From Ophelia neglecta (Eukaryota): a stretch of DNA of 64,000 bases. Location: NCBI GenBank assembly GCA_965285935.1, contig OZ260664.1, positions 83,762,001 to 83,826,000 of the forward strand, read 5' to 3'. Below the pieces are notes generated by a model. The model saw only the letters and a list, made by a program, of their open reading frames with translations, was not told the DNA's origin and did no database searches. This document shows, in pieces, positions 1 through 64,000 of the stretch (positions within the stretch are counted from its first letter, which is position 1; each line of letters opens with the position of its first letter). Position numbers and translations under genes: made by a program.

Positions 1-2298
1 TTACTTATTGCCCTTCTATTAACCTTGTGGTGCCTGTATCATCTGGATTAATATGACATTCTGAAGAGCCTTATTGATTTTACCTGTTAATGATTTGTGT
101 GCAATCTGTATTAATAAACAGCCACCTTGTATGGTTTATTAAAGATTTACAGATCTAATAGGAGAATTCTTGTCAGCCATTGTCACCTGAAATGTGTAGT
201 GATCTGTCTCACCCTTATCAATAGCTCCAATCCATGTTTTCTCTGCCCACTTTAACTTTCACTTTGTTTCAATCTCAACTAAGTAGTCCTTAAAATACTT
301 CTCTCATTTACTGCATCAGGAGTATTTTGGCCACCAGGCCTATAATTAGCATTGAAAAACATCAGCAAAAAAGAACATGATGCAATTTCATCCAAGACTC
401 CCAGGATGCAACAGATAAATAAAGACTTAAGTAGGTTCATACGAAGAAACAAGGAAAGGTAATTGCAGAAAAACTAAATGTATCCATCATTCTATCCCCT
501 GATCACTGGAGCTTGTATATTCAAGGAGTATTCATTTAACAGTCTCTGTGAATTCTTAAATAGAATAAAACCCATTTGCTGCAATGTAATCACAATGTTT
601 CAGAGTTAGAGACGATCTTCGGCAGAGTTTGGGACTGAAGTTTAAGATGTATGTTCAGTGGGCATCCCTGTATCTTCACTGGAGCCCATATCACTTCTGG
701 AGCTTGTCCGCCATCAAGCTCCACAATAATAATAAGACTGGTCAGAGGAGATGGGCTTTTTTCAAGGTTTGGCAATATGGGCAGTGTGAGTCAAGGCCAG
801 GCTTAATGTGGATCACCAGCCTACAGGTCGTAGGCTTTACACATGGCTGAAGGGCATAATGAGGGCATAATGATGGCTATACGAGGGCATAACGGGAAAG
901 AGAGAAAGGCCCAAAGTGGGAGCAATCTGCAGGAAGGAATTGGTGGCTTCCTGAAAAGACCAGTTGATTAATATTCTTAGCTATGAAAGAACCCCAGCTG
1001 AAACCATGGTAACTAGCCATTCACAGGAAATTCCCTTTTATTGGGAGTTTCCAGGGGTGGATGGTATTCAGGGAGAGAAAATAGCCATGTAGAGATAACA
1101 CAGCTGTCCCACTGCGCTAGCTATATTGTTTTATTCTCCTTTGTACAGCTCTCACATCAAACAATGCTTAAGCCAAAAGCTTATTAACATATAAAGGAGA
1201 AAAAAACTCAAAGCACAATATAATCAGTGTTTAAATCTCACTGCCTCTAGTACCTAACAACCCCACAATGCAGATATTGCTGCCAGAAAAAAAGAATGAG
1301 CAGAGGAGGAAGTAATTACAAAATAATCTATGTGTTTAATCTCTCTGGCCTGGCTGATTTAACATATTGAGAGCAGTCAGGCAGACTCAGCCAACTCATA
1401 ACTCACAATTAGGTCATTTATCAAACAAAACTGTATACAGAATCAATGCTTATATGATGGACAATGCCCTAGGTAGGGTGTTAATGCCAAACAGAAGACT
1501 TAACTGCCAATAGGAATCAGTTTGTGGTGTCAATAAGGGGTGAGGCAGACAGCCACAATAAGCTGTTGTCCCATATTGAGTAATGTGTAAGGCATGATCT
1601 GCATAGCAAGCTATCAATAGCAAACCCAAAGACATAAATTACTATGGCCAAGCCTTGTGCTTGTCATTGCCAGCCAATGTATGTGTTTGGAGCCTTATTG
1701 ACAGCATGATCCTTGACAATCATGCACCAGCAATGCAGTGCTTTGGCCTATTCTGGCAGATGACCTCAATTATGTGTTGTGCAGAGACAGTCTGCTACAA
1801 TTATCCAGATTCCAAATCTGATTAACGTATTGGGAATTGGAGCACCTTGTCAAGCCCGCATGCTGGCTCCCCTTTCATTACCGTCATTTCCCCCCTTTCC
1901 CTCAGCATGTCAACATTGGCTATGTCTTGTCCACATTGCCACAAATCTAATAATTCTCCAAACCCAGCCTTACCAAGCCGCCCACACTTGCCTGTTGGCT
2001 CCCACAATCACAAACTATTGTTCCCAATGGTAATATTTCATTTTGACCAGCTATAATCTGGAAAGAAGACAAATCCCTGGCTATGCCATTTCTACAACTT
2101 GGCAGTAAGTGGTTGTAATCTATACACCCAAAGATGGCACTATACTCCCAGCCACAATCATCTTGTATGGCTACTCCACGGCTCAGGACTAAGAGCAGAT
2201 ACTGACTGATTCCTTACATAGACCTTGTTTGAGCAGGATAAAAACAGAGACAAACTCACTTCTCAACTTCTTCAAACGGTATATGGCACAATCTTATA

Positions 2299-2473
2299 CA
2301 GTGAAACCTGCCTTAAAAACCACCTCTATATTCAGACCACCTGCCAATTCAGACCACTAAAATGAAGACCATTATATACAATTTCAATGTATAACCTGTG
2401 TAAACAGACCACCTCCATAATGAGACCAGTATTTGCCAGTCCCTTGGGTGGTCTTTTTTCACAGGTTTTACTG
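2299..2473. mobile_element. MITE family 1 (Tc1/mariner-pogo type), copy 1
   Basis: TA|CAGTGAAACCTG ... CAGGTTTTACTG|TA terminal inverted repeats with TA TSD. Homologous to 33855-34031 in inverse orientation. Confidence 0.85.
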
Positions 2474-2657
2474 TACTTTCTAATAGATATTATTAACTGT
2501 ATGGTACTATCATAGAATCTCAATCTTTCTAATAGATATTATTTACTGTATGATTCTATGATGGAATTTCATACTTTCTAATAGATATTAGTTACTGTAG
2601 GATTCTATGATGGAATCTCATACTTTCTAATAGATATTAGTTACTGTATGATTCTGT
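2474..2657. repeat. 49-bp tandem repeat, about 3.7 copies
   Basis: TAATAGATATT recurs at 2481, 2530, 2579 and 2628. The array starts at the right-hand TA of the MITE. Confidence 0.85.
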
Positions 2658-2780
2658 GAAGGTTAAAATGGTTGAGCAGATGACATTTATTACACCCAAG
2701 TCTGGTCTGGCACCAATAGGAGCCAGATAGCATGTCTAAAAGACACAAAACTCAACAGAAAATCTATAATCTGCTTTTAT

Positions 2781-2903
2781 AGCAGTTTCCTTGTCTGATA
2801 CACAAAACATGGAGAAAAAAGGCACAACTCTCTGACGAGAGACAAAAACAACCACAATAAATCAACAAAGAAATTCACTGCCTTATCAGACAAGGAAATT
2901 ACT
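2781..2903. repeat. Inverted repeat / MITE-like foldback
   Basis: AGCAGTTTCCTTGTCTGATA (2781-2800) pairs with TATCAGACAAGGAAATTACT (2884-2903), with a 15-bp perfect core. Confidence 0.7.
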
Positions 2904-2916
2904 GTTATTGGCGCTG

Positions 2917-3612
2917 CAGCCCAGGGCCCGGTGGCTGGAAGTGTTCAGCCCCAGGGCCCGGTGGCTGGAAGTGTTCAGCCCAGGGCCCGGTGGCTGGAAG
3001 ATCAGCCCAGGGCCCGGGGACTGGAAGTGTTCAGCCCAGGGCCCGGTGGCTGGAAGTGTTCAGCCCAGGGCCCGGGGGCTGGAAGTGTTCAGCCCAGGGC
3101 CCGGGGGCTGGAAGTGTTCAGCCCAGGGCCCGGTGGCTGGAAGTGTACAGCCCAGGGCCCGGTGGCTGGAAGTGTTCAGCCCAGGGCCCGGGGGCTGGAA
3201 GTGTTCAGCCCAGGGCCCGGGGGCTGGAAGTGTTCAGCCCAGGGCCCGGTGGCTGGAAGTGTTCAGCCCAGGGCCCGGTGGCTGGAAGTGTTCAGCCCAG
3301 GGCCCGGTGGCTGGAAGTGTTCAGCCCAGGGCCCGGTGGCTGGAAGTGTTCAGCCCAGGGCCCGGTGGCTGGAAGTGTTCAGCCCAGGGCCCGGTGGCTG
3401 GAAGTGTTCAGCCCAGGGCCCGGTGGCTGGAAGTGTTCAGCCCAGGGCCCGGTGGCTGGAAGTGTTCAGCCCAGGGCCCGGTGGCTGGAAGTGTTCAGCC
3501 CAGGGCCCGGTGGCTGGAAGTGTTCAGCCCAGGGCCCGGTGGCTGGAAGTGTTCAGCCCAGGGCCCGGTGGCTGGAAGTGTTCAGCCCAGGGCCCGGTGG
3601 CTGGAAGTGTTC
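2917..3612. repeat. 29-bp GC-rich minisatellite, about 24 copies
   Basis: Near-identical unit CAGCCCAGGGCCCGGTGGCTGGAAGTGTT. Explains three overlapping ORFs. Confidence 0.97.
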
Positions 3613-3811
3613 TTAACTGTAAACTCAGATTACAATTAGGATTAATGTGCTACATTGGGCTAGACTTGCTAATTAATGATTGGGGCTTAGGGAAGCTGGA
3701 TTTGGTCTTATAGCTTACTATTTTGGTCTCAAACTTAATCCTTGTCAATGGAAATACCGATAAACGTAATCTCAGCTAACCAATAATAAAAGGCTAGTCT
3801 ATATATTAACT

Positions 3812-3905
3812 GACATGTGATCCAAGGGTGGTCAGATCTGCTCTAGCAGACATGTGATTTGAGGGTCAGATCTGCTCTAGCAGACATGTGATCTGAGGGG
3901 TCAGA
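3812..3905. repeat. About 35-bp tandem repeat, 2.6 copies
   Basis: GACATGTGAT...GGTCAGATCTGCTCTAGCA repeated. Confidence 0.8.
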
Positions 3906-4944
3906 CCTATAGCTGTGATGCTATCATAATATACAGGTGTACACTGTAATCAAAGTCTCTGATGTCTCACTGGCCAGGCTGCTTGTCCAGTGTACAGATC
4001 AGTAAAAACTTGAGTGTTCAAAGTCACACTCTTCAGACCCAACTTGTTCCCTCCTAACTGAGTTCTAATATTACGGTTTGAGGGGTCTAAAATAGGCCCA
4101 CATGGAAAAGTCATCTACACTTGGTGTTCTTTTCATGGCACATATCAGCCAAATTAGGTATAGTATAGCTCCCTAGTTCAGCACAGGAGGCTTCACAGAA
4201 CGTCCCTGCCAATTTCATAGGATAGTGCCCCCCCCCCCTCCCTCCCTCTGGGTACTCATTACTATTAATATAGTCAAATCATATTTCAGGTTAAGTCTGC
4301 CACAGCCCTTGTAGGAAATGCATCGCCCTTGTTGGCTTCTCTGGCCGGGGCTGAAGACCTGTTTAGAAGAGAAGATCACAGGCTGCAGCCTTCACTCGAC
4401 TAATGGAATGTTTTGCCGGCTCCCACACACTCCACCAATCCATGCCTATTGATTTTGGCTATTCCATATTTGCTCTGTTCTCCTGGGTTTGGACTCTGAA
4501 GGACGGCCACCCATGCCCCTAGCTCTGACCTATTCTGTTGTTATTTCATGCCCCTTGCCATCCCTAACAATGGTTTGCTGTCTGTTCAGTGCCTGTATTC
4601 AATACCTGTAGATGTCATGACTGAATGTAACCCAATATTATGTATGATCAACATAGCTTAGATCAACTCTAGTCTTTATCAAGGCTCTGTACAGCTGTCT
4701 TGTAGTCTCTCTCTACTGGCTCACTACCATCAGACACCCTAAACATTGTCTTTACCCTTAGCAGTAAGTTCTTAAATTGGGATATCAACATCAACTGTGG
4801 TGGACGTTTAATTGTCAATGCCACATTAAAGACAAATGATTGGAGCAAAAAACTGATATAGCTAGCTGGTAGGTAGGATCCCGACCACAGCCTAACACTG
4901 GCCGACCCAGGATCCCGACCAATGCCAAACACTGGCCAACCCAC

Positions 4945-5045
4945 CTTTCAATGTCCTCCTGCAGCCAGGCCTGGAAGTCCGCGTATAAATCAGAGTTGTG
5001 CATTTGGGCGTATACTTCACTATATAACAACTGTCTGGAATCCAT
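4945..5045 (-). CDS. Putative alternative first coding exon of a short navigator isoform (33 aa + 2 nt)
   Basis: ATG in strong context (AACATGG) with in-frame stops upstream. Encodes MDSRQLLYSEVYAQMHNSDLYADFQAWLQEDIE and ends at GAAAG|gtgggt in phase 2, the same phase and same last two bases (AG) as exon F. Confidence 0.55.
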
Positions 5046-7164
5046 GTTCTGTTTAATGGTGATATCCTATGATCACAATGGTATGATAATCCTGAGAGAA
5101 CACACATTAGAGCTGCCTACTACACACATCGGTGTGGAGACCGGGCGGCCAGGAGGGATTCCCCCAAGTACGACTGGTGCCACCATGTCTGCCGTGTGTA
5201 TGGGAAACACTCAGGTTTGTGGTCAATTCTGTGAAGATACGGAGAACAGGACAACACTACAGCAGCCAATGGTGTCAGCTGATCCTCTGCAGCGACCAGC
5301 TCAACTACTCAGTGCTGGCAACGCAAATCAATCAATGGCCTGACCTCTACCGGTGAGAATCCGTATTAATCCTCCCCAGTCGGATGACGACAGCGAGAGA
5401 AGCTACCTTTACAGTCTGGGTAGTATATAGTATGACCTCATCACTGTAAGTGGCCTGGGGAGGTGGCCTGTGGAAGGACCTTACCAGGGGATCAGCGTCA
5501 CTAGAGACTACTACATTACTCTGTATACAGTTATCAATTCAACAAGAAGGTGTTGGCTCACAAGCTGGTGATTGTGTGTATGAATTATTCATGTGTGGTA
5601 GGTAATCATGAGCTGGCTGTACAAGACAACAGCTCCTTCTGGGTGTCAGCTCAACACCACACACACTGGCGATATATGCCATGGAAACCCATATATGGAT
5701 ATAGTCAGTTTGCTGGACATGATTGTCATACAATTCACTAATAATAACAAGATTGTTCCCTTGGCACACTGTCCAATCAAATGAGCCTCTCTGCTCCAAA
5801 AAAATGGGAGAAAACAATCACAGGAGTTAGTACAACAACACAGCGCTGCATATTGAGCAATGTCCTTGAGTACATATATACCGAGTCTCCTGCTCAAGGC
5901 ATCTGTAACTGTGGACTTGTACTGGGAAGAATCATCTCCCCAAATCCTAGGGTCACCAATACACGGTTATATGTGGTGATGAAACACATAATGCATTCAT
6001 AACAATAAATGCACTACTATAAGAGGGCAAATCATTCATAGAACCAAATGGGACACATTTTCATGTGCCCAATTTCATGGACGCAAAAATACATAATGCA
6101 AAATGCCTCATTAAGTCTAACCATTTAAGTCTCAAGCCAAACACTCCATCGCTCATTTATAATATAATTCCAAAGTTGCCCACTAGAGCCCATTAACTTA
6201 ATTAGGTAAACGATGAATAAAATTGCACAGTTGTGACAGGAAGTAATGAACGGAAATATAAGGCCTACAGGCAAACTGGGTTTTTGGAGCGGAGTCGTTC
6301 ACCAACCATACATACTGTTACAGCAACAGTATCTTCTAAAGTAAATATAAGATGCCTTGAAAGCAGTATTTTATTTAATAATAAAAACCACACAATGTCA
6401 CTTTTAACTATAATGCTCCCCCTTCCCTTCATTTCATTTAAGGTATTGATTGTAAAAAGCACGTTTAAATTTTGACCTCATCCCTTATGTCAACCACCTT
6501 AACTGATGAATGTTATTGTCAGGCCTGTCCCCTGCAGCCCACAACTCAGCTCTAATATATCACCAGGCAGCCAGTATGATGAATGAGCAGGCCAAGCCAC
6601 TGAGGCAATGGGGAGCAAGGGACCTAACTAGGTCAGGGCTCTACAGGGCTACTGGCTGAGCCTTCTTGGGATGTAATGACATACTGCATGATCTGGGCCA
6701 ATATATATTTATATACCAGCCAATATTATACACATTCAGGGCAAATTTGAAGAAAGCAATATCCTTTTAATTAACATATCAGTCTAGTGAACTATTTTGC
6801 ATGAATAAATGAAATTTATCCCATCACAAGTGGATGAAAGTCATATACCCTGTGAACACAAATCACTGACTGCCACAATCATGTAGAAGGCACCTTCAAA
6901 CATCACAGACTCCATCCACAGAATACCAAAAGGAGGACTAAATCTGACCTGATATGAAGTGATGTGAAGTGACACCATTCACTATAGTTTACATAATACC
7001 TGCTATGTTACAATTGTTTCCAGTCCCTAGAGGCCCCCAGGGAGATTCACTGACTAATTCTCCTCTAAACAGGCTAAATGATTAATGTACCATTAGGATG
7101 GGTATTGTTTCATTGTGCATTGTTTCTCTACCGATTAACCTGGTTACAAATCAGTGTGCTGCTT

Positions 7165-7790
7165 TTATGCCATCCGAACTAGTTTTATACCAGGTTTGTG
7201 CCATTTCAGCCAGCATTATACCAGATTTGTATCATTTCAGCCAGTTTTATACCATGTATTGTGCCATTTCAGCCAGTTTTATTCCAGGTTTTGTGCCATT
7301 TCAGCCAGTTTTATACCAGGTATTGTGCCATTTCAGCCAGTTTTATACCAGGTACTGTGCCATTTCAGCCAGTTTTATACCAGGTATTGTGCCATTTCAG
7401 CCAGTTTTATACCAGGTATTGTGCCATTTCAGCAAGTTTTATACCAGGTATTGTGCCATTTCAGCCAGTTTTATACCAGGTATTGTGCCATTTCAGTCAG
7501 TTTTATACCAAGTTTTGGCCATTTCAGCCAGTTTTATACCAGGTATTGTGGCATTTCAGCCATTTATAAATGGTCTGGTGCCATTTTAGTAGGTTTTGAA
7601 CCCAGTTTTATGCCATTTTCAGAAGGACCTGTGTCATTTCAGCAGGTGTTCTGCCATTTAAGCAGGTTTGTACTAGGATTTGTGCCATTTCAGCAGGATT
7701 TGTGCCAGAATGCATGCCAGTTCAGCAGGTTTTCTGTCAGGTATTGTGCCATTCATCATGTTTGTACAAGGTTTTGTCCCATTTAAGTAG
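7165..7790. repeat. 32-bp minisatellite, about 12 good copies plus a degenerate tail
   Basis: Unit GTGCCATTTCAGCCAGTTTTATACCAGGTATT. Confidence 0.95.
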
Positions 7791-8694
7791 GTCTTTTCCA
7801 AATCAGCATTTTTATCACAACATTTTAGCCTGTTCTGTACCATTTGGAGGAGTTTCCCACAGATTTGGTCATGTTCTGTCTACCAGTGTGAGCCAAGGGG
7901 CAGAGGTCAGCTGTCAAGTACTTTGATGTTACCCAGTGAAATATCTGCCTTTTCTCTGCTCCTATCAAACCTGTAGGTACAGAGACAGGTGAACAGGTGG
8001 ACCTTTATATATACAAGTCAAGGTGTATGACGCAGGCAATCTTCTCTTGGAATGTGGCTGTTCTACTGTCCTCCCCCTCTTCACCTGTCAAAGAGCCCAC
8101 TGTGTAAGGTGTAATTATACCATTAACATAGGTCATCCCCTGCTTAGTGATGTACAGACATCACTACAGACTAGACACCGACATCTAGGTTCTCACCTAC
8201 ATGTATGTAGTTAACTACAGACTGTGAAAACCAAACTCCAGTTCTCTCTTACTGTGAAACATTAGAGTGCCCAGATTCCCAACTAAATTCTAATTTTCTT
8301 AGTAATGTTCCTGCATTCCTACACTATTATTTCAGCATTTTGTCAGATGGAGTCACTTTTCTATTCACCATCCCTCCATTTTCCCCACTACTTGTACACA
8401 TCTAATTGCCCTGCTATACCCTGCTATAATAACCACAAGTACATGTACATATAACATAGTCAAGTTAGTATAAGCTGTTATCTCCTAGTCTGATGTGCCA
8501 TGCATGATACATGATCCCAGGAGTGTAGTCAAGCCCAGACCTGGCCATTATTAATACAAGAAGCTGGGAACAGGACACTGGGTTAATAAAATGACATTCT
8601 GCACAAGCGAACATCAGACATATTTTATGTTTTCCATCAGTAAAATTCAATGTTCCATATTTGAGCCAACCCAGACAATGGCAGAGCTAGGAAA

Positions 8695-8957
8695 CCTGAG
8701 GAGGGGTGGGGAACACCTGAGGAGGGGTGGGGGACACCTGAGGAGGGGTGGGGGACACCTGAGGAGGGGTGGGGGACACCTGAGGAGGGGTGGGGGACAC
8801 CTTGGGCGGGGTTGGGTATACTTCCCCCTGAGGAGGGTTGGGGGACACTTCCTCCTGAGGCGGGGTTGGGGACACCTCCCCCTGAGGAGGGGTGGGGTAC
8901 ACCTCCCCCTGAGGAGGGGTGGGGGGACACCTGAGGAGGGGTGGGGGACACCTGAGC
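8695..8957. repeat. 21/27-bp G-rich minisatellite
   Basis: Unit CACCTGAGGAGGGGTGGGGGA, with 27-bp variants. Confidence 0.92.
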
Positions 8958-10368
8958 AGGGACCAATATACACCTAGACTCGGGTAGGTTTACACTTATC
9001 TAGACAGTCCTTTAATCAAACTGAGACATGACACCCTCAAGCCAGCTCTGATCTATCAGACACTTCATAAATAGAGTCTGCTGAATCAAATGTCACAAGC
9101 TGCTCTGGACAGAACAGAAGTCCACAGCCTCTTAGTGACAGAAAGCGAATGTTTAAAGCAGGCTGTATTGTGAAGATCGCTGGCCAATGACAAAAGACAA
9201 CCTCCCTGAAGGTGTTAGGTTGCCAGTCCTCTCACACACATCAGAAGGCCTGGTATTTATACCTGCCATCAAGTGGCTCTACAATCAAAGAGCACATTTC
9301 ACAGCTCTTATATCTCTGTAAGCAGGCAAAAGAACATGGTTAACATAGAACATGACGAGGGAAAACTTGTAAAGAACGCCCCCAGTGGTTGCTAAGCTGC
9401 CAGCTCCCAGTTGTTCTTCAGGTATTCTATGATGCCTATACACAGGAAATACACTTGTCTTGGTCAAAAGAAATACATTTTCTAGTCCTTTGACCATTGC
9501 AGGATGTTTCTACCAAAGCGGGTTATATCAATGAATTGAGTCTCAAGTTCAGAATGGCCCCAGATACCTGCCTGAAGGAGGCTAGCTGTGCCAGCCAGAT
9601 TCATGTTAACCACAGTATTCAGTGTCAAACACAAATAGCACAGAGGGCATGACTGCTTCAAACGAATAGAGTTCTGTGGCCTTCACAAAAGAAAGACTAC
9701 GCTTAAACCTAGTTAGACTTGATATGTGTCGGTATTCAGTGATATTAACTTTAAATGTCATGTCAACTAGATAGAGTGTGGTTGAGAGTGCCTGTTTCTA
9801 AAGGAGATATTAATTCAATTCACAAGCCAGCCTTGACTGTGAATGGTGTGATTGCTGCTCAAACCTCTCCCGTCATATTCATACCTTTGTGTCCATACTC
9901 TGACCTCAGTGCCACTTCCATAAAGGTGTTAATGGTTTTTTTAAACCTTTGCTGATATTTCCAAAGAGGACATTTATCCACACACCACATTGCATGTATC
10001 CACCTTATACAGGAAACACATTTAACAAGGCCACCCTAACTAACTTGTCAACACGTTTGAAATAAACATACCTTCATGACATGGTAGATTGGTGATTAAA
10101 GTATCATTATAAATCACCAGTAAAAACAGTGATTTCCTTCAGGATATTTCGGGGCCTTTCCCGTTATGTTATTATAGATGAACTCCTGATTATTACCATT
10201 GAACATGATCAGTCGTCCTGGAGGTAAACACACAGTGGTCTGTAATTACCTGTGTGCAGGTTGGTACTAAGTATACCTGTACGGAGATTAACGATTAGTG
10301 GTCTTCAAATCAAAATACATCAGACTTTATTAACTTGGCCTCTAGGGCCGTCGCCTTGAGAGCTAACA

Positions 10369-10643
10369 GGCCCTGGGCCCTTTAAGAGACACACAGACTG
10401 GCCCCTTAGACTACCATGGGCAGTGCCAGGCCCTCGGCCCTTTAAGGGACACACAGACTGGCCCCTATCATGGGCAGTGCCAGGCCCTCGGCCCTTTAAG
10501 GGACACACAGACTGGCTCCTTAGACTACCATGGGCAGTGCCAGGCCCTCGGCCCTTTAAGGGACACACAGACTGGCCCCTATCATGGGCAGTGCCAGGCC
10601 TTCGGCCCTTTAAGGGACACACAGACTGGCCCCTAAGACTACC
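10369..10643. repeat. Alternating 60/54-bp tandem repeat (114-bp higher-order unit)
   Basis: GGCCCTCGGCCCTTTAAG recurs at 10369, 10429, 10483, 10543 and 10597. Confidence 0.9.
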
Positions 10644-10658
10644 TTGTAGTGTGCTAAT

Positions 10659-11117
10659 CCCTGGGCCCTAAAAGGTGTACATGTACTGGCCCTGGGCCCT
10701 AAAAGGTGTACATGTACTGGCCCTGGGCCCTAAAAGGTGTACATGTACTGGCCCTGGGCCCTAAAAGGTGTACATGTACTGGCCCTGGGCCCTAAAAGGT
10801 GTACATGTACTGGCCCTGGGCCCTAAAAGGTGTACATGTACTGGCCCTGGGCCCTAAAAGGTGTACATGTACTGGCCCTGGGCCCTAAAAGGTGTACATG
10901 TACTGGCCCTGGGCCCTAAAAGGTGTACATGTAATGGCCCTGGGCCCTAAAAGGTGTACATGTACTGGCCCTGGGCCCTAAAAGGTGTACATGTACTGGC
11001 CCTGGGCCCTAAAAGGTGTACATGTACTGGCCCTGGGCCCTAAAAGGTGTACATGTACTGGCCCTGGGCCCTAAAAGGTGTACATGTACTGGCCCTGGGC
11101 CCTAAAAGGTGTACATG
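10659..11117. repeat. 31-bp minisatellite, about 15 copies
   Basis: Almost invariant unit CCCTGGGCCCTAAAAGGTGTACATGTACTGG. Confidence 0.97.
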
Positions 11118-12930
11118 TGCATGTACAGGTCTCAATTGTAAGTAAACTGGATAGTGTTCACCTGCTACAAAGAAATCCCCCAGATTGTATTGTTCCAACA
11201 ACTCTACCTTATAAAATCATTATTTAATACCAATATCCTTTTAAAAACAACTTTTCTATAAGTTGGAACACTTCTTATTCTCCAATACACTTAGACTGGT
11301 ACACCTTTAAGACATTTTTCACATCATTTGTAGCCATTTTTAATGCCTATTGCAAAGGCCATACCTTACAGTTCTTCACATACATGACAAACCATACAGC
11401 AGGCTGTGTATTAAAACCCTACAATCCTCGTTCTCAAGTTACAGGCTCAGCTTTGTAATTAGCAGCATGTCAACAACATTTCAAGCGAGCCATAAACAAA
11501 GGTTGAATTGCTATTTGCTCTAGTAAAAAAAACCTGCATGTTGATGTACATGGATGACTTGCTGAACGTACTGCCAGAACATAACGTGAAAACTCCATGA
11601 CAAATATCCCCGAGACTGGCAACGGTAGACCAGTGGTTTGGTACTGTACAATAAACTATCACACTCTAACATAGCTAAGACTGTCAATCTGCCATCTGTG
11701 TATGTCTATAACCATATGAGTGACCGCCATACTCACTGTGATTTGGGATCCCTCCAGGTCAGGTGGTAATCCATATTTCACAAGAGAATCCAGTCCTCTA
11801 CTCACTACAAGCTGCCCAGACCCATACTCCCTACAACTATACACTCCTAACTTTCAAACATGCCGCCCACAATCAATGGATGTCTCAGATTGTCGACAAA
11901 TATCACATATTGCTGACATTTCTCCAGTAAGCTCCTCTTCCAAGCTTGCCATTAGCCATCCCAGCATGCACTTAATACATTATCAAAGCCTTGTCGCTAA
12001 ATCTTCCCGCTGAACATGTTCGGATAACAAGCAGCGGTGAACTTGTACATCTGAGTAAACTCTCATTTTATTGAACTCTTCACAGTTCAACATGTTAATT
12101 ATATTGATCTTGACTGAACCACACGTCTACTTCGCTTTGAAACTAATTTGAAATATATAAACGACACCGTCCTACAAAGTGACACGTTGCTAACCTCCTG
12201 AATGGCTGAAGGTATATGTTTTCTATATAATACACACTTAATTACATCATAATTCAATCAGTTTGTGTGAGCAGTTCGCAGCATACATTTACCTAGCCTG
12301 ATAAGGACCCTATATAATATTGACAGTGTAATATACTTGTATAGATAGCTACAGACTAGGTTAGTATGGCATTTTGTTACCACCGATATACTGTAAGGTA
12401 AAACAACTAATGTACCAGGGAAGGCATAATCTACTATCTAATAAAGGATACGTCCCTCCCACATTAATTCTAATATTTATGTTAGATTAATTTTAGAAAC
12501 AAATATACAAGACCTGAATTTCAAGTAATTGGATCTTTACCTTGACAAGAGCGGTAGAAGCCCTGTACACAGGAGACCTTTATATTCCTGGGTATATAAA
12601 CAGATGGAGAGTCCAGGTTATAGGCCAGGTTGTACAAAGGCTGGCTTGCACCCTGTATTCTTATCATTTTTTAAGCACTTCATACAATTTAAGGAAGGGT
12701 CTTTCATTCAGCTCTTATTGAGATGTATATACCATTTTTTCTACCTCCACAGACTAATAATGAATTGTTGACTGTAAAAGACATTCGGGTTTTACAGTGT
12801 AAATACTCATGTGACCTGTTATAATAAATGTAGGCTGAGGACACAGTCAATCGGTATGGGCTAACTATACAGCACCCCCCCCCCCCCTCCCCCCAGCAAC
12901 TCACCCTCCCTACACACATCTGTAGCCTCC

Positions 12931-13077
12931 TTAGCCAGGTTAACAGGTTGTTAATGTTACCACCACTTACCTGGAGGATTAGCCAGGTTAACAACTTGTT
13001 AATGTAACAAACACTTTACCTGGATGAATAGGTAGGTCAACAGGTTGTTAACATAACCCACACTTACCTGGAGGATT
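12931..13077. repeat. About 48-bp degenerate tandem repeat, 3 copies
   Basis: AGGTTAACAGGTTGTTAA...CACTTACCTGGAGGATT repeated. Confidence 0.75.
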
Positions 13078-15942
13078 TGAAGATCTCCAAGAAGTGATTA
13101 TCTCCATAAAAGGACTCTAAACTTATCCACACAATTAGTCAACTTTTTGTCTGTAAATTGCCTTTCAAATGAGCAGTGGTGGTGTTAAATAAAGACAGGC
13201 TATCAGGTTATCCTCTTAGGCCAAGCACATGGAAATGCTCGATCATCTGAGAGTTTATACCTTAACAATCCAAAGTGTGATTCTCATTCATTAAATGCTA
13301 ATGTCACTGTGTGAAATACAAGATAATATAATTGAGCCTTCAATTCTAAGCTGTACTTTTCCCTGTTTTGGTGAGATTCAGCCTGGCTGGGTATGTCTGA
13401 ACCTTTAAAGGGCCTGGTCACACATTCACCTGCTACTGGGGAGAATTTGGTCACAGTTTAGCCTTTAGCCTCAGATATAAACAGCTTTATGCTAAATACA
13501 CTCCAGCCTCTTACCCTTCAATTGGCTGCTATAGGGTATTCATAGACCTTGGTACAGGAGGTGGCTGGCCTCACAAGGGGGAGGGGGGCAGCACAGTGAT
13601 CATTGGTGAGGACAAGCTCTCTTAAACTAAGTAACTGGAGACAGCTGATAAAACCAAGAGTCATCAGTTCAAACATTAAAACCCTGATTTAAAGAAAACA
13701 GGAATCATTTATAGGACTGAGGCATGCTAGCAGTGTATCCACAATGCCCAGTGTCAGCCCCCCCCCCCCCCCCCCCCCTCTTTCAGCCTATACAGGCTCT
13801 CTGTACAGGCTCTCTCAGGTGGAACCCAGGCCCAGACTGTCATGTTATTATGGTCATAAGGACACCTCCATACATATAATACAAGCATGATACCAGGCTT
13901 AAAGTGGCTTGTAAAAACCCCGTTGGCCAGGTCCAGTAGGTTGTATATGAAGGTAGACTGATGTGTTTTAGCTAGAGATGGACAGTGGCCAGGTTTGACC
14001 GAGCACTGCCAGCCAGGCGGTGGTGAGAAAGGCCAGTTTATATGACAGGTGTCATACCCAGGCTTCAAGGCACCCAGTAATATATTATAAACCAGCCCCA
14101 GGGGACTGAAGTCACAGACCTCCCAAAGGTGTGTGGGTTCTGTGTGACCAGCCAACTATCTACACCAGACAATACAAACAACTTAACCTGTCATCACCTA
14201 TGTTAAACTGACGTTAGACAGAACTTGACTTTTAGACGGACATCAACGTACTGACAACAGACCACACTAAGACAAGAATTAATGTGGACAAACAAGATGG
14301 CATCTGTATCCAAGGATCTTTATGGGTTTTAATGCAAAATATAGGATACAATCTTTTGCTTAAAAATGAATGGTGTAAAAATAATACATGTTTATTAGGA
14401 TAAAAAGACCCTAAGCCTGCACAGCTCGTTGATATTTTTAATGGATGCCATTATAAATCTGTTTTACCTAATGGTACTAACAATTGTAGGAATGTCATCA
14501 TTTAGCTGAGAAAATAGACTGCATGCCCCCAAATAAACAACTCTCATATCAGCTAACACAACTGTCGAAATTTCCCAGTAGAAAAATCTTCAAATATTCA
14601 GTTTCACCGAGGTGGCGATACGGCGACATAAACACCATAATAACTGTGCTACGATAACATCGTAACAATCCAATACCATAACATGGTAATAACAGTCCTC
14701 TTTGTCCTGCCTATTGACAGCATTTTGTACAATTTATTATTGCACAAGAGCAATGAGTTAATAAAAAAGCACGAGAACGTAACCGCTTTTATCTCTGTGA
14801 AACTTTCAAGTTGCCGAGAGATAGAATCAGAGAGGTAAACACAGTCTAATTGTTGATCATTATTATAACAGTCCATGGTATTTTTTTTCCTGTAACCGTG
14901 CATTTTCATGTTTTTGGGATGCTTAAACATAATTTTCTTGTCTAACCAGACAAACACAGCATGTAAGATGATAAATCAAGTTGAGGTGACAACTCCATTG
15001 TTAGGTTAAACACACAAAATGGTAAAACTATTAAACAACAGACGGGACAATTCTCCACCATGAAGCCAGCCTGTCTGTACACAGGTGGAAATTCATTGGT
15101 ACAAATCTAAGAAGGCCTCTGGCAATGTCCACTTGCCCTGTGGTACATTGGCAAATTGAGAAAAAGTTAATAGGTAACTAAACCTGTTTCATTATTATAA
15201 CCAGTTTGAATATTATAGCTCTGAAAAGACGCAGAAAGATGCCAAAACTCTCAGGTCATGAGCACTACTACATCCATAAAACTCCATACTGAATTGTGCT
15301 GCCCTCTGTTGAATGGGAGAAACACGAGTTGTTCACACAGAACACCCATTTACCTACACTACTGACTCTCACAACCCACACCACTATGAACAGTTACCAA
15401 TATCTGGAGCAGAATACCATGTCTTTAATGTATATACCTCTCACACACATGTCAAACATGTAGATATGAACTTGGAAGATATAGATAACATCATGTATTA
15501 TAGTGCCGTGACATAACATGCCTTCCACTTACATTGTATGTGTTATTTAACCAATGCTCCCAATCATTCAGTCAGAGACAATAATCATACCCTACTGTGC
15601 CCCAGCACAATCTGCACCCAGGAAACGGGGAAATAGATGGTGGCAGGAAAAAAACAAAATTATCCTGCACCTAGATTTAACAATGGAAACAATTATGTGC
15701 CATGGAGGAGAAAATTGCCTATTGGCTGACATGTCTACCTGTCTAGGTGTCTCCGGGATACCTGCACTATGTGACATCGTAACGAACATAAGGTATGTCA
15801 CAGGAACTTTTGTGTTCGTTTTTTTTTTAATTAACAGAAGCTTTCAAAGCATGCATTTGCAAATAATTTTTTTACTCTTGCGAAACTGACCTACATAAAG
15901 GCAGGGTGAGCTTGTGTGTGCTTGGAGATGTTAGTGTATTCA

Positions 15943-16058
15943 CTCTCACTGGCCAGTGTATTGGCCAGTGAGAGAGGTCTCACGCTTGTAGTGAGTGGGT
16001 TACTGGCCAGTGTACTGGCCAGTGAGAGCGGTCCCACACTTGTAGTGAGTGGGTTACT
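15943..16058. repeat. About 54-bp tandem duplication with a 13-bp perfect hairpin
   Basis: CTCTCACTGGCCA-GTGTAT-TGGCCAGTGAGAG at 15943-15974. The segment ACTGGCCAGTG...GTAGTGAGTGGGTT occurs twice. Confidence 0.8.
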
Positions 16059-16102
16059 TGCTAGTCTATTAGCCTGCTAGTTGTAGTGCCAGGGTAACTT
16101 AC

Positions 16103-16280
16103 CTATCAGTGTCCAGCAGGCCTGAGGACTTCTCCATACACTCCTTGACAGCCATCATCCCCTCTCGGAACCTCTGCTGCATCTTCTTGGCGTAGATGGA
16201 GGCTCCGCCCTCCGAGAGGTACCCAGAGTTCACGTCCTCTACGTGGGTGGTCCGTAGGATGTCTCCGTCAGACATGTAAC
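16103..16280 (-). CDS. NAV2: Neuron navigator coding exon F (178 nt, phase 1 to 2), conserved GYMSDGD block
   Basis: Acceptor tatttcatag| and donor GATAG|gtaagt. GYMSDGDILRTTHVEDVNSGYLSEGGASIYAKKMQQRFREGMMAVKECMEKSSGLLDTD(S) closely parallels the vertebrate NAV2/NAV3 GYMSDGDVL...DDITSGYMTDGG...DGMAVVRETLQ block (recalled, not searched). Confidence 0.95.
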
Positions 16281-17677
16281 CTATGAAATATTAAATAATA
16301 CTTGAGCACAACAAGTCTCCATCAACACATCTGTGTGGAATCATTAAATAAACATCACTAAATGTATAGTGATTTCTATGGTCTGCTGAAATTTACTGGT
16401 AAAGTCCATGGTGGTCCTGATATTATCAATCACTAAACTTTTGTCCACAAACAGAAAACAGGACTGGTTCTCATGCCAAGCTCTATCAGACAGAAAGAGT
16501 ACATTTCGGTTATTAGCTAGACAAAAAAGCCTGTGTTTTGGTTCATTCCTTTTTTATTTTTGCCCCTGAACATCTTTCACCTACAGGCATACTCCGGTTT
16601 CTAATGTGCGAAACGCCTCAACACATTCCTGTCTATAGCTTTTTCTATAAGAACATACCATATCATGGTTTATACTCAGATGTGGATCATACAGATTCCA
16701 TAACGGGCTGGGCGGGATGTGTTTAAAAGGAAACATTATCTTAGCTTTACGATCAGTTAGGAGGCACTAACCAGCCTAGCGTCAAATCGCTAGGTGTAAC
16801 CAGGTAATGATAATGTTCAACTTTCAAACACACATCACAACATATACTTAATGTAAGGCCTACACTTGTAAGTGAACTTTATGAAATGGAAACAGGCACA
16901 AATAGGCACTCTGAGAGCTTTCACTTCCAGAATATACTCCCATGTCATTCATATCGTGCTAGTTCAAGTGCTATAGAAAAAAGTGCAATAGCATGGATTG
17001 ATGTTGGGGAAAACCAAAACATGGCTTTGGTTGCAAATTAGATTCAATTTGATTGTCATAAAACTCTCCTAGATGACTGAGCCTTATAACTCTGAGTACA
17101 AGATAACCCACCATCTTATAGCTGTTATTACAGGCATAAATAAGGCATTTCAAATGTAAGGGTCATGTTGTATGCATTGAAAAATGATAAAATGAGAGAG
17201 GATACATTACTGAACAACATTTGCGCCATTGAAAAAAGGGCCCAAGATTTAATAAATGTGAAGTACAATAATGCAGCTTTTGGTAACTTGTGTACAGGCA
17301 TAATATTTGTGTTACATGTATATCATTTCATGCTGGTTACATAAATATACCCAATAACAAGCAACAGAGGGGGAGGAGAGGAACTGCCTTTACAGCAGGG
17401 GCCTAAAGTAAGTGGTCACCTGGCAATACTACTTACTAGTGAACACACTGCTTGACCTGTAAACCCTCTCAGCTAGTTAAAATGCACACAGGTAACAAAC
17501 TTCTAATTCAGTGTCTTAAGTGATAGGTTTATATACCTGTGCAAGTTTACCACAGGTTTGGAATAAAGTTCTGATGAAGGCAGGTCTACCATCTGAAGGT
17601 TTGCTTGTTACCTGGTGTTCTGTCTTTTTTCAAAGCTGTGTGAGTTTAATATAAAAAAAATAGAGGGAATGACTTAC

Positions 17678-18134
17678 CAGCAGCCACATCAAACTCGGCA
17701 TCCGATCCGTAGTCTGACTCCACCACATCGGCGGAGTGTGTCAGCCTTCTCATACTACTGATGTACATTCTACTGGGGTCTATCAGGGGGCGGTTGACGC
17801 CCAGCCGGCTACAGGCGCTCCCGGCCAGGCTGCTCTGGCTAGAGAGGCTGGGGATGTGCAGGCTGGGCCTGGTAGAACCCCCTCCCAGCCCCTTCAGGTA
17901 GGCGTAGGGAGCAGCTCGCGAGATGGGCTGCATGGGCTTGATGTTTACGTCAAACTTGTCGTCGTCTTCGCCGGGGTCTCCGCTGCGTGGACTCCTTGGA
18001 CTCCGCGGGGAGCGGGGGGAGCTCTGGGCCAGCCGTGGAGACTGGGAGTCCGTGGAGAGACGAGGCGACTCCTTGGACACCCGAGGGGAGCTCTGACCAC
18101 TCCTCTGGGCACCATCCCTCTCCTCAGTCCTCAC
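17678..18134 (-). CDS. NAV2: Neuron navigator coding exon E (457 nt, phase 0 to 1)
   Basis: Acceptor ctttactttcag|GTG and donor GCTG|gtaagt. Encodes VRTEE...SPRSPRSPR...NIKPMQPI...SDYGSDAEFDVAA(G), within ORF 17646..18176. Confidence 0.9.
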
Positions 18135-18177
18135 CTGAAAGTAAAGGCAATAATAACAGAGGTGGGTATTTTCCAAC

Positions 18178-18671
18178 GGTGGTGAAATGTTCTGTTCTAA
18201 CTGTGGTGTAATGTTCTGTTCTATCTGTGGTAAAATATGTTCTCTTCTATCTGTGGGGTAATGTTCTGTTTTATCTGTGGTGAAATGTTCTATTTGTGGT
18301 GTAATGTTCTGTTCTATCTGTGGTAAAATATGTTCTCTTCTATCTGTGGGGTAATGTTCTGTTCTATCTGTGGGGTAATGTTCTGTTCTATCTGTGGTGT
18401 AATGTTCTGTTCTATCTGTGGTGAAATGTTCTACTTGTGGTGTAATGTTCTGTTCTATCTGTGGTGTATTGTTTTATCTGTGGTGAAATGTTCTGTTCTA
18501 TCTGGGGTGAAATATTATGTTCTATCTGGAGGGAAATGTACTGCTCTATCTGTGATGTAATGCTTTGTTCTATCTGTGATGTAATGCTTTGTTCTATCTG
18601 TGATGTAATGCTTTGTTCTATCTGTGATGTAATGCTTTGTTCTATCTGTGGTGTAATGCTTTGTTCTATCT
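18178..18671. repeat. About 24-bp minisatellite, about 20 copies
   Basis: Unit TGTTCTGTTCTATCTGTGGTGTAA. Confidence 0.93.
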
Positions 18672-18974
18672 AAGTAACCAACTTGTAGATTTGGTTTATG
18701 ACTAGTCAGCCCTTAAATAATTTCAATATAATACACTAACATTTGTAAGTTAACTGAACAAATTATTCAGGAATAAACCTTAATAAAGTGATATCTGATA
18801 TAATTAAAACTTGATAAAGAGATATCCAGGAATAGCTATTAGATTCAATATTGCAATAACTATAACTCAATGTTGATAGGAAAAGCTGGCAGTTCAGTAG
18901 GATACTTCACATATTTAATTACAATGTTTCCCTCTTTCCTTATTACAACATGACGACCATTTTCCGTTTATTAC

Positions 18975-19103
18975 CTCCGAGTCAAATGTGGTTTCTTTCC
19001 TTCTGCTACCCAGAGCTGGGGACTGTGCTGCCTGCTGTGCTGCCCTCTGTTGTCTGAGTAGAGAGATGTGGTCAGCCGGAGGTTTAGGAGGTGTCATCTG
19101 TAT
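18975..19103 (-). CDS. NAV2: Neuron navigator coding exon D (129 nt, phase 0 to 0)
   Basis: Acceptor gcctccctctgcag|ATA and donor GAG|gtaata. Encodes IQMTPPKPPADHISLLRQQRAAQQAAQSPALGSRRKETTFDSE. Confidence 0.85.
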
Positions 19104-19362
19104 CTGCAGAGGGAGGCAACATTAACAACAAAGACAATGTAACCTTTAAACATTTAGTTATCAAAGGTGATATTCATGGGAAATATTACATCTAAGTTTC
19201 ACTATCACCCCAAATTTCTGTTTGGAAAAATTTATCATTTTGAAGGCCATGCTCATGAATTGGTCTTTAAGAAATTATCAAAGTTCCTGGAAAATAGAAT
19301 TTTTCTACAGTTCTTAATTGCTAATGATTTGAGGTTTGTGTTTGAGACACCAAGTGACTAAC

Positions 19363-20817
19363 CTGCTGCTGAGTGTCTGAGGCAGAGTAGCCGGTGTCGC
19401 TCTCCGACTCCAGCTCATCACAGCTGGACGGCCTGAAGATGACGCTGTCGTTGGAGCTGGCACTGTTGTTGCTGTTAGACTTGCTGTTGTCGCTGGACAC
19501 GTTGGACTCGTCCCCGCCGGAGCTCACGTTGGAGGTCGTACTGTTAATACTACTGTTGCTGCACTCTTTGCCATCGGCAGTGAGGTGTCGAGGGTGGGGG
19601 CCACGCTCTGACCTGCTCAGTGACCCGGAGTGAGCCATGGGTGACTGGACACGGGACGCGGTTGACTGAACACGAGGCGTGGGAGACTGTAATGAGCGCT
19701 GCGGTGGTTTAGGGGGTTGGGCCTGGGTACCCATACGCACCCCCACCTGGGACATAGGGGGCTGAGACCTCTGCTGCTGGAGGGCCGAGTTGTGTGTCTG
19801 GGTATCACTGTCCACCTTCTGCCCCTTCTTAGGGGCCTCGGACTGCCTCGAGTCTCGACCTTCATGAGGGTCCTGCACCTTGGCCTCTCTAGGGTCCTGC
19901 GACCTGGCCTCTCGAGGGTCCTGCGACCTGCCTTCACGAGGGTCCTGTGACCTTTTGTCCCTTGTGTCATGCCCCCTGCCTTCTCTTGGCTCCTTGACCC
20001 TACCCTCCCTGGATTCCTTGACCCTACCCTCTCTTGGTTCCTTGACCCTGCCCTCACGAGGGTCCTCAGACCTGTTCTCCCTGGACTCCTGCCCCCTGGT
20101 CTCCCTGGACTCCTGCCCCCTGGTCTCCCTGGACTCCTGCCCCCTGGTCTCCCTGGACTCCTTGGCCCTGGTTTCCCGAGGGTCCTGGGCCCTCACCTCA
20201 TTGTGTTTATGGTCTCTAAGACTGGAGTCCATGGCTCTAGGCTCCTGCAGCCTTTCCAGCACCCTGTTCTCCTGTATCCTGGTGTCGTGGGGCCTCCCCT
20301 GACCAGGAAGTCTGCTGCCAGGCTTGCTGGGGCTGGGCAGACTGGAGTATTCCCTGTGAGTGTTCTGTTTACTTTGAGATCTCTGCTCCGACTTCAGATT
20401 GGCGTTTTTATCCTGTAGAGACTGTGTTATTTTCTCCGGAGAGGGATCCTGTGGCGCCAGGTTGGTGTTGTTGACTTTGACTGACTTGGCCATGTGAGAA
20501 GTGTCTACCGGCAGTGACTGGGGTGTTTTAGAGGGGCGAGGGGCTGACTCGGTGTGGGGGTCTCCTGGACTCGTCCGGGTCCCCTGAGACCCTGGCAGAG
20601 CGCTGAGAGAGGTCCGGCCACTCAGACTCAGCTTACTGCGGTTATCATCCTTGGGGGTCTTACGGGAAGAAGAGGGCTTGGGTATGGTGCTGCTGCCACC
20701 TGGTGCTGGGATACCACTGCCAGGGACCTTAGACTTACTACTTGACTTGCTGAGGCTGGCAATCTTACTACTCTGTCCTACGGGCTTACCGGCAGTCTCA
20801 GAGCTGGGACTTTTGTC
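19363..20817 (-). CDS. NAV2: Neuron navigator coding exon C (1455 nt, phase 0 to 0), low complexity, with internal 8-aa repeat
   Basis: Acceptor ctgtgttttcag|GAC and donor CAGCAG|gttagt. 485 open codons, including the frame of ORF 19321..20493. The 5' boundary could be shifted by the duplicated acceptors (see findings). Confidence 0.88.
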
Positions 20818-21025
20818 CTGAAAACACAGAGAAATGGCTGTATTATAAACCTGTAGGTGCTGATCTAACCCAGGGAAGGCCTGAAACCACAGAGAAATGG
20901 CTGTATTATAAACCTGTAGGTGGTGATCTAACCCAGGGAAGGCCTGAAACCACAGAGAAATGGCTGTATTATAAACCTGTAAATGGTGATCTAACCCAGG
21001 GAAGGCCTGGAACCACAGAGAAATG
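20817..21025. repeat. 63-bp tandem repeat (3.3 copies) that includes the exon C acceptor
   Basis: CCTG recurs at 20817, 20880, 20943 and 21006, each followed by A(A/C)CACAGAGAAATG. Confidence 0.92.
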
Positions 21026-21831
21026 CTCCTACTATTAACCTGTACAATCTAACCCCCAAGTGGAAGGCAAGCTCCTGTCCAGTGAGCTGTCACAAGGAAA
21101 GACCAAGAAACATGAAATTCATGGACATCATTCCTGCATTATCTAATTACTGGTCCAACTCCCCAAAGCATTACTACCAAAACTGACTAAATATGTAAAT
21201 ATATCCCACAATGCACAGCAGCACGTTTGATGCCTTGTTGACAGATACACACAGTTCATGGACTAAGATACAATGTGACATTAACAAGACAATAATAGGA
21301 ATCACAATGGTATTAGAGACATGTTGTTTGCAGGTAGCCTGACCTATCAGACAATTATCTCCTTGTGGATAAGATAAGGCTACTCAGTGTTGTATTGTAC
21401 AATGGTGGTCTCTCCAGCCACTTATATAACCTGACTGGGCACCTCAGCTCACATATAACAGCCTATATCTATCTATAAGCAAAGGCCACTCCATCCAACC
21501 ATACCAGTACAGGCATATTTAGTTGATATTTGCAAGCCAATTACAAGGTCCTAAGGTGCAATACTTATGTATGTTTTATGAGATAATTTGAATTATTGGA
21601 GTATTTAGATTTACAAGATTTGGGTTTGGATTTTTGGGGTTTAACGACACATCGCACCATGAGGGCCATTTAGTGTCTTCAAGTTGGGTACATTTCATGT
21701 TAGTTAGATTTACCAGACATCAGAATAAATAACAATTATTTGATCACAAATGACACTGCTTATGAGTGATAGTATTTTCATTAGGAAACGAGAGTTATTC
21801 TGACAGAATTCATAGTGAGTAGTACACCGAC

Positions 21832-22664
21832 CTGCTTAGTTCCGGCTGAGAGGGACCGTCGATTCCCGTTGGTACTGCTCACACTACTGACACTGGTGGA
21901 GCTAGCTGTGCGGCTGACACTGTTAGAGCTGGGAGTCCGACTGACAGTCGAGCCTGAGCTGCCCCGGTTTCCATGACTCCCAGAGACTCCTCCCCCTGAG
22001 CGCGGGTGGGCAGCGTCTTCCCGTGATAGGCTCCCCTGAGAGCTGGGTACGGTAGGAGGCGCCACTGGAGTGGGTTCCTTCTTTATCTTACCAAACCGTT
22101 TGAGCCCCTTGATGGCTAGCTTAGGGCTGCTGTTGCCTGCTGCGGCTGCGGTTGTGGCTGCTGTTGCGGCTGCCGCACCTGACTCCTCAGGCGAGGGCTG
22201 GGTTCCTCGGGCCCCGGTGGCCGAGCTTGGCCTCCCCCCTTCATTCTTGGTGGCTTTGCTGCTCCCAGCACTGGTGGCTTTGGCCTTTGACTTAGATTTG
22301 TCCTTATCCTTGCCAAATAACTTGAATTTGTCCAACATAGAGTTTTTGTTTTGGATGCCTTGGGCAGAAGTGGGTCGTCCTGCCGACTTGGAGCTGCCGG
22401 CAGTGTTGGTGTTACTACTATTAGTGTTTGTGGTACACTGACTGCCAGCAGATGGCAGCAGGGACTTCCCTCCTGCCGACTGGCTCCTTGGCTGGGCGAG
22501 CCTACTGGTAGTAGTACGGCTGCTGGGGCCTGCACTACTTGTCCTGGCACCTCCTGGGGTGGGTATACCAGAGGTACTACTACTAGGAGAAGTGCTGCGA
22601 CTGGAGGCGGCGTCTTGCTGAGCACTTCCTGTGCTGGTACTACTTACTGGCTTACTAGGAATAC
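21832..22664 (-). CDS. NAV2: Neuron navigator coding exon B (833 nt, phase 1 to 0), Ser/Thr/Gly-rich, with conserved KNSMLDKFKLF motif
   Basis: Acceptor cttacgtttcag|GTATT and donor AAGCAG|gtcggt. The stop-free frame includes ORF 21781..22338. QNKNSMLDKFKLFGK matches the navigator SMLEKLKLF/SMLEKFKL motif. Confidence 0.9.
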
Positions 22665-22676
22665 CTGAAACGTAAG

Positions 22677-22929
22677 AATGTAGGCTTTAACATGGGAATG
22701 TAGGCTTTAACATGGGAATGTAGGCTTTAACATGGGAATGCTTTTAACATGGGAATGTAGGCTTTAACATGGGAATGCTTTTAACATGGGAATGTAGGCT
22801 TTAACATGGTACTGCAGGCTTTAACATGGGAATGCAGGCTTTAACATGGGAATGCAGGCTTTAACATGGGAATGCTTTTAACATGGGAATGTAGGCTTTA
22901 ACATGAGAATGTAGGCTTTAACTTGGGAA
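22677..22929. repeat. 20/16-bp minisatellite abutting the exon B acceptor
   Basis: Unit AATGTAGGCTTTAACATGGG, about 13 copies. Confidence 0.93.
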
Positions 22930-24419
22930 CAAAGTATCCACAACTGAGCACATACATTTGCACATCCTTGTGTGAAATTTACACGTTTAACATGAGTTTA
23001 GCAATATATTGTTTACTTTTATAATATAATAGTCATTTTCTGTGAAAACAGTTTGAAAAACATTAAAGTGTGATTTCCAGCCATAAACTCCCCTGTTATT
23101 AGGGTGATAATAAAGATTTGCTTGATGTAGCCCTCAATCTCTTGATTTCCACCCAGGGGGTTGGCTGATGTGGCTTGGCTGATGGGGCTCTGTGTTCTGA
23201 CGAGACATCCACACACACATTACATAGACAGTAATCATAAAATTCTTTATTCCTTCAAACAAGGCTCACACAAGACCCAAGTCATTATAAAGTGTCACTG
23301 TCACAGGACTGCCCCAACTGACATTTTTCTCTGAATACACATGTCATACCCTCAGTCTTCACAATAACAACCAGGTAATTCACAGGCTGACAGTAGCGCC
23401 CTCCCATCATTCTACCAACCCCTGTGGTTTAACACCACATACTCACAGCACTAGCTTTTGAAAATTTGAACAAAGGTGTCAAAATATCTGTTCAGTGCAA
23501 TAGAAGCAAAAACGCATAAAATCCAGCTTTTATCAAACAGAAGTCATTCATAGACATAAAGACTGTGTAGTCCCCTTCAACACAGACTCATTTAAGCCAG
23601 TTCTATCACCAACGTAAATTAAATATGAACTTTTGGGTTCCAGCCCGGGATCCAGACTGAACTAGCATGCTTATTTAACAAAGGACAAGTGAAAGAGTGC
23701 TACACTTTTTTAATCAAGATTTTCCGGTACAGAAATATGTCAGGAAAAATAAATCAGAGGCCTGCTCGAGGATTTTACTAGAGAACCAGTTAATAATACA
23801 TTCCAGTACAATTAGGATGGCTCCTTCACTTTTTCAACCTTTTTTTTATTTCAGTTAGTCTGTTGATTGTAAACAGCAGCAGTTTTATCATAGATGCTAG
23901 TCCACCGACGACTTTGGTTTAACTATTTATTAATATACTAATTAATTTGAACACAGAATTGACGACCAGGAGCCAGCATTACCCAGAGATATTGTCCATA
24001 TCTGTCTTATTACACAGGTGATACCACCAGGGTAGGTATGATACATGTTAGGTCATCAGCAGGTAATAATAAACAGACTCAGGTACACGAGGAGGTCCAG
24101 GTAGTCACACGGACTAGTATCACACCTGGCAGGTGTGACAAACTGACAACACTGCTATCTGTCTGTCCTGGAGGTAACTCACAGGTAACAGGACAGGTAG
24201 GAGACCCCACTGGACTACCTAGTAAGATGTTATCTGTACCCACAAAGGGTCAGATAGTATGACTATATCATCTGTTAATGATGTCCTTACCCATAACTTG
24301 ATTGAGAGTCAGGGACCTTTACATGTAGATAACGGGAGGCTCAAGCAGTCCAAAACATAGATACACATAATGGGTTGTCTTGATATTTCAGTAGTATACC
24401 TACATGAAGTAGTATTATA

Positions 24420-24668
24420 CATATTTCATCCCTATCTACAGCAGTGCTGACATTGATCATTCATCCCCTGTCCTTCTCTCCTGTCATTTTGATAGCTCCT
24501 CCAACCAATTACCTTCTAATCCTCTTACAAACTCAACACAGTTTGATATCTTCATGTAGTAGATTACATATTTTATCTCTACCTACAGCAGTGTTAACCT
24601 TGCTCATTCATCCCCTGTCATCTCTCCTGTCATTTTGATAGCTCCTTCAACCAATTACCTTCTAATTC
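24420..24668. repeat. About 148-bp-period tandem duplication
   Basis: CTACAGCAGTG...CATTCATCCCCTGTC...CCAATTACCTTCTAAT occurs twice. Confidence 0.8.
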
Positions 24669-25069
24669 TATTACTTCAGACTTGGCAACATACTATTGGG
24701 GAATGCTCCTATAATTTACCTAACTGTTTTACAATGATTTTATTTCCCCTCGTTAGTGTAGTTAAATGTGCTTTGCAATTGATAAAGTACACTTATCTGT
24801 ATAATGGATCACATCGCTTTACATGGAGTATAAATAATATCAGACATATATGACGTGTTGTCAATTCCAGCTTGGTTTTTTAAGGGGAGACAAATTGCTT
24901 TGCCATAACGTTTAATGTCTGGGGGAGAGACTGGAGTACAAGCCACAAACAAATACAACCTGCTGCTAACCTTAGCCTGCTTCAAACAATCCTCAGTTGT
25001 CAGTCAACATGGAGTGTCCTCATTTAGACTTATTAATGTTGTAAGGTATGGTGTACACACACAAACTGT

Positions 25070-25436
25070 CAGGAGGAGGGACCATGGGTGGGATATCACT
25101 GGCAGAATGGACCATCTCCTGAATATCACTGCCAGGAGGAGGGACCATCTCGGAAGAAGGGACCCCCCCCCCCCCGGGAAGGGACCATCTCCCAAGTATC
25201 ACTGTAAGGAGAAGGGACCACCTCCTGAATATCACTGCCAGGAGGAGGGACCATCTCAGAAGAAGGGACCGATTCCGGGGATGGGACCGTCTCCCGAGTA
25301 TCACTGCCAGGAGGAGGGACCATCTCAGGAGAAGGGACCGACTCCGGGGATGGGACCGTCTCCCGAGTATCACTGTCAGGAGAAGGGACCGTCTCCTAAG
25401 TATCACTGCCAGGAGAAGAGACCACCACCTAAGTAT
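25070..25436. repeat. Compound repeat (33-bp and 18-bp units)
   Basis: GGGACCATCTCCTGAATATCACTGCCAGGAGGA and shorter GGGACC-based units. Explains ORF 24915..25487. Confidence 0.85.
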
Positions 25437-26028
25437 CTCAGGTTTTGCTCATTAGAAGTAGGCAAGCTGTTCAAGTGTTCAATTTAAGAAAGGGCACTGT
25501 TGAGGTTTCCAATTAAAAAGAAAAATACATTTCTGCATTCTATTATATGTCTAGTAGTAATATAATTTCTATATCTGCATAGCGCCCTCAGAAAGCTGCG
25601 GTAGGGCTGCAGACAGCAAACCTGAGTCTCGCTACGTCAAACAAACAGTGTGTAACATTCACGTCAATTTTACCATCTATCATTCAAGACTAGAAGACAC
25701 AATTCAATGTTTGCCAATTAAAAAGTGTACTATCTATTGAACCATAAGCTACTGCTTCAAAAACTACTATACCTTTAAATAATGAACTAAGCTATACAGA
25801 AATAACACAATATCATCAAAGATCTATAACACTTCACATAATGACAGCCTTCCCTTCGCAATATCATAAAGTACAAGGTAAAATAAGGAAAATTCTTCTC
25901 AAGACACATTAAACATGCTAATCTGCCTACATCTATTCTAAGAGATTCATAGATTTCTTATGGACCTTATTTACTTAACAGATTCATATTAGTTTTGTTG
26001 GTATAAAACATTACACCAGCTTGAACGT

Positions 26029-26215
26029 GTGTTAACACTAAGAGTGCCAAGGGCCTCTAAAATCAGCCCTACTTTTGATGTAGGTAAAGTGCCAGTGGCC
26101 GCTATAATCGGCTCTGTATTTACCTAATATTCTGTGTTAAAAGGAGCCCCCTAACACCATATCAGCCTCTATAGCATTGTAGTTTGTCCAATAGCATTGC
26201 TGAGGTTCTGTCCTT
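26029..26215 (+). repeat. Unclassified dispersed repeat, copy 1
   Basis: GTGCCAAGGGCCTCTAA...TTTGATGTAGGTAAAGTGCC is homologous to 39840-40015 (+) and 46311-46397 (-). Confidence 0.75.
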
Positions 26216-26954
26216 ACAGACAATCTAGTTTTGAGGCTATTTATATTTGTCTCTAATTTCTCCATGGTCAGTCAGAGACATGAAATATGCTAATTCTAAC
26301 AGCACTCTATAGACATCAGGTCTGCGTATCTGTTTGGTACCCAAAGTGTTATGGACAGTGTGATAATCCAACAAACAAGATTTCGGTGCCCTGTACATAT
26401 TTGGTTTTTTACCTATTGACCCAGAGTTTGCCCTACCTGAACTTTCACCTCTAGTTTTCAGCCAGCCACAGAGTCAAAGCTTTTCTTAATGCGGGTGCCT
26501 AAGTAGTGAATAAATACTTAACAGGAGAGTGAGAACACACGACTACAGTTCCTGTGTTGATCAATTCTGTGAATGATACTTGAAGTCCTTGTGGACCTAA
26601 GAAGAGGATTCTAACAGTGAATGCCCTCCACAGGATTATAATCTATTCACCAGGTCAAAGGTCAAAGGAATCTGAGCTAATGCAAAACATGGCCAATGAA
26701 TATAACCCAAGAATGTCCATGTCTCCATTGCTTGGAGCATTGTGTATTTCTTATTTAGATGTAAACATTATATATATAACCGTTCTCATTGGTGCTACCC
26801 ATAATCACTGACGCAAACTATTCATAGGAAATAACCAACACATTTTACTCTAAATCTGAGGTCCTTGAAGTCAACCCTCCTCTCCATGGGTGGCCTACTA
26901 GGTCAGTGTCCTATGAGGGAGACCCACTCAGAGGAGGGTCCACTTTAAGAGGGC

Positions 26955-27176
26955 TTCACATCAGTTCATGATATAATGGACCTCCTCATAAGTCTATGAG
27001 GTTTACACAGTCAGATCTTGAAATAATGGACCTCCTTGTAAGTCTATGAGGGCTACACAGTCAGATTATGAAATAATGAACCTGCTTTTTAAGTCTATGA
27101 AAAACTACACAGTCAGATTATGAAATAATGGACCTGCTCTTTAAGTCTATGCGGACTACACAGTCAGGTTATGATA
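26955..27176. repeat. 51-bp tandem repeat, about 4 copies
   Basis: CACAGTCAGATTATGAAATAATGGACCT...TAAGTCTATG repeated. Confidence 0.85.
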
Positions 27177-27554
27177 TACAGTCCTTCCCTGAAGTGAGAA
27201 GATGACAGCTGGGACCTGGGCAGCCCCACTGATAATGGTTGTACATGTGTTTGGTGGCCCTAGTTGACTCTTGCATGTTTGCCACACACACCCTGGTCAT
27301 ATTTCATGCCCTGTACAAAGTAATAACATAACTGTGTTGGCAGAAATATATAGGATGACAAATAAACCTGGGAGCCTTGTATAGCACATAGAAGCTCAAC
27401 AGGCAGTCAAGTCACAGCCTTGTTTATCTACTCATGTATCTTTAAAATCATGAATATTATAAGCCACTCAAACATGCCTTCGTTTGGCTGGTATCAAAAG
27501 TGAGAAAGTCTTTGCTCAGAGCCACCTTTAAAAAACCCAGTAGGTCTTGATGTA

Positions 27555-27830
27555 CAGTGGTCCCTGCAATGTAGGGCCATGCCTAAATCCAAGGAAAAGT
27601 GGCCCTACATTGCAGGTGGCCTCCCATTGGAGGTATTTTAACATGGAAAAGATAGGACACGGGGATTCAAAAAATGTCCTGCATTCACCGGTTCCCCTTC
27701 ATAGGAGGGGCCCTACACCGCAGTGACCACTTTCCCGCAATCACAGGTGGCCCTTTATCAGAGGGCCCTACATCGCAGTGATCACTTTCCCCGCAATCAC
27801 AGGTGGCCCTTCATCAGAGGGGCCCTACAT
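27555..27830. mobile_element. MITE family 2 (CAGTGGTCCCTGC ends) with tandemly duplicated 3' end
   Basis: Starts TA|CAGTGGTCCCTGC and aligns with 36311-36470. The last ~55 bp is repeated about twice more. Confidence 0.75.
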
Positions 27831-29656
27831 AACTAGATAATCATGAGGCACCTTAGAACTTATCTATTTAGACAATTCTTCGGAATCAATTTTTACCATT
27901 TATTAAAAGTTAACACCACACCTAAGTGAATGGTTATTGTTAAATTCACCTACTTTACTTTCCTCAGCTAGTCTTTAGTACAATTCATCCTGAAATGAGC
28001 CCAGATATCACACTTTGTCAGACAAAGACCAGGCCCACGTGTTCACAACAGCTTAGCTTCCAGTAAATAAAGACAACAATTGGAGCCAATTACTGAATTT
28101 AATTTGAACTCTGTGCTGTTGGTTGGTGGCCACTGGGAATCCCGGATATCCCATATTTGGCGTCTTACATGGGCTATGTAATCAATGCCATATGTACACT
28201 ATAGCACTGCCAATATTCTTGGCAGACGTTTTACATAATATATGTGCACAACAAGTATATTCAAATAGTTTATTAAGAGCACACGTGGTGTGAAGTGCCT
28301 GTCAATATTGATGCTTTGATTGAATTTTACTTCTCTTAAAACAAATACTATATCTGTTAGGACCAAACCGATAGAGAAACTCTTTCAAGTGAGTTTTCTT
28401 TGACCGTGTTTGAGGTTGGGGGTCTCCCAGTGCAGCCTGGGATGAGCCAGACACCCAGCTGGATTAATCCACACACTACCTCAGGCAATGATGGCCCAAT
28501 CAGACTGGTACTGACATCTTTTTATCTAGTTGTTTATACAAATCATACCTATACATATGTACTTGTGTTAAATTCCTTGATGTTTTTTTCTTGGATTACT
28601 ATGACTCAGCTGTCCTGCTCTGACAGCTAGTGTTTCCTGCTGGTAAGGACTTGTAGCTTGTTAGAGAGTTTGAGATGGGAGATAAAGACCATGACATCAT
28701 TAGAACCATACAATAACATACCCTCAGTCACAGGGGAAGCTGGCTGTGTAATCACTGACAGGTCTGAACACACTGACTGACTAATACAGCATCCTGAACA
28801 AATAGGATCTAAGAGCTATCATCCAGAACTATTTCCATCTACATACTCAGTTCAGATTATCACATAAATCATGGACTGTCAATCTCCATTAAATGCTCAA
28901 ATGCTAACAAATTTGACATGAAGAAAAATGACTTGAAATAATAACATTTTTAAAGGTTATGGGGAGGGATGGGGGTGTCTTGAAAGCTGATCTCATTAAA
29001 TACCAAAACACCCAAAAAGTGCTAAAACAGCCCACTTATTGTCAACACAGTTGACTATACCTCCAATCAAAGGGATGAGCAGCCTCTGCTTTTCAATATA
29101 TCTACCCATATATCATAATAGAGCAGCACAGCACATTCTAAGTTTTACCCACTGGACTTGTATTAAACTATATTAGTGTATTTGGACACTGTCCTGGAGA
29201 CCTGGGCTGGGGCCATACTACATGCCATCATCACCATGGTGGGGAGGTGACATCAAAGACCCCTAATCACCTCTCACAAAGAGGGGCGGCCACTCAGGCT
29301 CCTTACAGACTACACATGATATAATATCATATAGTATAGCCAATAAACATGGATTAAAGATCTAGCCCTATAATAAAGAGAACTCTATAAATACATTAGA
29401 ACAGAAACCCCTTCCTATACACAGGCCAGTCAGTCGGTTCATTTTTTTCTCCTTTTTTGCCTACTAGCTTGTCAAGGCAGTGTAATCACTAGCACCGTTG
29501 AATGTTTTTTCTAAAGTTTCGCTGTGAAGCCATAGCAACAGTATTCCCACACCTTTGCCACAAGTTAATAGGAGTCGGAGAATCAACAGGAGTTTGGACA
29601 TGGGGTCCCTGGAGTAGCCATGCTCAATGCCAGGCCCAGCTTTTCATATAAACCAG

Positions 29657-29987
29657 GTGGTCAAGGGGAGAGAGGCTGGTAAAGGTCAAGGTGAGAGAGG
29701 CTGGTCAAGGTCATGACGAGGCTGGTGAAGGTCAAGGTGAGAGAGGCTGGTCAAGGTCATGGTGAGAGAGGCTGGTCAAGGTCATGACGAGGCTGGTGAA
29801 GGTCAAGGTGAGAGAGGCTGGTCAAGGTCATGGCGAGGCTGGTCAAGGTCAAGGTGAGAGAGGCTAGTCAAGGTGAGAGAGGCTGGTCAAGGTCAAGGTG
29901 AGAGAGGCTGGTCAAGGTCATGGTGAGAGAGGCTGGTCAAGGTCAAGGTGAGAGAGGCTGGTCAAGGTCAAGGTGAGAAAGGCTGGT
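29657..29987. repeat. GGTCAA-rich minisatellite (about 21-25 bp units)
   Basis: Variants of GGTCAAGGTCAAGGTGAGAGAGGCT. Confidence 0.9.
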
Positions 29988-30893
29988 TATCAAATATAGA
30001 TTTCTGTCCTGATGGGGACTCTGGTGTATACAACTTACTCAAATTCATGTTTCCAATTTACATTTTTCATTTTTATAGTGTAGACAATAATTAAAATTGT
30101 CCATTTCATGTGCACTTCTGTAGACAAGTTTCCATGGATACCTCATACCACTCCATCCATGAAATGAAAGTCTCCGTGTTTTAACCTCATTGCACTCCAT
30201 TTTCTGAAGTTTTGTCCACAAAAAGCAAATCTTTAATAACAGACATTGTTGCCGGCCTTGACTTGGCATTGTTGTATAGTGAGGCTGGTTGATTAACAAA
30301 GGGGTACACAAAACTGACATGGTGTTACCACAATCTTGTAATCTGATTCTGATGATACTGATGACAGGGTAACATGATGTTGTAATCAGACTCTGATGAC
30401 CTTGATGACACTCCCACATTATTCTCCCTTCTGGATGACAATATAATTGTCCTGAACACCTTGCCAGGATGACATGAACGCCAGTATGACAAGGCATACC
30501 GGTGAATCTGTGTCTGGACCCCTTCATGCACAAAAGGCCAGGATAATCACCTGAACATTATAACAACCCAGTGTGACGAGAGGCTGGACAGGCAATATGC
30601 TGACATCTGGATAGGTGTCACTCTCATCAGTATCTGTCAGGGGGCTGTCAGCCACAATAACTGACAATTAACATGGCATTGTAAAAAAAATATTGGCAGT
30701 TTTTTAGTTAACAGGCCAAGTTGACTCTTGACTGGCTCTGATGATAAGCAGAGGTGTGTTCTGTGCCAGACACCTGTGGGGGCCGCTGGCTACTGGCTAG
30801 GTCTGACAAGAACCATGTCAAGTGTGACAAATTAAGGGCCTTTGTGCAAAAGATTCTCTCAGCAACAAAGAGGGGTGAGTGAATCTACCACTA

Positions 30894-31036
30894 GGAAGGC
30901 TTCAATGAGGAAGGCTTCAATGAGGAAGGCTTCAATGAGGAAGGCTTCAATGAGGAAGGCTTCAATGAGGAAGGCTTCAATGAGGAAGGTTTTAACAGGA
31001 AGGTTTTAACTAGGAAGGCTTCAACAAGGAAGGCTT
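30894..31036. repeat. 15-bp minisatellite, about 9 copies
   Basis: Unit GGAAGGCTTCAATGA. Confidence 0.9.
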
Positions 31037-32854
31037 TAATGTTTGGCATCATGGTTCAGAACATTTCCACTCATGGTTCAATTTGCACAGCTGCCCAGAA
31101 CAGGTCAAAAGAGGGTAAAAAGCTGACTCGAGACAGAAAAATTATCATATGACGTCGCTTAGAAATAACAAAGCTGACTTGAAGCATCATAAAAATCAGC
31201 ATTTCAGAGCCAATCCTTTCACAACGCTTTGCCAAGTTAAGGTCAATAAAAACATGAAGTGCCTGCAAATATTAAAAGACTTTAGGCCACCTGCATAAGT
31301 AAGACAAGCTAGTCTGGGAGAAGGTGAGAGACCTACACACACTGACATGAACTTTACCTTGTACATGTTACTATATGGTGTCTCCCCAGACACAGGGCAA
31401 ACACACAGGATCATGGTCGGATTGGCAAGTGTGCTCGAGATCATACGAGCTATAAACTGCCTTGTAATAACCCAAATGACTTCAATATATCTCCAATTAA
31501 ACTGAATTAAGGCATGAGTGTACAATACCAGGAGTTTTCAAGGCATGACTCTGGAGTACCTGAGTTTTATATACTCCATTCAGCCTAATATAATACCTCT
31601 CATAATGAACGCACCTAAAATTAATTAAATTCATACACGTGTGAATTATTAGTGGCAAAATATTAATGATTATCATTTGGATTACTGAATATTCATAATT
31701 TCCACTACAGGTTATGATGAAAGTGAGCTAATAATGGCAGGTAAAAATAATTAAAATAATGTGAAGCTGAAATGTATGAATTAATACAGGGTGCTGATTA
31801 GTGGAGGGGTTATGGTAGGTCAAATACTCCCAGTTCTACTGTCATTTATAGAACAGTCTATCAATACAGGTACTGTACCACTTACACAATTAAAGTGACG
31901 ACCGAGTTTACTATAAACTCAAAAATTCAGAAACTTTCGAGCCGAGCGAACAAATATAAAATACTTGCCAATAAGTGAGTTAACAATTCAATTTAGTAAA
32001 AAAATTCTAAAATACCTGTGAATATAAGGGTAAATATACCAATATAGTATAGTATCCGAGATCAACTTGTATCCTAGCAGGGACTATCCAAACAAAAAAG
32101 GATTATCCTCAGACACTATCAAATATAGAGCCTTGACTGTCAATCCTCGGTGGTCCTGGGCAGCGGGGTGACTTTTGTTATAAGGTATTTCCTCTGTTGC
32201 CTGGTGCTATGGGTGAGGCTAGCCGCCCAGCTGGTGAGGCCCAGCTGAGGTATTGATGTTATTAGCCTGTTCCAGTAATTCCAGGTGAGGTTTCCAGGTG
32301 ATAGTGAGAGGTGGGGAGTTCTCTTAACACCTGTCCTGGTAACTAGGGTCTAGGACACACCTTTACACATATCACTGAAACCCTTGGACAAGATCCAAAC
32401 TGAACACTGAGCTGCAAACTGTCATAATCTGTGTACACAAACACTACATATATAATGGCAATGTCTCAAGCCAAAAGACACAACACATCACCATACACAA
32501 TAGACATGTATGTGGGCCAGATGGAAATGATCCCAGTGTCAATCAGCCTAGAGAAGGACTTGGCCTACGTAACATCCTGCCTCACAGGACTTAGTCACAG
32601 AGTAGAGGATGTGGGGTGTCCTATGTCCCCTAGAGGTTAGGGTAAAATGTCTCCCTTTATCCTAGCCTCTACAAATCATAGTCCCCTGTATATATATACG
32701 TTTATACTGGATACTTTATCTGTGTATTGATCTATGTGGATGTGACTGATCTCTAATATCAAATAATCAGGACACAGAACAGATTTCTAAACAGAAATCC
32801 ACCACTCGTATCCTGAAGACTGACAGTCAGCAGTTCCCTGACTGCCTAGGCCAT

Positions 32855-33058
32855 GTCACATACATACCAGGGGTGTTATAGGCTCACCACAATCCTGCTA
32901 CAGGGCTCCTGGGGCTGCCTACCCTGTCAGATACATACCAGGGGTGTTATAGGCTCACTACAATCCTGCTACAGGGCTCCTGGGGCTGCCTACCCTGTCA
33001 CATACATACCCGGGGTGTTATAGGCCCACCACAATCCTGCTACAGGGCTCCCTACCCT
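32855..33058. repeat. About 70-bp tandem repeat, 3 copies
   Basis: TGTCACATACATACCAGGGGTGTTATAGGCTCACCACAATCCTGCTACAGGGCTCC repeated. Confidence 0.9.
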
Positions 33059-33854
33059 GCCCTGGTTCCTTGGTTAGATGTATATCACGGTTTTGTAGCC
33101 AACAAGCCATCAGGTCACACAGCCACCCTGTTAGATCTAACAAGTCCTCTGCTATGAGCTGAGGGCTGCCATGTTACATCAAACATGTCTAACACACACT
33201 CTGTTTACAGGCTGTGTTCTCTGTTTACTGGCTGTTATGTAAGTCAATCCTATGACAAATCCCCTTACACAGTGTCAAATTACCCCTCAGTCTACTGCCA
33301 AAATGGAGAACACAGTGTGAAGCGTGCAGACCTGGAGTTCCCTGACCCAGAACGGTGACCTCTGACCTTGTCAGTGACCCCTGTGAGGAGTCATGACCCT
33401 ATATGTGGCAGGCCTGTGTTTACACTTGACACTGCTGATAAACATATCTTCAAAAGGCTGCGTTTAAAGACTGACTGATGGTCGTTAGTGACTGACAAGA
33501 CTACTAATGATTGTCACATTGGTTCCCATAGCAATGACATGATTTTTAAAACATCCAGCTGAATATCTTCAGCCTAAAGGCTACAGGGTTCAAGTGAGTG
33601 CTTTCATCCATTGGATGTGCTACATAATGCCAGTATTTAATTTCTGTTTAGAAGGTAGCCAAGCTGATAATGTGGGTACAATGAATGGCCCAGGTGAGAG
33701 ATATCTATCAGGTGTCATATACCACCAGGGCTTGACACACCTGATGTACAGACAGGGTCAGGACCACCACAATGGGACCCATACATCAGCTTACAGACCT
33801 CCATCAGGTCTACCTACTACAGCATACTAGGGGAGAGGCTAGGAAATACATGTA

Positions 33855-34031
33855 CAGTGAAACCTGTGAATTAAGACCACCCAAGGGACTGGAAAATACT
33901 GGTCTGATTATACGAGTGGTCTGTTTACACAGGCTTTACACTGAAAATCTACATTTTATGGTCTTCATATCAGTGGCCTTAATTGACAGGTGTTCTTACT
34001 ACAGAGGCAGTCTGTATGGCAGGTTTCCCTG
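33855..34031. mobile_element. MITE family 1, copy 2
   Basis: TA|CAGTGAAACCTG ... CAGGTTTCCCTG|TA. Internal AGACCACCCAAGGGACTGG is shared with copy 1. Confidence 0.85.
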
Positions 34032-34298
34032 TATTTGTTACTCAGTCCGTTACTCTGATACTTGTGTGAATAGCAGTTACAACACTATACCACTCAGTTT
34101 GGAGGCTATCACATGTCTTTAACGTTTATATGAGACTGAGCATTCTCATTATAATTTACTTCTTCTAGCTTCAAAGTTTTAAGATTTTCACTTTTATCAT
34201 CATCCAAAATCCACATTAATCAGAAATGACCAAATATTACATGCCAAATCTTCCTTGTGCTGAAGGTTTGGGAATCTAAATGTATTAAGACTACTCAC

Positions 34299-34456
34299 CA
34301 GTGTTATTGTTGTTGTGTGCTGCCCCCTGTTGGCGTCTGTCGACACTGCTATAGCTGCCTTTGGTAAGTCTGTTTAGGTTACTACTCCCCTGCTCCTTGG
34401 TACTTGGGTTGGTCACAGTCGGACATTTACTACTTCCCTTGAATGGAGAGGGCAGT
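34299..34456 (-). CDS. NAV2: Neuron navigator (NAV2-like/unc-53) coding exon A (158 nt, phase 2 to phase 1)
   Basis: Acceptor ttgtcttccag| and donor ACTG|gtgagt. Open frame (R)LPSPFKGSSKCPTVTNPSTKEQGSSNLNRLTKGSYSSVDRRQQGAAHNNNNT(G). RLPSP resembles the SRLPGP motif that follows the CH domain in vertebrate navigators. The phase joins the exon at 22664. Not in the ORF track. Confidence 0.8.
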
Positions 34457-34646
34457 CTGGAAGACAAATATGGACATATGAATGGCTGGTTTTCATTGAA
34501 AATGTGCAGTTAAATAAAATCAGTTAACAGAAATCTAACTCTGATCATGTGAAGAGACTGATGAGGTCTATTTGCTGGTCAGATGTCGTTGGAGTCATTC
34601 TTTCCTTTGAAGGTGTCATTGCTCTGTGAAGATGTCCCTCCCTCTC

Positions 34647-34979
34647 TTGTTGTTGTTGTTTTGGGGTTTTACGTGGCTTTCAACACTTATCGGTCTTATC
34701 GTCACGGTGCCTACTTGTGACAGTGGGCTCAATGCCCTCTTTAGAATGCTGCCTCACTGGAGTACCTGCCCTAGACACCAGACAGGGAACCCCACCCAGT
34801 CACATTATACTGACACTGGGTTGACCAGTCCTGATACTACCCCAGAAGTACCGGGCACCTGGCAGGGGAGCTATCAGTACCTATTTTAACGTCTTAGGTT
34901 TGACGAGATCGAGCTTCGAACCCCGATCTCCCACTTGCGAGGCGGAGACCCTAACCACTCTGCCACGCTTTGGTGGTCC
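34647..34979 (-). mobile_element. tRNA-derived SINE, copy 1 (full length)
   Basis: On the minus strand: head GGACCACCAAAGCG, A box TGGCAGAGTGG, B box GGTTCGAAGC and a (CAA)n tail. About 330 bp, clearly homologous to the copies at 40.6 and 47.4 kb. The central part resembles Meta-domain SINEs (recollection, unverified). Confidence 0.9.
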
Positions 34980-36141
34980 TCTCCACAGGGAGAGTAGACA
35001 GATAACCCATGGGGCCATGTTGAGAGATGGTGGGGGCACTGTTCCCACGGCTGTCCATTCCCACATTGTCAACAAATATAATCGACTCTGACTAGATATT
35101 AAGACAAACTTAGTGTCTAGAGACTAACATGTCTTCTTATTAGCCTGTTAATAATAACTACCAGGTATATCTTATGTACAGCAGGACTCCATGATCTGTT
35201 TCAGGACTACCTCACAGGTTGTGGTATGGACGATAAACAATGCATGGCAGTCTCCCATCCCCGTGTGTCTGACACTATCGGGTACTACTTGGGCCAAAAG
35301 CCAATGAACTGCCTTACCAAAGACTACAAGCAAACATAAATATATCTCACTATGGATAAATTATCATTCATAAAGCATTAAAATTACTAACAAAAAGACA
35401 TGTACATACAAACTTGTAGCTCCGGGTAACACCATGTTTAAACAGTTATACCTTATCTCTAAATACAATAAAATAAAAATGCCATACAGGGTAAGGCAGC
35501 TGCTGACTACATGATACTGTTGAAAAATGATCTCATAAATAAAACCAGGCATATAAGTCTGTTCATTTGACTCCCAAGTTTAAAGGTTGAATAATTTTGC
35601 TTGCCTCTAAATTTATGTGCAGAATTGCAGATAGATGTTAGCTTTCAATATGTGCCTTTTGTTTATTAAGCTTAACCCTTGGCCATGTAGAGTGAACATG
35701 TATTTAGGAGAACCATGTCAATAATGATAATTTACAATAAATTGCCTCTTGGTGAAGTGCAGATCTTTGAACACATCACAACTTCACCAGCCATCAAAAA
35801 TCTACAATGTGAGTTTGCTTCAATTGCATTGTTTTTGAATTCATTATTGGGCTTTCACAGCCATTATTAAATTGTTTTTCTCCCAATGGATCGGACTTTT
35901 CCACCAATGGGTCTGACTTTCCTCCCTCTGAGCAGATAGCAGTCTATGGGGGCAGGTACAAGCATACATTTATACACTACAAACTGGTGATATAGAGAAG
36001 TGGACAATAGCTGACACTAGTTTAGTTTTCAGACAGACCCTATACAATCCCTGGCCTTGCAGGCCCATCTCACAAGAAACTCTCTCACAAGGGACCATCT
36101 CACCAGAAACCCACTCACCATTGACCATCTCAGTGGTAATA

Positions 36142-36505
36142 CAGTGGAGCCTGCGATAAAGGGACCCTCTGATGAAGGGACTCACCCTCTGATGAAGGGA
36201 CTCCCTCCGACCACAGGACATTGTTCAATGCCCATTCCCTATCTTTCCTATGTTAATGTCCCTCTGATGTAGGGACACCTGCAAAGTAGGGATGCTTTTG
36301 CTTGGATGTACAGTGGTCCTCTTAATCCAAGCAAAGGTGTCCCTACATAGCAGGTGTCCCTTCATCAGAGGGACATTAACAAAGGAAAGATAGGACAAGG
36401 GCATTGAAAAAAGTCCTGTGGTCGGAGGGAGTCCCTTCATCAGAGGGTTCCTACATCGCAGGGACCACTGTAGAGGTAGGTGTCCTTCCATCGCAGGGAC
36501 CACTG
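36142..36505. mobile_element. MITE family 2 outer copy carrying a nested, inverted copy of the same family (36311-36470)
   Basis: Outer TIRs CAGTGGAGCCTGCGAT / ATCGCAGGGACCACTG. The inner element is flanked by TA at 36309-10 and 36471-72. Confidence 0.85.
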
Positions 36506-38689
36506 CATACAGTCGACAGGCAGACTGGGAGGCACCAGTAAGGTGGAATTTGTAACACTCTTTGTTACATTCCAATGGAAGGAGTCCAATTCTTTTAATT
36601 CATCCAGTTTCAGTTTCTTATATTTCTTCTTTGGAAGCTATGGAGATTTGGAGAATTTTCTACCGAGGTCAATTTGGCAATTAAGTGTCTACCAAGTTGT
36701 GCTGGACTGGGCCCTAAAGCAATACCAGCCAATATGGCCATCACTTGGGTCGGAGCCCCATACATAATTCACACTTGTACCCCCTGGGATGGGAAGCAAT
36801 GTCTACACACAGCTTCTCTGCTCACTTAGAAGGTCGCAGAACTCACTCCAAATGTCATACAACTCAACATTCATGATATTTTGTAAGAGGAAATCAATGG
36901 AATTTCACTCTATCTGGCTAGGATGATGTACAATATACATATAGAGGTCTCCTTGGAAGCAGGGTTGTCAGGCCAATGTAGGCATACCCTTAATCATATC
37001 TATCTGTCACCCTGCTGTGGAGTGGGGAGCAGCCCCTAATCAATGTATTTAGTCACATTGATGTATAGGTACATGTACAGCAGTGCATGAGGACATAGGA
37101 CATTTTACAAACTCCTTTCTATGAAGACCCTAATTCAAAGTTGTGCAGAGGCAATATACCGAGTTACTCCGAGTGCCCCTCCCCCTCCCCCTCCCTATCA
37201 TACCTCCCCCCCCCCTCCCTATCATACCTGCTAAAGGACAATGTCTCACAATAGGTGGGTGAACTAAAATGACTTAATATTTGTGAACAATAACCGGTTT
37301 ATATAAAGTTCAAGTTATATTACAATTGATAGGGTTCTAAGTTTCAAATTCATAAAATATTTGGACTGTAGTAAGTGTTTATACAAGGCCTGGAGACTGA
37401 GGAACTGAGTAGAAGTACATGAGTTGGGGTGGCCTGCTTATCATTCCATCATAGTTTACACCATACCACAAATAGAACAGAAAAACAAATTTCTTTGTCT
37501 GCTGGAAACCTCTATGAAGGGAGCTATCTATCACCCAGGAGACTTGTCCTTAGAGCGGAGGACACCTCTCACGACCTTATAGGCCTGGCAGACACCCTCC
37601 CAGAGACCAAGACGAGATCCCCCACACCTGATAGGGCTCCCTGGCCTCCCTATCTACCATCTACAACACCACGAAGATTGGGACCCTCACAAAACAACAC
37701 CAACAGCTGCAGATAATATCCCACACTCCCATAGAGTACACAAATTGGACACATTTTCCCTTTCGTAAATTGCATATTACTATAAAATATCAGTAAATTT
37801 GTCATGGTTTTTTTATATAAAATCAGGCAGCAGACATAATACTGTCTATTGGTGCTCCACTTGCCAGTTGAAGACTGGGCTTCCCTTGGACTGACCATCC
37901 ATGGATTTCACACTCGATGACAAACCATGTCTGCAACCTTCTCATGGTAACTGGTAGATTTATGTTTACAAGCCATTATTCCTGTGTTTTTAGCCTATTA
38001 ATGTTGTCTTATATTATAAATACCAGGGCTTTCTTTGACAAACAGGCAAACTAGATTTGTTCATTGGAAAAACACAAGTAAATCCTATCTTAAACCCTCA
38101 AAATATTCCTATAATATTGCCTAACCTATTATGTACCTAGTTTCCTCATTTATTTAAATCTAAAACCTGCATTTTGTGCAGCAAGTGTTCAAGGAAACCT
38201 GTAGCTATTTTACTTGTCAGGAAAGTGTGGTTCGTTTAGAAGAAAAAAAGATAAAAGTATCTTTAGGTCAATATTTCTTGAGACAACCAGAAATGCCATG
38301 ATCATAAGATATCGGAGTCTGAGATGTGGTGGTGGGTTACTAGTGTATAGTAGGAGTGACCTTGTTGGGTCCTTGTAAAGGCCTGCTCACAAGGAACCAG
38401 GAGCGGTCTGGATGTGGCAGTCTGCTCACAGTAAATGTGATTGTGTACTTTAGTACTCAATCTGGCACTCAATGGACAGTCTGGCAGGCTCCGAGCACCG
38501 AGCACCAAGGAGTATTGCTCAATAAAGTATGTACACTGATTGGATTTGGTCCAATTTACACAAGACTCACTATAAAGCAATGTTAGTGTAACAGATTGTG
38601 GACACTGCAATAAATGAGAAACCTTGGTGTTGATATTGCTACGCATGGCTTTCATTGCTTTACTTTAGTGATTTGTAGCTGTACTTAGT

Positions 38690-38929
38690 GTTCATTGCTT
38701 TTCTTGGAGTTCACTTCTTTACTAGTCATTCATTGCTTTTCTTGGAGTTCACTTCTTTACTAGTCGTTCATTGCTTTTCTTGGAGTTCACTTCTTTACTA
38801 GGCATTTATTGCTTTTCTTGGGGTTCACTTCTTCCCTACGTGTTTATTGCTTTTCTCGGGGTTCACTTCTTCCCTACGTGTTCATTGCTTTTCTTGGGGT
38901 TCACTTCTTCCCTAGGTGTTCATTGCTTT
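38690..38929. repeat. About 38-bp minisatellite, 6 copies
   Basis: Core TTCATTGCTTTTCTTGGAGTTCACTTCTT. Confidence 0.9.
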
Positions 38930-39839
38930 ACTTCTGAACTGAACAGTTCTTTATAACACCAAAATTAATTTAATGAGGCCTGCTGCCTCTATCTGAACTG
39001 AACAGTTCTCTATATCACCAGCATTCTATACATATATATAGATAGATAGACCATATTGTGGATTTTCAATAGTTCCAAAGAAATCATATTGAGAAGTAGC
39101 AATTTAAATTGTAAGAAAACTTTCAGGAAGGAACGTTATGTTTTGAGCCTGCACATATTGGATTGTGACCTCTGTTTGACTGCAATATGTAGTCTGCCTT
39201 GATGTATGGGTGAAAGCATCAAAGTTCAGCTCAACTGGGGAGATAAATGACTCAAATAGGTAAACTGATACTCAATCTGAGTAATGCAGCACCTGTCGTG
39301 CTCAACTAGGTCATGTTTGAGCAAGCAGATCATCCATTGAGGTGAGTCATCCCCCATTTACCTGAGGAAACAAACAATACACCTGACCTGTCATAATCTC
39401 TAGCACTGCCATCTATTTGACAATGGCTTTGTTCCTTATCAAGGTCATTTAATGATTACATTTCAGCTGATTGCTCTCAAACTTGTCAAGAACCTATTAA
39501 CAGATCATTTTAATTTCCTTTTCTCCCTCTCCTGCCAGGAAACCATAGCTACAGGGAACCCACCAGGTAGCCATGGATACCAGACTCTTGCAAGTAATTC
39601 CATTGTTTGATCTAGGTTACCTGATCCAGGTGAGGGATGCAGTGCCTCCTTCAATTCTCAAATATTTACAATTACTTTTTCAGATTTCCAATCAGCAGCA
39701 CAGTTTTAATATACAGACATCTCGTAGAGAAGGCTGCTAGCTAGCTACTAGGAAGACTACACAATAGATAAAGCCTCATCTAACCAAAGCCCATCAACAT
39801 CGGACAGCAATCTTGTTTAAAGGCACATTTAACAGCTGG

Positions 39840-40015
39840 TGTGCCAAGGGCCTCTAATATCCGCCCTCACTTTGATGCAAGTAAAGCGCCTTGGAGTCTT
39901 AAAATCAGCCCTATATTTACTTAGTATTCTCTATCAAAAAAAGAGTGCCCTAACACAATATAAGCAACTATTTAATAGAGTTTGTTTTATGTCATTGCTA
40001 AGGCTCTGCCCTTTC
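39840..40015 (+). repeat. Unclassified dispersed repeat, copy 2
   Basis: Colinear but diverged match to about 26045-26215. Confidence 0.75.
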
Positions 40016-40600
40016 AGTAAATGTATACCTGTTTTTTTTGGTGATATTTTGATGTTTATAATATGGAATACATGCTTGTATTCTTACAGCACATTACAAA
40101 CATCATATGTTCATGTTAGCTTTTCACCCAAAATGTTAAATGGTATAGGGAGGAGAACTGAACCCATCCATAGAACTGATATGATATTTTTGCTGATGAT
40201 GGTGTAACATGACTATAGATATTCTTATCATTCTTCCAGTCCATATTTGCTGCTCTGTCCAGACATAAATCAGATACAAAACACCCCAGCTGTTTGGTGC
40301 CCCATACTAATGTGTGGAGAAACTGACCTGCTAACCTTCTGAGTCCAAGCTGACAATGAAACAGAGGGAAAAATGGTAAAAACTAAGGGTTGTCTTGATG
40401 ACGAAATCATTTATGAGGATAAAATGACAAGACAGGGGTTAAGCTGAAGCTCCAGAGGCAGAGATTCTAACAGAGATACTCATGAAATAACACGAGTGTA
40501 TACCTGGCAGACAAAGTGAAATCATTAATATAAAAATCCATTTAATCAGTCTGAACTTATGAATAATGTAGAGCTAAAGATCAGGTAACTCAATGACAAG

Positions 40601-40921
40601 GGACCACCAAAACGTGGCCGAGTGGTTAGGGCGTTGGCCTTGCAAGTGGCAAATCCTGTTACCGTCAAACCCAAGACGTAAAATTAGTTACTGATAGCTC
40701 CCCTGCCAAGCGCCGGTATTTGGCGGGTAATATCAGGACTGGTCAACCTGGTGTCAGTATAATGTGACTGGGTGGGGTTCCTTGTCTGGTGCCTATGGCA
40801 GGTACTCCAGTGAGGCAGCACTCTAAAGAGGGCATTGAGTCCACTGTCACAAGTAGGCACCGTGGAGATATGACCATATAAGTGTTGGAAGCCACGAAAA
40901 AAAACCCAGAGCAACCAACCC
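40601..40921 (+). mobile_element. tRNA-derived SINE, copy 2 (B box deleted)
   Basis: Same family in the opposite orientation. A box TGGCCGAGTGG is retained and the B-box segment is missing. Flanking TSD CAATGACAAG / CAATGATAAG. Confidence 0.9.
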
Positions 40922-43334
40922 CAATGATAAGGAAGCCAAGTAATATCACCAGGAACCAGGACAAGCTCTTCTTGAAAAAAAAAACAAATTAAAGGGCAGG
41001 ATCTATGTGAAGTTAAGCTTTCAACACAAACAGGGCCATAGTTTGGATTTAGTCAGGAGACCTATAGCCACTGCCTCCTTTTAAGCCTGTGACTGGGGAC
41101 CCAGTAAAGATGGTAAAACTAGAGGAATGTTTGAAGATGGACATTGGTTTTAGTTTTAGGACCAAACTGAGGCCACTATGCTTGCACAACAAATAACAAG
41201 TGTTTTTGCCCTACTTTACCAACAGGGGGCAGAAAGCCAACTTACTACTTTGAACTGGTTTCAAAGAAACTGCATGAAAGCTGACTTTCTTTATTCTCTT
41301 GACATATTTATAAAGAGACTGGCAAAACATTTAAAAAGAAATTCAAAATACCCAAAGAGAGTGACAAAATATCTTAGGCAATCCTTGAAGCTGCATAAAG
41401 CCAGCCTTACACACAAGCTGTGGCCGATTCATTGCTCCGTGCTGGAGATGTCCCAGAGAGAAAGCTAACATCTGACACTGTGTGATAATCATGGCCACCA
41501 GCAATGACGGCTAAACCAGCCACTGTAACCAACTGCTTCATTGCAAAAATCACTAGCTTTGATTAAGTTGTACAAAGAGATGCTGGAAGGAACAGCCTTG
41601 AACCAGAAAAAACCTTGAAAACCACTAGAAAAACCTGGAAAAACAAAATGACAAAACTTGTATTATAGGACTGTACAAGGCTGAATTAAAACGTCTGTCT
41701 GCTCTTCAAACACTGATCAAAAGAGGTAAACGAGTTGGGCAATTGTGAGATTGCAGAGCCTAACATGTTCTGGGCTGGTGACATTAAAGGGAAGATTCCA
41801 GTCTGTGATGGTAAAACAATGGCACTTTATAGCAGACAAGGCTTTCATCCTCAGTTAAATTGTCAATATGAATTAAGTCCTGGTTGAGCATGCTGGCACA
41901 GACCTGTATGTGGTCCTGGGACATGCCACAGCGTGCCTTTCTGTCTGGGACATGGCACAGACATGTACGTGGTCCTGTCATGGCACAGACCTGTACATGA
42001 CTTGACCTGAATTTCTGAAGGTAAATGTCCAGCTCAATGAGTTGTATATAATTCCTTCTCATGGGAGAGTAAAGCAAGGCCTGCATACACAGCATTACAG
42101 CTCACTCCCTGGTACACAAATCTAATCATTCCTGAGCAATCTCCGTCCCCCCGGGCCCAGAATAAGAAGACTCCTTTAGCACCAAGAAATTGCTTGGCAA
42201 TCAAAGATTTCTTGCCCGCCAGGTAGATTATACCCACAAGGTCAAGACAGTTAATTATGCTTAAATAGGTCAAGGTCAAATAATATGTGGTTATTTTCTC
42301 TATAATACATGATCAGGTCACATTATTTATTAGTGTTCAGATTGCTGGCGGTAATAGTCTCCTACCACCAAGTTATAAGATGCCACATAACATCAATGTT
42401 CATAAACTGTATGAAGAGACTGCTATTGGGTGGCTGCGGCACAATATCCACCTAAATCCTGCCAATCTCTATTAATATAAAGCATAATAACCATTACATT
42501 GCCATCCAAAGTCTGGATCAACTGGCCCAGATTAGCCAGACATTACCCAACAGATCAATATTTACTGCCACACCAATCCTTAAATGCTGTAAACAATAAT
42601 GATGGTGTATATCAAAACTTTCTTATAATGAGCTTTTGGATATATATGACAGTTTACTAGTATCTAGGCAGCTGAAAGTATCATGATAATTTTCCAGCAG
42701 ATGAGCCCCATTATTCTGGCTATATACATTAGGAGTGGGTCGGTTTATATCTGAATCTGGCCATTAATCTGACTAATGTGCATGGGGCCTTACTAATGGC
42801 TGTGTTTCCTGGTAGCAGATCCTGCCTGAACCATTTTGTGAAAAGCAAAAAGCTAAAATCCCAAACAGCACAATATAGAAGTGGAGCTGTCAATGCTAGG
42901 GCTGTCCCGGATTGTAAAACTCTCTGTGTATGTACAAGTAAATCTCAATAACTAAATTCCCCTCATCCTCCTAGCTTCAAGCCCTCAATCAACTCGGGCA
43001 AACCCCCTGAGTAATAGACAGGCTTAGCATTAACAATGTGCTGGAGGATGTTCAGAGAATACTGTGTTTTTGCCCTACTATTCACACATTACACCACAAA
43101 ACCTGATGTAGACGATTAGGGATTTCACCTCAGCAGATAGTCCATGTTATAGTGAAATGTCAACCATTATATTCTAGTACTACAGCAATAAAAAGACTAC
43201 CACACTACCCTATTTTTTTAATACAATGAATTGGAAATTGTCAATAATACAGGACAAGGAATTTTTCAAGATTTTCATATGTATTTGGTTGGTAAAGAAA
43301 CACAAGCTATAACTTAATGCATTATGTATTTACA

Positions 43335-45316
43335 CTGCATTGAGCACAGTGTGACACAAGAAATAAATCCTCCATAGAGCGCAGCATGGCAAAAGGAGTT
43401 ACTCTACCATAGAGCACAGCATGGCACAAGGAGTTACTCTACCATAGAGCACAGCATGGCACACAGAGTTACTCTACCATAGAGCACAGCATGGCACAAG
43501 GAGTAACTCTACCATAGAGCACAGCATGGCACACAGAGTTACTCTACCATAGAGCATAGCATGGCACAAGGAGTTACTCTACCATAGAGCACAGCATGGC
43601 ACACGGAGTTCCTCTACCATAGAGCACAGCATGGCACAAGGAGTTACTCTACCATAGAGCACAGCATGGCACACGGAGTTACTGTACCATAGAGCATAGC
43701 ATGGCACAAGGAGTTACTCTACCATAGAGCACAGCATGGCACAAGGAGTTACTCTACCATAGAGCATAGCATGGCACAAGGAGTTACTCTACCATAGAGC
43801 ACAGCATGGCACATTGAGTTACTCTACCATAGAGCACAGCATGGCACAAGAAGTTACTCTACCATAGAGCACAGCATGGCACAAGGAGTTACTCTACCAT
43901 AGAGCACAGCATGGCACAAGGAGTTACTCTACCATAGAGCATAGCATGGCACAAGGAGTTTCTCTACCATAGAGCACAGCATGGCACAAGGAGTTACTCT
44001 ACCATAGAGCACAGCATGGCACAAGAAGTTACTCTACCATAGAGCACAGCATGGCACACGGAGTTCCTCTACCATAGAGCACAGCATGGCACACGGAGAT
44101 TCTCTCCCATAGAGCACAGCATTGCACAAGGAGTTACTCTACCATAGAGCCCAGCATGGCACACAGAGTTACTCTACCATAGAGCATAGAATGGCACAAG
44201 GAGTTACTCTACCATAGAGCACAGCATGGCACACGGAGTTACTGTACCATAGAGCATAGCATGGCACAAGGAGTTACTGTATTATAGAGCCCAGCATGGC
44301 ACACAGAGTTACTCTACCATAGAGCACAGCATGGCACAAGGAGTTACTCTACCATAGAGCACAGCATGGCACAAGAAGTTACTCTACCATAGAGCACAGC
44401 ATGGCACACGGAGTTCCTCTACCATAGAGCACAGCATGGCACACGGAGATTCTCTCCCATAGAGCACAGCATTGCACAAGGAGTTACTCTACCATAGAGC
44501 CCAGCATGGCACACAGAGTTACTCTACCATAGAGCATAGCATGGCACAAGGAGTTACTCTACCATAGAGCACAGCATGGCACACGGAGTTACTCTACCAT
44601 AGAGCACAGCATGGCACAAGGAGTTACTCTACCATAGAGCACAGCATGGCACAAGGAGTTACTCTACCATAGAGCACAGCATGGCACAAGGAGTTACTCT
44701 ACCATAGAGCATAGCATGGCACAAGGAGTTACTCTACCATAGAGCACAGCATGGCACAAGGAGTTACTCTACCATAGAGCACAGCATGGCACAAGAAGTT
44801 ACTCTACCATAGAGCACAGCATGGCACACGGAGTTCCTCTACCATAGAGCACAGCATGGCACACGGACATTCTCTCCCATAGAGCACAGCATTGCACAAG
44901 GAGTTACTCTACCATAGAGCCCAGCATGGCACACAGAGTTACTCTACCATAGAGCATAGCATGGCACAAGGAGTTACTCTACCATAGAGCACAGCATGGC
45001 ACACGGAGTTACTCTACCATAGAGCACTGCATGGCACAAGGAGTTACTCTACCATAGAGCACAGCATGGCACAAGAAGTAACTGCTCCATGGAGGGCACA
45101 GCATGGCACAAGAAGTAACTGCTCCATGGAGAGCACAGCATGGCACAAGGAGTAACTGCTCCATGGAGAGCACAGCATGGCACATTGAGTTACTCTACCA
45201 TAGAGCACAGCATGGCACAAGGAGTAACTGCTCCATGGAGAGCACATCATGGCACAAGGAGTTACTCTACCATAGAGCACAGCATGGCACAAGGAGTTAC
45301 TCCTGCATTGAGCACA
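43335..45316. repeat. 35-bp minisatellite, about 56 copies, with higher-order structure
   Basis: Unit CCATAGAGCACAGCATGGCACAAGGAGTTACTCTA. Confidence 0.97.
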
Positions 45317-46310
45317 CCCTCTACTGTGTGTGTATTTGGTGAAGTCAATGGTGTGGTTGAAAGCATTCCTGACCAGTTTTTAATGATTGATAGGTATTTT
45401 CCAATCTGACTTGTTTTGTCATGCCAGGTATACATCCGGGGCTCCTATCATACTGACCACAATACAACCCTGTTTGCCTGGCACTGTACTACTCATTGCC
45501 TTGCCTGACAAATCCAATCTACTGACATCTCTTCTCTCCCTTTCTACTTTATATCAACAGTACACATCCACCTTCACCAGCCTGCCACCAAAGTAATCAC
45601 AGACCTTTTAGGCCACACGGACCACATTGCTATTCATGGCAGGACTCATTCTCAGAGGCCACCATACAATGTACTCACTCTGAGCTGCAGAGTGTGATGA
45701 GGATACAGAACCAGGACAACTCACTACAAAGGCTGGGTTCTAAGGTTGTGGAGTTCAACCAGTTTATAAACAATAGAACTTACTACACTGCAGACATCAT
45801 GCACAGGCAGATATTCATGGGAAAAACACAGCCAAGGACAAAAACCCCTCGTAGTAGGACTCAATGTCATCCTTATCCTAGACATGTAAATATGTATCTT
45901 GTATATCCAAGGTTTCTGAATCTTTGTAACCCCTTCCAACCAAGTCGATATTGATCTTAACACTGCAACTATAAACCTACAGTTTGCACTGAGGATAGAC
46001 TTTTGAGCTCTAATGACCAAGCGTTATGAGGTTTGCCTATCTCTGTCCTCTGGTGCTAGGACAGAGAAGACTGACTGCCATGCAAATAGTCAAAATTGAT
46101 GTAGGAAAAATTCCATGAAAAGAAGCCAATGTTTTAAATGGTTCATTTGTTCAGCAATGTCAGAAGAACTAGCAGGTCAGTAAATGTGCCCAAAGAACAT
46201 ACTTCCTAAAAGAGCATTATTTTGCCATTCATATGAAATAAATTCCTTTGTTATAGGAGGAAAAAAAAGCCCAGGGGATTATTTTGAAGCAGTGATAGTT
46301 TAATGAAACT

Positions 46311-46397
46311 TAGGGCCAATTTTAAAGGCCCTTGGCACTTTACCTACATCAAAAAGAGGGCCAATCTGAGTGGCCCATGGCCTCAAAGTGTTAACAT
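46311..46397 (-). repeat. Unclassified dispersed repeat, partial copy 3
   Basis: The reverse complement TGTTAACACT...TTTTGATGTAGGTAAAGTGCCAAGGG matches 26029-26115. Confidence 0.7.
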
Positions 46398-47378
46398 GAC
46401 CTCAGAATACACGACTGGTCTGTGAGTGGTTACCCAGGGGATGTTATTTTGAAGACTTGGGACATTAATTGCCATCAAAATGGCAGAATGATCCCAATCT
46501 TTCAGTTGCTTCCTGGTTGATATTTGTTGCCCTATAATTGCATATATTTTAGTTCTCATTACATTGCTGCTTGAGGAACTGCCTGTCAAACAATAAGCCA
46601 GAAACATCGTATATGTGACATTTGTGAGCATTGCACTGTTCTTTTCTCCCTATTTGGTAAAGTCTCCTTGGCCATTCATTACAATGTATTACAATGTAAG
46701 TGCTCTTCATGAAACAGCCTCCCACTCTTAATCAATTAGCCACTCCCACTCTTCATCAATTAGCCAAAAGCAGCAAACAAGCTTAATAATTAAACCTTAG
46801 AAGCTCTTCAGATTTTATACAAGCTTTTAATCCTCATTTACCTCATTATAACTAACCAGACACAGGAGCCTTCCCTGGGTCAGCCAGCCTTTATCATCTC
46901 TCTCCTTAAACAAAGCACCCCCCCCCCCTGCCTCCTATAGTAAGCTCATGGGATGTCCACTCCACTTAATGGGAAGAAATGTGAAGAAAACATCCATCAG
47001 CTGAGGTCAGTGATTGGTGGCAGACCCAAGAGCAAGGCTGCACAATGTCTGCCAACATGGCTTTTAGTCAAATTGGGCTAAGTTGGCATACATTAGTGTG
47101 TGCACACAAAGACATTCCTCGATGCCTCTAGCATGTGAAGGACAAATAGCATGATGTCTTCACTCAGGACATTAATCACTACATCAACATGGAGTGCATT
47201 TTACATTTCAAAGTTCTTACAGGTTTCCTCAAAGCTTTCATGTACAAAGAACAGGATATTTCAGTCCACCAGCGTCCACGTAATGTTCTAATGTACCCAA
47301 TAAAGTTTGTCCAGGAGACAAACAAGCCTACATGGAAAGCATGTGTAAGGCTCTCCTCCAGGGCCTGTGGCTCAGGGT

Positions 47379-47717
47379 GGTTTCTGTTGTTGTTGTTGTT
47401 TGGGGTTTCACGTGGCTTTCGACACTTATATGGTCATATCGCCACAGTGCCTACTTGTGACAGTGGGCCCAATGCCCTTTTAGAGTGCTGCCTCACTGGA
47501 GTACCTGCCGTAGACACCAGATAGGGAACCCCACCCTGTCACATTATACTGACACTGGGTTAACCAGTCCTGATACTACACCCTAAATACCGGGCGCCTG
47601 GCAGGGGAGCTATCAGTACCTATTTTTACGTCTTGGGTTTGACACGACCAGGATTTGAACCCTGATCTACCACTTGAGAGGCGGACCCTCTAACCACTCA
47701 GCCACACTTTGGTGGTC
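47379..47717 (-). mobile_element. tRNA-derived SINE, copy 3
   Basis: Same family. A box TGGCTGAGTGG, B box GGTTCAAATCC. 13-bp TSD TGTGGCTCAGGGT (47366-47378) / TGTGGCTGAGGGT (47718-47730). Confidence 0.9.
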
Positions 47718-50700
47718 TGTGGCTGAGGGTCCCTATGATTCTGACTGGTATAATGGTCTATTCCTGGTTGATGGTTTAGTTTTGTCTGCCAGGTGTCCAC
47801 TCCCTTTTTCAATTCTTTAATAAAGGCACTTTAACTAAAACAAGGCACTGCTGATGCCAATCATTCAACCTTACAGCCAGTAATGATGGCCAGAACTGGT
47901 TCCCTTAAAAACCTTTGTTTTACATAGAGGTTTCTGTCTTGACAACAGAAAGCCAGTGTCCAATATCCCACAGTCCTTAGGGAACCAGGATGCATGGAGA
48001 ATCAAACAGAGCACTTTCTCCTTCTGAATACTTAACAAACCATACCTTTTAATACAAAGCAACCAGATTTGAGCCTACATTTGCAGGAGACAAAAAGCCC
48101 ATGTAGCATGTAATTTCTATGAATATGGAGTTTTATTTTGATCAAAAAAGACATTCAGTTAATCATCATAAATTTAATCAATCTCTGTCAAAGAGAAAAA
48201 CAAAATAACATGCCTTGCGGCCAAAAAAAACATACATTGGATGAAATATTGCTGTTATTGTCCAGCCAAGGGTCTCGGCACGTTAGGTAATGGAATGTGT
48301 TTGGAATCCTAACACTATCAGTGACAGAGTAAATATTGACAAGATAATACCAGGTAATTCGTTCAAGCCACGACTGCCCTTAAAGATCACGTAAACCGGC
48401 CTTGTTCTCTGAGCTCAACCTTCGATCAAGCCTCGACGACCAAACCCCAGCGATCCTTTATAAAATCAATGCCTGGTACGCTGATGGGTTGAGGCATATC
48501 ACACTATCATAGGGCAAAAACTAACAAAGATCAAAGCTAAAATAATCTAAAAATATTATTGAAAAGCAGGATATATAACCTTGTACAAGGACGTGGATCA
48601 AGGGGGCTGTGGACGGCCAGGGCCTTCAAATGTCAGGCTGAGAAATACAATGTGGCCTTTATTTACATTGCTTATTGGTATTAAATATCAATTTGTGGAT
48701 TGACAGAAGGTGTCTGTGGTGCTTCTAACCTGTTTGAAAAAGAATGCCAAAGCTTTTAATCAAATTAAAACATTTTTATAGTGATATAGAAAAAAGGCAT
48801 CACAAATTTGAAGAGAATTAATCTAGAATTTAGTGTCAGAAATATGGTGAATATTTTCAATAGATTTAATATTTCATGTATACATACACAGCAAGCATTT
48901 TTTTCCGTCTATGTATGGGTTCAGTTATAAATGGACCCGCCTTCATGGCAAGCCACCAATAGACTGTGATCAATACAGTTTTTGTAACTGTGGGAGTGGT
49001 AGTCTTTTTAAGCTGACTAACATCATGATATAGCTGTAGTGTATGGGTGTTACTGACATTGATTACCCCAGACAGGTTATAGCATGTCATACTCTACTAG
49101 ATACAGGCTCTCAGAAATAACACCAGGAAATTGACAGATCTCTCACCGGAGAGAAGCCATGCCATCAAAAACTTGTTAACTCCAATAAAACAGGGAGAAC
49201 TTCAAGGCTGAATCATTATCCACTTTATGAGAAGGTGAGAACTAATCCTGAAATGTAAAGACACTGATCTAAACCTGAGGGAGACTGAACGGAAAGTGAG
49301 GAGTAAAAATCACAGGCAATTTGAAGCAGGAAGCCCACCATTACAGGGCTCCCGCCTCAAGCTTACACAAGTCACACACATCAAAACCAAAATACATCTG
49401 AAAGTCAATCAGGGAAATCTACCTGGAAAAGGGTACCCATAGCAACATGCTATAAAAAAAATCCCCAGAAAGATTTGCTGGTAAAAAATGCTTTGGATTA
49501 AATGCCAGGGGCAAATGGGGTATCAGGAAAAAGGCAGCTGCTGTGATTTCTTAACCTAAAATTGATGGAGCTGAGGAGGTTTCATGACTAAATCACTTAC
49601 AATTTAACACCCATTGAGATCAAGGTATGCCATGTTGACTTTGAACTTTCCAGAGAAATCTGGGGTATCTGGCTGAGGAGATAAAGACTGGCTGCTGGGA
49701 ACTTAGCCCTACATAGCCTCACTCATACACTCTGACTACAGATAGATCATCTTAAACACATTTATATACCTGAAAAACTAACCTGTAAATGCCTTCTGAG
49801 GTATGCAGCCACAGCAAAGATTACATATATCTATCTGTGACTAACGAGGCCCTGTCTTAGCCATTTATTGTCAGTTAGCTTATAATAAATCACTCACTTT
49901 TTGTCAGATTCTAAGCATCATTTTTAATTATACTGTATTATGATATGGAGGTAGGAAGCAGGTCCTGTCCAGGTCTGTAATAGGAAACTCATCCTTTAAT
50001 GCCTAGTACTACAGGAAGCTTATCTCCTATTCTCAACACATTAATAATCTAATCCTCACATTTGTGGGAGATAAAAAACACACAAACACTTGTCAGTTCC
50101 CACATTTCTCCATTAAAACAGCGATTATCAGTTTTTATTTTTTCAGGATGAAATGTACAAAGAGATCAAATAGCTCACTGAGCCGAGTCAAAAGGGAAAA
50201 CATTCTCCTAACATCCTGTGGACGGAGACAGAGTCTACACGGTTAATAATCACTACCTTGAAAGCTGGTTTTTTCTCCCACCACCATCTTTCAGGCTCCA
50301 GTTGCCTCATGAACAAAGTGACAGTCTTGATACACTTTAGTGGCTCAGTGACTAACAAATCAATTGGTGGCCACCCTCTGGTGACGGGGAGGCCTCCCAC
50401 TGACTGCCTCCTGCCACTGCTGTCAATATGACTGGGGCTGCTGGATCGGATCTCTACATCAATAAACCAGTCTTCTGTGATTTACATGTCTGGCCACACA
50501 CCAATTAACACCTGAGCTTCTCTAGGAAATGATACAAAAATCAAAACCTGTGCAATACCCGATCAGAGCCAGGTAAATCCCTTGACAATTTGATCATGAC
50601 TGATGTCTGGAGCTCAAACATGGAAGAAATACTTCCTTATAATCCCCAGGTAAAATATCTTGTAAGATCAGCTACCTGTCATATGGCAAGTGTTCACAAA

Positions 50701-51847
50701 GTCCCATACATTTATAAATCAACTTTAAAACTAATCTAACTTTAAAAAGTCAATATAAGTGATGGATGTAAGAATACTATAAAATGTTTTTTGTTTGTTT
50801 GTGGACCAAATCCTTATTACCATTCCTATAAACTGTGCCAGTCATCAGCTTGTAAGCTACAGCCCTAGTAATTTCCTGTGCTGTATGACATTGAATGTCA
50901 GGGCTGAAATAGACAGGAAGAGACAGGAACAGAGAGGAAGAGACAGGAAGAGCCAGGATGTGGAAGTGAGCAAAGCTCTCAGCATTGGCAAAGCACATGG
51001 AATTTTAAGCCTAATGGAAAAATTGGCACCGCCATTGGCAGCCATCATATTACAGGATTAACGTCATTCTGAATGAACACCATGCTGAAAAAAGTTGGTG
51101 TTAATCTTGTGACATGGCCCGGAGGGTTTATTGGTACCATACACAGGGCTTGTCAATAGTTGTCCACAGCTGAGAGACTTGTGTCATGACAATACAGCAT
51201 AAATATGGTGTGGAGGTGGCAATACATACAAACCAAGTGGGGATAATGTCCAAACCACACTCGTATAGATGAGGGCTGCAGTTTGATGTATCTGTCCTAT
51301 TGACCTGGTGGCTGACCAGCCCTGGGCACCCAATTCTGACACGCCCACGATCAGCATCCAAGAACCAACACCCCATTATTTACAGACAATCATTATGCCA
51401 TGATCTGGACAGGAGAACTCATTTCATGCTCTGGTGAAATCAGCTTCGATGAATCACTAGCGAAAAAAGGATGAATCTCCACCTTCCCCAGTACTATCTC
51501 TTACAACACTCTTTGTATCTCCAGACTTTCAATTAAGATGGAAGGAAGGGAGCAAAGGTTGGGGGAATGCCATTAATTCTAGGTGTTCTCTTACAAATGA
51601 AGATAATGGTGAGTGACTAGCACAGGTTTGGCTAACAGGTGTGCTGGCCGGGAGACACCCTAAGCTGCATGTGATGAAGTCACCACTGGTGATCACAATG
51701 AGACCTGAGACCAGATTACCAGACAGGGGATTACACTGGACCTAACACAGCCATTATTAACTGAATCAGGCAAGAAAACAAAGGGCTAGCAATTCATTAT
51801 TCTGTTTGAGACACAATACAAACACAAAGATGTAACTGGTGTCACAC

Positions 51848-51893
51848 GGGGATTTCCGACATGCACGTGCCCCCTGTAATCCCTAATTTGCAT
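51848..51893. promoter_or_regulatory. Dense TF-motif cluster (candidate intronic enhancer)
   Basis: GGGGATTTCC (kB), GCACGTGC (E-box), TAATCC (K50 homeodomain) and ATTTGCAT (octamer) within 46 bp. Function is inferred. Confidence 0.4.
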
Positions 51894-52486
51894 ATTAATT
51901 GTGTAGCTGTCATGGCGTTGCCAAGGTGTTCCCAAGGAGGCATGCTCTGAAGATTTATGGCATGGCTGGCTCACAAATTAAAGAGTTTCAGTAATGCAAC
52001 AAATGTGAAATGCGGAGGAAAACTGCATCAAAATGTGCTGTGAGGCTATTAGAGACATGTGAATCATCGGAGTGCTCAGTAACACATCACAGCTCTGACC
52101 GCCTGCGAGATTGGCTTCCTCTCAAGGGAAGTCAAGGGGCTCAAGGCCAAAGACAAGTGACAGCGCTGCAGTTTTTATCCAAGATAAGATTGTCCCCCAA
52201 TGATTAAAGATGCATGCATTCAGCTTGCATTCAGCTGTATGCATCTGATTGGCCAAATTTCAAGGCATATTAGACCCTAGCAACAGCAGGGTAGAGAAGA
52301 AATGCTATAAAGAGCGGTGATAATATGAGATAATATTGGGATTGGGAGTGGGCTGGAAGGATGTGTCATACACAACATGATAGACTGACACATCAAAATC
52401 AAAGCTACAAGATTTGCATTAAAAAACTAAACCCCTTGATTTCTGTCTGTCTGTGGTTCTTCTGATAACAAGAAAGCTCTAACAGA

Positions 52487-52787
52487 GGCACCCAGCTATC
52501 TCTCAAGAGCACCCAGCTATCTGGTAAGAGCACCCAGCTATCTGGCAGGAGCACCCATCCAACTCCCAGGAGCACCCAGCTATCTAACTGCAGCAACCAG
52601 CTATCTAACTGCAGCACCCAGCTATCTAACTGCAGCACCCAGCTATCTAACTGCAGCACCCAGCTATCTAACTGCAGCACCCAGCTATCTAACTGCAGCA
52701 CCCAGCTATCTAACTGCAGCACCTAGCCATCTAACTGCAGCACCCAGCTATCTAACTGCAGCACCCAGCTATCTGACAGCAGCACCC
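52487..52787. repeat. 21-bp minisatellite, about 14 copies
   Basis: Unit GCACCCAGCTATCTAACTGCA. Explains the LQLDSWV ORF. Confidence 0.93.
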
Positions 52788-53067
52788 ATGATTTAGTCCC
52801 AATGTAACAGCCAAATCCAGACTTAGCTAGGCGAATCATTGTTCATCAGCATACCCTACAAGTTTCCATTATCAATTATTTCTTACTGAGGTCCCCTATT
52901 GTTATGACATGCCTATATAAAGCTCCTACGTACATACTTTTAGCATTGACGTAAAACATGATATTTATAGATATCGCCTTTGACAATACACCTTACTTTG
53001 TCTGGTAGCCAGCTAATCAGGCTTCTGCTAGAACAAGACATGACATGGTAGAACATGTACTTTACAG

Positions 53068-53333
53068 GCTACACACCGACCATGCACCGACCATGCACCG
53101 ACCATGCACCGGCAACACACCGGCTACACACTGGCCACCCACCAGGTACACACCGGCAACACATCGGCCACGTACCGGCTACACACTGGCAACACACTGG
53201 CCATGCACCAGCCACGGACAGAGAACACCCTGGAAATGGACCGGCAACACACCGGCCACCCACCGGCAACACATCGGCAATGGACTGGCAACACACTGGC
53301 CATGCACCGGCAACACACCAGCCACCAACCGGC
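53068..53333. repeat. Degenerate 11-bp-period CpG-rich repeat
   Basis: CACCGGCAACA / CACCGACCATG / CACTGGCCATG units. Confidence 0.8.
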
Positions 53334-54047
53334 TTTGATTGTGGACAATCTTCACAACAGGCATCAAGAACACCGACTGATTGCATGCTTGTTAGCAAAC
53401 TTTAATGAACAAAGCTGCCAAGCCTTGTATTCTTGTTGTATTCCGTACCTTTCACTCTATCTGTGAGGGCAGGTCTCAGGTCGAGCTCACTACTGCTGTA
53501 TTGTAGCATGTTTAACATGAAGCCAATTACACCCAGAGGAAATTACCTCCAGTAATATGGCTTCACTGTGGCCAGCCCCACTGACAAACAGCAGGAAGCT
53601 GGCACAGCAAACAATCATACTGCAGGGGTGGCTATATTGAGGGGGGGGGGGAGGAAAGGGAAGGGTGTGGGGTGTCCCTGGGCACACTGGAGGAAGACAT
53701 GTATCTATCAGAATTGACAGCCCTAAGCCCCACCCCCCACCGACCCCGAACCCCCACCCCCACACCCCTGACTCATCCCTCCATATCCACTCCAGCATTG
53801 TGGCTGGGATCAGAGGTTGCCTGCACTGCCAGGAGACTGACCATCTCATGGTGTAAGCCTTTTGTTAAGTCAATATCCACTTTAGCTGATTCACCGATCC
53901 CTGGTGACAATGGTGTAGGGCAGGCCTGCCAGGATAATGGAGTGGTCACTTCAGGTGGCATGACACACCTGTCCTCAGAACACTCTACCTGAACAATGTC
54001 AAGATAATGGGAAACACTGAGTAGGCTGGCTAGGGAATTAACTGTTC

Positions 54048-54250
54048 TCCTACTGGCTGGGGGGGGGGGAGGGGGCTACTGGCTGGGGGGGGGGGTGGCT
54101 ACTGGTTGGGGCCTACTGGCTGGGGGGCGGGGAGTATGGGCTGGGGCCTACTGGTTGGGGGTAGGGGGCGGGGACTACTGGCTGGGTGGGGATTACTGGC
54201 TGCGTGGGGACTACTTGCTGGGGGGGGGAATGCGGACTACTAGCTGGGGC
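54048..54250. repeat. G-rich CTACTGGCTG(G)n repeat
   Basis: About 9 units of CTACTGGCT followed by G runs of variable length. Confidence 0.8.
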
Positions 54251-56458
54251 CTACCTGAGGGCCCTACTACAGGCTGGCAAGAGACTGGCCGTCAGAGATT
54301 AATAACCAGCAATAAGACCCCTGTCAAAGAGAGGTTGGTCTGCAGAGGGCCTGACCAGGGAAGTGGCAGGCTAGATCCTGGTATATAGTGAGAACACAAG
54401 TTAGTCTGGACCAGTAAGTCTGGTCAAGTTGGCCAGGTCAAGTCACAAGTGAGCCAGGCCAAGTGAGCCAGGCCAAGTGTGAGGGCCAAGCCATCAGGCC
54501 AAGACACGGGCTCCATTTCATTGAGTTCTCACTGCTGGTGAGCCTTTACACAGGTAAATCATCTGTCACTACAGCGCCAGGGAGCTGTCACTACACAGCC
54601 AGGGAGATGGATAGCCCTGCAGTGTGACTGTCACCAGAGCTGGGGATAGAAATCTACACTCCCCTCTCTCCTGACTACTCTCACTCTCTTGTGACTTGGG
54701 ACCATCATTTGTCATGACCACTCTCACTCCTCAGCCAGGGATGAGAGGAGGGGGAGGGAGGGGGGGGGGTACTGGGTGCTAGCTTTATATACCCATGAGC
54801 AAACATAGACATTGATATGAATACTACCCCCAAACGTGAAGTTCTGGACCAAATAAATACACCCATAACAAGGATTTTTTCTTCAAGTTGACCAAAATAC
54901 AGTGTCAATTTGAAATCCAGTGAGAGTGTCTCAGAATCGCTACTGAATTTAAGCTATAATTTTCATTCATTTCTGGCTGATAGCTACACTTTTTTTCTGG
55001 TGAGGATTGTATGGGAGTCATTTCAGTAAAATTAAACATATCCATCTTAATTAAGACCAGTTATAAGTCATTTCTACAGCTGGAAAAAATAGGGTGCCCC
55101 TAGCGCCAACCAAACGTGGAGGGTTCATGATAAGCAAACCCCTTTTTCACTACCCGCCCGGACTGTGTTTGCACACGAAAAACACATTCCTATCTGTATT
55201 TTATTAATGCATGGGTATACCAGTCTAGCCATGAGACCCCCCCCCTTCCCAGGCTCCTCTGTTAACAAGATATCTGTCAAGAGATCTGTATAGTACTTGG
55301 CAGCTGGGGCAGGCCTGTATCTGTACTTAATTCATGGAACAAGAGAATTCTGTGTTTAATGCCTGGATTTTTTATAATCACTATAATGACCAAAAAATAC
55401 CCTGAATTGTCTGTTTAGAAGTAGACCCTTGATCAATGACAGAAATGGCATTGTTCTGTAGGCCGCAGATAGACGTTACTGCTGAGAGAAAACAAAGGGG
55501 CATTCACTCCATATATCACCTAAATATAACACATAAAAACATTAAACTGGCCAGTACCTACAGCCAATGATACCTGTATCTGCAGACAATGCATGTCAGG
55601 CAGGCAGGCATGGCTGCCAAGGGCTCTGCAGGCCTTGGTGAACTCAGCAGGTACTCCCAATGAATAATATAGATCTCCAATAACTCATCATATCAGAGAT
55701 AAGATGGTATCTACCAGCCTGGCTTAAATTAGACTGGTTATCTAACCACTATCCTGATTGTCAGGCTACTGGGCTGTATCTACCCAATAGATCAGTATAC
55801 TTACCACCATCAGCCAGTGATTTACTCCTCCCATGTCTTACTGACTAGCTTCCAGGGGATAACACAATGACCACTATGTATGTAGTGAGGGCTGTACTCC
55901 CACACAACACTAGTCCAGGTGACTTTCACAGAAAGACAATGTATTATTGACTATCAATGGACTATCCCTGTTGTTCTGCAGTTCTTTATGGTAGGAGAGG
56001 GAGATTTGAGGTATTGTTCACCACCATAACCCTCAGGCCTCAATCCTAGATCACTGCTGTCATACAATATCTCACTGTGGAGGAGGGTGTCCTTTTCAAT
56101 ATACAATTCAAAATGCAGGTTCAGGGATGCACTGATACAAACAATGATCACCAAAAGGATGATCAATGCAGTTGTTAGATATCCATGTTCACACAATACA
56201 GCTTGCTGCACACTGGCCCTGTAATCTGGATACTCTCCAGCAGAGATGGACTCACACCTGACAGAGTGCAGGATAATACCTCCATTCACCGCTCACAATA
56301 ATCATTTTTGTCTAATCCACAGGCCAACTGTCAGCCTATTACTGGGAGCCACCAGAAATCACGCTGGGTTTTACACTACACTCCATCAATCCAGCTTTGT
56401 CTGTGTGGTTTATGTACCATTCAATGGAGGGGTGATAGCCACGTGTGGCGGAGGTCTT

Positions 56459-56629
56459 GGACTGTAGCCCTCCCTGGGTACACTGGGTACACGGACTGTA
56501 GCCCTCCCTGGGTACACTGGGTACACGGACTGTAGCCCTCCCTGGGTACACTGGGTACACGGACTGTAGCCCTCCCTGGGTACACTGGGTACACGGACTG
56601 TAGCCCTCCCTGGGTACACTGGGTACACG
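56459..56629. repeat. 34-bp minisatellite, 5 copies
   Basis: Unit GACTGTAGCCCTCCCTGGGTACACTGGGTACACG. Confidence 0.93.
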
Positions 56630-59600
56630 GTGGCTTACTGACAATGTTTAATGGCCTTCTAGCACACTGGTGACCCGGCTGAGCCTCCCTCACAGAATTC
56701 AATATATCCAATTCTCAGATCACCATAGAAAAAACAAACAGCACAATCTGAGTTAGAACACAAGGTAGATCAGGTAGAGTGGAGAATCCTTCTGGCTGTA
56801 ATATCCTGCTATCCTGGTCTCCAGGCCTGCTGTCCTACACTGTAGATGTGTCACTCTCCACTGGGAGGATCCTGTAAGTTGTAGTTGCTTCCAAACAAAG
56901 CAAAAATGGCCTCAGTAACTGGTTATCTGTCTAATCTCCAAGCATTTGTACAAGACAGCAATGGCTCCTGAGGACAGAGATTTTTTAAAGACAACAGTAG
57001 TTTTTCGCTTCAGTCCACGATTTGAGTAACCATCAGTGGAGCACTTCTTAGCATTGCCTCCCTGACAACTGTGCCACAGCAACTGGCTCCTGCTGCAGGC
57101 AACAAGCTCTTATGCCAGTTGCTTCTGACGGGCAAGTCGCTTGGCCACGGCTTGCTGGGCCACGGTGCACTGCTATGGTTGCACACTGGTGAATTCTGTA
57201 GATGACAGGCTCCAGCTTGTGACCAGGCAGCAGGGACCAGACCGGGCACATTACCACATCATGACCAGTAATAACTCTATACCTCTCTACAGATCTGGAC
57301 TCTGAGACGGACTACTGACTACTGAGGTACATAGATACCATTGATTCTATACAAACCCAGGCAGACCCCAGGCAGGACTGGAGCAATGGGGTTGCAATAT
57401 TCCATATGATACAGCCATCATGGTCAAATGGCTTATGATAAATGGATCAGCTATGATCAATTGACACCCTGCCATAACCTAGTCCAACATACCCTGAAAG
57501 CACCAAGGTCATACAACAGCTTCAGTCCAGGCCATGAATCAGAGCATGACTGGTGATATCTAACAAAACATTGGCACTGCTAAATATGAATATGAATAAA
57601 ACAGGGCTAAGACCATGATTGAGGAGGTGGGTTCAATGTCACTAGATCACAGAGGTGAGCAGGGTGTCCCTGGGTGTCCCTGGGTGTCCCTGGAACAATA
57701 GGGGTCACTGCTCCAGGTGGCTTGGTACCAAGGTGGAGACAGGGTAGCTGTCCCACCCCGTTATTGTACATTATATGTATATCTGTTTACTATTTCCTGG
57801 TCTTAATTGTCTAAAAGTTTTAGTTTCCTTTTCTAATTGTCTAAAGTTTTTAGTTTCCTTATCTGCACAAGATTTTGGTCCCTGATTTTACACTTTGAGA
57901 CAAGCAGGGATGTAGTGGCTGGTCCCTGATTTTGATACTTGGGGACAGACATGGTTGCAGTCCATGATCCCTGATGGATTCTAAGGATACAGTCAATGGC
58001 CCCTGGTGGATTCTAAGGATACAGTCAATGGCCCCTGGTGGACTTGGGATAGTTATATTGTTCTATATAGTGAGAGGACAAACTTTGTCTGCCAAGTCTC
58101 CCTTCCTGGTTTGAGATCATTTCTTTAGTGAATGAAAGGGATGCTTTATTTAGATCAAGAAGTATCCTTGACCAGAGACACACATCAAACACAAGTTGCT
58201 CTCTGGTCCAGCACGCTGCATCAATGTAATATTCTACAAGATGTCATTCTTACCAATCCCTGGAGAAATGACACTAATCAGCAAGTCACATCTAATCAAA
58301 AGTTATCAAATTTTTAAATCTGTTCTGATGAATCTTTAATCAAGTGTTGCATGAGAAGCAATTCTGTCTGGACATTTCTTAAAAGGATAGCAGTGTTTGC
58401 GTTTCTGTGATGTGTGTTAACTTCTTGAGCCATTGCCTGGAGACCTCTCCTAGCATGGCTTACTTAATCATTGAGGGCAGATTGGCCAAAAAAAGGGGGC
58501 TCAAATCTGGCTGGCAAGGTTAGCTAGTAGAGACCCATCTGAGAGTCATGACGGGGTTCTCTGCTGACTCTCGTGGCTTAAGTTTCAATCAGCCTTTCAA
58601 AGCTTTAATAATCCCCTCTACCTAATGTAGCCAATAAGACACACAATCTGCTAGACGGCCTGAAAAAGTAAAATACATTTAGCTGGCTCAAGCATGAGCA
58701 GGAATTCATCTTCAACATCTGTAGGTAATCCCTAAAAGATTTATAAAAAAAAACCTCCCACAGTTCATGTGGAAATAATCAATAGTTTTCATTAGAATTG
58801 ACATCTTACAGACAATTTTTTGTATTTTTTTCCATGACTTAAGAATGCTGGCAGTGGCCTCTCCAGTTTCATGATTTACAAGTTCACTGTTTTTTTGCCT
58901 AAAAGGATCTATCAAATTATCTGCTTGGGACATAGTTCAGTCGGAGATACAGTCTACAAGACTTATTGGCCCCAGTTTTGTGCCTCAAATGCCAAGTTCA
59001 TGGCAATTCTACCCCTTAGGGAGCACAGAGAGAACATAGCTCATTACACAGCAACAGTCAGAAGCAAAAAACTTATAACTTCCATTGCAATCCAATACAC
59101 AGTTATTCAGCAACAAAAATTAAGAAGCCGGCCTTGAAAATAAAGTCTTTATTGGTAAAAAGTGAGACAGACAGAACTGAGATGTGTTTTACATCATAAG
59201 GATTCACCGTGATGTTTGTTTCTTTCTGTGGCTGGTTGACTTTTTTTCCTGGGTTTGGTTGACTGTCCGGAGTGACAAAGACTACATAGTCAGGTGTTAA
59301 ACACACTCTCACTGGAATGGGTTCTAGGCAAATCTGGCTCCCTTTGGTCTCAAGGGCACTGTCTACTGTACAAGGACAAACATTATACTGGGATAACTAC
59401 CCACAAAGGGTAAAAAACCCTCGCTATTCAGTCTAAAATAAGTCCGATAAAAAGCTCCATCTGGATGTGAAAGCAATGGGATAACAAATTAATACATGTA
59501 TTCTATTGAGCATCAAGCACTTAGGGTAAATACCATTTAATGTTGCCAATGATAATGGCTTCTAGTCCACACGGCAATCCGACCATTAAAACCACAAAAC

Positions 59601-59839
59601 CTTAATCCAAGGGAGTTGATGCATTATACATAAACTGACAATGTTGACATTGCACTGAGGGGAGGGCTAAGTGGTCAGGGGGAGGGAGGGGGGTAACACA
59701 ACACTGTTGACTGTGTTCCATGCATGATTTCTTAACCAAATATAATCTGGCTTTCCCAAAATGCATCCCCTTTGGCAACAAAACCATAAAAGTGGATCAC
59801 ATGGGTCATTCAGGGTAAATGGGCCTAGGACAAATGTAA

Positions 59840-59965
59840 ATCAGGTTCAATATTAATACATATCTGGCCAGGCTATGATGGAAAATGATTTTTCTTTTGC
59901 AGATTTTATTTACGGATCATAGCCTGGCCAGACAGTCATGTACATGTATTTATATTGAATCTGAT
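59840..59965. repeat. Foldback inverted repeat
   Basis: 17-bp perfect stem TCTGGCCAGGCTATGAT (59863-79) / ATCATAGCCTGGCCAGA (59916-32), plus outer arms ATCAGGTTCAATATTAATACA / TGTATTTATATTGAATCTGAT. Confidence 0.8.
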
Positions 59966-62235
59966 GAACATCAATTGCAAATGGCACAGAAAATGTTGAG
60001 TAAGTATAATACAGTATTGTAAATCATTCAAGTCCAAAAAGAGCTCTAAATGTTTATATACTGACTCTGTCTTGAGTTGTGCTAATTTTGATCAAAGACT
60101 TCATCAACATCAATATTGTACAGTTAGTAGTGTTGACGATGGCGGGGAGTCCCGGGGAGTGCCGGAGACACTCTTCTGTCTGAGCTGGCGGTATCTCACC
60201 AGACAGCCAATCAGCACCCCCAGCTCCCAGCGTCAAGTCTCACAGAAGACGCACAGTTTAATAATATAGCCTGATTTATCATGGCACAATAGTTATTGAG
60301 AGACTGAGGGCTGATTTTAGGATTCTATTGTTCTATTTACATGGAGTTTTTGACACTTCAGCTGCTATAGAGGATGCATTGTACAAAAACACATCTAATG
60401 ACTGGCACACATCCACAAAGAATAGCTACAGGATTTTCTAATTATCTCATTTTTTCACTCTCAACAAGTGACAAGCCAGATTTTATTATGATGTGTGTAG
60501 ACAGATTAATGCAGCGTAATTTCAATCAAGTTTAGAGCCTGCCTCTTGAAACAGGAAAACATTTCGAGGAGATCTTAATTGGATCTGTTTGATAGAAAAG
60601 TGCCAGGTTTTTGTGTGAGTCATTTGTCCTGAGAGAGCAGATTATGAGGTTCTCCTGAGCTGTTTTGACGGACAGCCCCAGTCAAAGGAGCAGTGAGAGC
60701 CTGCTACCAGACTGAAGGCATGGAGCTGATGATGATCTCATTCTGCCTGCACCCCCTACACTCAAGATAGCTCTGAAATTTAGTAGGGCTAGTATCAGGT
60801 CCCACCACTAGTCCAAGGTGCTCAGGACTATACCACTATACATACTGTGGTGATAGGGGGGGGGGGGGGGGGTTGGGGGGGAGAGAAAGGGGTGAGGTAG
60901 GGGGTTAGATAGAATGTTTATGCTGGGGGGGGGGGGAGGGAGGGAGGGGAGAGGGAGATTGAGGGCAGGAGAGGGGGAGATTGCATTTACTCATTTGTTG
61001 ATTAGTTTCCATTGAACAGTGAAATAGCAAATTTCCAGTCTGATAACAAACTTTTTTTTAGCTTATGTAAAATAATTTAATTACCTGCTAACAAAATCTA
61101 CACAAATTATTTCCAGTTGGTCTGTGGCAAACTGTAATTTACTGATAAGAAGGAACTGCACATCAAACCAAGGGGCTCCCTCACAGCAATAGGCAGGGCT
61201 CTGTAGAACTAAGGAATCTATCCACAAAGTACTAGCCAAGTTTGTGGGAACCTGATCTGTGATAAAACTGCTCTGGAGAGATTAAACTGTGGGTAACAAG
61301 TAGTGGTTGTCAAAGAGGTGAGATCTGAGAGCCATACTGGCAATCTCCCTGCCAGGAGTGGGGGAGGTGATACCATGATGACCCCAGACGGGGCCTAATC
61401 ACAACTTCCTGGCTGTATACATCCTCCAGGCCCGAGGCCAACAGGCATCTCACACAAATGTTATAAATAAAACATCACAACCAAAGACACCAGCAGTTTA
61501 CGAGGACCTCTGGTGTACATTTATTTGCTGGCTGTGATGGGCTACTTGCCTTCTGATGTTTACAATCACGTTTTACACCACAACCGATGATACCCTTTCA
61601 CAAACTCCATGCAACACAGGCAATAAATGCATTTGTTGAAAAGAGGGTTGTAGTGGCTCAAATGGTCCATGCAGGTCTCCGCAGCAATGCCATTATTGGC
61701 TGAAGGAGAAATCCATCATTTGTCTCAAGCAAACATTCACTTGAGTCAGTAATTAGAAGTGGTTCTATCCTTGGAAGATTCCTTTTTAACCTAACATCCA
61801 CACAATAGTGAAATGCTGGTTTACACAGCCTACAGGCCAGACATAACCAGGCTGCCTGACCCTCTGACAGGACATCTGAGGTCAGAAAGGTCAGACAGCC
61901 AGACATAGCCAGGCTTCCTGACCCTCTGACAATAATACCTGAGCCATAGGGTCACTGACTGTACAATATGTACAATAGCGTCTGTCACATGGACCATAGG
62001 ACCACTGGGAGCTTGCTCCATGGACATGCTTCCCATCACCATGGGAACAGACCTCTGCCAAGGCAGCTTAACTAACATGGAAGTTGTAAAGGGTATTTTT
62101 TAAGTCTTTCCTAACATGTAAAATTGAAAATGTGTTATGAGCAGTGAAGTATTTCCTACAATAAACAAGAATGTATTGCCAGTTCCCATACATACTGCCA
62201 TGAATTGGGTTTTATGAAATATTTAGCGCACATTA

Positions 62236-62408
62236 CCGTATTTGATCTAAGAGAAGACTCGCTTCATTTTTCGGGTCAAGGAAATAATGAACTTTTTATG
62301 CCAAACTTAGGGATGCGTCTTCTTTCCAACAATAAGCTATGGATAAAGTGTGTTCTAAACCAAGGGTGCGTCCTCTATTAGATATGTGTCTTATTAGATC
62401 ATTTACGA
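62236..62408. mobile_element. MITE family 3 (CCGTA-ended, TA-flanked type), degraded
   Basis: TA|CCGTATTTGATCTAA ... TTAGATCATTTACG imperfect TIRs, with the internal subrepeat GGGTGCGTC/GATGCGTC. Confidence 0.6.
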
Positions 62409-63737
62409 GTTGTAATTAAACCATTCTGCCAGAATAATTTCATCACATTAGCAATCAGATTCTATTTTTATCATTCAATCAAGTTGAGAACTAATTTATT
62501 AAATAACCCATTGATAATAATTGGTGAGGGTTAAGAGGTGGGTTTTGATGTTAAACACCACTTGAGGGAGCTCCGTGGATTCAATGGTTGGCTATTAAGT
62601 TGATAACTGAGTTTACATTGTCAACCCTGCCTCTTAGACAGTGACATTTCAATGGTTTACAGTGCTGTCAGTCCCTCATTGCAGTAGAGGGTAGGACGCA
62701 ACCATCTCCACCCAGCTCTCCAGAAATGTCCAGCAGAAGTTATGAAATGACACCTCTAGTGGCAGTTAAACACCATAAAAGGTGGCAGTCAGGCTTGCTC
62801 AAGGCAGGAAAAGCAAACAGGGAGTTCAGGACGGGTGATTACACAGCGAGAGATGACATCAAATTGTCAGATGATTCATAGCTACTTTGTAAATATCAAT
62901 AACTGAATCAGGAAGATCAACCATGTGATTCTGTAATGTTAGAGAATGGTATGGAAATCTGGTATAATAACCCCCCCCCTCCCTCGCCCCCTCCACCAGG
63001 CCAAAACTCTTCAAAATTATCTGCATAATTTAGGAAATGGTGCTGTTTGCTGATTGAAATCATCCCTGATGACTAAACTGGACAGTTCAATAGCTGTCAC
63101 CCAGTCACCACAGCTCTGAGATTCAATGCTCATAGACCAGGATCACCCTCCCAGAGATATAAGATATTCTCTCAGAAAAACCCACGTAATCGAATTCATG
63201 GTTCTTAAGGGGGAGTAGCTCTTAGCTCTTATACAATTTAGACATCACTATGGGTAATGGTACATATTATCAGTATTTTTTGTTGAAATGTTTCTTTACA
63301 TTTGCGAGAGCAAGATTTTTTTCCCATTTAGTTCTTTTAGGGAGACCCCTGTTGAATGCTCATTGCTCATTGAAAACTCGTTGCTGATGGACAGACATGC
63401 CGGGCCAACAGGCCAGCATACCTTGGTAATATGTTAATGGAAAGCTGCTAGTTTCCCTCTGATTTGTGGCACAGTAATACCAGACCAGGTTCAAACTCCT
63501 TCAAACCCCTTGAGAGCCAATTTCCATCAAATCAGGTAGCTGTCAGAGATGTTAATAATGCTCTACCTGTCCAATTCCATGAACCTGGCGTTTCCTATTG
63601 GTGGTTTGACAGATTGCCATAAAACCTGAAGCAGATGAAATAACCCTGGTGACTTGTGTTTTTCTCGGCTGTTTCTATTTCTCCTGCAATTTGCTATTAC
63701 AAGGTGTGTGTTTCCTTCACCGTTTCTCACCCAGGTG

Positions 63738-63833
63738 GTTGCCTTAGTAACTGGCACTTAGCAGCAGGAGGGTATTGACTATAAACACAAATCTTAGTTG
63801 TCATAGCAACACATGTACCATTACCATGGCAAC
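63738..63833. promoter_or_regulatory. Cluster of three RFX X-box-like palindromes
   Basis: GTTGCCTTAGTAAC (63738-51), GTTGTCATAGCAAC (63797-810) and ATTACCATGGCAAC (63820-33). Function is inferred. Confidence 0.45.
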
Positions 63834-64000
63834 AAAGCCTGTAATTGAGGGATGTTACGGCTGTGGGTTTCCAGTGTCTCTAAGGTTACCAGAACGGGTC
63901 AAAGTAGCTGGGGAGTGCTTGCCTTTCCCAGGATACCGGGCGGGGTGGGGCCGGTGGGGTGGGGTATGGTATTAGCAAAGCTCCCTCCTTCCTGCATGGA

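What the first reader, a model, noticed from the sequence alone, without database searches (positions are those of the whole stretch)
4945..5400. Probable alternative first coding exon for an N-terminally truncated navigator isoform, hidden in the intron after exon F
Seen: on the minus strand a strong-context ATG (AACATGG, 5045) preceded by in-frame stops opens a non-repetitive, protein-like 33-aa peptide, MDSRQLLYSEVYAQMHNSDLYADFQAWLQEDIE. It ends at AAG|GTGGGT in phase 2 with the same AG split codon as exon F, so it could splice in frame to the same downstream exon. An acceptor with a branch-like CTAAT (ctctaatgtgtgttctctcag|, 5091) lies 46 nt upstream of the ATG, and a locally CpG-richer stretch (about 5130-5400) lies further upstream. 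Known: C. elegans unc-53 makes short isoforms from intronic promoters. Inference: an internal promoter makes a navigator lacking the CH domain and all ~1070 aa encoded in this window, with a new acidic N-terminus. If the 147-nt exon 5091-4945 were spliced into the long isoform, it would introduce stops (poison exon), giving a possible dual-use exon.
Basis: partly seen in the sequence, partly recalled or inferred. Interest (0 to 1): 0.75.

Follow-up and report, generated by a model that had tools for sequence, protein, structure and literature searches.

The report
Unproven alternative start exon in navigator intron
A short start-codon exon that would fit in frame onto the next exon of an invertebrate neuron-navigator gene really is in the sequence, but no RNA or cross-species data were available to show that it is ever used.

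Summary
On the minus strand, ATG 5045 opens 33 codons plus AG. It ends at AAG|GTGGGT (last exon base 4945), is preceded by in-frame TGA and TAG, and has an acceptor at 5092|5091. The frame prediction also holds. Exon F (16280-16103) ends GAT AG|gtaagt. The next constitutive exon lies 53.3 kb downstream and starts with T after ctttcag, so AG+T gives Ser followed by FDDSSSISS. Mollusc navigator proteins confirm that junction.

Usage is untested. The only 3 public runs holding the stretch are DNA, with continuous cover and no joints. The peptide has no meaningful relative in 1.84 billion proteins, in the own genome, or in 81 collected navigator relatives. Its codon usage and GC3 are unremarkable (P 0.13-0.17).

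Some evidence points the other way. The exon sits in a CpG-rich patch (98th percentile). It is one of three single-ATG, Kozak-context, strong-donor, phase-2 ORFs on the sense strand of this 64.5-kb intron, against 0.15 expected (nominal P 0.0005, post hoc, and gone at a looser donor cut-off). First readers had flagged the other two separately. Three gastropod gene models also start with unrelated short exons joined to the same acceptor.

Verdict: cannot tell, with a slight lean towards an unused pseudo-exon (0.45) over a real alternative first exon (0.37). If real, it is an ordinary kind of isoform.

The parts
4945..5091 (-). Candidate 147-nt exon: a 46-nt leader (5091-5046) with no ATG, then ATG 5045 and 33 codons plus AG.
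   Evidence: It is the first ATG after in-frame TGA and TAG. The open frame runs on for 43 more codons past the donor (76-aa ORF 4815..5045).
4939..4947 (-). Donor site AAG|GTGGGT. It matches 8 of 9 positions of MAG|GTRAGT and is in phase 2.
   Evidence: scored.
5092..5120 (-). Acceptor-like site gtaggcagctctaatgtgtgttctctcag| with a CTAAT branch-like motif.
   Evidence: It is needed only if there is an upstream non-coding exon, or for cassette inclusion.
4876..5450 (.). CpG-rich patch: 575 nt, GC 0.50, 19 CpG, o/e 0.53. The best 300-nt window is 5101-5400, with 13 CpG and o/e 0.60.
   Evidence: It is one of 10 such clusters in the 64.5-kb intron. It is not a tandem repeat except at its edge.
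5073..5186 (-). Upstream ORF starting at ATG 5186 (context gacATGg) and ending at the stop at 5075-5073. A second, out-of-frame ATG at 5107 overlaps the main ATG.
   Evidence: Both would hinder translation of the 33-aa ORF if transcription started upstream of them and the leader were not spliced.
4875..4943 (.). A 34-nt tandem duplication (2.0 copies, 88% matches) that begins at the T of the donor GT.
16103..16280 (-). Exon F of the navigator gene (GYMSDGDIL...SSGLLDTD). It ends GAT AG|gtaagt in phase 2.
   Evidence: It is 68% identical over 62 aa to the Sinanodonta protein P0081. The next constitutive exon is outside the window, at L007 1633-157 (G000:C7:83713633-83712157, minus strand), with acceptor ctttcag|T.

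Best explanation
The stretch is most likely a pseudo-exon: a chance open frame with a usable-looking start codon and donor, lying 11 kb into a 64.5-kb intron of the animal's single navigator gene. It is probably not used, or used only at noise level. The CpG-rich patch around it would then be a separate feature, for example a regulatory element or younger sequence. What is shown: the sequence features, the frame compatibility, and the lack of any detectable relative. What is inferred: that it is not used.
For: The bare configuration is common. 42 and 44 first-ATG ORFs of at least 30 codons reach a GTRRG donor on the two strands of the window. At a donor match of 7 or more of 9 positions, the sense strand of the intron has 20 such ORFs against 23.4 expected, and 11 in phase 2 against 8.7-9.1 expected. 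Coding signals are not distinctive. The codon log-likelihood is -0.29 per codon; 17% of 235 intronic null ORFs score as high, and 34 true-exon chunks have a 5th percentile of +0.36. GC3 is 0.61, reached by 12.6% of 372 antisense null ORFs. The frame stays open for 43 codons past the donor. Pfam gives nothing above threshold. The only hit among 1.84 billion representatives, P0001, is a translated tandem repeat that matches one 17-aa motif at 22-23 bits per copy. There is no second copy in the own genome at E<=10. Against 81 navigator relatives the best E is 0.73, and that match is not at an N-terminus. Between the CpG patch and the ATG lie a strong-context upstream ORF (ATG 5186) and an overlapping out-of-frame ATG (5107).
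Against: At the stringent setting (at least 30 codons, donor 8 or more of 9, phase 2, purine at -3 and G at +4), the sense strand of this intron has 3 such ORFs. Only 0.15 are expected from 443,137 strand-bases of null sequence (nominal P 0.0005). Without the Kozak condition there are 5 against 0.58-1.21 expected (P 0.0003-0.008). The exon lies inside a CpG patch at the 98th percentile. GC3 minus GC2 is 0.36, reached by 1.3% of null ORFs. None of the 40 listed SNPs in the 3.3 kb laid falls within 4945-5091, where about 1.8 would be expected; this is not significant, and 21 further SNPs were not shown. Three gastropod gene models start with a short unique exon joined to the same acceptor.
Confidence: 0.45

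Rival explanations
1. It is a real alternative first coding exon. An internal promoter, in or upstream of the CpG patch, produces a transcript whose 33-aa acidic N-terminus is spliced from 4945 to the FDDSSS exon. The product would be a navigator lacking everything upstream, including the CH domain, but keeping the coiled coils and the AAA+ domain.
For: Frame compatibility is confirmed: AG plus T gives Ser. In relatives the acceptor is the one used directly after exon F: 5 spliced proteins (P0015, P0018, P0021, P0078, P0081) read ...DDDS|FDDSSS. The ATG is the first after in-frame stops, with A at -3 and G at +4. The donor matches 8 of 9 positions. The CpG patch is at the 98th percentile. There is an excess of stringent phase-2 ATG ORFs on the sense strand, 3 against 0.15 expected. 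Of the 33 motif-bearing relatives, 3 are gene models (P0012 Biomphalaria 'MEC', P0010 Elysia with 37 aa, P0079 Pomacea with 14 aa, 1,505 aa long and with the AAA+ domain) that start with a short unique N-terminus joined to this exon by a non-Ser split codon. A shorter Nav2 transcript lacking the CH-domain part is reported for mouse (passage of PMC9877351).
Against: There are no RNA data. No conservation is detectable. The three gastropod N-termini resemble neither it nor each other, and they may be artefacts of gene models split by the giant intron. Codon and GC3 scores are weak, and weaker than for the other two candidates in the intron. The enrichment is post hoc, with thresholds set at this candidate's own values, and it disappears at a donor match of 7 or more of 9. 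There are upstream ATGs if the leader is unspliced.
Confidence: 0.37
2. The 147-nt unit is used as an internal cassette (a poison exon that introduces TGA after exon F), or it belongs to a non-coding transcript or regulatory element marked by the CpG patch. In either case the 33-aa frame is incidental.
For: The acceptor and donor are both present, 147 nt apart. Inclusion would read ...AG G ATT ATC ATA CCA TTG TGA. The CpG patch spans 575 nt and extends beyond the exon on both sides. Rfam gives no family for the region: within 1-17000 the only match, at 2016-2109, has E 0.58.
Against: There are no RNA data. Nothing distinguishes this acceptor-donor pair from the many decoy pairs in a long intron. 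I did not count such pairs.
Confidence: 0.13

Closest known systems
N-terminally truncated navigator isoforms (mouse Nav2 shorter transcript; C. elegans unc-53 short isoforms)
   Same: The proposed product would lack the N-terminal part with the CH domain and keep the C-terminal coiled coils and AAA+ domain. The review PMC9877351 (passages seen) says the Nav2 hypomorph mouse loses the large CH-containing transcript but keeps the shorter one.
   Different: Those isoforms are supported by RNA; this one is not.
Gastropod navigator gene models that begin at the FDDSSS exon (P0012 Biomphalaria glabrata, P0010 Elysia marginata, P0079 Pomacea canaliculata)
   Same: Each has a short unique N-terminus (3, 37 and 14 residues) joined in phase 2 to the same conserved acceptor. 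P0079 runs on to the AAA+ domain (1,505 aa).
   Different: Their N-terminal peptides share nothing with the candidate or with each other. They are computational models whose RNA support I could not check. P0012 and P0010 are also cut short at the C-terminus, so they may be fragments of a gene split by its long intron.
Pseudo-exons (decoy splice-site pairs) in long introns
   Same: It has an acceptor, a donor and a short open frame deep in a 64.5-kb intron, with no conservation or expression evidence. Similar configurations occur at 20-23 per 64.5 kb per strand at a slightly looser donor cut-off.
   Different: It sits in a CpG-rich patch. It also belongs to a small sense-strand excess of strong-donor, phase-compatible ATG ORFs.

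Membership tests
Neuron navigator (NAV / UNC-53 / Sickie) gene | Conserved central exons (GYMSDGDIL...; FDDSSSISSGEISD...; coiled-coil exons) | tested here: met
   Exon F is 68% identical over 62 aa to P0081. The FDDSSS exon, the L004, L008 and L012 exons match P0079, P0081 and P0078. Source names on the hits are 'neuron navigator 2/3' in Aplysia, Elysia, Biomphalaria and Plakobranchus.
Neuron navigator (NAV / UNC-53 / Sickie) gene | N-terminal calponin-homology domain | tested here: inconclusive
   tblastn of the first 900 residues of P0081 (which carries PF00307) found no CH-domain match in the window or in the downstream loci at E<=5. The CH exons may lie upstream of base 64000 or be too short to score.
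Neuron navigator (NAV / UNC-53 / Sickie) gene | C-terminal AAA+ domain | not tested
   The gene runs on beyond the 110 kb fetched downstream. P0079 aligns only up to its residue 795 of 1,505.
Alternative first coding exon from an internal promoter | Start codon with upstream in-frame stop, and a donor whose phase fits the next exon | tested here: met
   phase 2 onto an exon starting with T; AG+T gives Ser.
Alternative first coding exon from an internal promoter | Transcription start and a spliced junction seen in RNA | not testable with these tools
The look-up of sequencing runs listed 3 runs from 1 sample and 1 study, none on record as RNA. When laid, they cover 28, 30 and 28 of 30 bins with no joints, so they are DNA.
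Alternative first coding exon from an internal promoter | Conservation of the exon in relatives | tested here: inconclusive
   No relative was found. However, the database search could detect only near-identical peptides: the self score is 64 bits, and I estimate that roughly 50 bits are needed for E<0.001 in a library of 2.4e11 residues. No close relative's genome was reachable.
Poison (stop-carrying) cassette exon | Acceptor and donor flank a unit that brings an in-frame stop when included | tested here: met
   a 147-nt unit, with TGA at the sixth codon after the junction.
Poison (stop-carrying) cassette exon | Regulated inclusion seen in RNA; usually strong conservation | not testable with these tools
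   No RNA runs and no relatives' genomes were available.

The most novel reading that the evidence does not exclude
The 64.5-kb intron before the FDDSSS exon holds an array of at least three internal promoters or first exons. Each would give a CH-less navigator with a different N-terminal peptide: this acidic 33-mer, a Met-Gly...Ser peptive fitting the myristoylation pattern (L002 799-696), and a hydrophobic, membrane-anchor-like 37-mer (L003 4242-4130). One cytoskeletal AAA+ protein would then be sent to different cell compartments by choice of promoter.
Probability: 0.15. Interest if true: 0.55.

Novelty: new member of a known kind. Interest (0 to 1): 0.25.

Why it matters
If the exon is used, it would show that a lophotrochozoan-type navigator gene makes a CH-less short isoform from an intronic promoter. 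Such isoforms are reported for mouse Nav2 and, as I recall, for unc-53. It would also add a new acidic N-terminus whose role could be tested. That would be a routine addition to the gene's annotation, not a new principle. The more useful result is methodological. Frame-compatible ATG exons are easy to find by eye in giant introns, and only the stringent subset here exceeds chance. RNA data for this species are what is missing.

Tried and rejected
1. Repeat or transposon origin: rejected. The 501-nt stretch and the peptide match only themselves in the genome. Only a 34-nt, 2-copy duplication abuts the donor.

2. Homology of the peptide to P0001 (E 1.1e-17): rejected. P0001 is a roughly 61-aa tandem-repeat translation, and the score is the sum of 10 copies of one 17-aa motif at 22-23 bits each.

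3. Known RNA family in the region: none.

4. Pfam domains in the six surrounding ORFs and the two sister candidates: none above threshold.

5. Conservation in paralogous introns: not possible. The genome shows a single navigator locus with my query and with P0003 and P0013.

6. Reaching annotated short isoforms of relatives. Three word searches, stepping the query length up (492, then 706, then 1,135 aa), gave 16, 65 and 16 proteins. Most are exon-level ORFs. Three gene models start at the FDDSSS exon, and none resembles the candidate.

7. I first took the genome for a fish. The CpG depletion (o/e 0.23) fits that, but the single navigator locus, the mollusc-named best hits and other agents' notes point to an invertebrate.

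8. A donor weight matrix from this gene's own exons: dropped, because only about 8 junctions could be mapped. I used matches to MAG|GTRAGT (a recalled consensus) instead.

9. Literature on unc-53 internal promoters. Four searches and passages of five papers gave only the mouse Nav2 statement in PMC9877351. The other papers were seen as search listings only. That review's supplementary isoform workbooks were closed.

The peptide and the exons were searched separately.

Full report
WHAT IS THERE. Read on the minus strand, the window has an acceptor-like site gtaggcagctctaatgtgtgttctctcag| with the first exon base at 5091. A 46-nt leader without ATG follows, holding in-frame TGA and TAG. ATG is at 5045-5043 (A at -3, G at +4). 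Then come 33 codons (MDSRQ...QEDIE, 7 acidic residues against 1 Arg and 1 His), the two bases AG (4946-4945), and GTGGGT. The unit is 147 nt. The open frame continues 43 codons past the donor (76-aa ORF). A 34-nt, 2-copy duplication starts at the T of the donor. The 501 nt around the exon, and the peptide, match only themselves in the 762-Mb genome, so this is not a repeat.

GENE CONTEXT. Exon F is 16280-16103 (GYMSDGDIL...SSGLLDTD) and ends GAT AG|gtaagt. I fetched 110 kb downstream. The next navigator exon is L007 1633-157 (G000:C7:83713633-83712157). Its acceptor is ggatctttcag|T TTT GAC GAT TCG, which needs two bases from the previous exon: AG+T gives Ser, then FDDSSSISSGEISD. Five spliced proteins of molluscs (P0015, P0018 Aplysia, P0021 Tegillarca, P0078 Plakobranchus, P0081 Sinanodonta) read ...DDDS|FDDSSS directly after the exon F sequence. 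This is therefore the next constitutive exon, and the intron is about 64.5 kb long. The candidate lies 11.0 kb into it, and its donor is 53.3 kb from the acceptor.

THE ORGANISM. The genome has one navigator locus. The named hits are molluscan. Other agents' notes on this genome call it an annelid- or mollusc-type invertebrate and say that no RNA data exist. I did not find the CH domain in the window, so it probably lies further upstream.

EXPRESSION. The look-up of sequencing runs gave 3 runs from one sample and one study, none on record as RNA. Laid on 3750-7050, their contigs cover 28, 30 and 28 of 30 bins, with no joints and only bubble-type breaks, so they are genomic DNA. They differ from the window at 61 or more single-letter sites in 3,301 nt. 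Of the 40 sites listed, 0 fall within 4945-5091, where about 1.8 would be expected; this is not significant, and 21 sites were not shown. One of 4 listed indels, a T inserted after 5051 in the minority of depth, lies 6 nt upstream of the ATG. So the RNA test could not be done.

CONSERVATION.
- phmmer of the 33-mer against 1.84 billion representatives gave one hit, P0001. It is a translated tandem repeat that matches one 17-aa motif at 22-23 bits per copy, so it is noise.
- That search could only have seen near-identical peptides. Isoforms may also be hidden behind cluster representatives, so the blank is weak evidence.
- Three word searches, each querying a single exon or a stored protein and never a joined model, collected 81 navigator relatives. 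Local BLASTP of the candidate against them gave a best E of 0.73, inside the C-terminal part of P0079.
- Of the 33 proteins carrying the FDDSSS motif, most are exon-level ORFs with Ser (from the acceptor AG+T) before the motif. Five are spliced to exon F.
- Three are gene models that start with a short unique peptide joined by a non-Ser split codon: P0012 'MEC', P0010 with 37 aa, and P0079 with 14 aa (1,505 aa long, with AAA+ Pfam hits). These are precedents for models starting at this exon. However, their N-termini are unrelated to the candidate and to each other, and I could not check their RNA support.

IS IT MORE THAN CHANCE?
- In the window alone, 42 (minus strand) and 44 (plus strand) first-ATG ORFs of at least 30 codons reach a GTRRG donor.
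- Across the whole intron I then counted ORFs of at least 30 codons from the first ATG after a stop that reach a donor matching 8 or more of 9 positions of MAG|GTRAGT.
- The sense strand has 7 such ORFs, by phase 0/2/5. Three of the five phase-2 ORFs have a purine at -3 and G at +4.
- The null comprised the antisense strand of the intron, both strands of the rest of the gene region, and both strands of 8 random 10-kb pieces of the same chromosome: 443,137 strand-bases in all. It has 24 such ORFs (phases 10/11/4), 3 of them with Kozak context (1/1/1).
- Expected against observed: all phases, 3.5 against 7 (P 0.065). Phase 2, 0.58-1.21 against 5 (P 0.0003-0.008). Phase 2 with Kozak, 0.15 against 3 (P 0.0005).
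- One hundred order-2 Markov introns gave a mean of 0.18, and 17 of 100 had at least one.
- Caveats: the thresholds equal the candidate's own values. One of the five lies in a minisatellite. At a donor match of 7 or more of 9 there is no excess (20 against 23.4; phase 2, 11 against 8.7-9.1; Kozak, 3 against 1.0-1.3).
- The other two Kozak-context members are L002 799-696 (MGTVTS..., CAG|GTAAGT) and L003 4242-4130 (MVVELC...). First readers had flagged both as separate findings.

INTRINSIC SIGNALS.
- The region is strongly CpG-depleted: o/e is 0.227 over 174 kb. The window 5101-5400 has 13 CpG and o/e 0.60 (98.2nd percentile for CpG count and 96.3rd for o/e among 3,408 windows, where exons fill the top ranks).
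- The patch 4876-5450 is one of 10 CpG-rich clusters in the intron.
- The codon log-likelihood, trained on 1,249 codons of this gene's own, compositionally biased exons, is -0.29 per codon. 17% of 235 null ORFs score as high.
- GC3 is 0.61 (P 0.13). GC3 minus local GC gives P 0.16, and GC3 minus GC2 gives P 0.013.
- The two sister candidates score better: GC3 0.68 and 0.84, with P 0.04 and 0.008.
- The CpG cluster upstream of the L002 candidate turned out to be a tandem repeat.
- If transcription began in the CpG patch and the leader stayed unspliced, a strong-context upstream ORF (ATG 5186) and an overlapping out-of-frame ATG (5107) would precede the main ATG.

JUDGEMENT. Nothing shows use. 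I put an unused pseudo-exon at 0.45, a real alternative first coding exon at 0.37, and cassette, non-coding or regulatory readings at 0.13. The sense-strand excess of strong, phase-compatible ATG ORFs, together with the gastropod models, makes an internal promoter somewhere in this intron plausible. This candidate is the weakest of the three by coding signals. If it is real, it is a new member of a known kind: CH-less navigator isoforms. The mouse Nav2 shorter transcript is described in passages of PMC9877351. The unc-53 statement is recalled, not confirmed in any passage I read, and the review's supplements were closed.

EARLIER NOTES OF THE SCAN. On neighbouring DNA of the same intron, first readers had proposed two analogous isoforms (s1-733692, s1-733656) and a recursive-splice exon (s1-733683). 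No follow-up was shown for any of them.

Noticed in passing
L002 696-799 (G000:C7:83742696-83742799), minus strand: A sister candidate first exon. It encodes MGTVTS... (34 codons plus AG) with a perfect CAG|GTAAGT donor in phase 2, a Kozak context and GC3 0.68 (P 0.04). The CpG-rich cluster just upstream (L002 876-1575, o/e 0.83) is a roughly 170-240-nt tandem repeat with copies 82-90% alike.
   Followed up: partly
L003 4130-4242 (G000:C7:83726130-83726242), minus strand: A second sister candidate. It encodes a hydrophobic 37-mer MVVELC... with donor CAG|GTAAGC in phase 2 and a Kozak context. GC3 is 0.84 (reached by 0.8% of null ORFs). It is single copy in the genome. The nearest CpG cluster is 2 kb upstream.
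   Followed up: partly
L005 4268-4491, minus strand: A 15-nt minisatellite repeats the donor-like AAG|GTGGGT five times in phase 2 behind one ATG (MVFQEP...). This inflates raw counts of candidate first exons.
   Followed up: no
L004 12-2693, minus strand: An 894-codon open frame inside the gene, about 7 kb after the exon at L004 9598-9813. It is rich in internal repeats (GRxSPQxGP, GNPxxxVGQNPQ, SPGHSS). tblastn with the five mollusc navigator proteins at E<=0.001 listed no match to it. It could be a lineage-specific giant exon or not part of the gene.
   Followed up: partly
window 2917-3612, 7181-7562, 8690-8961, 10367-11118: The intron is studded with long minisatellites, for example 29 nt x 24 copies at 97% identity with GC about 0.69, and 31 nt x 14.8 copies at 99%. 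They produce most of the long 'ORFs' in this part of the window.
   Followed up: no
window 3750-7050: The three public DNA runs (one sample) differ from the assembly at 61 or more single-letter sites in 3,301 nt (about 1.8%). So polymorphism or divergence is high enough that a modest population sample could test constraint on short exons.
   Followed up: no
window 1-64000 and the 110 kb downstream: CpG o/e is 0.23 overall, while coding exons keep 0.6-0.9. This is very strong depletion for an invertebrate gene body, and it makes the few CpG-rich intronic patches stand out.
   Followed up: partly
window 22312-64000, minus strand: No calponin-homology match was found in the window with the CH-bearing Sinanodonta protein at E<=5. 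The most upstream match is the MLDKFKLF... exon at about 22350. The CH exons are probably beyond base 64000.
   Followed up: partly
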